A stretch of 61,396 bases of DNA, filler included, from Platydemus manokwari (taxonomy: Eukaryota), in the NCBI GenBank assembly GCA_037951405.1. It is 6 parts of 6 records of this genome, joined end to end, with 100 filler letters (N's around TTAATTAATTAA, not from the genome) between each part and the next. Parts side by side here need not be neighbours in the genome. Positions count along the whole stretch, not along the records: positions 1 to 9,319 come from JBBMOY011265651.1; 5 more parts are not named here. The stretch is one strand, 5' to 3'. The notes below the pieces were generated by a model. That model did no database searches, was not told where the DNA came from, and saw only the letters and a list, made by a program, of their open reading frames with translations. This document shows positions 1 to 61,396 of this stretch, piece after piece. The first letter of the stretch is position 1. Each line of letters begins with the position of its first letter. Position numbers and translations under genes: made by a program.

Positions 1-359
1 ATTACATTTATATTCGTTAATTAATATTTTTTATAATGCATATCTGAATGAATATAATTTAAAAATTTTCATAAAAAAAAATGTTTTTGGCAATTTTAAA
101 TGATTTTTAAGGTGCGTCTAAAAATTTTAGCCGGACTGTATATATATATATATGTTTGTGTGTGTGTATATATGATAACAATAATAATAATAGTTGTCTA
201 AAAATTCAAGTCTTTCTTTAAGATATTTATATGGTAACAGCAATCTATACATACTTTTTCCGACTCCGTCTCGATTTTTACTGAGTTCAGATTTGGTTTT
301 AAATTTTACTTTCAATTAAATATTTACGATAAATTGTAGAAATATTATTCTCTTTGTAG

Positions 360-612
360 AGTTCAACAATAATCCCACATCTCGTAATGATTCTCCTCCA
401 TGTTTAAGGTAATTACAAAAATTTTATACTACTAATAAAAATAAAGGAACCAAAATTGATAATTATATAAGTAATACTGATTTGGATTTTGAGGTTGGGA
501 TTGATTTAGGAAAAAATTTTATTCCAGACATTAATTTTTTTGTAGATTCAATTTTTGCAGGCATGCTTCATCTACAGCTGAAGTCATTCAAGAAATTCCG
601 ATGGCTCGATAG
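360..612 (+). CDS. Putative last two coding exons (360-408, 561-612) of an unidentified gene entering from the left
   Basis: tttgtAG acceptor at 358-359, GTaatt donor at 409, tttttgcAG acceptor at 559-560. Phases are compatible and give ...FNNNPTSRNDSPPCLRHASSTAEVIQEIPMAR* (TAG 610-612). No recognisable domain. Confidence 0.4.
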
Positions 613-1758
613 ATCTCTAAACCACGCCATCATGATAAACCCAATTTTACAATTTTTTTCATTTATTTAAAGGAAAAAAAACTTTCCTCTCACCAAATAT
701 CACAGTTCATTCGTTCTATACTCGATTTCATGCATCTTTGGTTGATTAGCTAATTTTATCCTTAATTTTAATTCCAGAAAAAAATTGAAGCAAGATAAAT
801 TCAATGATAAGATCACGACAGAGTTGTTTGATTAATTTTTTAGGAAATTTTTTTTTCTTTTCAGAAGAAAATCCGAAATTCATTTTTCCAGGGCAATCAA
901 AACGACAACAATTTATTTTGATTCTATTGAAAATGTTGCCAAAAAAAATTTTGTAGGGCGATTTGAAAATACAAAATAAATAAATCAGCTACAATTATTA
1001 ATTTATAATTAATTAATTTATATTAATTTATAAGGTTTTAATAATATTTTCATTATGTTTTAATGAATTTTAAAATTTTATAATAATCGAGTTTCATGTT
1101 AGACAGTTTAAGTGGTCGTAAATTTATTGAATTATCGGATCATTTGTGGTTTATCGTAAGATATTTTTACAAGATAATGAAGTTGTAAATCAACATAAAC
1201 AACGAATATTTGATTTATTATTATTCATTTTCATTTTCTTTATCTTTTTTATATCTTCACTTTAACTTATTTAAGTTTTCTTTAGAACCTCTTTATACCT
1301 TCCTCATTCTATTATATATTTTCATGTCATAAAAATTCGCCAAATCGAATCCAAATGAGTGATAGCCCCACTATTTTATAAAACATCCATTTAAAACGAT
1401 TGGAAAAGTCAAGATACTTTAAATAAATTAATATCTATGTCATAAGATTTATTAAAATACAAATTTGGTTCATTTTTCTAAGATAGATTTTGTCCTGCTT
1501 CTATCTCGAAGATTGTGACTTGTGACGTCATCGGCTCAGTGAAGGCACAGCCTTTTACAATGTTGCTTTCTTTTTTCACTCTTCTTGGGTCTCTTGGGGT
1601 TGGAAAAACTACTAGAAAAATCAAAAAAGTACAGAAGATAGGAATACAATTTTTATTGATAATAGCAGCTTATTAAGCTAACATCTGAAATACTATAATA
1701 ATTTTAAATAATTTTTAAATAAATTTTAATTGGAAAATTATTTTAATATTTTAGCCAT

Positions 1759-1922
1759 CCCTGATCAAGATTGAAAATCCAATCTCTCTAGAAAAAGAAA
1801 TTATATTTTGTTTAAAAAAATTGTATTGAGCGTTGGAATTAAATAAAATATAAGAAAATCGATGTAATGAGTTCTTTTATTGAAACATCAATTACAAGTG
1901 AAGTAGTCGCTACTAGCAACAA
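1759..1922 (+). repeat. Dispersed repeat family A, copy 1 (~165 bp)
   Basis: Colinear with 19705-19862 (shared cctgat..aagattga..aatctctctagaaaa..ttgaaacatcaatt.caagtgaagtag..gctacta). A partial reverse copy of the 3' end lies at ~24511-24540. Confidence 0.8.
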
Positions 1923-3814
1923 TCATTAATGCCTTAAGGAATTTAATCAATTCATAGTGCAATGAAAAATGAACGTTATAAGACATTAAAGAAAAGTCAC
2001 TCTCTATTAAATGGATTCCAATGATATGAATTTTCATTTAATAGATCTTCAGTAGTCTCTTGAAGTGAAATTTCTATGCGTGAGCTACACTGGTTAAAAG
2101 CTCCTTTTAGACACTAATTTTCATATGAGTGTTATATCGCTGACATATTTTCTTAATAATTTTATTTCTTCATAAAATGCAGCATATTGAATTCTGTTCT
2201 GACTAACATCTACTTATTTGTTATCAATTTCAGCTAATCTTATTATTGGTAGCCTTTTCGCCTGACTTACATTACTCATCTTTCACTTTTCTCTTTTAAA
2301 AATATCTTTAATCATTATCCTATGGTTTATTTTATTGTGTTTATTCTTATGCTGCTAACCTTTAATTATCTTCTTATTCATTCATTCATTTATTTTGTTT
2401 AATTTTTTATATTTATTTTATTAATTCTTCATATTCATGGCTAAAACCATAAATCACGTATTCATTGAAAAGTTCAAAAAAATTAAAAACCAAGGATCAT
2501 AAAATGTTTTGATTATTACCTGCTTCAGATCATTTCGTTGCTAGGACTGTCCCTGATTATCAAAATGTTTTGACAGAGCAGATATTACCAAATAGACATC
2601 AGAACAGATATTTTAAAAATGTTAACAGTATTGCATGTCAGAATCATGATAATATCATGATGAAACATTTTGATTGGATTTGGATTTTGAGATCAAAGGA
2701 TTTCGAATTCAAATATTGAAATTTTATTTAGGCATCGAGGTCTACACACCGGCTCTCCACTAGTTCTTCTCTATTTTTCTTCAACTCTTCTCCTTTTTAG
2801 ACTGTAACCAGGTAATGGGAACTTTAGCTTCCTTATCATTTTCTTTTTCTGTTAGCCCATGTTTTCTGGATGTATTGACATATCTCACCTTTTCCACTTT
2901 TCGTATGAGCTGAGAGCAATGTGCATTTTCTCTGAATTCACTATCTGAATGTACAACAAGGCTATTGTCAACATTATCAATAAATCCTTGAAATCATCAA
3001 GAAACATTCCAAGCATTCAGAATCAGAAATAATGAATATTTATATGCGTTCAAACTTCCTAATTTCAATTGGCCATGTACGAATTCGAATTAAGTCGAAA
3101 TTTGGACTGATATCAGAGTTTTTGAATTGTAAAGATGTCAAAACCTTAAGATGACTGAACTTAGGAAGTGATACATGGTGGTTGGGAGATCTTTGAAGGG
3201 ATTGGTTTGAAATTGGTTTAAGAAGTATTAAGTGGATATAAAAATATTTCAATTTCATTAAATATAATGTTTGTAAGGGCATTTTTGAAATAAAGAGTTC
3301 TTTGAAATTTGTTATTATGAGATCGGATACCCTAAATTTTATAAAAAGATTATTAACTTCAGAAATGAGATATTTGATAAATAGAGTTAATAAGCATTGT
3401 GTAGAGAATGTATGATAATATTAAGATGTTACATGTATCTCTCTTAATGATCAAGAAACAGTCCACCATATATGTATATTGTGTCAAATACGATGTATAG
3501 TTAGATAAAAAGCTATTCTTCGTATGCGATACAATAGAGGGTGCTTTTATGGGATTTTAAATTAATTTAATTTTATTAAAATGATTATTATGTTATTTTA
3601 AAATACCTTTGTATTTGAAATTGAGATTTGATAAAAAGAATCAATTTGATTTCTTACAAAATTTTTCGAGAACACTTGTAACAGCATCTTATTAAAGGTC
3701 TTAAAGGACTTAACGTTTTCTTCACCGCCTTTCAAAACACACCATCAGAAAATAAAGCTAACCCAATGAATGGGTGGTAACAGAAATTTTAAAATCATCA
3801 ATCACATGCAGGTT

Positions 3815-3870
3815 CTTTCAGATAAATTGAATGGGGTTGGTACAATGAGGTTGAATCGATAATTTAGCGT
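3815..3870 (-). mobile_element. Possible Tc1/IS630-like transposase remnant
   Basis: Minus strand reads PHCTNPIQFI*KNL, resembling the SPxLNPIExxW motif with W converted to TGA. Single short motif only. Confidence 0.25.
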
Positions 3871-4689
3871 AAATTCTTTATTCTTTCACGTACTGAATGA
3901 CCTATGCACGATTCGTTCCTGTTTTTGAAAGTGATTTGATGGAAGTTTATGTGTAACATACTTGAGTGTTATTTGTCGCTATAATTATAATTATTGTCTC
4001 ATATTAACTTTTATTCGATCATTTATTCGAGCTTATATTCCAAGAAAATGAAAGACATTTTCTATCGATTTATTAAATTATTAGAAATCCATAAGAATCT
4101 CTTTGAAAAAAAATCATTTTATCGGACGGAACAAAACCGTTTGATAAATGCCAAGAGAAATATTTTTACAATCCGATATGAATTAGGAAAATCACCCCAT
4201 TAAAACAATTTCCATTTTGCTTCGAGATCTCAAAGCTAAATGGCAAATTCAAAACGAGAATATGAATCACGAAATATTTCAATTTTCGCTCTAAATTTCA
4301 GTATATTTTAATCCACTTATTTATCAATATCAAAATTTTCTACATTCTGGATGCAAAAACAATCTTGGTAGCGAGAGAAATACTCTTGAGTTGTTTGGTT
4401 ATTTTTGTTGTAATATTTTCCAAACGTATTTCCAACAAAAAATTTTTTTTCAAATAATTTGCTATCAATTTTTAAAATATTACTGACTATTTTGATGATA
4501 AAGTTAAATTAAGCACGATAACAACAATGACCTTGACATGGTTAATATATTACTTAGTTACCATTAATTGTACAAAAATAGAACTCGTATTTGCTGTATG
4601 ACAATGTAATAAATCTGGAATAAATGAAAATTGAGATATTATAAATAAATTAAATTTTTAATTCAGATTTAATTCTAATTTTAAATAAA

Positions 4690-4782
4690 ATCAAATTTGT
4701 TTAAATATTTAATTTAAATAGATTTTGGTGTCTTAACATTTCTGTTTTAATGTGTGGTTTTTAAATAGTAGCAGCTAACAAA
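4690..4782 (+). repeat. Dispersed repeat family B, copy 1
   Basis: Core tggtgtc..ttttaatgtgtggtttttaaatagtagcagct recurs at ~38370-38462 (+), ~57668-57780 (-) and, more diverged, ~30390-30460 (+). Confidence 0.7.
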
Positions 4783-7700
4783 AATAAACACACTTTTGAT
4801 TATTTTCGTATTTTGTAATTGAAGAAGATTTTTTCTAAAATTCAATTCGAGACCATATTATAAAATGCTTCCTATTTCAAGCTAAATATTGTTGCGATAA
4901 TCCTGAACAATTAATTAATTGCTGAATCCAAAACCTAGAATGCTAAAACTATTTTTCGACTGCGTACTGCTCAGTACGACTTAGTAAATAATACACTCGA
5001 AAATATTTTTGGATTTCTCAGCATTTTTCAATAAAATGAAGAGATTAACAAGTATATTTTTAAATATTTTAATTTTTAAAATTTTAATTTTTTAATTTTA
5101 ATAAATTATTAAAAATACCTTTGAATAATTTGTTTTAATAGTTCAATCAAATATACTTTTTATGGATTAAAGTTCACAAATCGATTTCCAAATTTCTAAG
5201 AGCCAACAGTAATCAATTCTAAAAATATCAGCGCAGATTTCATTTTATTTTGCTTTGATATAAAACTTAAAATTTCCAAAATCAACAACAAAATATCCAG
5301 ATAAAATAATGAATAATAATGATTTTCTCACCTTATCGATACATGGTACCACAGATAAATGACACGGTTTGTTATCTTTATCGTATGAATGTATTTTTCA
5401 AGAACAAATTAGAAGAAACTTTGGAACAGTTTTATGTGAGCGTTTTAGTACTTGCTAAAAGGAATCACCTGTATTATTTATATTTTATTTATTTTAATTA
5501 ATAGTTGTAATCAGTACACTTCGTATTCGAAACGAGATGATTTTCATTTTTTAAGCGTAATAAAAAAAACCACAAAACGGCTTAGCACGCTTCATCAAAA
5601 TTACCGTTGACTGATACCTTGGAAGCGACCTGGGAAAAGTATAAAACAAAAATGAAAATGAAAAACAAAACATTAAATTAAAATGTATTAAAAAATAATA
5701 TTGAAAATGTTGAGATTAGAGATTCAATCAACAAACACACTCTCAAACTACAACAGCTATATTTTATCAATAAATTATATCAATGGGAACTTTGATAATA
5801 AACAAATATAATGGCACAGTGTATCAATTCGATGCATATTATTTCATCTCTACCGCTATCGATTTCCCCCTCTCTATATTGTTGATTGTACACAAAGAAA
5901 AATACCGAACTGTGGGTAAAATTGTCATTTTTATTAGTGGTAAAGTTTTTATGCTGTTTTACCAGCAGGATTCTTTATCTATTGGCTAGTTTTATAAATG
6001 TCAATAAGTTGTCATATCAATAATAAATATGAGGAGTCCAGCAAATGAAAATCAATGATAAAAAACAAAGTAATAAAAATCAATTGACTCAAATTCATGC
6101 GAAGAATTAAAGTTGAAATGTTTTAAGATAAAAATAAACAAAATCTAACTAAAACGGAATAATTCCTAAAATAAATGTATTATTTCTAAAAATAATTTTT
6201 TAAATAAAATAGTTTTAAAATTAAACTATAAAATTAATTATTTAAATTATTTAGTTTGTTTAAATAGATTAAAAGACAAAGTCAGTAAATAAAATTTTAA
6301 ATTAATAAATTAATTGGTATTTATAAATGCCAAGTCAATAGCAGAAAATTTGCTGCACAGTGGTTGGAGCAAAAATCAGCAAAAAAAAAGATTGTCATTT
6401 TCGGAAAAAAAGCCAAATCAAGAATTTTATCAGGAATTTTAACAAAACAGTTCCAGACGGGTTATTTCGGTTTTTATTATTTTTATATTATATTGTTAAG
6501 GATATTCGAGAATAGTCATTCAGAACATAGGTAAAAAGGTAGATTAAAGTGTTAATAGATACATAACAATATTTGCTGACTATGGTAGTTTTGTGCAGTA
6601 ATAGTACGTACTCACGTAATAGTAAGGCTGCTGCTAGCTGATCCTCAGTTGGTACTTGCAGTTTTGTATTCGAGCATGATTTTATTGTCGAATAAATTTT
6701 TAATTATTAAAGCTTAATTGATCAACTTATCTGTCTTTTGGAGTCAGATTAATAAGTTTACGTGTATTAGGTTGTGCTCTATATCAGGCAGATCTAACAA
6801 ATCAGCAACAATCCATGAACAAAAGAATTAAATGAATCAAATATCAGAATAAGAAATTCACTGAGTCCATATAATAAATTAACCAGCTAATCAAAATATT
6901 CTAATCAGGTACCATAATGCTGAGAAAAAATGAAAATAATCGGAATAAATTATATGATACGGATTAAAATCACGATTTTATAAGCAGTAGTCTCTGAGTT
7001 CATTTCGCGCAATATTCCGAAGTATGAAGAATAGCAATCAATAAATAAATACAATTTCAACAAGAACATACTTTAGTGAAGAACACAATTTATTTAGTTC
7101 AGAGTTAACAAATTCATATTCATTACAACTAAGAGTTCATAACGCATATTTAATTTATAAATATTCCGATTTTCCTTGAAGTAGCCTGCAATTTCTGGTA
7201 GATTTTTGATTCAGTTAAATTTTATTTTAGAAAGATTTATTGCTAAGGCAACTGTATCCAAGTCATTATCAAAAAACCTTCAGAGACTATCAATATGTTT
7301 TCTGTTTAATAGTTGGTTTCATAATTCATAAAGACTGTATCAATCATTGATTTTTGTTTTTGGATTTGTGATTTGGACTAAACTCCCCTTAGTAACTAGC
7401 TTATTAATAAGATTAGTTTGAAAAATGCTTAATCAGAATTGTGCTTTGTTATAACTTATTGGGTCAACATAAATAGAAAGAGAGAATTAAGTTAGAAATT
7501 GAATTATAGTTACCGAGTTGAAGTAGAATTTTGAATAATAATCAAAATTAATTCGAGCTTGACGTGGTTTATTCTTAATTCAATAATTTTAAATCGATTA
7601 GCGCTAGTGAATTACATTACTCTATCGTCGCTGATTCCTATTTCATCTGTAACTGATATCGAAACTAAAGAACTATCCCCGTCATTAACTGTTTATTTCG

Positions 7701-8699
7701 ACCGAAGTCTAAATTTTGGTAATACAACCTCTATAATAATCTCTTCTGAAAATCAACCTAACAACCAAAATTTTCATAATTAACGACTGTTGTTTTTGGA
7801 ATAGATTATCACAAAATTTCTGGTAATGGAAATCTTAATCAGATTGGTGCTCCATTTATACCGATTTTCTCGCACTACTGTGCAGTAAAAATAATCAATT
7901 TCTTTGTATTTCAATCCTAAACTCTTCCCAACACCTTGATCCAATATTACGAAGATATATTTATAAATCATAAACTTTTCCAAAAGGTTGTGATCATTAT
8001 TTGTACCATTTTCAGCTGGTAGTGTATACATTAACCAATAAATTGAAATAAAATTATGTTGGTTATTGATCGAAAAGTTAACGATCATGTCCATATTTTT
8101 TATTAAGTTATCATCGATTATCATTTGTTTCACTTTTCCCATCATTGTAGAATTCAAATAAACAATACAGAGTGTCCTTACTTACGCAATTCCCATAGGT
8201 TAAATGTCGACGCGACAAAAAACAATACAAGGCTAATACTATTGAGTTATAAAAAGGAATCACAAACACTGGTTTAGGACAAGATAATAACAGAAAGATG
8301 GAAGGAGCTCGTATGTATCAAAATATAAAGTTAAGAAAAAGATGTTATTTTTAATATAAAACACATCGAGAAAAAAGCCGTGATTGTGATCTTGAATGAG
8401 ATCAGTTTTATTCTACGTGAAGATCTAATTGGACAATGATGACAATGCAAGTCCATTGTGTTCAAGAGCCATTTTGATAAAGGGAAAAAGAAAATCGAAA
8501 ATAAAATATGAATATTGTTGACTCCACTAAAAATTTCACGATTTATGTTTGATCAATTTTTCTGTTTATGTAGAATAGAAAAGTCCATAACCAATATCAT
8601 GAATAAACATTTTAAGGATAACAAAAAATAACAATAAAAATAAGGCCACAATGTATGGAAGAACGCCAAATATTACGCACGGGAAATTAATACGTCTAT

Positions 8700-8939
8700 T
8701 CATACATTTGAACCTCCTACTATTCTTGTTATAAGATTAATGTTTGCATTGACGCTGATGTTGTATTTACTTAACAACTCTTCATTCTCTAACGTCTCTC
8801 CAGAAAATGTTAGTCGTTGTTCACTAATGGAAATTCCTATTTTTTCAACTATTTTCTGCTTCAGTTGCAGCACGGTTTCATGTGGAAATATTTCCAAAGA
8901 ATTGATTGACCCATTCATCTCTCTCACAAATATGTTCAT
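8700..8939 (-). CDS. Stand-alone divergent ubiquitin-like protein, 79 aa, with GG at 75-76 and an SNV tail
   Basis: Intact single-exon ORF, ungapped and colinear with ubiquitin (31/76 identities counted by hand), including QRLxFxG, LE, LSxYNI and RxxGG. Confidence 0.9.
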   Translation of the reverse strand: MNIFVREMNGSINSLEIFPHETVLQLKQKIVEKIGISISEQRLTFSGETLENEELLSKYNISVNANINLITRIVGGSNV

Positions 8940-9319
8940 TGCATGAAAATTTCTTCAAAATTTAAATTCAAAGCTTTCTGATTTAACAGGAAGTTAAATC
9001 AAAATATGATCTTAATAATTTTAAAACATCCTTCAAGAAGTAATACTAAATCAAATGGTTTAAACAAATATCAATTAGGCCATAAATATTTAATGAATAT
9101 TTATTGCAATTGTGTTTGATTATTTACCTCTTTATCAAACATATGTATTTTAGAACTGTCGGAATAATCTGATAGGTAAAATGTTTTTTTGTAAATAATA
9201 AATTAAGATTCTAAAATAAGCATAATCCTTATAGACGAAAAATTTCAACATGTTTTCCTATTTTAAGGAATATATCATCCAAATGATTCAAACTTTTTGT
9301 TAATTTTATTGACAATTTA

Positions 9320-9419
9320 NNNNNNNNNNNNNNNNNNNNNNNNNNNNNNNNNNNNNNNNNNNNTTAATTAATTAANNNNNNNNNNNNNNNNNNNNNNNNN
9401 NNNNNNNNNNNNNNNNNNN
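9320..9419. other. Artificial scaffold spacer (44N-TTAATTAATTAA-44N)
   Basis: Identical 100-bp structure at 9320-9419, 19543-19642, 28578-28677, 40983-41082 and 50588-50687. The 12-mer places stops in all six frames. Confidence 0.95.
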
Positions 9420-9943
9420 AATAATCAAGATGAAGGAAATTATAATAATAGAGATTATAATAAATAAAATAATAATACAAAAATTCGTATAGAAAAATTA
9501 TACTAAATAAATGTTGGCGAATTCATGATTAATAAATGATTACAGTAGCGAAAAGAAAATAATTTTATAATATAATAGGAAAATGAAAATAATAAAATAT
9601 TTTCGGCTGTATGCCGTAACTCACTTGCTTTCAGATGTTAAATTATTTGATATATTTATATCCATTCATTGATAATTCAATAGCTACACTATAGTGTGAA
9701 ACATTGACGATTTTGATGAAAATTAAACTAATTCTTGAAATAATGTTCATAAGTTCATAGAATCAGAAATAAGGCCCACTTAAATTAATTCTACTCTGTC
9801 ATATATATGATTCAAAAATTATTTCAAGAAAATTTTCATTCTATTGAATTTTAACTTTAGATGAAAAAAATTTATCATTGTTTTGTTAAATCATTTTTTC
9901 AATTAGGTTCATATTCAAATATTATTTTATTTAATTAAAATTT

Positions 9944-11650
9944 ATGCGAACATTTAATTTATTATGCTCTGGGAAATCTGTATTAGAAAAGTCTAGTTTT
10001 AAAAATTATATTCTTAAAATTATAAAGCATACTGGTCCTATAAATGTCCACAATTTTATGCGAGAAATGCTGACTAATGATAAACATGTAAATAAAAGAT
10101 TGATGATTATTTTGATATTTTGGTATGACAGGGTTATTATATTCATGGAAATGTTTTCGGAAGTAAGGGAGATTATATAACATCTCCGGAAATATCACAA
10201 ATTTTCGGCGAAGTAATTTCACTTTAATTTTTATATATTATTATTTAGATTTGTTAGTTAATTGGGATTTGGATAATGAATGAATGGATAAATCAAAGAA
10301 AATGCCATCCATTTCAAATCGTAGAATTGGGTCCTGGGAGAGCAACAATGATTCATGATGTTTTAACTGTCGGTTACTAATTTCTGGGTTGATTTTATCA
10401 TAATCAATTTTAGGCCATTAACAAGTTTCCAGATTTGATAAATGTTTTATCCATCAAATTGATTGAAATCAGCCCTAAATTGCGAAAATCACAAGAAAGT
10501 GTATTGAAACAATGTTTCAATAAGTTGGGTCGTGAAGTTCCTGTGGAATGGTTTGATCAGTTGGATCATGTTCCAAAGGGAATTCCATCGTGTTATTTAG
10601 CTCATGAATTTTTTGATGCTCTTCCTATTCATAAATTTAAAGTTATTCATTATTAAGTTAAATTAAATGAATGATAATTAAATAATGATCTACATATTAG
10701 TTTGAAATGAAAATATAAATCTTTGTTTGTTTTCGATGGAAATGGAAATGATTCTCGATAACTGATAAATCATAGATTTAAAATACTTGTTTAAATTGCT
10801 TATTGTTATTATTTCGATTTTGCCGGCTTGAATAATTTAACTTTTTCCTTTTTAATGAATTACATTGAGTTCCTTCATGCAGAGAGATAACGATGGAAAA
10901 TGGCGAGAGATTTTAATCAATGTCGAAAATAATGAATTGAAATTTATTTTATCCCACAAAGAAACACCGGCAACTTTGGCATTTAAGAATGTAATTTGAG
11001 AGAGAATAAAAAACTGTTGAATATTGATTGTAGATTCTCGACAAATATGGTGATTTGAATGACTTTGAATTGAGTCCGATGTCTTTATCGATTCTTGATA
11101 ATATTGCTTCGCGTATATCTGAATCGGGTGGATTTGGATTGATAGCTGATTATGGGCATCTTGGTGATAAAGGAGATACTTTTCGTGTTGGAAAAACTAA
11201 CTTATTTTAATTTTGTTTTTAATTTCCATAATAGGCATTCAAAGATCATCAACTTTCCGATCCGCTGAAAAATCTCGGCGAAAGCGATATGACGGCCGAT
11301 GTTAATTTTCAATTATTTCAACAACATTTGCGAACGAAATTTTTGGGAAGATGTTTATTAATTTACAATTGTGGCAATGGTTTTTCATGGAATTCGTTTT
11401 TATTTTAGTATCAATCCATGGACCGGTGTATCAGAAATCGTTTTTGAGGAATATGGGTATTGATGTTCGATTAGAAATGTTGTTACGTCATTGCAAATCG
11501 ACATCGGAAATGAAATATTTGATTCGTTCATATCAATTGATGATGGATTGTAAAGAAATGGGTGATCGATTTAAATTTTTATCGATTTTACCTTTGCTTG
11601 ATTGTTATTCAGATCAATATTTACCAGCGGGATTTTGTGAATTGAGATAA
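9944..11650 (+). CDS. NDUFAF7: Mitochondrial protein arginine methyltransferase NDUFAF7/MidA, 394 aa. Exons 9944-10087, 10132-10212, 10258-10368, 10414-10641, 10883-10990, 11034-11186, 11235-11352, 11409-11650
   Basis: All introns are GT-AG and the joined frame is open (1185 nt). Family motifs: GPI..[94 protein letters not shown], PAGF. Confidence 0.95.
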
Positions 11651-11740
11651 ATTTAGATTTTTCAATACGGAAAATTTTGTGTGTGTTTTATTTAATGTTG
11701 CTCACATTTTGTATTTATTTTTATCAAGATTTTTATTATG

Positions 11741-11903
11741 ATTTATACTGTATTAACATTATGGGAAAATGATTCACTGACCTACAGGATATAGGGGGAT
11801 ATCAAATTTATTGATCCATATTTATACTGTATTAACATTATGGGAAAATGATTCACTGACTTACAGGTTAATAGTGGGATATTAAATTTATTGATCCATA
11901 TTT
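11741..11903 (+). repeat. Two-copy tandem duplication, ~80-bp unit
   Basis: atttatactgtattaacattatgggaaaatgattcactgac..acagg..ata..gggatat.aaatttattgatccat starts at 11741 and again at 11820, with few differences. Confidence 0.9.
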
Positions 11904-12679
11904 GTATCAGTTGGCGACGAATTTTACTATTAATTCTCAAAGCAAATGTTATTCGGTCATTGAAAGAGAGAATATCTGGAGAATAAGGACTGCATTTAGC
12001 GATATTATTTACTTTGCTTTTATATTCACATTCTGATTTCTTAATGATAATTGTAAAATATTGGTAAGAAAAATTTCACATTCCACAAAACGTTAATATA
12101 TCGAAAGGTTTGTTTTATTACAAAGTGCGATCTCAAGTTTGGAAAATAAACTTCAAAATGCACAGAAAAGGTTCAGTATCTTTTCAAATATAATTTTCGA
12201 GAAAACTAATAATGTTCAGTCGTTCAAAAAATTTATAATTCAAGAACTTGTAATAAGATTAGAGTAAATATTGCTCTCGTTTGCAAATAGATTTAGTTTA
12301 TTGTTGGATATAGTTTTGGTCATTCCATGCTACTAATCTGCTTCTTTCCAAATATAGGTTGTGTGTAAAATCATTTAAAATGAGAAAAAACGTAAAGCAA
12401 TACATTTTTGTAGAGTGGCTTCAAAAACAAACTTTTATAGTAATAGGAATGACTTTAGTTCGAAAGAACGTTAGAGGACGATTTTTACGGTTGTGAATAA
12501 CCTGTTTTTAAGAGTTTCCACTTATAGATTTAATTCATTGGTCAACTTCCTTTACGAGTGATGATCAATTAGAAAAGATTGTAAAGGCATTGTTACATTT
12601 AATTAAAAAGCTATACATCGTTTTTTGAATTTTCTTTGTCTGGTAATTTCCCTTCTGGTTTAAAAGTCATACTTTTGGT

Positions 12680-12775
12680 TTTGTGCTTATGCTAGGTACG
12701 CTACTGTATGGATTTAAGTGTGGATAATTTAGTTTCCTGTATTTTGCGACATTGGGTGCCAAACGAAGCATTAAA
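12680..12775 (-). mobile_element. Possible decayed LINE APE-endonuclease fragment
   Basis: Minus strand reads IQETKLSTLKSIQ*, matching the QETK motif of APE endonucleases. The surrounding sequence is degraded. Confidence 0.3.
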
Positions 12776-12915
12776 AAGTGGTTTATTGATTTATCCATTT
12801 CAATTTTTTATTTTAAATTTCCTGCAGTAATATTATGACAGCAGCTTATCTATGGTTAATATAATAAAGAATAACTTACATTTATTCTTGTGAATTCTCC
12901 ATATTATATATATAT

Positions 12916-12950
12916 ATCCATCGAACCCGCAATATTCGCTAAACAATCCA
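12916..12950. repeat. Exact 35-bp copy of ALKBH1 last-exon sequence (13430-13464)
   Basis: atccatcgaacccgcaatattcgctaaacaatcca is identical at both sites, in the same orientation. Confidence 0.95.
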
Positions 12951-13321
12951 TATCATACCGGTTGTGATATAGCTATGCGAACCGAACGACGACTTTTGCT
13001 TCAAGAATATCAGTCCTTATAATAGGACTTTATAATTTATAAAAGTTAACAGATGTTCAATGGTGAGCTCCAAGTCACGGACATAACTTAGAATTATATT
13101 TTATTATAGAAATATTAAAGATACTTATTACAATATCAAAATTTGAAACTGTAAATTTATACAATAACGGATCATTTCAAGGCACTCAAATAACTGTAAC
13201 CATGGACACGTATTTCAAAAAATCAACAAAATGAAATATTTTTCAGAAAAATATCGTATTTCATTTAAACAACAAAACCAAATGAAAGCCAAAATATAAT
13301 TCATCATTCCAAAAATGATAA

Positions 13322-14502
13322 TTATTCTTTGTTGTCACTCTCTGGGAAAGTTTGTCCAGATTCAAGAACTTGTCTCATATTTATATTGATTCGATTGTTT
13401 TGTAGATATTGCCAAATGATTTGAGCAGCATCCATCGAACCCGCAATATTCGCTAAACAATCCAAAACACCATCAACATCAACACCTAATAATCTTTCAG
13501 CCAGAGTTATTTCGTCAATTTTCACGATTTTCGGCACAGCATGATATGCGAGTCTCGACGGACCAGACATAACGACGACATCCCCATGGTTAAGGTTTAT
13601 CGGGATTGGTGTTGACATTGGATCATCAGTGCCAAGTAAATACACACCAGATTGCCCTAAACTAATAACAACAATGAATTATAATTGTAACTTAAAATCT
13701 GAATAAATTGCAATTAATATATCAAAACATTTTAATGAACCTGATTGAAACCAAAGGAACATCTTTGGCAAATTCAGCATGGTCTTGATGAAAACACATG
13801 GCAGAATTCAAATGATAATAGTTCACAATCGCTGCTTCTGGGAAAAATTCTTTCCAGTTTAATATGTTAATTATATCTTTCATAACCAATGATAAATCAC
13901 GAGGAATATTCGAATGACAATCTTTTTTATAAATTCTATCGGTCCATTGATAATGATAACCCATAGACGTCCACCGAAGCTTATATAGCCATGTTTCTGA
14001 CAATTTTTTATTCTGATTATTTCTGATAAAGTGATTAACAAATTAAGTGAATGTTATACTATTACAATTCATTTATTGTCTCTTTCCATAAATCATTTGG
14101 ACGGTCGTGCTCAATATCCACATTCATTTTATTAGCACTAGTTGGCCATTTCATTAAAGAATCAACAGTAAGCTTCATTAACGTTGTACCACTAAAGGGA
14201 TTTGGAATATAATAAAATCCTGTCAAATAAAACTAGAGGCATTTAAATAAATTTAAAATTTACCGCTATCTTTTCCGATTTCGTAGGCAGTAACTTTGTT
14301 TTTAAAAGCATCTGGGTTGTATAAAATATCTTTATTAATGGCAATCTGATAATAATATTATAACATTTTGAAAAATTAGAACGTGACTTACATCAATTGG
14401 ATTTGAAAAATTATTTAAATCTTTCAATTCCTCAACAGTATATGTTCGGTTTTTATATTTCTTGTAAAAAGGTTTTAGTAATGATTCAGGTTCATAACTC
14501 AT
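13322..14502 (-). CDS. ALKBH1: AlkB homolog 1 (2OG-Fe(II) nucleic-acid dioxygenase), 322 aa. Exons 14502-14392, 14345-14264, 14219-14066, 14022-13741, 13661-13322
   Basis: GT-AG introns of 46, 44, 43 and 79 nt; open joined frame of 969 nt. Motifs: GFYYIPNPF, KLRWTSMGYHYQW, PEAAIVNYY, HQD (HxD), PLVSISLGQ, GDVVVMSG.SRLAYHAVP, RININMRQV. Confidence 0.95.
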
Positions 14503-15659
14503 TTTCAAATAAAAATATTATTCAAACAACAAATATTTGTAAATCTATTTATTGTTGATTACTATTAACACATACAAACTTCAATTGACTAAAATACATT
14601 GTAGTTCAATATCCAACATATTTAACATGCATATAACTTAAAAATTAAGTCTATTAAAAAGGTTGTTCGGTGATATAATTAGATTATTTCTGACTCAACA
14701 CAATCAGGTTGTAAAAATATTTACATTTTTATTTAATTTTTATAAATTGCAACCGACACATTAATGTTTGTATGGTACATTCAGTATAATTAATGTTGAC
14801 TATAAAATTTAATCACATTCGGTAGTAAAAAATGGATATTTTGATGTTAAATTTATTTAGAGATCATTATTTATGGTAATTTTGTCATGTAGAACAACTA
14901 AAGCGATTGTTTACCTCTAATATCTATTAAAAATATTTCAAATGAATTCAATTATTTAAGTCAGCCGGCTTATATGATTTTAGAACGTCATTGATATTAA
15001 ATAAAATCTAATTAATTAAAAATCTAATCAAATTGACTCTCAAAAAACAGACCTATTCTGATTAGAATCAATCCGGAAAACCACCTAATAGACACTAAAT
15101 TAGCTACATAATAAATCAAATATATTTCTGCAATTTTCCTATAATGTTTAACGCAACTTGAGTGGGTGACATAAAGGTTGGTCCAGCATTTTTTCATAAA
15201 AATATATGATAAAACCTGAAATTTTATAAATGCAAAAGTTGCAATTTTAAAAGATATTTCCTTTCCTGAATTAAGGTTATGGTTTATAATAGGTGATACT
15301 ATTTGGTAAAGAAAAAGTGTGATGTATTGATATTTTCATTATGACGGTGATTCCCAGTTGAAATAATCAATATATTGATTTTTGAGTTACGATAGTGTTG
15401 ATTAGCACTTTTGGGAGTCAATAAACCCTTTATTTACAACATCCAATGTTATTCACACAACAGAATAAAAATTGTCTTGATAAATCAAATTTTCTTGTTT
15501 TTATTTTAATTTAAAACTTTTTTAAAATTTAATTAAATTATTTTAAAAGTTTTAAAGCACATGTGTATAATAATTGATTTTGATTTTCTTCAAATAACTA
15601 CATCATAATTATTAACATATTTCTGTTTAATGATATTAAAAAAATTAATTTATCAGAAT

Positions 15660-17000
15660 GATTACTGAGATCCATGCGAATGTTATCTCAGTTATCACAT
15701 CTTTTTGATCACAGAGTAGACTTCTACAAATTTTTTATTCCTCAGTTTCCTACTTGCAACAAAACTCATATGGAAGATACTGCCTTTTTCAACAAATAGT
15801 CATCGGTTGATAAAGGCAGCTGCAAAAATGATCGGTTTGCAAGTTTAGAAACTATGTTGGCTAAACCTCGAAGTAATTGTGATTAACATAGTATTCTTGA
15901 ATTTCTTTTTGAAAACTCATTTTGATATTTGACGATATATACTTGGTGGAAATTTGATTGATGGACTTCTGGTTGAAGCCAAGCTTCTTCAATAATACAT
16001 CCTTTGCTGATGTTCAGACTGTTGAATAACAACGGATAATTAGACTCCTGACTCCAATATAACGTATATTACTCAATATACAACCACAAAGTTTCAACGC
16101 AAATCTGGCTTTCAGCTGACAGTTGTTTATCTTTACATTAATTTTTATACTCGCGATCTGCGTGTGTTTTTTGTGGCATGTTGTATTATATTTTGATTTA
16201 ATGTTTGTTGTTCTGAGTTCTTATTGGGTTTTTAAGTTTTTACGTCAATCTCTATGTGCGTGTTTTGTGTAGTTATGTACTTTTTTCCAATTGTAATTCA
16301 CCATCTAACTTCGATGTGATTGGCTTATTGCCATGCTTGAACGGTCGTGTAGGCATGCAAATACTTAAAGTGCCAAAATAAGGGTTCCATTATGTAATTT
16401 TGTTTTTCTTTTTGCAGAATTTCATCTTACTCAACACTACAATAAAACTGCGCAGTTTGATTCTTCAACTTCGAAGCTTCATTTTATTTGGTTTCTTGTG
16501 GTTGTTTTTTCCAGGTTTCTTTTATACGCATCATTCTTTAATCTTGGTTCGTTCATTAGACAATTGATTTCAACTAAGAACATTGTTGACGACCGTCCGT
16601 TAACGGTTTGGAGATTTACTCTTATTTTATGTGAGCTATCATTTTCTTTCGGTGTAAATTTTGCAACGAATATTTTGGGCTACTTTCGCATTTCTTTTCC
16701 TAGTTTTGTCACTTCTAAGTAGCACAAATGATTTTGAAGAAGCAGATATTTTGAAAATGCGAGTTTGTGACTCTACTTGAAATATTCAATTTATGCAGGA
16801 TAAGACCTGGATGTATTTCTGGTAATTGTGGGAAGTTTATCTATGTAGATCTTACATTGAAAATAGACCGTTTCAAAATATCGCTTTCCTACTATTTGGG
16901 ATGATAGCGGAGGTATTTTGTAAATATCACTTCCGATTTGCTGACAAAAAATTTATATAAGAGCATGAATAACTGCCATGGGAGTTAAGTAATCTTCCTG
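15660..17000 (-). mobile_element. Highly decayed non-LTR retrotransposon relic, possibly RNase H-bearing
   Basis: Scattered motif-like peptides in LINE order on the minus strand: KLPTITRNTSRSYP (~16840-16800, endonuclease-like), LASTRSP (~15980) and ITFAWIS (~15680, RNase H-like). Many stops and frameshifts. Confidence 0.35.
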
Positions 17001-18879
17001 ATTTTTTTGGACTAGCAATGACATCACATATATTTTAAAAGAACCGCAAATACATTTCACTATTCGATATTACAAAGGAATCGGTTATATTAAGTTTCTT
17101 TGCTGCATAGTTGATAGTTTAGCTAATTTTCTCCCATCTGTTGAGTTATTAACAACAATTTGAATCTGAAAATCTGTATTGACTAAAATAATATACTCAA
17201 AGTCTCAAAAATAACACTAACAATTTTTTACGCAATTCATAAAGAAAATCATTTAAGATGGGATCAGGACCCGAAAGTCAAAAACAGAATGAAGAGTAAA
17301 AGAAGTACTGATTTCTAAAATCACATATAAGCTAAACATTGAAATTACCGACCAAAAAAGACTGGCAGAAATCAATGGAATCCAACCTCTTTTATAGATC
17401 CATCGGGTGTGTCTGCTTGATGTCGCAGATATTCGTTTTCAATTTGCTGTATATCTTTGTGGATAAATTTACTTGAGATTTTCCTTATATCTCTCATGTC
17501 ATTGGCGAATATTTAAGCTTGCTGTCATTTGAGAGCATGTGGCTGTCCTTTCTTGGCTTCTAAAAATGGATTAACATTAAAACGAATCTGATTGGTTAAA
17601 GGTGCGTGTGTTTTCGGGTTTGTGTGTATTGACCCTTTTATAGTTTTCCTTTGGTTCTTGGGACCCTTTTGACTGATTTGTGATATACCCAACACATTAC
17701 GTATTGTTCCTTTAGTAGTGCTTTAGATTGAACAATCTCATCTTCTAGAGTCGCTGGTTGGCTTTTCTTGTAAGTGGAATGTTTGAGAGATTTTTTGCAA
17801 TAGTTTTATAATGGTTTATTCTTCGAACTACTACGAAGTCTACAGTTATCGCTATTTGATTTTATGTAATAAAATGGGTTGAAAATCAGAATTTAGAACC
17901 GCTCAGAATAAACTTGAGCACTATCCCACTCTCAATATTTTCATTCAGTTATTATATTTATTTTCTTCTATTGAAAATTCTCTACAATAATTAATTAAAA
18001 TAATTCAAAACAGATTCAATGAATTATATTTACAAATTAGAATAAAATCTAATCGTAATTCTAACAATGAATCAACATACTATTTTCAATCCAAAACTCT
18101 ATACAAACAGAGCGTATTCAAATTCTAATTTCCAAATGCTCCATGAGATAATTTGTCATTATTGATGAAACACTAATTGAATTGAAACATTTACGAAATG
18201 TATTGGCATAAAAATTTTGACAAATTTTGTTTTAATAATTTTAATACTGAATAATTTTAAATATAGAATTAATGTTTAAAGAATTTTGTAATTTCGTCAA
18301 TTCCGTGTGGTATTTCAATTATTAATAAAAAATTTCAAAACAATTTTCTTAATGACTAAAAAATGTTTATTGATGAGTTTGGAAACAATTGAAAAAATGA
18401 CCGCAATAAATCATAATATTATCAACTCTCAATGCAATGTTTTAATATTATCGATTTCTCAAATAAGCCATTTATTCTTCTTCGTTACATTGTTATCCGA
18501 TGGTTACAATAAGAGATAATTATTTATTTTAAATGTTTTGAAATACAATTTGTGAATTGCCAATCAACATATTTAGAAATTAAATTTTTATTTGTCTGTA
18601 ATTTTTTTTCTAGCCTATCATTAACGTTTCTTTCTCAAACAAAATAGATTGATTTGGTGAAATAACTAGCAAAATTTTATTTTTAAAATTAATAAATTTC
18701 GAATTTACCCGACGAACATTTTTATCATTCTGTCACAGAATATATTTATCGAATTTTTAAAAGGGATTTATTTATTTCAAATATAAAGAACAAATTTACT
18801 GAATTAAACATTTTTATAGCGTTTCCAAATAATCTTCTTTGATCAAAGTTTCCCATATGTGCCGCTAAAAAGATCTAGT

Positions 18880-19060
18880 TATTAAAATAAAATTGATCCA
18901 CATGGAACGGTAAATTTTTCTGCCCTTATCGATATAAAAAAATGTCATGAATTTTTATACCCTGGTCTCGAAAATATCATTTATTAATTGATATTTAATT
19001 GGTGGTATCTCCACGTTCATTTTCCGTGTAATTCATTCTATTGTGAGCATCAAATGCAAG
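18880..19060 (-). mobile_element. Decayed LINE reverse transcriptase fragment
   Basis: AFDA (KAFD-like), then RKMNVEIPP..LINDIF, then VPCGSIL (GVPQGSIL-like), in the expected order. Confidence 0.45.
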
Positions 19061-19704
19061 TTATGAAATAAATGAAGTTAAACTCATATGAGCAACAATC
19101 AACAATTGACGAAAATAATTCTAAAAAATATTATCCCCTCAAAACATTTTCAAATACTATTGATAATTCTTCAAAAATTTCCACGAATATTTATTAATCT
19201 AAATAGTTACAATTTTCGAAGAATATGAAATGATTGATTTTATAAAAGTACTAAATTGCTTATCTGATATTTAAAGGTGGTCGATAAAAACAATCAGACA
19301 AAACCACATGAAAAATGCAAGTTTTTACAACGAATTTCAAAAGAAAAAAAATTCTTGAATTAAATAGTTGGATTTGAAAACGATTTTTCAACATGATTGA
19401 AATATTTAATTAGATAAATCATTTGATATTATTAAAAATAAATTCCTTGAAAGTCCTCTAATGGATTTCAGTTAATTGATTTATAATATAAAAATAATAA
19501 TAATAATAATTATCATTATTTATGTTCTGAAAATATGAATTANNNNNNNNNNNNNNNNNNNNNNNNNNNNNNNNNNNNNNNNNNNNTTAATTAATTAANN
19601 NNNNNNNNNNNNNNNNNNNNNNNNNNNNNNNNNNNNNNNNNNGTTTTAAAATTTATTGTTTAAAATAAAATAATTAGAACATTATTTAAATATTTTTATC
19701 TATA

Positions 19705-19862
19705 CCTGATTAAGATTGACAACGGAATCTCTCTAGAAAAGGAATTATAATTTGTGTAAAAAATGTATTAAGTGTTGTAATTAAATAAATATTAACAAAA
19801 TCGTAATAATGACATCTTTTGTTGAAACATCAATTTCAAGTGAAGTAGCTGCTACTAACAAA
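19705..19862 (+). repeat. Dispersed repeat family A, copy 2
   Basis: Colinear similarity to 1759-1922. Confidence 0.8.
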
Positions 19863-20399
19863 CTAGATATTTATAGTTGAGATAATTATATATCTATTTA
19901 ATATAATTGTTTTTATTATTACCATAACTATTATTAAAAATCATTATAAATAATAAAAATAACTGTAACGATAATGATTATTGTGATTGATTTAGTGACA
20001 CAAAACCAAAATTAAATCACAATGGTTATCCTTATCTAATTGGTAAGTGAAGGTGGTTGTGAGTGAACTGGTAATGAAACAGAGTCTATCGATGAGTGAT
20101 TTATTAAAAGTGAATTCGAGATGCAATTCAATAGTAATTAGCAGAATGAAAAACGGAAAAAATCTATCTGTTGCTCACCAGTTGGATATGATGGTTACAA
20201 TGAAATCAATATCCTATTTTTACACAATAATTGTTGCTATTACTATTGTTAGGATTTTAAAATGAATTTATGTACAGATTTATGTTAAAAAAAAATATAT
20301 AAATCTCTTTAATTATTTTGGTTAAATATATTTTTGCTTCTTCACTTTTCGACGCGATTTTAATGTGTGCTTCTTGACGAAGTATTGGACAATATGTTG

Positions 20400-21190
20400 A
20401 CTATGCATTTGAATTCAATTTTAAAAAGATCTGCTAAGGTTTTATTGAGTTTGTTGATAATTTATGAAGAATAAATCCTGTAGTCTTAAAGGAAATTTAA
20501 TATTTTCAAATTTATATCGCGCTCCAAAGATTTTAGGTGCAATGATTTGTAATAGTTCATAAATATATGACTCCCCAAGGAATTTAAGGCACAGTAATCC
20601 TACAATAGAATACTATATATATGCTGATATTCAATAGATAACAGCAAAATATTATAAGTCAAGGTATAAGTATAAGCTATCTAAAATGACCACACAACAT
20701 TTGAAATTGGAAGAGATGATGTGTCTTACTTATAAGAGATTACCCATTGGTATAGCTTTGGGTAAAGATGATCTTGTAAATACGAAATTTGCTTGAATTC
20801 GTTTTCGAAGTTAATTACTGGAAAGAATTGGTTTGAAATAATAAAATTAAATATATCAAATCCAATTTAATCCAATAAGATCTCCTAAATTCAATAGATT
20901 CAGTTCTGGATTTCTTACTTTTACAGGAAATATCTTTGATCTTAATTAAGAGTTGAAATGATAGGTCTTTGCTACTATCTGTGCCTAAAATTTTATTTTT
21001 TATAAATATTTATGGTGGGATGTTGGCTATTATTAGCCATAGTGAACTTCAGATATTCATATATGGTCGATATTACTGTTAAAACTGAAATCCTAGCTAC
21101 TTAATAGATTACTGCAACGAGATGTTAATTCTCGTTGAGGAAATGTTGAGAGTTATTTCGTTAAATGGAAATAGGCTCTAAAATACAGTA
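20400..21190 (-). mobile_element. Decayed LINE reverse transcriptase fragment
   Basis: In RT order on the minus strand: FR(+1)PISI (~21180), AIPMGNLL (~20750), LKFLG (~20580), KTLADLFK (~20435). Confidence 0.45.
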
Positions 21191-21279
21191 ATCTTGATAA
21201 ATAACCAAATAATGGTTTAATAAAATCTATTGAAGAAATGGAATTTTGAACAGTTGACTAGACAACATAAAAATTGTCA

Positions 21280-21990
21280 AAAGCTTACGTCACAGCGAAA
21301 GTATATAACCACGAGGTATCAATTCGAGAGATATCAGAAAATCTCAATATAGAAAATAGCAGCTATTACAATTCAAATTTTTGAATTTATATTTAAACGA
21401 GCCACTGTTTAATATTGCTCTTGCTTTCCGGCCTTATTGATTTTAATAATCTTATTTCTATTTGGTATCACTATTGTCTTAATCAGTCTTAATGAGTTGG
21501 TGATTAAGGCCGTGGGTGTAATGAACCTTATTTTGTCGAATCATCGCCACGCACAGCCATATTACGAGAAACAAATGGATGTGGTAACAGTGAAATATCT
21601 TAACTATCATTTTCAGTTTATTTAACTTATTTAAATTCCTAAAGTAGCTGACACCAATGATAATGAGCAATGACTTATGATCCCTATTTAATCAATAACT
21701 AAGGCTAATTATACAAATCCACAACTAAACAAAATAAAAATTACAATTTAATTTTAATGCTGCATTGTATATCAAACCTTATAACGCATCTTAACAACTT
21801 CTTGGAACAAGTAACGGTTAATAGACTTTACGTTCTTGGATCAAAATCAGATATTTCGGAAATTTGAGACACAGGTCGATAATAAAAAATAGACGATATG
21901 ATGTAGTTTAATATTTTATAAAAATATATCTGACTGTATGGTCTTCCAGTAAAATACTGGGCACATAGGTCACCTGATCTTCGACACTGA
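21280..21990 (+). mobile_element. Decayed Tc1/mariner-superfamily transposase remnant
   Basis: HTH-like SIREISENLNIENSSYY (~21320-21370) followed downstream by YWAHRSPDL (21955-21981), which is WPxxSPDL-like. Confidence 0.4.
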
Positions 21991-22332
21991 ATAGTCATCT
22001 CCCATGCTGTTCTGTGACTGCGTCTTCAATAATGTATCGAAATGGCAGTTGTATTTTTGACTCCTACCTTATATAGGGAGCGTTAAGTCTCTCATAGATA
22101 TTGTTTTTTCACTGGAATTCATTTATAGCAGAAAAATTCTCTCCGATTAAATTTAATCGGCTGAATATTTTATTTACTACCTGTACTTATAGTGCTCAAA
22201 AATCGGTGGCAATTTCTTTGTCATTATTGCGCGATAATATATTCCGTGGGGTTATTTTATGAATAAATCCATTTTAATTGGTTTTTTCAGGTATTACTGT
22301 TGTTGGAAATAAAACCATTAACAATAACCTTG

Positions 22333-22334
<2 letters not shown>

Positions 22335-22380
<46 letters not shown>

Positions 22381-22381
22381 T
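22335..22381. repeat. (AAT)n microsatellite. Other AAT-rich tracts at ~28450-28560 and ~36210-36410
   Basis: About 15 consecutive AAT units, read directly. Confidence 0.95.
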
Positions 22382-25300
22382 AAAATAATAATAGTATAAT
22401 TAATGAACAATTAATAAAGAATTTAAAAATTTTCAAGCATTTTTCAAGAGAATGATTATTAAAACTAAAACTAAAACAATAAACAAAAATAAATTAAAAT
22501 AAATCCCAAAATATAATAAAATACTAAAAATAATCATTAAATTATAAAATCGATAATAATAATACCTTAAAATAACAAGACAATAAAAATAATAATAAAA
22601 AATTAAGAATTCATTATTATATAAACAGCAACTTATTTATTAAGTTCGTCCGAAAAGAAAGATAGGAAAAAAGATTGGTAGACATTATTGGTAGATTTTA
22701 TATCGATAAATATCTTGAGAAATCGATGCAGACATAATCGAGAATATTAAATATTTTCACCAAACACTGGTTTGAGGATTTTGTAAATAAATTTTTCATT
22801 CAGATATTTTAATGAAAATATCAATTCTTTAAATAATTCGATTAAATATACTTTTGTGTTGCGAATTTTCGATTCTTTTTCAATGCGTGATTCACGAAAT
22901 GGAAGCGGCTAATAATTATTATTTCTTTATTTTATTTTTATTCTGATTTTATATTTTATATTCAATTATTAATTGGTATTTTATTAATATTAAAATAAAG
23001 ATTTTTAATTATTATTATCGTTATTATAATAAACAATTTATTATTACGACGTACAATTATTATTTTTATTTATTATTATTATTATCATTATTAAGTAAAT
23101 ATGTGTAATTATAAGTACATTGATAAATAGATTGCATGACCTCAAATCATCCATTAAATTTTATTATCGCCATTACACAAACATTGCTTATGAATAACAT
23201 CGCATCTAGTAAACCAGATAATATCAATATCAGCCACATTCATTTTATAATATTCTCATCCAATACATATATATTAGTAAAGATAATTCATTCATGTCAA
23301 ACTGGAATTGTACTTCATAGCTTATCTCTTTTTATTGATAATTATTTTATCTTTATTTCTCCCAAGTTTAAAACTGGCTTGCACGTAATGGAATTATATT
23401 TAATATTCTCTTCTCGTCTCAAACATTACACATTATATTTATTCAAATGTTTTTAGAAAAGGTTCAATTTTATTTGGATTTTTAGAAATATCTGAGTTCG
23501 AAAAATAATCGATAAGCCTAATTGTTGAATCACGGAATGCAAATGATTAAAGATGTTCATCTTGATGAGGAGTTTATCTGAAAAATTTCATCAATATATT
23601 TAAAACTTCGGCCTGGACAAGTCCCAAATTATGTTCATCTACGTATTACTGATCAGCGTTTTAATCATTGATGCCCTCGCAATGTATAATGCACACACAA
23701 ATACGAGAAAGTTAGAGGTCCCATTTTGGTCACGAGCACTGAACACCATTGGAATTCAAGCCTTGTCAGCAAATAGAAACTGATGGCATAGACATACTTT
23801 TGGAAATGAGGGGATTCAAATTAGAAGAATCTCTTTAAAAACTCATCGAACCTAGCATAAACTTGTATATAGTGCATAAATGATGCAAGGGCATGTGCCA
23901 CAGTATCGAGAAGAATGATATGTTTATATGTAATAAAACACTTAGCTTTTTTAAATATTACATGCAAACAAACCTAAGATAAACAATTTCCTTTATTATA
24001 AATGATGTAATATTGAACTTCATGGGTAAGTTGGTATCGTGTTGAATAATTACTGCTGTATAATTTCATAATAAATCCAGAAATATTAATAATAATAAAT
24101 CATTAATAATAAATCATAATATGAGGCTTTTCCAATCACAATTCAATGTCAAATATCTGTGAGGAGCATCAAGGGGATTTTGCCTGGAACCTGGCTGAAA
24201 TATGTTCGAATATTTCAATTATATATGTCCCATTGTACAAGATGCTAGCATATCAGTGTCATAAATATTGATATCATATATAATTTATGAGTAATTTCAA
24301 AAGATTAAGCTCTATTAATGGAGATATCTTTTGCTAATATGAATTCTTGAATCATTATCAATTTCCTTACTGAAAAAAGTTTTCAGTACACAACCTATTG
24401 GTCTAGTTTTATATGAAAAGCCAGAATTTATTTAATAATATTATTTATAAAATGATAGTAATAATAATTATTATTATTATTATTCTAACTGTAATTATTA
24501 TTAATAATAATTGTTAGCAGCCACTTCGCTTGAGATTGATAATAGTAATTCTAAATATTAAAGGTAATACGAATAATATTGATAAAGAGTATAATAATGG
24601 AAAATAATAATATAAATAATAATTATTTGAAAAAAAATTACTATTATCGGAATTATAATTATAATAATTAAGGACCAAGTCGAAAATTCGTTAAAAATAT
24701 TTGAATATATTAAGTTAAGAGAAAATCATTTTGTTTTAAATTACCATAAACACTTTACATAATTGGAGAAAAAAAAATCATTATGAACTAAAAACCATTT
24801 TCTCATAGACAATCCGCACTAATTTAAACTTTTTCCCTTTTGATTCTATTTCGATATTATTCCTGGAAAAATTCATTTCAAATACATGAAACGAAAATTG
24901 TCTCTCGGGTGTTGACAAAAAATCGATATTTAATTATTTATGTGCAGACAAATTTATTTTGGATGAGCTAATTTTGTTTTTTTTTTCCATTATTTCTGCT
25001 GTGAAACTTTTCCAATTAATATTTGGTAAATGTGGATGTCGGAAAATAGTTTTCCTTTCATCAAAAACAAATGACAACATTGGTCAAAGTAGTTGGCTAT
25101 TATTTTGTATTTTTTGTGGTGAGTTCAGATTTCGTTTTGCCGATTTTCTATAATGTGGGGTTTTCCCGATAGGCAGCGGAAATTTGTACAATTTAACGGC
25201 ATGTATGATAATGTATAATATAAGAAATCTTCCCTGAAGATGTAAAAATATTAGATATTCTTCCACATTTTCATCAATAATATTTCTCTTTGTATTGTCC

Positions 25301-28300
25301 AACAGTAATCAGTCAGCATTGTTGGATTAAGAAGAATAATCAATAAACAAATTTATTTTTTAAATTATCTAAAAATAGAACGAAAGGTGAAAACAGAATT
25401 TTAAGTGTTTATAAATAGAACAGCAAAATAATAATATCTAAAAATAGAAACGACAGATAAAAAGAGATGAGAATATTAGACCAAAAAGACAAAGGTAGAT
25501 AGAAAAATATTATAAAAAGAAAAGGGAACGGCATAAAAAAGGCAATATAAATAAGACCAACAATAACGACAACACACACAAAATGACTGCGGGACATTTA
25601 AGCATCTAACACATCTACATCCATTTAACTCTATATAATAATAAATAAACTAAACCCACCCGGTCATTGTATCATAATTAATAATTGTATTAGAATTAAA
25701 ATTAATTGTTTGAATAATTATATTTTTATTTTATCTATTCATATTTTATTATCCATTTATCGGAGGCAGATTAATAAATAAAATCAATAATTATCATAAA
25801 ATTTTCAAGCTATTCCGATCTATTTTATATCAAATATTTTATCAAGACATTTTAGAATACAACAAAATTGATTAAGTGATATCAGTGTTTGTCGTATTTT
25901 TAAGGATTTGCTACATTTTTTCTCCTTGTAATTAATTGGTTAGACTTCAGATATTTACGATAGTTTCACAGTAATCGAAGGTGAATGTGTGTGTGTGTCT
26001 CAAATTATTTAACTTTTCGTTTTAAAATTAATAATTCTCAGAATTCTCAATATTCTGGAGTTATCAAAAAATCTAAAACAGCATCTTTAACATCATCTAT
26101 CTATCATTTTTACAACTTCGTGAGCACAGAAATAAAGCTAATAAATTCGCTTATAACCCAATCAATTTTCTTAACGCAATATGAACAACAGAAATGCTTC
26201 ACGAAACTCTCCACAATTACAAGCACTTACAACATCAACTCATATCGTCATTGTTGGGTTGAAAATCATATAAATAAATATTTTAACTGACACTGTTTTC
26301 ATTTGAATACTTATCGATAATACTCATCATGAATGTTCGGGTAGAAAATGTCTTACTTCAATAAATTTAAATGGAATAATATCTTTCAAGTGGGGATTTT
26401 TCATCAAAATAATAAAGAGAATATTAAATAAATATAAACGAGATCCCCTTGATTGTGTGATGTGAAAACTAGTGGCTAGGATCATAATTATTCTACAACG
26501 TAAGGAATATTGAATATGTAATTCTTTATCTATTTACTTCATCACTTTCTAAGTAGAATATCATTTTGAATATCATTATTGTGGTAAAAAATAAAAAAAA
26601 AGACTTATGATCTGTAAGTCAAAGCTAATACATATTTTCGTAGATTTTTCAATATCTCAAGAATCATTTATCAATTCCAATTTTTATCTCATTGTTATTA
26701 TTCGTTTAATATATTAGCACCGGCCAAAAATTGATAAAATATTGTTCCGTTCAGATGTTTAATTCACCACGAATTAACAAACTGGTAACTGACATTTCAC
26801 CATTTCAATGACAGTTGTCATATTTCAGACATTTCCTTCGACGATTTCTCATTGCAATTCATTGACAGTCGCCCATTGGTTCAAATCGGCTTATGACATT
26901 TCCATTTCTGTTTTATTTGGTCTGACTTGTTACCAAGTTTCATTTCACTGATTTATGGTTTAATTTATGAACATTTTCTGCATTGCCAACATGATTTGGA
27001 TTTACTTTTTTATGTTATTTTATGTGTTATTGATATTTTGAGGTGCATTTAAATAAACATAAATCCTAGCCGTATATAGGATTTTCAGATTTTTTATTGT
27101 AAACCGCAATTCACAAAAAATGTTCCAAATAATTCCTTTAAAAATCATGAGCAAGTGATGTTAGTAATATTCTGTTGATAAATATTTATAAAATTTTCTA
27201 CATTTTATTAATCTATTTGTGTTTTTGTTGTAACTATTACATGGAATATGTCCAATGTCCATTTGGCCAAACAACGATAAAGTAACGTTTAAAGTCTAAA
27301 AGAAAGTTTAGAATATTTGATGCTACTCTTTAATAAAATACGTGTCAAATACTAAATAAGACGTTCAACAAACAAAAGTATATTTTTTTCAAAGTATTTA
27401 TTCAAATTATTCAAACATTATTTAAACGTTTTTTTTATGATTCAAAATCAACGTTACTAATTAATTATTTGTTAAATTCCCTTATCCCTTTTTCTTCAAA
27501 AATCTTTGACATTTTCGACATATGTTGTGTTGCAGTGATAATCAACAATTAAACCTGAAAATTATTTTAACTAACATGCTACAAGCTCTATCACAAAAAC
27601 TACAGTTAAACCTATTTTCAAGTCTTCGACAGTCTATCACACAAGATAGCATCAGCACCTAAAAATCAAAAACAGAATAGAAGACAACCAAAAAGACGGA
27701 TTGCTGAAAATCATGTAAATTTAAAAATAATACACAAGTTACCTACCAAACAAGACTAGCTCATGTAACTCAACCACTTTTATAGGCTAACTGAGTGTGT
27801 CTGTAATTGCTGAATTCGTTCATATATCGCTCTGCTTGCAATTTTCCTTGTATCTTTTGTGACACTGATAGATATCTGAGTTTACAGCCATTTGTTTGTG
27901 CTTGTCGACTTTTAACTTCTAAATATGGATTATTATTAGAACAAATCTGTCTACACGTGTGTTTATCGGATCTGTTCAAGTCTATCCTTTTTTGAATTAT
28001 TTCTTTGGTTCCTGTAAACCTTTTGGTTGATTTTGTGATCTACTCAACAGTTGCTATGGAATTATTAATTTTTTACTGTTTTTTGTCAAATTCTCTTTAC
28101 ATATCTATGTATATCCTCTTTTTATCATTCAATGTCTATATGCCTTCTATTTTTCAGTATATTTAAATTACCCGATCATTGATTATTATCCTTATTGAAT
28201 CCAAATGTCACGATCTTCCACCACCAAGTGTATTTAACAATGATAATCAAGTAGGTTATTAAAAGACCTTTTTAAATCACCTATTTTATTTAAAAAGATT

Positions 28301-29745
28301 AAAAATTATTTGTAAAAAATTAAAATCCTTCAAAACTTAATTTCAATTTCTTTAATTTGACTACGATTTAAAGAAGAACTTGAATCCTGAAATATATATT
28401 CGATCATATTATAATACCATGGATTAAAAGATTTTGCAGTATTATGCAGCAATAATAGTAACAATAATAATAATATTAATAATAATAATAACATTAATAA
28501 TAATAATATTATTATAATTAATAATAATAATAAAATAATTAATAATAATAATGATAATAGTTACAATTATGTCCGTANNNNNNNNNNNNNNNNNNNNNNN
28601 NNNNNNNNNNNNNNNNNNNNNTTAATTAATTAANNNNNNNNNNNNNNNNNNNNNNNNNNNNNNNNNNNNNNNNNNNNCTACGTTTTGTATTCGATTATGA
28701 GAAGATCAATACCATAATACATAGAGAAGATACAAGATACAAGCAGTAAATAAAGATTTATATAAGGATAAAAATATAGGGAATTTGATACGGAAAATTG
28801 CTATCTAAGGAAATGTTATCAGCCAAAGGCATTGGTGTATTTATATATTAATATGAATTTTAAAATAATCATATATGTGGGTGGGCGTATTCTACAATTG
28901 GTTTATTTGTATAGATTTGTAAATTCTAATTCTAATTTTATAAGTTAAAATAACAAAAATATGTTATTTGAAATATGCATCTTCTGAACTGATATTATCG
29001 TTTGAAATCCATCAGAAAATTTTATTGATTTTCTTTCATATTGAAATCAATTGAATGAAAATAATTCTAATACACATCTTTTGCAATTAGAATTGTATTG
29101 TAATCCTAAATAATTGTTTTTAAAATTACTTTAACAAGCATTTTTAAAATTAATTAGATTATTATTTGTTTGATAAAATGAGATTATTGGATATAATTAA
29201 ATATCTCAATTTTTCACATTCACTTACTCATTGACTATGTTTCTCGACATTGAGCTTTTCAGATTAAAGTTCGGTGACTTAGACCCATGAGAGAGACAAC
29301 AGTAATAATAACAATAGATAATAACAACTTTTACTGATTGTACCAATCGAACCTTCATTTATTGTAGGAATAGTACTTCACTAACTATCTAACTTATCAG
29401 TGACAAGTGTAAATATTTATTTAACATCAACATATCCATCACAAATAATATTATCATTAATATTTACAACAATATTTCAATACAGCGTTATTAATTTATT
29501 TACTATTTTTTGGACATTGTCAATGTGCTTTTAATCGACTAATGTGAGATAATTTTCTCAACTCGGATTTCTAATATGAATGAAAAATATACTAAAAATT
29601 GCCTCTATAAAAATGGACACAAAGTCATATTTCATTAACGTTCAGAGGTCAGTGATCACTGTTAATCATCGTTCATTAAAAATATTCCAAAAACATTTTT
29701 CGATAATTATTTTAAATGATAAATATAATCACAATTTAATCTTAC

Positions 29746-32700
29746 ATTAACAGTATCGACTTCGGAACCTTCGAAATCCAAGCATTTTTGCAAATATTCT
29801 TTGGCTTCTGAGTTTTTCTTCAACTTTTCGTAGGTCTTCCCAATATATAGATAATTGGGTGCATAAAAACCGGGTTTGACTGGAAAACAAAAACATTAAT
29901 TTTATAAGACATTATCACTATAAATAGATTAGCAAATGGAAATATGGATATTTCTCATCAATTATTAATATATTTTAATTAACTAACGTAAATATTGGTT
30001 GACATAAATATTTACGGTCGCTAAGCAATAATTCAGATTCTAAAATTTTAAATTACTACAACAAGATATAGCACTAATAAATATGAAAAAAATTGTGTTT
30101 GAAGTGATTAATTATAATCTGCCAGGGAAATAATATGTGTGTAACACACAGACTATCTTCAATTGCTGATAAAAATCGGAAGAAATAAATTACCAGAATC
30201 GAAAGAATTGCTTTATTATTATGTTAACCCAACGTATTTTCTAGATTAGATATAAACTCAAAAGGGTAATTCAAAACTTATTAAGTAAATTCTCTTAAAA
30301 TCTTTAACAAATAATGAGAGAATATTTTCATAAAGATTTAAAGACTCAATTCAGATTTTACATAAAGTTATATATTAATTTATTTAAATAATTGTATTTA
30401 AATGTCGTGACTTTCCTGCTTGTTTCCAAAGCATGCTTTATAAAATAGTAATGGCTTACATTAATCATGTGGTGCCTACAAGGTAGTACTGGAAAATATT
30501 ATATAATTCAAAATATTATGAAAAATAAATGGGCTAAAAATTTAATTTCAAAGTTGGGCGATGTTACAGTCTTCGACAACAGCCATAACAAATTGGATCA
30601 CAATTCGACTGGTTAGTTGTTTTCATCATAGTTCAACATGAACAAGGGAAAGTACAAGAACGTTTATGAGTAAGAGTTAGATTTTCTTAGAAATTAATTG
30701 TTTAGAAAACTATAAAAGAAGTCTTTATAAATATCATTGGAAAAGCTGTCGATTAATATAAACGGAAAACTTAACCTTTCTAATGCTATATATATGGTCT
30801 TCAGTTTTATATTCGAAAGATTCTGTTTGATTGATCATGTTTTTACATAACCAAAGTGGTTCAGAAGTGATAAGATCAATTAGTTTTTAAAAACACTTGA
30901 TTTTCTTGAATAAATTGATAATTCTCGAATTCATTTAAAAGGTATTCGAATTCAGTTAATTTCACAAGACCTATTTCAAAAGAAAAGGTTAAAATAACTG
31001 GGTTTACAAAATAACTAATCTAAAAAATTATTCAGGAAATAAGATATCGAAGAGTTACCTTTAACTATGGATTGCTTTATCACTAATTATAATTACTCAA
31101 ACTAGAACTGTCAGTCTATTATTGTCTATTTCTTCTAAATTATGTATTTTCTCTTCGATTGGCTAAGCCACATTCGTTAAAATGAAAAATTAATTTTTAA
31201 ATATTTTTATTAATGCTAAACGAAACAAATTACAAAGAAAATGAATTTTTCATTAGAAAATTAAACGAAATGTTAACAGTGTTCGACTGTACTTTTGTTT
31301 CATTAAAATATATTGATGGAATAATCTACAAGATAAAAGCACACACACACACATTATTATTACGTCACCACACTTGAAATTGCACAATAGTCCGAATAAA
31401 AATGTCTTAGTGACAGATTAAATTCAAATCCAATATTTTTTGATTAAAATTTGTTATTATTATATAAAAATATATTTATAAAAACCATTGCAGAGTTATA
31501 AATTTTACCTTTCTCCGCCGCCAAAAGATACTCAAGAGCCTGGAATTATATTGCAATTAAATTTTTCACATTTTACAAAAGATTATCAACAAAAAATTTG
31601 CAAGCAAGCTATCTTATCGCAAATAGTGAGAGTAGAGGATTTTATATACAGTTTTACTACACCGCTAATTATGGATTTATTATTCAAGAAAGGAACTGTT
31701 GTTTTTCCCACAAAAAATAATAAACATAGTTAATTAATCTTAATGGGGATTTCTGTGCGTGGATTTTAGATAATTTGAATCACATGATAACGTTTAATTT
31801 ATAATTTGCAATTGAAACGAATAATTTCCACATACCATAAATATTCCGTTTGTTTTAATATGATAAATTCAATAAATGTCTGTGGCTATGAATCATAAAC
31901 GATACATGCCATGACGAGGTATATGAATTGTATTGATTCTGTGTGTGTGTGTGTGCGATGCAAGTCCAAATTTACGTTTCATTGACAAATAAATATAATA
32001 GGATAAATTTGGCAGAGAAATATTCTGTAAAAAACTCATAAGAATGAAAAATGATTTTGGGAATATCTTATAAATAACAAATTCTTTTTAATGGATAGCT
32101 TAAATTTAACACATTTGATCGCATTTCTTATTAATAATTCTAAAGGAAATTAAACTTTTATTTACAATATTTATTTTAACGTATCGGTAGAGTCAAAACA
32201 ATGATTATAATACTAATAAGAACTTTTCCAATGTTTTCACATTGAATATAAAATTGTTCATATTTTCAAGATCAATGCATTAATAAATGGCCCTTTATTA
32301 TATTTGAGGTGATTAAAGTCCAAATTTGACATTTATCGATATCAATGAGTGACCCGATTTATTGATGAAAGTTTATTTTTTAAAATTTCGAGATATTTCC
32401 ATTTTACAGTACTTAAATATAATATTAATCCGTCATATATATTTGGTTGGATTGATATTGACAAGTATCGGGTTTATAGATTTAATTCTGTTTATGTTTC
32501 ACTGAATCCTGCTTTAACTAATCTTGAATTTACGCCACTTTCAAATATACCAAGTCATATAATACATTTGAGAGATTGATATGATGTTTTGGTAATTTTT
32601 CGAATATTTTGTGTTATATGATAGTTATTTCAGATTATCTTAAATTTTTTATTTTTATAATCTTATAATAGCATCATTACAATATGATTACTATTTTTAA

Positions 32701-33326
32701 TATCTTAATTCACAGAAACATGACAATAATTCTTTAAAAGAACAGATTCGACAATAAACTATTTGTGATTTTTGAAAACTATAAATAGAAAAAGTCTGTA
32801 AAATTCTTGCTCGATTAGAATATGGATTGAATTCTATTCATTGGTTTAAAAACAGTGACAGAATAACACCTTTCGTGAATGAGATCTTGAAAAATTATTT
32901 GAAGAAGATACTGTTAAATACCTTTAATTCTAGTTCTAAATAACTAAATGTGAACGGCACTAACTACGAACCACGGTTGAAAATTTTTTCAAATATTTAT
33001 AACCGAAGTTGTAGTCTTTTCACGCATAATATGTTTAATCTAATGCAGGAAATAGGACCTTATATATAATAGTTATTGAAATAAAAATATCTTTTGCAAT
33101 ATTAATAATAACATTATACAGTCAGTTGTTAAAAAGGAGGAAAGACGAAGTGGCCATGAAAATAAATTTAAATTTTAATCCAAAGAATAAAATTATATAA
33201 TACAATACATTACAATGTCTATAATTAACAAGTCTAACTTCTTCGAATGTAGACGTTGGTGGGGTGGCAAAAAACGTAGCAGCTAATTTCCGATTGATCC
33301 AGCTCAATGCCGAAACTTCATAACAC
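29746..33326 (-). CDS. RMDN1: Regulator of microtubule dynamics (RMD1/RMDN family, TPR-like), partial. Exons 33326-33239, 31539-31509, 29879-29746
   Basis: Phase-compatible GT-AG exons give (W)CYEVSALSWINRKLAATFFATPPTSTFEE / ALEYLLAAEK(V) / KPGFYAPNYLYIGKTYEKLKKNSEAKEYLQKCLDFEGSEVDTVN, matching the RMDN C-terminal region. The 5' exons and last exon were not located, and the paralogue number is uncertain. Confidence 0.85.
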
Positions 33327-34173
33327 CTGAAAACCGTCAGATATAAAAATTCAGCTAATCAAAAACAAAATATACAAAGAATGTGTAATTATTTTTATTT
33401 ATGATGGCTAATGGGGGTGGGAAGTATAATCAAGTGTTAGAAAGGCAAATTCGACATGAAAACAAAGGCCGAAAAACAAACTGAAAAATAATAATTTTCC
33501 AAACTTTAATGTGTAGATAATAAATTTAATTTACAACTATTATAATTTATATAAAATGTTTATGAAAATCGCCGAAATATAAATTATAATATAAATTATA
33601 AAGAAATAATATATAAAATATCAGGATTTGTTAAAACAATATTTTAAAATTTTCAATCAAATACCAAAGGTTTCCACCAATTTAAGGCTTTTATTCCCAA
33701 GTTTGATATGCTTTATTTAATTATTTTATGTTATAAATTATCTCTAGAATAAAAATACAACATATCAATAATAATAATAATAAAATAATTATTATTAAAT
33801 ATCAATTACTCCTGGTATAGATGCTATCTGCATAACAATGTTGAATAAATAGGCTTTAAAATATTATTGTCTCACATTAAAACAAATCAGTGAATCGATA
33901 CGTAAAAAAGAAAACAGTTAATAACATCAAACTGTAAAACCAGCTTTGTCAGTTGATGTTAATTCGGTGAAGATTTGTATTAAATACGAATTTAAGAATT
34001 ACAAAACGATTACCTTTTAATCACAACATTCAAACAAATTATAAAAATATTTGTGATGATTGATCATGGATAATTATTTTGATATAAATTTATTTTTCAA
34101 ATCAATTATTAAAAATTATTTGTCATAATTTCATAATCTTCACAAATTGTATTGAAGAACTGAACGTTATTAA

Positions 34174-34244
34174 CGCATTGACGGACAGTAGGAACAAATG
34201 CAGTTCGAAATTGACGGTTATAGACGCAAGTGTCCGTCAACGTG
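34174..34244. mobile_element. 71-bp piggyBac-type MITE
   Basis: TTAA on both sides (34170-34173 and 34245-34248). 14-bp TIRs CGCATTGACGGACA and TGTCCGTCAACGTG match at 12/14. Confidence 0.7.
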
Positions 34245-36322
34245 TTAATATTAAATTGAATCTTTACAAAATTTAATATACATCAACTCATCTCATAATT
34301 CAAATTCAAGTAGATAATTTGATTTACAAACAATGCCATTTAAAAAATCTTCACAGATTTAAGCGATAAAGTTTAGTCAAACTAATATCTTATGATAATA
34401 AATATCATAATTTAGGATTATATAATATCTACACAATAACACACGCATACATATATACATATATCAATTAATTAATTAGTTCTTAAATACCAAATAGGAA
34501 TTTAGAAACAACGCATCACGAAATTGATACAAATAAAACAATAAGATCGATTCCATTGACTGTAGACAGGTTTAATCCGGTATCTAAAATAATCAAACGA
34601 GTAGCAACCAATCACAAACGAATAAACTAGATCCAACGGCCTAGATATTAAAATGATGTCTAAAATTAATTACAAATATTTTTCGATCGCTAAGGAAATC
34701 GATAACTCTAGTGCAATGGTTGTTTTTCAAATTAGTTTTCATTGAAATAGAAAATTAATATGTTTAAAAAGTGTATTTGCTGTAGAAAATGATTATTCGA
34801 AACAAAATTTTCCTCGTCACAAATGATTCAGAATTCCCCAAATTATGATTTATAAAAAATGCAAATCTTATGCAATTCATTCGTGAAGAAAATTAGTGCT
34901 TTGTAATTTTGATTTACTATTAAATGAGACGTTAATTGTCAAACAAACATCTATCAAATTCATTTGAAATGTTCATATAAACAATTTCCTGTTAAAGCGC
35001 GTAATTTCAAATACAAATATTAGAGTCACATCTGAATAGAAAATAATATAAATAGACAATATTTTTTTCATTTTTTTGACCTATTTTTATTTATTCTTCC
35101 AGACATGTCTACGTTTTGTTTTCTTTGAATTTTTATGTTTTATATTTGTCACTAATATTTTTAAAATTTAAATGTATTGATTTATGAATATGATTAAATA
35201 AATAGTTTCTTGGGAATAACTCCGTACCAGTTAATGACATAAAAATCGATTTAAGTTTCTTATTATGTGCAATGTCTATTGGAAATGTAAAATGCCCTTG
35301 ATATCATTTGGAATATTTAAATGAATCGCTTCTGTAATGTATTGAAATATCTTGATGACACTACGAAATCAGGCATCAACATTTTCAATAAACGATATTT
35401 CAAAGATTCTAATGTTAAAATATGTATGTTTAGCTTACTCCATGACTGGGAAATATTAGATATCAATACAGATTTTCAAATAAATCTAATGTTGTCTCAC
35501 ACTCTTATTTTATGTTGAATGATTTCGATTGTTGAGATTAATAAATTATCATGGAAAATATAATGAAAACTAAATATTTTGTTGAAAAATAAAATATGAT
35601 TGGTTGTATTCGTTCGACAGTAGGTAAGAATAGAAGATTTGGATTAGCATTGAAATTATCGAGAGATAAGATGATTCCATAAACTGTATCCAACTTTAAT
35701 CATCATATTGACAAACAGGAAGTATATAGATTTCCAGATAGAAATTTGGAATGCAGGAAGATAATAATAATCATTTATGATAATAATTGATGATGTAATA
35801 TTATTGTAATGTGACTTATATTGTGACTTATATACAGTATAAATTGTCATTTTACATAAATAAATATTGCGATATAATGACATAGAAATCAATCAAGCAC
35901 TATATTTTTAAATTATTACTTCACTATAATTTCAGTTTTCAACACATATAAGTGCATTTAGAATACTATAAATCTATTATTTAGAATACTATTATTTAGA
36001 ATACAATCAGAAAAATATTTATTGCATTCTTGGACAATCAGCACAGAATAACGTGAGATCATTGTTAGCGAAGGTCAAAAACCAGAAATATAATGCGAGA
36101 AGTGATGATTAATAAATGGGGACTAAAGAATATGATTAATAATAATTTATATGGGATGCAATAAAAATAATAACAGAATAAATAAAATATAAATATCAGT
36201 GATAATAATTATAAAATAATAATAATAATAATAATAATAATGGATAAATAATTATCAAGAAAATAAGCAATTAATAACGATCTTGGATAAATGACAATAA
36301 TTCTAACAGCAAAAATAGTAAC

Positions 36323-36362
<40 letters not shown>

Positions 36363-38369
36363 TAATAATAATAACAATAATAATAAAAGCAATAATAATA
36401 AATAAATAAATGATTATTTTATAAATAAAAAATATGATGAAACTGATAAAAATAACGAAATATGAAATCCCTAATGGTCAAAAGAAAGATTGTACAGGAA
36501 AATTAATCTTGTGATTTTGATATCCCACGATTAAAGAGGCCATAATCACATGAAATTATAAAATATAATTTATTTAATTATGACATTATTTCGATTGAAG
36601 TGATGAGACTGCAATTTCGATTAATCTTCCTCAACGATAATTCATTAATTTCAATCATTTATCATTAGCATTAACGAATTTTATCATGATTACGAAATCT
36701 TCGAGAACAAATAAAAATTTATTTCCTCACATTCGACTGACAACTTTAAAACAAATCAGTCAGGGTATGAAATGGAAGACTTTTTTTCCTACTTCTTTCT
36801 CTCTCCGACAATTTCCACAAGAACTTTCATCATTTTTTCAAATAGATACAAAACCGAGCAATTCATCGAAATTAACGTGAATTTATTTTCTTATCAATTT
36901 ATTCAATTTTCTTTTTAATTTCCCCAAAGACGAGAGCTAATCTTCATGGGATGAGAAAATGAAATTTTTTTCCCCGAAATAACCCACAGAAAATATAAAG
37001 CAATAATTATGGGTATGCCAGATTTTCTCATTTTCCATTCCGATTTTTTTTGTCTTATTTTAGAATTTCAACCCATTCCATTTCATTGATATAGGTTTTT
37101 CAACCCAGTAAAATATCGATTTTTCCAATCCGTTTAAGTTAGCAAAAATAAATGCTTGAAAACGGAAATTAAAGTTTCATTGTAGTCACTTTGAATATCA
37201 GCTGTCACAATATATATTGGGAAATAATTGATTAATTATCTATTTTGTTTATTCGCATGAAAATATACTTTTACTGCCATGACGACGATTATTCTGTCGA
37301 TCGATTTAACTGATGATATAGGTGTGTTTCAATGTAAAATACATACGTACCAATGAAAGAGATCGATAAATATTTTCATTTCGCTTTTTTGTCTGAGGTC
37401 TCAGCGAGAAAGATAAGCTGACAGAGAATACTTATCGATGTTCTGTGTAAAACCATCAAGTAAAAGATGAATTTTTCTGGTATCAACAACGAAAGGATAT
37501 TTTTAGCAAAGAAATATTTATGGATGGTACACCTGAATTCGATTTTAATAATTTCAGTCATGTCGCTATAGTATTATAAGTGACCGATGTGCCCATAATA
37601 ACAGCTTGTATATATTCCGTTTTCAGTAGAGGTCTTGTGAACAATCAATTTGAATTTCACTGAAATATTTCTTACTTTAATATTTGAAAAGTATAATATC
37701 CTTTAAACAAATGTGGTCAAATTTGATTGGTTAAAATGATGCATACAGTTGTAAGATAATTTTTCAAACATTTCCATAAAAAATTGATAAGAAATAATTA
37801 AAAATAAATTCAAAGTTGTTGTTTGATTGATTTCGAGCGGTAACAAACAACATAACTAGAGAATTTGAATAATGGTATAGTATTGAGCTTTTAATCCATC
37901 CTTCAAGCAATTTTAATGATCATTTTAGAAAACTAAGTTAATATCAATGTCAGGTTAAATATGTTATTTTCCAATTAACGGTGCGGATAATGTCTACCCA
38001 GTTTGTCAGTAACTTTATGTATAGAATTAGCATTGAAATTTTAGAGTTACTTTTGATTTCGTACTCGTCTTAATCCAGATACAGGCCGTCATGTTCAAGT
38101 ACTTTCAATCTCAACATTATTAATAATATTTATCTTATTCCAAACTACTAAAAATAATACCAAAAATCAATCATGTCCACAGTGCCCAATTGATTACGAA
38201 GATTCTGAAAACGAACTAGGCAAAATATAAACGAAAATATGTAACGTTGCAATTATCAAAATGGCCACGAGTAAAGTTATTTTGGATAATCAATGTAAGA
38301 ATATTAAATTGATCTAAATTTGTAAAGATTTAATTTTATTTAAAATCATATTTGATATAAAATTATATC

Positions 38370-38462
38370 GATTTGTTTAAAAAATTGTATTTAAATAGAA
38401 TTTGATGTCATGACTTTACAGTTCGTTTTCAATACGTGGTTTTTAATATTAGCAGCTGTTTA
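38370..38462 (+). repeat. Dispersed repeat family B copy
   Basis: Similar to 4690-4782 (atttaaataga.tttg.tgtc..gtggtttttaa..tagcagct). Confidence 0.65.
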
Positions 38463-41083
38463 CAATCAATATACAGGCAGATGATTAAAACATAAAAATC
38501 AATAAGACCAAAATCATTTTATAATAAATAGAAAAGCTTATATTTTACCATTTCAAGGAAATAGATGACCGATATAAATAATTGTCGATGGAGAAATATT
38601 ATTAACACGAAAACATTTATCATCTAAAAATAATTCTTATCGAAAATAATGAGGTTATTGATTTCTGCTGATATTTTGTGGTGATAAAAATATTTGACGA
38701 TGAACATCTAATAAAATAATTGACAAAATCTGCCAAAATTGCTTCCACAAATCTGCAGATTGTTACAGAACATTTCAAATTTTCATTAGCAGCATGATTT
38801 TTCAGATTTTTAATTAATTCGTATTCATTATCCCATCAATAATTGATGCAATAAATTCCACAGAACTGTGAAACGATATTTGATTACAAAATTTATCGAA
38901 CAATTGTGAACATGTTGGAGGAATATATATTTTACCCGATTTGTTTTAATTAATGGAACTTATTATTGAAAAAAATCGATAATTTTATATAGTGAATTTT
39001 GAAAAACATAATTTTGAATTACAAAAAGTCATTTATCTCAAATAATTCCTCATTGATAACTCCAAACAACTTTCTTTAATCTCCTTTCTTTTGTGAATAT
39101 TCGTCATCGATTGAAACAAAATTTGTTTTTCCAATAGATTTTAAGGGCAATGATTTTGGGAAAAATTGGCTTTTTGATATTCATTATGATTAGTATCAAT
39201 GGTTTGTGTAATTCTCTGGGGAGTATTAGTTTATGTTTCGGAAAATATGTTTGCTTCTTCTATTTAAGATATTATTCGAATATAATTTTCGAATACGGTC
39301 TATCATTGTCATGACAAGCATATAATATCGATGTAAATACCAGTTCAATTGGCATATACTGATCCAATTGTATGAAGATTATGACAAAACAAGGATTTTA
39401 AATGTTTTAAATAAAAAAATCTCGCATGCATGATTTAGGACATTATCAGTGAGATTGTTATCAGAAGATAATTCGTCCAACAACGACATATTATGAGAAT
39501 CGAATCTTTGAAACTAAAACATCAATTTGTTTTAGTGTAATATTTTGTTAAGATCCCCTCATGGCTTCATGGTACAATCTTTATGTTTATTTTATTTAAA
39601 ATATTATCAGATTTTTTATGTGGTCTGTGATGTCTGGTAAATCTTATCGATTTTTGTCTGTGATCAATATTACAATAGTTTTCTAAAAACCAGAAAATCT
39701 CGGTATATGAATAATATAATATTATCAGTAATACTGCAATTTTTTAAAAATAAAATAAAAACGACATACCAGTAGTTAAATATGTTTCGAAGAGAGAAAA
39801 ATATAATGATAAAACAAACATTAACACTCCGGAAATCCAGAGCTTGAGTTCTGTTCCAAATTGAAAAACTAAGAACAAAATAATAATATAATCGATTTGA
39901 AATTGGTTTCGGATTGCCTTTGGATCAATATTTTGGACATGTTCTATTTTTAATACTTTTACATCTTTTAAATGAGTCATTCTATTGTGGAATTAGAGTT
40001 TGTAGACGGGTTTCACTTTTAGAAAATTATTTCACAATGGTCAACCACCGTTGAATTCATTATCAGATGTTATTTAGAAAATGACAGTTTATACCTGATT
40101 TTCGTATGATGCAAAATGCGCAATGACTTAGCAATAGCGTCGTTTTCAAGGTAAGACATGGCAAATGTAATGTAAATACTGTGATCAAAAACAGAGAATA
40201 ATGATTTTAAATTTAGGATATTTTCGTGCATTTAGTGCAGCTGAAAGATTGTAAAAGTACGTAAAACTAGTAATACGATTGGTGCATTTGTTTTTTGTAC
40301 TATTTAAGTAAAAGCGCTATTAAATAAAAGTAACGGATGTTTGTCATATGACCATAAGGAATTTCTGAGTTGGAATGTCACCTGAAATGACGGGACTTAC
40401 TCCTAGCATGATATTTGTAAGATGGCACAATTTTACAAAGCTTGCACTGAAAGCAGGCTGAAAAAGTCATGATATCAAATTATCTATTTATGCAAAATCG
40501 TCTAAACGAATTTATATCTTTTGATATCAGTTTTTAGAATCTTTAAATTAAAATGTTTAAATCCTCACAATATTAATTAAATCACTTTCTAAGGTTGAAC
40601 CCCGTATACTTTCTAAAATATAAAAATTTCTGTTTGTTTAATCAGTATGTTGTTACTTAGGATATAACATGGATATAAAATGGATCAAAACAACTCAATA
40701 ATATGTAGAAATCAATGAATTTCGAATTGTAAATAGATCTGACTCCATTAAATAATGGATGCGAATAAATAAAATATAATTAAAAATACATTGATTACAA
40801 TTTTTAAAAACAAATATTGATTTCAATAATGATACAATTATTAATTAGATCATTTTCAATAAGTACCTTATAATATGGTAGTGGTTTACAAGATAACTAC
40901 GCATTTGGATTCCATTCTGAGAAGATATATGAGATAAAATCATACATGAGCAGGAGAAAGACATAAAAATTATATGAAGAAGNNNNNNNNNNNNNNNNNN
41001 NNNNNNNNNNNNNNNNNNNNNNNNNNTTAATTAATTAANNNNNNNNNNNNNNNNNNNNNNNNNNNNNNNNNNNNNNNNNNNNA

Positions 41084-41425
41084 ATTGTGTTTTATCGATT
41101 GATGAAAACATCAAAAGATTGTAAAATGGTTCGACAAAAAGATTCTAATTCGACATTGTGGCTGTGTGTGAGACTGACAGCTGTTTTTGGAATTGGTTAT
41201 ATATTCCAAATAATATCTGTTGTATCTAATATAAAGATATTGATAATGATTGGATCAATCATCAACTGTCTTCAAGGCACGATGTTAGCATGCTGTTTCG
41301 CTTTGACAAAGAAAGTTCACTCGACGATGATAAATACAATTTCCAATATTTCTGATACTGTCTCCAGATCTCTAACACCTAGTCCTCATCTTAAACCAAA
41401 GGAATTGTTTGAAAATTTTACTTGA
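41084..41425 (+). CDS. C-terminal part (end of TM5 to TM7 plus tail) of a secretin/adhesion-like 7TM receptor; 5' part lost in the gap
   Basis: Open frame from the gap edge. STLWLCVRLTAVFGIGY and NCLQGTM align with STLWLCLRLTAIFGMGY and ALQGFF of the 42781 paralogue, as expected for family-B TM6/TM7. Confidence 0.8.
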   Translation: MVFYRLMKTSKDCKMVRQKDSNSTLWLCVRLTAVFGIGYIFQIISVVSNIKILIMIGSIINCLQGTMLACCFALTKKVHSTMINTISNISDTVSRSLTPSPHLKPKELFENFT

Positions 41426-42780
41426 AAAACTGATAGTAATTGATTTTCATAATAATGTGCAATTATCATCATTAAAAGCTGTTTTAACTTGAAAATATTT
41501 GTACTTTATTTAATTCATTTTCATTCTATTCCAATGCATAAATCGGAAATATTGATTTATAAATTATTGATATGGCTAGAATTGTTATTACTTATAACGG
41601 CAGGTAAAATATATATTTTTAACATTCATATTACTAATTTGTATTTTAAAATACAATTTTTCATGTTTTATTTTATTTTCTAAATGGTATATATCTAATG
41701 ATTTTCTATTTTTAATTATAATACAAAAAATCCAGATTAATTAAAAGTAAAAATAAAACTTTAATTTTAGAAATGATTTTTAGTTCCATTTCATTAGGTT
41801 AGGAAATCAATTTTGCCCTACTTTTCTTAACATACTCAAATACATGGAATCATACTTTTGCCATAGTTTAATGATAATAGAATTCTGTTAATACTATTCA
41901 CAATCATGCATTTCGCTTCAGTTAATTTTATATTCTTAAAAAATTGATAAGTATTACGAACAAACATAAGTTAATAAAGAATTGTAAAAACAATATTTTG
42001 ATATAAATATTTATCTGAAGCATCAAAAAATGTTTATCATGCAACTTTTAAGCTGAATCCAAAATTTATTCAATCCAATTGGTGTTTGACTGGATAAATA
42101 TAATATAATTTAGATTGATAATAAACACGAAAACTCAAAATACACGTAGCTTAAAATTTCCATATTCCAATTGTTATTATGGATAAAATTTGTAATCCTG
42201 TGATATTGAAAATCACGTGATTCACAGCCAATATTATTGTTTCAATTACTTGAAGACAACAAATGATATAAATACATTTCTACTTCTCAATTTTACGATT
42301 ACAAATACCTAATTAATTTGATTTCATCGAAATATTTCTGGATCAAGTTATGAATCATCAACAATACATCACTATCAGTCGAGTTGTTTATCTATAATAA
42401 TATTAAATTAACATTGATGCCTTAATAACTACGATAAAAATCTATATCTAAATATTACCATAAGAATTATTAATAAATCAATTTGACAGTCTCTTTCCAT
42501 GGTTTCATTTCCTATTTAACTGTTAGTGCGTCACGTAGTTTTCATTTCATTTATCAATGATTTTCCAATGAATTTATTCGTTTTATCTGTTGGAAAATAT
42601 CAAGGATTAATCCGAATTGGTAATTCCTGGTAATCGTGATGCTTATTGGCAATTCAATTGTGCTGCCATTGTTGGAATATGCTTTGCAGGGATAGACTTT
42701 CTAGAAGTCACATTACCAGAACCTAAATTCGTGCAAAGACAATTATTTAAAGAAATCAATAACAATAAAATTTTGTTTCA

Positions 42781-43710
42781 ATGGAATCTAACTCAAATCA
42801 AAGTACGGAAAATGTTAATCAACACAGTTATAAATCAGATATCAGCACAACAACCTTTAATTATTTAATATCTACTATTTTATTCTCCTTTAGATGTCTA
42901 TCTATGATTTCTCTTTCATTGTTGATAATTTTATATACAACCCAAAAGGTTTTTCATAACTTTGGAGGTTATTTGACGGTATGTTTGAGCCTTTGTCAAT
43001 GGTTATTGTATTCGTTCAATTTACTAGTCGCCATGACGTCCATTGTGCAATCACCGTTCTGCAAATATCTAGGAATAATCAGACATTTCATTATGCTTAG
43101 TAGTTTCGTCTGGATGGCAATTTATGCTTTGGATTTTGTTCAGATATTTGCTATGAAATCAATGAATACAAATAAAAATGATAATTGGAAACGATTTTGT
43201 GTTCATTGCGGAATTGGATTCAGTTGTGTGGGTGTACTTGTTGGCACATCAACAATCATTGAATTCACAGTTCACACAAATTCTTCAATCAAAATTAATT
43301 ATGGAGGACTTAATTGTTGGGTTGGTAAAAGTGCTGGTGGAATAGTTTTCTTTTTCGTACCAGTTTGTTTATTACTGTTATGGAACTTGTGTACATGTAT
43401 TATTGTATCTTATCGATCGGTGAAAATAACTAAAGAATGTCAAGTAGTGCATAAGAAAAGATTTATTTCAACATTATGGCTTTGTCTTCGTTTGACGGCA
43501 ATATTCGGCATGGGATATATTTTAATAATATGTGTCAATCTAACTGGAATCGAATGTTTGAAAATTATAGGAGATTTCATTATTGCTTTACAAGGTTTTT
43601 TCTTAACTGTTTGCTTTATTTCGAACAAACGTTTCAGAATCATTTTAAGAAAGGCAATTTCATTTCTATCTATAAACGTGTGTTTGAAATTTCGGAATTT
43701 TAATCAATAG
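42781..43710 (+). CDS. Intronless secretin/adhesion/Methuselah-like 7TM GPCR domain, 309 aa, with almost no ectodomain in this frame
   Basis: Seven hydrophobic segments. Family-B signatures: FCKYLGIIRHFIMLSSFVWM (TM3), YGGLNCW (ECL2), FFVPVCLLLLWN (TM5), RL..IFG (TM6), LQGFF (TM7). Confidence 0.85.
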   Translation: MESNSNQSTENVNQHSYKSDISTTTFNYLISTILFSFRCLSMISLSLLIILYTTQKVFHNFGGYLTVCLSLCQWLLYSFNLLVAMTSIVQSPFCKYLGIIRHFIMLSSFVWMAIYALDFVQIFAMKSMNTNKNDNWKRFCVHCGIGFSCVGVLVGTSTIIEFTVHTNSSIKINYGGLNCWVGKSAGGIVFFFVPVCLLLLWNLCTCIIVSYRSVKITKECQVVHKKRFISTLWLCLRLTAIFGMGYILIICVNLTGIECLKIIGDFIIALQGFFLTVCFISNKRFRIILRKAISFLSINVCLKFRNFNQ

Positions 43711-45949
43711 AAAGACAAATTCTGTTTCGAAATGACAAATCTTATAATTAATATTGGTATAAGCGATGAAACACTCGAATTTATTTAATCATTAAAATGC
43801 TATTTTGTATAGTTTTTAACATCAACATTATTGTGTCTGTCCTTAAAATTGAATTGAATTTAATATATACAATGTTATTTATTTTGTAATTTAATTATTT
43901 CATTCGATTCTCTTGTAAAATTCAGATGATAATAATATATAAATGAACTTGAACTCAATACCTATTTCAGTCTTAATGAATGGGAAAGGTACAGACGGAT
44001 ATACGGCATTGCCGTTCAGACTCTTGGGAGTTCTAGCGACCTTTTAAAGAACAGTGAACTTGATGCTTAATAACGCACACCATGGTATGGTATTGTTAAT
44101 TATATTTACTACTGTTAAATGTCAAAATTATTGCTAATGATCACAATGTTATACAGAAAACGAAATCGTCAAGCAATCATGCTTGTAGTGGTTAAATCAA
44201 TAATCAATACACAGCGGGATCAGCCTCCGAAAGTTAGACAGCGAAAAAGATAAAAACCATAAAGATTAGTTGCTATAAAATCAAATAAAAGTTATGATAG
44301 ATAGCAATTACCGATCAATGAAGACTGGTGGAAGCGCGCAAGATCCAAAGATTTTGTATAGAGTTTTTATATTTGTTTCCTTGTTGTCTCAAGAATTTAC
44401 TTTTCATTCACACTTCGATTTATCAACTAATTTTCTGTGTTACTCATACCATTGGTGTATCTCGATTCTTGTTGCCTGTTGTTGGGGTACGGCAATTGAT
44501 TATCGAATTCTATATATGGATTGATATATAGAAAGCGTCTGATTAGCTATTTCTACATTTACTTATCGAATCTCTGTATACCGACCATTTTATGTTTGTT
44601 TCCGTGGTTTCCTTGGTTATAATTTTATAACATACTCAACAGTATACATAGATAATGTAATCATGTACTCTAATAGATTCAATGAACATGTATTCGATAA
44701 AGAAAACATTATAGCTAAAAAATGTGTGAGATACACAGATCAAAGTGAAATCTAGTGAATTTGAATGGTGAAGAAAATCTGAAATAAGGGGTATTATGTA
44801 TCTGAAAACATCAATTATATAAAAGATTGAAGAAAATCAATCAATCGAATACATTAGGAAATTTTCGAAAGTTTTGTCAAATTATAAAACACACACAACA
44901 AAGCTAATAGAAAAATCTTTAATAATCGGAAGTTATTGTTGAGTACATTCAGTCCACATCCCAACCCATAATAATAGTATAAATAATAAGATGAATAAGC
45001 CAATCCCAAAATTAATTTTAAATCCGCGTCGTCATTGCAATTTAAAAAATTAATTCACATCACCATGGTGATTTACATATTGCAAAGGTGAAAGCATTGG
45101 TAACGTTGAATCACCATGGAAAATGAATAAATTACTAAGGGAGAAAATAATTCGCAGAATAATTAATCATCACTCCCACAAATAATCTAGATAAATAAAC
45201 CCAGCGCAAATTTTGGAATTTACACATAAAATTGGCACATTACACATTCGATAATTTTATATTATAATAAAAGTATTAATATCATTGTCTATCATTATTA
45301 TATTATCCGAATTATACACGCAACTTACTATTCTGATTTGCATCAGATCATTGGTAGAAACCCCATTGTGATTATAATCATATTAATCTAACTTACAGGT
45401 CGTCAACGAGTTATTACTAGGTGAAATATCTTGAAATCGTCCCACCAAATGCATGTTATCGCAGACTAATAGGATTCCATCATTATTGGTGATCATCTTT
45501 ACTTTTTTTATTTATTGATCTTGAGTTTCATGATCTTGTATTTTTAGCTATTTTGATCCATTAAATTTTATTGGACTGCCTTCGTAATAATTCATCTAAC
45601 AAAATGAATAAAATTAATGTCGTCAGATTTATTCATAAAAGGGGTTTAAATTTCCACAATAGAAAAAAATTAGAAGAGTTCCTGACAGCAATCGAAAATA
45701 TTGCACTAATTAAAGATAAAGCGATTCCAAAGCTAAATAATTTTAAAATGTTACAAAAATAGAATTAACCAAGTTTAAAACGGTACAGAAATATATGATT
45801 TTTGTTTAAAACTGAAAATAGATTGCTTTGAAAAGAAAGCTACTCTCAACTTCATTTTTATTGATGGAAATTATGATTGTAAGCAAAATAAAATATTTTT
45901 AAATTTTTTTTCCACATCATCAACAAATTCTCCGTAATTGATTCTGATT

Positions 45950-46660
45950 GCAAACTTTGTGTGAAAAATGAATGACTAAATCCACCAAAATAAGCGCAAA
46001 ATAGTTCCGAATTGTCATTTTTATTGGCATTCATTGATTTGAAAACAAATATTTGAACAAAATCAAAAGCATAAATCGGCAACCGAACAAGTCTGCTAAG
46101 CATAATGAAATGTCTCATTATTCCTAAATATTTACTCAGCGGTTATTATACTACAAAAGTCTTCTCGACCAATAACGTGAAAAAATTCATTAACCATCAT
46201 TGACTGTTAAATAATTCCGAGCTATTCAAAAATGAAAAACAACCTAATAATGAAAGCGATACAATAATTAAGGACCGGAGATTCATATCTGTCTGGATGA
46301 TCATTATCGATTCTTTAATTTGAGTTAGATTTCCTTAACTAAATTTTATAAATTTCTTTTAATAACAACCTTCTCACTAATTTAAAATAAAAAATGAGAA
46401 TATTATTGTAAAATTAAGTTGGATTACAGAAGGTCTATTCTTGGAAAAGACATTTCAAAATTCTCAGCAAAATTAATTTTCACAATTTCTATCCATAGTT
46501 AATAGAACCACTGATGGTGACTGTCAAATTGATTAATTTATTATTCAGATCATAATATTTTGTTATATTTAGTGTTGTTATCGTAGTTATATGGCATCAT
46601 TGTTAGATCAATATTATTGTGGATAAATAACGAAAGTAAATGATAGACTTCAGCGAGTTA
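45950..46660 (-). pseudogene. Inverted, disrupted copy of the 42.4-43.2 kb GPCR locus
   Basis: The reverse complement shares aaatat.taggaataat.agacatttcattatgcttag, gaaatctaactcaaat, atagac.ttct, atttgacagtc and ataactacgataa with 42370-43200. It encodes RHFIMLSRLVRLPIYAFDFVQIFVFKSMNANKNDN, with stops and indels around it. Confidence 0.85.
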
Positions 46661-47189
46661 GAAGTAAGCAATATTTGTTCCACAAAAATATTTACATTTT
46701 TTGACGCGATATATTTCGTTCTTTCGAATATTAGAAGTAAAAAAGAAAATTCTGTTATACGTTCAATGTTTTAAAGAATAATTAGATGTAATATAATACA
46801 AGATATGCTAATGTTGTAAACAATTATTAAATTTCTGATGGCAGGTTAAAGTGAAGTCTAAATTTTTTTTGTTGAGTGCAAGATATATTCCAATTTGAGA
46901 ACAAAGTCAATGACAATAATTTATATCCTCTTACTCAATTGATTTATTTCAATTATATATGGATTCAAATTCACCGTTGACAATATTATGACATGATGAA
47001 ATCAAGGTTACAATAGATACACAGATGATTCGAACCCAATATGAAGCCGATTTAACAATGACCTATCTGTTGGAATTGGTCAATTAAAAAATGTCGAATA
47101 TTTGGGTTTCATTTGTATGAATAGAAGTGAAGACTGATCTTGTATTATAAAATACCGTATCTTGTTTTTCATATTATAGAGTTTTTGCT

Positions 47190-47330
47190 CAAAGTTCTTG
47201 AAGGTAAAGGTTCTAATCCTTGAGTTGGAGACATTTAATCGTTCTTTTTCTGGAAGTTGTAAGGCCCTTTATAAGTATAACTTGATGTAAAGTGTAGTTT
47301 TAAAACCCATTGTAATTTTACGTTGTTAAT
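47190..47330 (-). repeat. Diverged element remnant related to 49230-49360 (probably retroelement-derived)
   Basis: cttgaaggtaaaggttcta..gagttgga..tctttttctggaagttgta matches cttgaggtaaaggttctg..aagttgaa..tattcttcctgaaattgta at ~49241-49302. Element class uncertain. Confidence 0.45.
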
Positions 47331-47925
47331 GTTAACCAGTTTTTGTATTGATGTTAATTGTTAATAAATATTTGTAATAATAAATCTTAGCTATCATTCA
47401 TATAGGGATTGTAAAATAAAATCCACAAGTTGTCTATTCTTTAGAATAATGGGCCATAACTTTATCTGATTTTCTTTATATACTAATTTTAAACTAGATG
47501 ATTAAACGTCTCAGATCATTTGAAATTGTGTTGAATATAACTTGATACCAGATGAATTTCTCTCTCTCTTGGTTTTCATGTGCAATTCTTATATCATGAT
47601 TTATTTCAGGGAGTTAAATTGTCATTTATTTATGAAAGGAGATTTTATTTAAGCCTAAAAAAGCTTTTTTAATGAATAACTAAATCATTATAGTAACTTG
47701 GATTTTTATTGCGGAACATTTTTCCATAAAATAAATAATAATTAACATAAAATTAGTCGATTATATCATTTATATATAATTAAATACACAGAATATTATA
47801 AATTATTACACTTTCCAATAAAATTATTACACACACTAAAAAATAGACTAAATTCACTGCTATTTACAAATAAGAATGTTACCAAAATAAAATATCAGTG
47901 TCACTGTTATTCATGAAAATATCGA

Positions 47926-48215
47926 TGCTATCAATTGATTCGTAATAACAACAATGGTATCATTTGGTATATTACATTGGTTGGCATATCATTATTATTA
48001 TGGAATTTTATAACTCTTATGATTATGTTTTATTGATTAATGAGAACTTCAAGAGATTGTAAGGTTATTCGACAAAACGATTCCAATTCCACTTTGTAGA
48101 GGTGTTGTCGATAGCTGTTTTCAGAATTGGTTACGTGTTCTAAACAATATAAAGATACTGTTAGTAATTCGATCAATTATCGACTACCTCCAAGGCACGA
48201 TGTTTCGGTTGTACA
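47926..48215 (+). pseudogene. GPCR pseudogene fragment (TM5-TM7), closest to the 41084-41425 paralogue
   Basis: Reads SLLLWNFITLMIMFY*LMRTSRDCKVIRQNDSNSTL*...NIKILLVIRSIIDYLQGTM versus FYRLMKTSKDCKMVRQKDSNSTLW...NIKILIMIGSIINCLQGTM. Contains in-frame stops and deletions. Confidence 0.85.
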
Positions 48216-51200
48216 AATAGAATAAATTCTGCAATTTATCGGTGTCTAAAATTTATTATAAATTGTGTAACATACGCTGAGAACACTTCCGTAACAGATA
48301 TTTAAAAAATCCAACATTTAATTAAATTATTTATAAAGACAATAACAACATAACTTTGAAATATAATTATTATTTAAAATATTTTAAACAAGAATGTTAA
48401 GTTTCAACAAAACTGACAATAAAAAACAAACAATATTGTGTATTAAATGTATAAAAGTATTATATCAATTTATTAATGTATACAGTACATAATTTTATAA
48501 TTAAGTTGTAACAACGTTTTTCAGCAGTTGAAAATGTAACTTTTATTGACGACTGATGTCGGTAAATTATTTATCGTCGTGCTGAAAAAGTCAACGTAGG
48601 TGTTATGCATGGAACAACTATTTTGTTATTTTATGGTTAATATGTCGCATTGTGGCGATATGGTTTTAATTTTATTTTATGTATCAATTTTATAATTGCA
48701 TTGAAGCGATAAGTTTTGTAAAAGCTACATTTCAGGAGGAAAATAAATTTCATAATTATTATTACATAATAGTATATGTTTTGATATTTATTTTTCGGTT
48801 AAATTAGAAGAAATATATTTAATATAATATGATTTTATGGCAGACAAAAGAATAGGAAATTTTAAGGAATTTTATAAATTATTAATAAGGGACATTTTTC
48901 CTAAAAAATAGTATCCAATATTTTAATTTGAGAGATTAAAAGCGCCGACTCTCAAATAGTATAAATAGGAATACGAACATCAAAACCTGCCCATTTTTAC
49001 CGAAACCACTAAGCCCTTTCTCTATTGAAACCACTAAACTTAGATTGTGAAAATACCAGTTACGTGAAGCATCAATTCGATTCAAGAAGATACAATTGCC
49101 GTAAGAAGTTACCAGTTTATGCCCTTTGAATTTTGTTTGCCATTAAATCAAGTAATTCAGATCATAGTGTAAAATCGTCATCATTATTATATATTGTATT
49201 GCACGTTATCATTTTATTATCGAGCTGTGTCTCAAACCATCTTGAGGTAAAGGTTCTGCTTCTCAAGTTGAAGTACGGAACCGTATTCTTCCTGAAATTG
49301 TAGTTATAGTCGTTTAGGTCATTTTTATTAGTTGTATATTGTAGCACTAACCAACACATTTTGTAAGTGTATAATTGTAATTGTTGTTATACTATTAATA
49401 AACGTTACTGTAAACGTGAAGCATTGCGTTTTTGATTCAATAGGATAAATTCAATTAAATTTAAAAGTTCCTTGTGAATAAAATATATTTGAGACTGATA
49501 ATTATAAAATATAGCGCTTTGGATCATTGCTACCATCGTACTATCCCCATATAGTATTGATAGTGAGGTGAAGAAAGAAAATTATAAAATAAGGTTTCAT
49601 AGAGCGTATCTTAAGGGGTTGATCAGAGCTCACGGAGACTGGTCAATAGGTATTGATCCATAGTAAATTATAAAAAATAAAGACTGATAATAAAATTAAC
49701 CAAGCAACTCCAAAACACATCAAATTTAATTGTATAGAATATTGCCAGGCCTCAAAATTTTAATTCCCATCTATCAATGCATGGGAAAATAAAATATTCA
49801 ATTATAAAATATGTCCTTGTCATTAAATGAACTTCTTTTCAGGAGTACCATTAATTATTCAATCAAACGTGTTTTGGAAATATAAAGTTTTTGTAAATTT
49901 TTTCAGTATTTTTCTGAATATTATTATTTAGAATCTCGTTTAGAATGGACTTTAAATGACAATAATATCAGTCGGTACAATTAAATGATATTGTTACTTC
50001 ATCATCACCTACAACAATATAAAAAATAGAAAAAATCTTAATTTCACAAAGTTTGATCCATCAGACATGTATAATCATTATTATTGCCGATTTATTTGTA
50101 AACAAATGAATATTTACTAATATCACAACAAAGAGCTTCATTGTCCAAATAATGGTTCGATACTAATCAATGCCGATTAAAATCAGGGAAATTTAATCAA
50201 AAATCAATTCTATTCAAAAATTAATAGATCCCAGCATCAGATGAGATTTAGATGTGGATTCTGATTATTTGTAAATCATCAATAATAATAAAGAGATTGA
50301 TCAAATGTAATCTGATTTGGAATCAAAATACAATCACAATAGATGCTCATAAATAGATTGTTAACAAATATCAGTTGAAATATGACTTCAGTTTCTATCG
50401 ATTATCTTCAATTTCGTTTTGTAACCAATGAGTAACATTTCATATTATATGCAAAATGATTGTTTTTCATCAAAAACAACAGAATATTCTGTTAAACAAT
50501 GATTATAGAACATAATAAATAAATATTCCATATAATATGCTATGTTATTTGTGAGACTTAAACCAAAAATCAATTCTATTCACAAATNNNNNNNNNNNNN
50601 NNNNNNNNNNNNNNNNNNNNNNNNNNNNNNNTTAATTAATTAANNNNNNNNNNNNNNNNNNNNNNNNNNNNNNNNNNNNNNNNNNNNTAAAATAAATCAA
50701 TAAAATGATCATTTCAATATATTATGAGTGAAATTTATATATAAAATAAACTGTGAGAATAGTGAGAAATTATGCTCATATAAATGCTAATTGCAACATA
50801 AATAGTCCATCGAAAGATCGCCATCGATTACACAATAGTTTCTATCCATCAAGTATCATAGATGTTTTAATAAATACAATTAGTTAATTCCGCTATAGGC
50901 CATTTCACTCAATTTAGATATTTTTTACTAGCTGGTTGTGAAATTGAATTACGGTCCCAAATCAACATATCCCCCCTCAAATAGGTGAAAATTTGAATCC
51001 CTGAAAAATGTTTATGTAATATCATATTATGTGACTAAGAAAGAACATGATTTTTCTGTTCCAGTTAAAGATCCGATTTTATATTGATCTGATAGCTCAA
51101 GTCAATATATAATAGTTTATTAAATTATGATTCCAGTAATAATAAATATATTTTATGACATTTCTTCAACGCATTTTCATCAATTCAAAGCTCAATAACA

Positions 51201-52137
51201 AATCAATACTATCACAACTTCCATCCAATTTCATTCACATCTAAAATTAATATGCCTACTTTATTAGAAATAAATATTAGCATTTTACGAGTTCATCAGT
51301 GAGCTGAAAAATTAGAATCAAAGGTTTCAAAGAATATTCTCGACGACAAGATAATGTCATGCTCGGAATCATAATTAAATCGATATTTACCAATAATAAT
51401 ACAGTATTCCGCAAAAATGATTTATTCGTTAGTTTTAACCGACCAACTCATTAATGTTAGAAATTGTAATCCGTTTGAACGAAATAATTCGATCAAATAA
51501 AGCAAAAACATTGGGAATCAAGTATAATGAACTGAATGGGATTAGCTTAATACCAATAATCTCTTGAAACAGTTAATTCAAAGTCCAATCTGCTTTAAAA
51601 ACTCGTAAAAGGTTTGTGAAAATTTGGAAGATAAAATCAGGATCGGTAAAATAACATCATCTCAATTTCAGAGTTAAATAATATAAATATAGATGTATAC
51701 CAATGAATAAAATAATATAACGCAGATATTAATGTCGGTAAAGTCAGATATGTAGCTATAACACCTAAAAAAGTTATTCTGAAACAGAAATTATTTAAAG
51801 CGAAAAGGCGTTATTTAGTAGTAAACCAATATAGAATAATCTAATCGAGAAAATTTCCAAATACTTGCTTCCTACAATTTTTTACGGAATAAAAATATAT
51901 GACGAACAAGTTAAAGTAAAATATTCGATTGTGATGCAATCATAATTTGACCAGTAAAAGAGAGAATCAGTTTATTTAGATGACAAGATTTTATAAACTG
52001 AATTGTATTTTATTAAATAGCGATAAAATCATGAAAAAAAATAGAAAATAAAGGCAAAAATTAGAATCTATTCAAAATTTATTATAAAATATCGGATGTG
52101 ATAATTATTCGGAATAATTTTTCGATACTGCATATAT

Positions 52138-53591
52138 CAGGGGTATTAAACGGTGATCATTAGACAATTTTGAAGTGTCAATCGTTAAAATTCAGAAAAT
52201 TGGACGCCAATTCAACGATTATTTAAACTGAATAATTATCGTTCAAAAAGAATTCAGTCTCAGTGACTGAACGAATAGATTGGCTCGAATTCAAAAAATA
52301 AAGTCCTATTTCTAAATTTTTTTATTATAATTTTTTTCATTTTTTTAATAGCCATTAAAATTTTAGAATCTAAGCTTTCTATTTGCTTCCAATATTACAA
52401 AATGATCCTCAGCAATGATTTGAAAATAGATTATTGACTTATTTAGAAATTTTTTGTGAAAAAAAATTGATTTTCATTGTAAAATTTAGGAAAAATATTA
52501 TTGGTTAAAAATTCACGAAAATTCAAGTATAAAATAAAATTGTTAATCAATATAGACTTATGCAATACGATCGATATTTTTAAAAAACATTGCTTTACAA
52601 TCTCTTTTCGTAACTTTAGCTTTTTTATTTATATTTTTATTGTTGCTGTAGAAGCAACAGAAAATAGAAATCTAAGGCAGAAGAGAAATGATTTTAATGT
52701 TGAATGGCAAGAACGATTTTTTTCATTTATTATATAAGCATCGTACATGACTTTTGCTGCCATTCTATAAATAGAGACTACCAGAAAATATAATATACAG
52801 AGGCATTTGAAAACCGTTCACGAAAATTCAAATACAAAATTTCCGATACATTCAGATATTAGGAAGATAGAAATCTTCCAACTAAAATTCATCTTATCTA
52901 GACAACAGAGTTTGTTCACCAGAAGAATTCAATAGCAGATTCGAAGAATTCTGTGAATTAAAGCCATTCTTGAATTTTCTATTATTCCTTTCTATCATAT
53001 AAAACGATGTGCTAATAAAAGTGCAGGGCACTCTAATATTTTCAATAATGGTACTCAGAAATGGAAAATATAAATTTATCAAACAACACTGAATCGAAAT
53101 AACATTAAACGGATAACAAATTGTAGATCTTAGAGAATAAAAATTACTTTCCATTAAAGAGAAGATGCGTTCTCGATATGAACTCTCTTTGTTCGTCAAT
53201 ATGCTCCATTGATATTACATTCCAAGGTGGAAAATATTTTAAATCGAAAAACTACTACTGTTAATTCGGACCAATCCTCGAGATCTGGAATTTGTACTTA
53301 TGTTCCACATTACAAAGGATTGGTCGAAAATTTGTAGTATCAAGTATCATTTTTAAATATGTATTATATTGGAATAAACCATTTTTATTAAAATAAATTT
53401 TGAGCAAGTAACAATTAATCGAATGAAATGACATTTAAGGCGTCCATTGTCATAAGGCAAGAACATAGTGAAAATTTATCTAATAAATTTACTCACACAT
53501 TACCTCCCACCCCCAAATAAAACGGTGCTCTCTAAAATCAGGCACTTTTAAAGTATACACTCTTATTGGCAAAAAGGTTGTTTAACATTTG
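52138..53591 (+). mobile_element. Degenerate hAT element (SPIN/Buster/GTF2IRD2-like); boundaries approximate
   Basis: 52680-52922 reads KRNDFNVEWQERFF..TRKYNIQRHLKTVH..RKIEIFQLKFILSRQQSLF, typical of the N-terminus of this transposase group. Left end CAGGGGTATTAAAC at 52138. Right-end-like ggcac..aaaaaggttgtttaac near 53540-53590. Confidence 0.65.
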
Positions 53592-53964
53592 TCGTAAAGG
53601 ATTTTTAATGAAAATAGAAGGATTTTTGAAACGAAGATAAAACTTTTAACTAAACAAAAACGGCTTTTACAAGTGAGATAGATCTTGATTGTATAAATTA
53701 AATGCCAAATCATATTCCCCTAAGTTATTTCTCTGCCATTAATAATCAAACAATTTATCATAATCGATCTACTGAAGATGTTTAGATCCAAGAAAACTTA
53801 TTTTCCAGTCGACTGCTGGAAAAAGGATTTCATGTTAAAAGAAATGACGAATCCAACTGATAATACACACCGAATTGGAAATGTTGGAAACCTTTATCAT
53901 TAACAGAGAGAAACTCCAATCATAACTCAATTCTAAATTGTGTGACCACATATGAATTAAATTT

Positions 53965-56900
53965 TCAAACATCAACTGTCGCATTCATATTGATTAAATA
54001 TTAAAAATAATAATAAAATGAAATAAAAATAATTTAATACCAATTTCTATTGGAGAAACAAGATCGTCATTGGGTAGAATTTTATTTGAATTTTGTTTGA
54101 ATTTCGAAAACTTGGAATGAGGTAAATCATCACCATTCTGAATACGTCGATGATGTCGCTCTAAAACTAAATTGATATCAGGAACTGCTTGAGTTTGATC
54201 AGCACATTTGGATTCGGTATCAGATTTTTCCAATTCGTTCTTGATCAGCTGAAATCCACAAACAAAAATCATCGGATGTGCCTTGAATGAAATTATAAAC
54301 AAACATAATTCAATTTGGATGCTTTAGATAGTTCTAGCAATGTGGTTTTGTGATTGTTTATATCAGAAAACGACACGGACCTGGCTCTTGGTGTGTCAAT
54401 GTCGTCACAAGATGTAGCCAAATCTGATTGACTTAAAGATCTTCTCAATCGAGTCATCGATGATGCTTCTGAATCTGGTCGAATACTGGAATTGGTAGAT
54501 TCTGGAATGGTAAATGAATTTTGACTATGAAGGGGATCAAAATCGAAAATAGTGCGTTGTGCTTTGTTGATGTCAATACTGAGGGGTTTCGAGTTGGAAG
54601 TGGAATTACTATCACTTGTGGAACTAATTAGACGATTTTGTCTGATAAGTGTTGGACGCTGCTGGACATTGTTTGTCGTTGAACGTGTTAAAAACAAATG
54701 ATTAACCATCGAGTTCTAAATAATAAAAACATATATTATTAAACTTAAATATAATAATATAGGATTGGAACGAAAGTCTTGTCGGATAGAAAATAATATT
54801 TATTTAACCAATAAAGACAATATGTAAATTGGAAATATAAACAAAACGCCATTCGTCAGTAAATCTAAAAAATTTCAAAAGTTCCGTTTTCTTCACGATA
54901 GCGCTCGACCGCATACGGTTCGTATAACTCAAAATAAGATTGCTGAGATCGGTTTTACGGTATTTCCGCATCCACCATACTCCCCAAACTTGCCCCTTTA
55001 AACTATTACCTGTTTTCTACTATAAAAAATTCACTTCGGGGAAGAAAGTCTCACTCCGCTGAAGAGGTTAACAATGTTTTGGAAAAGTGGTTCACTTCAA
55101 AATCTGCGGAATTCTATGAAAACGGCATAAAACAACTCTCAGAACGCTGGTAAAAGTGTGTGGACCGTAAAGGTGACTATTTTCAACATTTCAGATTTAC
55201 AGATGAATGATGTTTCGTTAATAGTTCTCAATTTACATATTTTCGCTCCAATCCTATATTATTAGCCAATTAAAATGTACTAAAATTTTAGAATATTATA
55301 AATTTGAAGAGAAATTATAAGACCTAAAGATGGGCAAAAAGAGTAATAATTCTGTAAAAGTGCAATTTATATCACATTACAGTGGATTTATTGCGCTTTT
55401 ATGATAATTTATTGTGCTGGGTGTTAAAAAAAGGTTAAAAACTGATAAGCTAATTATATTAATGTAAAAAAAACTAGATAAAAATCCACACAGAGACCTT
55501 ACACAATGAAAAAATCTAAAAACATGTACTGCTTTAGGTTTTGAAGAGTAAAAATTCCGTTTCTGTGATATAAATCAATAAATAATTTATTATATCGTGC
55601 TTAAAGGAAATTTATTGTACGAAATTAAAATTCATTAATAACAGATGCCCACAGTAAGCAATAAGAAAGACGAAAAGGCGACATAAGAGCAAATGATTAG
55701 AAGATGGATACATGGTCAATAAGGAAATCTCCACAACTCTTCAATTTTATAAATAGACATTAATATTGACTTCATAATGAAAATATACATCGAGACTGAT
55801 ACACGAGTTCTATATCATGATTAGTATAATAAAAAAGGCTTTGTGAAAATTTTATTTTCAATCTTTATTCATTCTACAACAAAATCCATGAAAAAAACAT
55901 ATGTTAGAATACAAGATGAAGAAAAAGAGTACATCATTACCCAATAGATATAAGATCAGGGAAATTCACACGCTTGTCTAAGAATCTTATTTGGTCATAT
56001 AATGATAAGATAGATTAATATTTTACCAATAAAATACATAATACATAAACCATATGATGGGCAACATAATCTAGTTGTAAGTGTAAAACCAATTAAAATC
56101 TACTTCAAAATGTTGAAACTAAAATGACAGTTATCAAATGGTCTGTTGGTTAGAGTCGTTTCCATTAATGATGTGTAGGATGCAAGTAGAAAAAATTTCT
56201 GAATCACCTTTGATTAAAACGAGTTATTCGTATCAAATATTTGAGAATCTTAAATGTTTCATAGTCAGAACTCCAAAGAAAATATTCAAACGACTTATTT
56301 TTATTAATCAGAGAGATTAAGAAATAAAATAAAAGATTAGAATATAACAAATGTATATTTTCATGTATTTGAGATAAGAAAAAGATGGAAGCATATATCG
56401 TCGCAACAGTTATGCAAATATCAACATACCTGAAGAGATGGATAGGTCGAATTGACAATAATATGAGAAGTCTTTCCATCTGAAGTTTTCCTATTACTGT
56501 TTAATTTGGAATGTCGCGTTGGAGTTACGACTTGGGAATTAGACGGTATTTTTTCAGGACTGATATTATTCATAAGGAGGCTCGTTTTCTTTTGTTTATC
56601 TTTGATTTTATTATACTGGCTTTCAAGAGTTGTTAGATTTGTGCACATTCGCTCTTGAGTGGCACCAGGACTGGTAATATGATGTATAGAAGGGCTTATT
56701 GACACCGCTCCTGGACCAACCTAAGGTGACAAAAAATGATGAAGAATATTTCCCATATTGATTGGAAAAAATATTTAAAATTCAAATGTAATGAAATATC
56801 TCAATTGAAAAAATTATGCCAATCCATCATCATTGTTCAAGTAATTCGGACAGACAAAATAAACAACCAATTAAACGGTCATTCCTTTTATTTTAGAAGG

Positions 56901-59900
56901 TAAATGTCAATCCAACACAATGCATATTGTGTGTCAGTAAAAAGAATAAAAGAACAAACAATTAGGTTCAAATTATTTTAATGATTTAAATTATTATTAC
57001 AATGGAGACAATCACTATGACTGACAGATTAATGGTTCCTTTAACATATTATTGACAATAATCTTTATCATAAACATGAATATAGATTGACAATACGAAT
57101 CAAAACTTTCAATAAAATTTTACATCCTTAAACTATATCTATTGTGAGAGGAAACATCGATTGATTCCACTTGCACATTTCTGAATATAGGTTGTTTTCG
57201 AGTTGCAAAAACCAATGGCAAATCGAAAATTTCAAAATAACTTGATTTGTATCCCAAGGCAATATGTCTGCTTGATAAACATTACAGTTTCCAACTGTCT
57301 GTGTTTCGAAAATTTTACAGTTCAAGAAGTCAGAAAAAGAGCTCAACTTGTAGTTGGAAAAATAAAAATTTTTATAGAATCATTTAATAATCAAAATTAT
57401 CGATTACCATAAACGCTTTAATTCTGCAATTTTTTAATAGTTCATGTTAAATGCCACTTAAATAGAATGGATTTTTGTCAAATCAGGAGCTTAGACGAGA
57501 TATAAAATAACTTGTAGATGCTTCAATTGAAATCGGTTCTATTAATGAAATCGAATGTTCAGCTTATAACATATATTACATAAGTTAAATCAATAGTCAA
57601 TATTATTACCAACTATAAATTGATCAACTATCAAGTGATCATGAAAATCAATATATTGATTATTATTATAAGCCGCTACTATTTTAAAAACCACACATTA
57701 AAAACGAATTGAAGAATCACGACACCAGATCATCCATTTTATATAAAATTAGATTTTAAAAAATTTAATTTATTTAAAAATTCTCACATTCCTCTTTCTT
57801 CATAATCTTTGGCTTCCTTTGTATTCTTAATTGAAATTGTAACGAATACTCTACATATTTATCCACATAAAAATTTATAATTCTTCTATCTTCTCTAAAT
57901 CTTCTTTATATGTATTCTTTATATAGTCTCAGCATCTTCCTACTTCTTTTCCATAATTTTCCGTCGCTGATTTTCTCAGAAATTTTTGATTGATATTAAA
58001 ATATAATGATAATCGATAAATCAATAAATCAAATGCTATATTTTGTAATTAGAAGTCAAATTCGGAATTATAAAATTATAACCAACTCCGCTGAAGTTCT
58101 ATTTTCAAATCAATCTCTCGATTTTGTAAATTCTTTTAATCACAAAATCCTTCAAATACACTCTTATCGCGAAGTTCTTACATCAGAGCCATGTTGCCAT
58201 CAAGTTATTTAATAAAAACAGCAAGTGGATTGGCATCCTTTAAAAAATTTTGTTCCATCCAATACCAAAAATCGAAATTTTCGAAACTAGAGTTGAAATA
58301 TCACAAATTATATAATTATCTTATTGAAATCTCATCTAAAATCATCCTGCCTCGGTTGTCATGGCATTCATAGAAGCTAAAATCTTATCTCTACCAAGCG
58401 TAAATAAAATTAACTTCATCTGATTACAAAGAAAACCCTCAACACCGAAATTCTATTTAATTTGAATTATCATCTTTCTAATAAAAATCGATAACGATAT
58501 CCTAAATGGATCAACCTTATTCGTCTATAACATCGATGAGCACCTATAGAATTTTTTGTTTTGAAATAATTTGGAGATAAGGCTATAACATTCTGAGACT
58601 AATGTGTCTCACATTGGCTATCGATGTGCGTGTGAACGTATTTTAACAAATCAGTTCAGTACATGTATTGATTGCATTCATAACTTTTTCTTTTTGATTT
58701 TCTTGATGAATGAAATTATATAATTGAATTGACATAATTCTTACTTACAGGCTATGCTCAAGTAAACGAGTTGAAACTTTATCAAATAAAAGTTACAAAA
58801 AATAAGTAAAAATAAAATCTAAAAATAATCTATTCCTTTATTTCAAATGATGGATTAAAATGGCGTACAGATATCCTAAACCAATTATTTCATTTTACAA
58901 TTTCATTTACCTGACTAATATCCACTGATGATAACGATAAGGGCATTGGGCTTTCTTTAGATTTACTATTCGAAACATGATTAGAGGGCATCATTCCGCC
59001 GAAACAACCAATTGAGCTTTTACTGACATTTTTAGATTTATAATCTTCATCTTCATCGGCCTCATCCTCACCAGTGTCATTACCTGATATAACAGCAAAT
59101 AAAATAGATAGTTCAATAGCTCTATTTCATGGATTGTACTCAGAATATGTTATGAAATCTTATTGGACAATTTAAAACATTGAACAAGATAAATGGAGAA
59201 ACCAAAGAACTTATTTATCAAGTATTTATTAAATAGGAACAAATTATTAAATTAATAATAAAAATAAAAATGAAAAGTTAAGAAAAGGGGTCTTTTGACC
59301 TACTTTGGTTAGAATGAATTTACGCGCATGAGATAAATTTATAATTCATTATCATATATGATTGCGATGTTTGATTTATTCGTATAATTCAATTAAAATC
59401 TCATTTTTTAAGATGTCTAACAGAGGCAAAACATAGTTCAAAAACCAAGTTCTTATTCTAACCGCAACGCTTCTATATTATTATTTGAGTTTTTAAATTT
59501 AAATTTTTTAAATTATAAATCGAGTTAGTTAATTACAGATGTGTTTAATAATATCATTGGTTATTTTTATAAAATAATTGTAAACATTGAGAATATCTCT
59601 CAATTTGCATCTAATGTTAAAAAGAGAAGCTCGATAATTTTCAATAAATTGCAATTCAACCTACTTTGATCGCTTTTTCAAATAATCAATCTTAGGAGGT
59701 TTTGAAGCTCTAGTATATTTAATCTTTGATTTCAAACAACTAAAATTCTTCTTAAGTACTTCAATAAAAAATTCAAAATGTTTTTAAAGAATATAATTAA
59801 ATAAACTATATAGATTTTAGCAATACACTCAACAAATTTAAATTTTCATTTTAACTTTAATTAAACTCTTTTTTAACTTTAGCCAACAAATCTAATCACG

Positions 59901-61136
59901 ACCACCATATAAGAATTAATAATAAGCCAATTGTAATCCAGTCGGAAAATTAAAACAAAACCCAAAAACCTAAATCGATAATAATCATATTTAATTTACA
60001 ATTATAAAAATTATCGAACTGAATATGTTTCCTGGTCTCTCTCTCTCAATGGAAAAGTTTCACATTGTTAATCAAGTGATATTTACATTTGATAATTGTG
60101 AAAAATACTTATTTCAGACAATTGGTGATTTCTGGTAACATGAATAATGTCAACTATAAATAATATATAATTATATAATCATTTTCTCCAAATGATATCT
60201 GATTTTATTTTATGTAGCATTTTCAAAGTTTAGTGAATTTTATTTCTGAACAAAAAAGCGATTAATAGATACGAATTGGAAAATTTAGTCTTCATTGAGA
60301 TTGTCGACAAATTTATTGATTTATTGAAATAACAAAGATTAGGTAAAACAATTTTAATTATCGAAATGAATGAAATCAAGTCGAAGCTGTGCAATTAATA
60401 AAACAGCAAACCAATGAAACAGCAGATGGAATTTAATTAAAACCACACACTAAGAAATTAAAATACTGGATATTGGAAACAGAAATGGAATTGTTCAACA
60501 ATCAAAACAGCAATCATTCAATTGATTCGGTCTCTGGTAGAAAAACGCAGGAGGAGAAATAAGCAACTGAATAAATAACCGATAGCTACACAATGAGATA
60601 AATATAAAAATCAACATTGATCGACAGCTTTATATTGATTCAACGAATCAAACTGTGGTCAGAATATAATTATCATCATATTAATAATTATAAATATTAT
60701 TATAAACACCAGCTAGCTATCTGATGATCTACGCATTATTAATATCTCATAAATTAATAATTATTCAATATCAAGATGATCTGAATGCTCCAATAAAATT
60801 GCCGTAACTAATGACAATATTGATTGGAATTACCTTTAGGGAATCTTCTTCATTTCGTTCCATAACTTCCAATATAATTGCTGCAAGGACATTGAATCCT
60901 TGACAATAACCAACACGTTTATTCCATCTTGCATATGCAAGTAGAACCCGTTTCAAAATTGCTCTTTCTGATTCAGTAGCGAATGTATCGCATCCCGTTC
61001 GATGAAGATCTTTCACAATTTGTAAGCCAAGGGAATCATCGTCTGGGTTCGACTTTTCATTGAATGCAAATTTTATTACTCGATTCCAATCGTATTTTTG
61101 AACAGTTATATGATTGTTGGCCAAAGATAACCATAC
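53965..61136 (-). CDS. TBC1D30: TBC1 domain family member 30 (Rab-GAP), partial. Exons 61136-60834, 59083-58911, 56720-56430, 54715-54305, 54248-54041 and a tentative last exon 53975-53965; 5' exons lie in or beyond the terminal gap
   Basis: VWLSLA..FNEKSNPDDDSLGLQIVKDLHRTGC..LKRVLLAYARWNKRVGYCQGFNVLAAIILEVME is TBC1D30-type. Downstream exons carry the matching acidic patch/IGCFGG, GPGA, ERMCTNLTTLESQYNKIKDKQ and VNHLFL elements. Boundaries are GT-AG. Confidence 0.85.
54752..55264 (+). mobile_element. Internally deleted mariner element in a TBC1D30 intron
   Basis: Inverted ends taataatataggattgga(a/g)cgaaa with terminal TA. Transposase C-terminus FLHDSARPH..FPHPPYSPNL(fs)PLNYYLF..FYENGIKQLSERW*KCVDRKGDYF carries a frameshift and a stop. 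Confidence 0.92.
57668..57780 (-). repeat. Dispersed repeat family B copy
   Basis: The reverse complement contains tggtgtcgtga..ttttaatgtgtggtttttaaaatagtagcggctt. Confidence 0.7.
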
Positions 61137-61182
61137 CTAGTAATAATTTGCTTGTTATTATCAAACCTATGATAATAATAAA

Positions 61183-61376
61183 NNNNNNNNNNNNNNNNNN
61201 NNNNNNNNNNNNNNNNNNNNNNNNNNNNNNNNNNNNNNNNNNNNNNNNNNNNNNNNNNNNNNNNNNNNNNNNNNNNNNNNNNNNNNNNNNNNNNNNNNNN
61301 NNNNNNNNNNNNNNNNNNNNNNNNNNNNNNNNNNNNNNNNNNNNNNNNNNNNNNNNNNNNNNNNNNNNNNNNNNNN
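61183..61376. other. Assembly gap (plain N run)
   Basis: 194 N with no linker. Confidence 0.95.
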
Positions 61377-61396
61377 TAAAAATCCTGAGTCCACTT

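What the first reader, a model, noticed from the sequence alone, without database searches (positions are those of the whole stretch)
8700..8939. Candidate lineage-specific ubiquitin-like modifier: R72 and GG kept, K48/K63/I44 patch lost
Seen: an intact single-exon 79-aa ORF aligning to ubiquitin without gaps at 31/76 identity, ending R-I-V-G75-G76 plus a 3-residue tail (SNV). K27, K29, K33, R42 and R72 are kept. Changed positions are K6R, K11S, K48E, K63V, L8M, I44T, H68N and R74V. Established: true ubiquitin is nearly invariant in animals; NEDD8 has A72, which excludes it from the ubiquitin E1; FUBI is fused to ribosomal S30; SUMO, UFM1 and URM1 are far less similar; a short tail after GG is the usual pro-form removed by a UBL protease. 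Inference: this fits none of those. It could be a separate conjugatable modifier that is activated by UBA1/UBA6, cannot form K48/K63 chains and is poorly read by I44-patch receptors, for example a chain cap or decoy.
Basis: partly seen in the sequence, partly recalled or inferred. Interest (0 to 1): 0.75.

Follow-up and report, generated by a model that had tools for sequence, protein, structure and literature searches.

The report
Fast-evolving planarian ubiquitin-like gene copy
The window holds an intact 79-residue ubiquitin-fold gene ending in Gly-Gly, the fast-evolving twin of a more conservative copy in a flatworm genome that has multiplied ubiquitin-like domains more than 150-fold; it looks like a working gene, but nothing here shows it is attached to other proteins.

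Summary
Window 8700-8939 (minus strand) is an intact ATG-to-TGA ORF of 79 aa.

The genome is a dugesiid planarian, probably Dugesia japonica. It has its own ubiquitin and its own NEDD8. It also has at least 150 further divergent ubiquitin-family domains, most of them in multi-exon poly-UBL arrays that lack GG.

The window ORF has one close paralogue, L002 (61% identity, ends RIRGG+LISD). The two share an 81%-identical 170-nt 5' flank but no alignable 3' flank.

The window copy evolves much faster than L002 (branch 0.61 against 0.07; 14 private residue changes against 1-2). Neutral decay nevertheless fits poorly:
- a simulated neutral copy stays open only about 1% of the time;
- there are 30 residue changes where about 40 are expected (P<=0.002);
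- 17 of 18 core hydrophobic positions are kept;
- AlphaFold gives a confident beta-grasp fold.

My verdict is a real, lineage-specific, stand-alone ubiquitin-like gene, a new member of a known kind. Conjugation, choice of E1 and a chain-cap or decoy role remain untested. Orthologues in other planarians could not be searched.

The parts
8700..8939 (-). Complete coding sequence (79 codons plus TGA) of a single-domain ubiquitin-family protein
   Evidence: ORF list and sequence. Pfam PF00240 at 59.1 bits. AlphaFold2 pLDDT 90.7 with beta-grasp topology. Foldseek hits on ubiquitin at TM 0.90-0.93.
8712..8717 (-). Codons for G75-G76 (GGA GGT), the di-glycine at the position of ubiquitin's C-terminus
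   Evidence: Read directly from the sequence. Also kept in the paralogue L002.
8703..8711 (-). Three-residue tail S-N-V after GG, which I infer to be a pro-peptide
   Evidence: Sequence. pLDDT is below 50 for residues 76-79. Other GG-ended UBLs of this genome also carry short tails: L002 has LISD, L012 has F, NEDD8 (L044) has DF and mono-Ub (L018) has IL.
8940..9109 (-). Conserved 5' flank, a candidate promoter, outron or 5'UTR. It is 81% identical (132/163) to the 5' flank of paralogue L002. An AG acceptor-like site conserved in both copies lies at 8978-8979.
   Evidence: Alignment A1. The genome search finds only these two full copies plus an 80-nt remnant. The mismatch rate of 0.19 compares with 0.43 at synonymous sites, Fisher p=0.001. 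The role of the AG is inference only.
8708..9125 (-). Full extent of DNA homology with the paralogous locus C1139995 (L002). It stops at the GG/tail codons.
   Evidence: Whole-window self-genome search. The 3' flank is at chance level, 49-51% in a forced alignment.
8846..8897 (-). Block of codons about 15-31 (LEIF.HETV.QLKQKIVEK) that is nearly identical to L002 even at synonymous sites
   Evidence: Alignment A1. Nucleotides 61-90 of the CDS are 93% identical against 71.5% overall. The cause is unexplained: constraint or a short gene-conversion tract.

Best explanation
The ORF is a real, stand-alone, single-exon gene for a divergent ubiquitin-family (beta-grasp) protein. It is specific to a planarian lineage.

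It arose by an old duplication of a GG-ended ubiquitin-like gene. The conservative descendant of that gene is L002 on contig C1139995. The window copy has since diverged about eight times faster, yet it stayed under protein-level constraint: open frame, hydrophobic core, GG and a conserved 5' control region.

The most likely mode of action is inferred, not shown. The gene would be translated as a 79-aa precursor and fold like ubiquitin. A ubiquitin/UBL C-terminal hydrolase would remove the SNV tail to expose G76. The protein would then act through its remodelled surface (M8/T44/I70, no K6/K11/K48/K63, V74). That action could be as a conjugated mark that cannot be extended through the usual lysines, or as a free ubiquitin look-alike that binds some ubiquitin-system enzymes, as engineered ubiquitin variants do.

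Shown here: ORF, fold, family, paralogy, rate asymmetry, constraint and flank conservation. Inferred: expression, processing and any conjugation.
For: - **ORF and family.**
- **Fold.** AlphaFold2 pLDDT 90.7, strands at 2-6, 12-16, 41-45 and 66-71 with a helix at 23-34. The top 50 Foldseek PDB hits are all ubiquitin or ubiquitin variants, TM 0.90-0.93.
- **Paralogy.** L002 is 61% identical. The two are sisters with SH-aLRT 98.
- **Constraint.**
  - NG86 dN/dS is 0.48, and N against S gives Fisher p=0.012.
  - Starting from L002 and applying the observed 65 nucleotide changes neutrally, the frame stays open in only 0.8-1.5% of runs (0.4% if GG must also survive).
  - Even among the open survivors, about 40 residue changes (sd 2.9) are expected against 30 observed, P<=0.002.
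  - There is no indel in 76 codons.
  - 17 of 18 core hydrophobic positions are kept.
- **Flanks.** The 5' flank is 81% identical while the 3' flank is at chance, and synonymous pS is 0.43.
- **Not part of a repeat.** The locus is not part of a high-copy repeat, unlike other parts of the window.
- **Not a known UBL.** The genome has separate canonical Ub genes and NEDD8, so this is not one of them.
Against:
- The window copy is strongly accelerated: 14 private residue changes against 1-2 in L002, p=0.001-0.004. This is also what relaxed constraint looks like.
- One core residue is radically changed (I13N), and I44 and R74 are lost only in this copy.
- dN/dS of 0.48 is only moderate.
- No orthologue in another species was found or could be looked for properly. 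The single-sequence word search found no candidate, and neither the profile word search nor the exhaustive search listed a close relative; their lists are dominated by multi-domain ubiquitin proteins.
- The contig ends 380 bp upstream of the ATG, so upstream exons cannot be excluded.
- AlphaFold confidence is not sensitive to destabilising point changes.
Confidence: 0.6

Rival explanations
1. The ORF is a dying duplicate. After duplication of the L002-type gene the window copy lost its function. It is drifting and happens still to be open, or it died only recently after a period of constraint.
For: - The terminal branch is about eight times longer, 0.61 against 0.074.
- The relative-rate test gives 14:2 and 14:1.
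- Functionally central ubiquitin residues are lost only in this copy: I44T, R74V, K6R, K11S and I13N.
- The PF00240 score falls from 80.8 bits in L002 to 58.2 bits here.
- No evidence of expression is available.
- An 80-nt remnant of the shared flank with no ORF (L036) shows that copies of this unit do decay.
Against: - A neutral simulation keeps the frame open in about 1% of runs, and in 0.4% if GG must also survive.
- There are 30 residue changes against about 40 expected, P<=0.002.
- There are no indels in 76 codons.
- The 5' flank is conserved at 81% while the 3' flank is randomised.
- The core hydrophobic positions are kept.
Confidence: 0.25
2. The protein is a new conjugatable modifier, activated by the ubiquitin E1 (UBA1 or UBA6 class). 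It is attached to substrates or to ubiquitin chains, where it acts as a cap that cannot be extended through K48 or K63 and is poorly read by I44-patch receptors.
For: - GG lies at 75-76 with a short tail, and R42 and R72 are kept.
- K48 and K63 are lost in both paralogues: E and V here, V and A in L002.
- The C-terminus is predicted to be flexible.
- The genome has at least three loci with a UBA1-class E1 UFD domain.
- From established knowledge, R72 is the main discriminator between the ubiquitin and NEDD8 E1 enzymes.
Against: - None of the biochemical steps is testable here.
- R74V, L71T and L73I change the tail that E1 enzymes and hydrolases grip.
- The rapid divergence argues against a substrate that must fit a conserved E1/E2/E3 cascade.
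- The conservative sister L002 is the better candidate for a modifier.
- Most relatives in this genome (the array units) have lost GG altogether, which shows the family readily works without conjugation.
Confidence: 0.2
3. The ORF is one exon of a larger gene, for example the first or last UBL unit of a poly-UBL array or a UBL fusion protein, and is joined by splicing at or near the GG codons.
For: - Most UBL domains of this genome are single exons of multi-exon poly-UBL genes with 41-51-nt phase-2 introns. Their donor sits at the R74 codon, AG|GT.
- A GAG|GT occurs at the G75/G76 codons here and in L002.
- The contig ends 380 bp upstream of the ATG.
Against: - The frame has its own ATG at the ubiquitin M1 position, with an in-frame TGA five codons upstream and a stop three codons after GG.
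- The candidate donor is GTT.. in both copies, while all 12 array donors checked are GTA or GTG.
- No second PF00240 match exists anywhere on the 9.3-kb contig.
- Homology with L002 ends at the tail.
- The 3' flanks of the two copies are unrelated.
Confidence: 0.06

Closest known systems
Ubiquitin (PF00240; polyUb, Ub-S27a and Ub-L40 genes of the same genome)
   Same: The 76-residue beta-grasp aligns without gaps. M1, I3-V5, G10, K27, K29, K33, Q41-L43, F45, G47, L50, Y59-I61, R72 and G75-G76 are kept. A short C-terminal extension follows GG. The predicted structure superposes on ubiquitin at TM 0.90-0.93.
   Different: Only 30-31 of 76 residues are identical. The ORF lacks K6, K11, K48, K63, I44, H68 and R74. 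It is a solitary single-copy ORF, not a head-to-tail polyprotein or a ribosomal fusion.
L002 paralogue (contig C1139995), an unnamed GG-ended UBL of the same genome
   Same: 61% identity and the same length. Both end in GG plus a short tail. Both have M8, have lost K48 and K63, and have N68. They share a conserved 170-nt 5' flank and are sisters in the tree.
   Different: L002 keeps K6, K11, I13, I44 and R74 and is 55% identical to ubiquitin. Its terminal branch is 0.074 against 0.61 for the window copy.
NEDD8/Rub1
   Same: A stand-alone ubiquitin-like protein with GG and a short pro-peptide.
   Different: The ORF has R72, not A72, and is only 31% identical to this genome's own NEDD8 (L044, ending LVLALRGG-DF), which is a separate and well-conserved gene.
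Ubiquitin variants encoded by ubiquitin 'pseudogenes' (for example human UBBP4-derived Ub-KEKS) and engineered UbV inhibitors. This comparison rests on my own knowledge and was not tested here.
   Same: These are extra ubiquitin-derived single-domain genes outside the canonical loci that keep GG and have an altered surface. Engineered UbVs are among the top structural hits.
   Different: Those variants differ from ubiquitin at a few positions. This ORF differs at 45 of 76 and belongs to an old, lineage-specific clade.
Poly-UBL array genes of the same genome (L021-L033)
   Same: They share derived residues against ubiquitin (QLK.KI.EKIG, EQRL.F.G, INL). They fall in one clade that excludes canonical ubiquitin, SH-aLRT 89.
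   Different: The array units have no GG and usually no ATG of their own. They are joined through 41-51-nt phase-2 introns into long head-to-tail proteins with ..LR-x-GW-.. linkers.

Membership tests
Ubiquitin family (Pfam PF00240, beta-grasp) | Profile match above the curated cut-off | tested here: met
   59.1 bits against a cut-off of 25.4, E=3.5e-16, covering profile positions 1-70 of 72.
Ubiquitin family (Pfam PF00240, beta-grasp) | beta-beta-alpha-beta-beta-(3-10 helix)-beta fold | tested here: met
   AlphaFold2 pLDDT 90.7 with the expected elements. Foldseek hits on ubiquitin at TM 0.90-0.93 and rmsd about 1 A. This is a prediction, not a solved structure.
Ubiquitin proper | Near-invariant sequence (at most a few changes among animals) encoded as a polyubiquitin or ribosomal-protein fusion | tested here: not met
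   30/76 identity to this genome's ubiquitin. The ORF is solitary, and canonical genes exist elsewhere in the genome.
Conjugatable (type I) ubiquitin-like modifiers | C-terminal Gly-Gly at the end of the beta-grasp, followed by a short removable extension | tested here: met
   G75-G76 are followed by SNV and a stop, and the tail is predicted to be disordered.
Conjugatable (type I) ubiquitin-like modifiers | Processing by a UBL hydrolase, E1 adenylation and thioester formation, and isopeptide conjugates in vivo | not testable with these tools
   This needs biochemistry. Only the E1-contact residues R42 and R72 can be seen to be kept, and R74 to be lost.
NEDD8/Rub1 | A72 and orthology to NEDD8 | tested here: not met
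   R72, and 31% identity to the genome's true NEDD8 (L044).
FUBI (Fau) / ribosomal fusions | UBL fused in frame to ribosomal protein S30, S27a or L40 | tested here: not met
   A stop codon follows three residues after GG, and no ribosomal-protein sequence lies downstream.
ISG15 / FAT10 | Two tandem UBL domains in one polypeptide | tested here: not met
   There is a single PF00240 match on the contig.
Planarian poly-UBL array genes (this genome) | One UBL per exon, phase-2 mini-introns with an AG|GTR donor at codon 74, no GG, and GW linkers | tested here: not met
   The ORF has its own ATG and stop, GG is present, the candidate donor is GTT, and there are no neighbouring units. Phylogenetically the ORF is allied to these genes.
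Processed retrocopy / pseudogene of ubiquitin | Neutral divergence: stops, frameshifts, dN/dS about 1, and no conserved promoter | tested here: not met
   The frame is open (about 1% expected), there are no indels, dN/dS is 0.48, residue changes are below the neutral expectation (P<=0.002) and the 5' flank is conserved. A recent loss of function is not excluded.

The most novel reading that the evidence does not exclude
The window ORF and its sister L002 are a planarian-specific third ubiquitin-type modifier system beside ubiquitin and NEDD8. L002 would be the general modifier. The window copy would be a specialised variant without K48, K63 or I44 that terminates or masks chains, or titrates ubiquitin-system enzymes. 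The poly-UBL arrays of more than 150 domains in the same genome would be GG-less derivatives of this lineage.
Probability: 0.15. Interest if true: 0.75.

Novelty: new member of a known kind. Interest (0 to 1): 0.4.

Why it matters
New ubiquitin-like modifiers are rare in animals. Each one found so far (NEDD8, ISG15, FAT10, UFM1) opened a field of its own. Planarians are a model for stem cells and regeneration, and ubiquitin-system genes matter there.

A lineage-specific pair of GG-ended UBLs gives a concrete and cheap set of candidates for RNAi, in situ hybridisation and conjugation assays. One member of the pair is conservative and the other is fast-evolving. They sit beside a very large expansion of GG-less poly-UBL genes.

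If the window copy turns out to be only a drifting duplicate, the finding is ordinary. The family expansion would still be worth describing.

Tried and rejected
- **Word-indexed protein searches.** The search with the ORF found no candidate sharing three 5-mers. The same tool with a two-sequence profile returned only ubiquitin and di-ubiquitin fragments, none above 44% identity to the ORF.
- **Exhaustive phmmer search.** It gave 12,776 hits, but the 150 shown are all multi-domain polyubiquitins or poly-UBL proteins whose domain scores add up. Single-domain orthologues, if any, are hidden. The search therefore neither proves nor disproves lineage specificity.
- **Exact look-ups.** The ORF, L002, L012, Ub-L40 and NEDD8 of this genome are not in the protein collection. 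The genome's proteins are evidently not indexed, which weakens any argument from absence.
- **A fungal origin.** I first suspected a fungus because the canonical ubiquitin has S19 and the genome is very A+T-rich. I rejected this: 63 Wnt exon matches and no Zn2Cys6 domain, and the best Wnt relative is Schmidtea mediterranea wntP-3 at 68%.
- **Scans that found nothing useful.** The bacterial promoter/terminator scan is irrelevant for an animal and no better than shuffles. The Rfam scan of 8300-9319 found nothing.
- **Literature.** Three searches found no description of planarian UBL expansions.
- **Poly-UBL proteins from elsewhere.** P0003 and P0005 come from metagenome or Logan contigs and lack the planarian GW linkers. 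They are not the same family.
Introns were checked by coordinates and frame only.
  - Seven tiny contigs (L003, L005, L019, L043, L045, L046, L053) carry animal/human-type P19 ubiquitin. They may be contaminant, possibly human. After the first translation they were left out of all further analyses and were not searched.

Full report
**1. The observation**

On the minus strand, window 8700-8939 is an ATG-to-TGA reading frame of 79 codons. An in-frame TGA lies five codons upstream of the ATG. The frame ends ..R72-I-V-G75-G76-S-N-V-stop. Pfam's ubiquitin model matches at 59.1 bits (cut-off 25.4, E=3.5e-16) over profile positions 1-70.

Against solved structures, every hit in the 60 shown is ubiquitin or a ubiquitin-derived chain (viral ubiquitin, Affilin variants); the alignments shown, to polyubiquitin, are gapless over residues 1-76 with 31 identities. 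The window is about 27% G+C, and only four ORFs of 70 aa or more occur in 9.3 kb. An 80-codon open frame with a strong family match is therefore not a chance event.

**2. The organism**

The window is contig C1265651 of a 911-Mb assembly in 1.99 million contigs. The genome holds many Wnt exons and no fungal Zn2Cys6 domain. One Wnt exon is 68% identical to Schmidtea mediterranea wntP-3 and 51% identical to a Dendrocoelum lacteum Wnt. The animal is therefore a triclad planarian close to Schmidtea but not that genus.

The size and extreme fragmentation fit the Dugesia japonica shotgun assembly described in PMC4654569, which reports 89.3 Gb as 99x coverage, about 0.9 Gb, and 'very short contigs'. 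This species assignment is an inference, not a demonstration.

**3. The ubiquitin family in this genome**

The canonical genes are present:
- a polyubiquitin (L006);
- Ub-S27a (L009);
- Ub-L40 (L013, L014);
- a mono-ubiquitin (L018);
- a well-conserved NEDD8 with A72 (L044).

The genome's ubiquitin has S19. Animal/human-type P19 ubiquitin occurs only on seven tiny contigs (230-830 bp). I took these for possible contaminant, perhaps human, and left them out of everything after the first translation.

Beyond the canonical genes, the Pfam model finds at least 150 further domains, which is a lower bound. Most lie in tandem arrays, for example L021 1687-3628. Each unit there is one exon. Units are separated by 41-51-nt GT..AG phase-2 introns whose donor is the AG|GT at codon 74. 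The spliced product would be a head-to-tail chain of very divergent UBL domains linked by ..LR-x-GW-.., with no GG between units. I checked this by frame and coordinates only.

Three solitary GG-ended divergent UBLs exist:
- the window ORF;
- L002 (contig C1139995, ending RIRGG-LISD);
- L012 (contig C100122, ending RIRGG-F).

**4. Where the window ORF belongs**

Its only close relative is L002, at 61% identity with no gap in 76 codons. In a tree of 90 UBL domains from this genome the two are sisters (SH-aLRT 98). They lie with L012 and all array units in a clade that excludes canonical ubiquitin (support 89). With only 75 columns the deeper forks are weak.

The pair is very unequal. The terminal branch is 0.61 for the window copy and 0.074 for L002. 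With ubiquitin or L012 as outgroup, the window copy has 14 private residue changes against 2 or 1 (p=0.004 and 0.001). L002 is 42/76 identical to ubiquitin and the window ORF 30/76.

The losses of K6, K11, I13, I44 and R74 are private to the window copy. M8, N68 and the losses of K48 and K63 are shared by both.

**5. Alive or decaying?**

Five lines of evidence speak against neutral decay.
- **Open frame.** Starting from the L002 coding sequence, I applied the observed 65 nucleotide differences at random under an A+T-biased spectrum. The frame stayed open with its ATG in only 0.8-1.5% of runs, and in 0.4% if GG must also survive.
- **Residue changes.** Among the simulated survivors about 40 residue changes (sd 2.9) are expected. 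Thirty are observed (P<=0.002). NG86 gives dN/dS=0.48, dS=0.63, and N against S gives Fisher p=0.012.
- **Indels.** There is no indel in 76 codons.
- **Core.** 17 of 18 core hydrophobic positions are kept, against 14.1-14.2 expected (P about 0.07); the exception is I13N.
- **Flanks.** The 170 nt upstream of the ATG are 81% identical between the two loci (132/163). The 3' flanks are at chance (49-51%) and synonymous sites differ at 43% (Fisher p=0.001).

Homology between the two loci spans only window 8708-9125. The unit occurs twice in the genome, plus an 80-nt remnant without an ORF in L036. It is not part of a high-copy repeat, unlike window 1-143, 1696-1928 and 6020-6630. A conserved 5' region with a randomised 3' flank is what an old duplication with a still-used promoter or 5'UTR would leave. 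It is not what a 5'-truncated, poly(A)-tailed retrocopy would leave.

Two caveats apply. A block of about 17 codons (LEIF.HETV.QLKQKIVEK) is nearly identical even at synonymous sites (93% over nt 61-90). Some homogenisation by gene conversion is therefore possible. A recent loss of function would also be invisible to these tests.

**6. Structure**

I built an alignment of 25 family members from this genome. With it AlphaFold2 gives a confident ubiquitin fold: pLDDT 90.7, strands at 2-6, 12-16, 41-45 and 66-71, a helix at 23-34, a short helix at 56-59, and a disordered tail at 76-79. All 50 best Foldseek hits in the PDB are ubiquitin or engineered ubiquitin variants, at TM 0.90-0.93.

**7. Is it an exon of something larger?**

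This is unlikely.
- The frame has its own ATG at ubiquitin's M1, with stops close on both sides.
- The contig has no second UBL match.
- The 3' flanks of the two paralogues are unrelated.

The contig ends 380 bp upstream of the ATG, so an upstream non-coding exon or a spliced-leader acceptor remains possible. A conserved AG lies at 8978-8979.

**8. How it most likely works**

The following are shown: a constrained, stand-alone ubiquitin-fold coding sequence with GG and a short tail, a conserved upstream region, and a conservative sister gene.

The following are inferred. The gene is expressed. A ubiquitin/UBL C-terminal hydrolase removes the tail, as for the other short-tailed UBLs of this genome. 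The product then acts through a remodelled surface. R42 and R72 are kept, and established work on ubiquitin and NEDD8 names them as E1 determinants. Activation by a UBA1-class E1 is therefore conceivable, and the genome has at least three loci with the UBA1-class UFD domain.

Several points make a non-conjugated or enzyme-binding role at least as likely as conjugation. The changes V74, T71 and I73 alter the gripped tail. The rate of change is high. Most of the family has abandoned GG. I put about 0.25 on a dying duplicate and about 0.06 on an exon of a larger gene.

**9. Comparison with what is known**

The ORF is a member of the ubiquitin family by profile and predicted fold. It fails the defining features of several named members:
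- ubiquitin proper (near invariance; polyprotein or ribosomal-fusion gene);
- NEDD8 (A72; a true NEDD8 exists in this genome);
- FUBI (S30 fusion);
- ISG15 and FAT10 (two domains).

SUMO, UFM1 and URM1 were not compared by their own models.

It resembles in kind the extra ubiquitin-derived genes that keep GG, such as ubiquitin variants from so-called pseudogenes (my own knowledge, not tested here). It is far more divergent than those.

No relative closer than ubiquitin itself was found outside this genome. The test is weak, however. This genome's own proteins are not in the collections. The exhaustive search listing was saturated by multi-domain proteins. Other planarian genomes could not be searched.

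**10. Verdict**

It is best read as a new, fast-evolving member of the ubiquitin family in a planarian, one of a pair, embedded in a striking lineage-specific UBL expansion. The claim that it is a new modifier is open. The conservative sister L002 is the stronger candidate for that role. I score interest as moderate, at 0.4.

Noticed in passing
L021 (C1195876) 1687-3628 and 9207-10000; also L022-L033: Tandem arrays of very divergent ubiquitin-like domains, at least 150 PF00240 matches genome-wide. Each domain is one exon. Domains are separated by 41-51-nt phase-2 GT..AG introns with conserved sequence, and the donor is the AG|GT at codon 74. The predicted product is a head-to-tail poly-UBL protein with ..LR-x-GW-.. 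linkers and no GG. Whole arrays are duplicated on at least 10 contigs with the same order of unit types. I found no description of this in three literature searches.
   Followed up: partly
L012 (C100122) 1498-1728, minus strand: A third solitary GG-ended divergent UBL of 77 aa, ending ARIRGG-F. It is 55% identical to ubiquitin and to L002 and 38% identical to the window ORF. It shares derived residues with the array units (EKIG, DEQ, FQG, SVIN).
   Followed up: partly
L003, L005, L019, L043, L045, L046, L053 (contigs of 230-830 bp): These tiny contigs encode animal/human-type ubiquitin with P19, whereas all long contigs encode S19 ubiquitin. They may be a contaminant, perhaps human. I left them out of all analyses after the first translation and did not search them further.
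   Followed up: no
window 1696-1928; window 6020-6630; window 1-143: Three dispersed repeats. The first is an element of about 225 bp, found on about 26 of the 40 places scored (many more candidates unscored) at 83-92% identity, which looks like a SINE or MITE. The second is a 600-bp repeat at 71-76% identity. The third is a contig-end repeat at 95-99% identity. The UBL locus lies outside all of them.
   Followed up: no
window 8846-8897 (codons about 15-31 of the ORF): This block is nearly identical to L002 at the nucleotide level, synonymous sites included. It is flanked by much more diverged coding sequence on both sides. The cause could be a short gene-conversion tract or a nucleotide-level constraint, and it is unexplained.
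   Followed up: partly
L036 (C1565689) 1389-1469: An 80-nt remnant, 79% identical to the conserved 5' flank shared by the window ORF and L002. No UBL reading frame follows it. It is probably a dead third copy.
   Followed up: yes
G000 contigs C103566, C1145716, C1130697, C1109232, C1981823: At least three loci carry the UBA1-class E1 ubiquitin-fold domain (PF09358). One sits in a 1001-aa open frame. The animal may therefore have more than one ubiquitin-type E1.
   Followed up: no
L016/L058 (C1032412) 1159-1740; L020 (C889679) 15-551; L056 (C1278409) 120-389: Further odd UBL genes. L016/L058 is a divergent di-UBL whose second unit is preceded by ..HRGG. L020 is a ubiquitin-like domain ending RLRGG and followed in frame by TQIFVRDF.. 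and a non-UBL extension. L056 is a UBL ending RLRGG-CSNTGSLAETP.
   Followed up: no
window 8566-8703, minus strand: A 45-aa ORF starts at an ATG that overlaps the UBL stop codon (GTATGA). It encodes a very hydrophobic peptide that looks like a transmembrane segment. It is not conserved at L002 and is most likely a by-product of T-rich DNA.
   Followed up: partly
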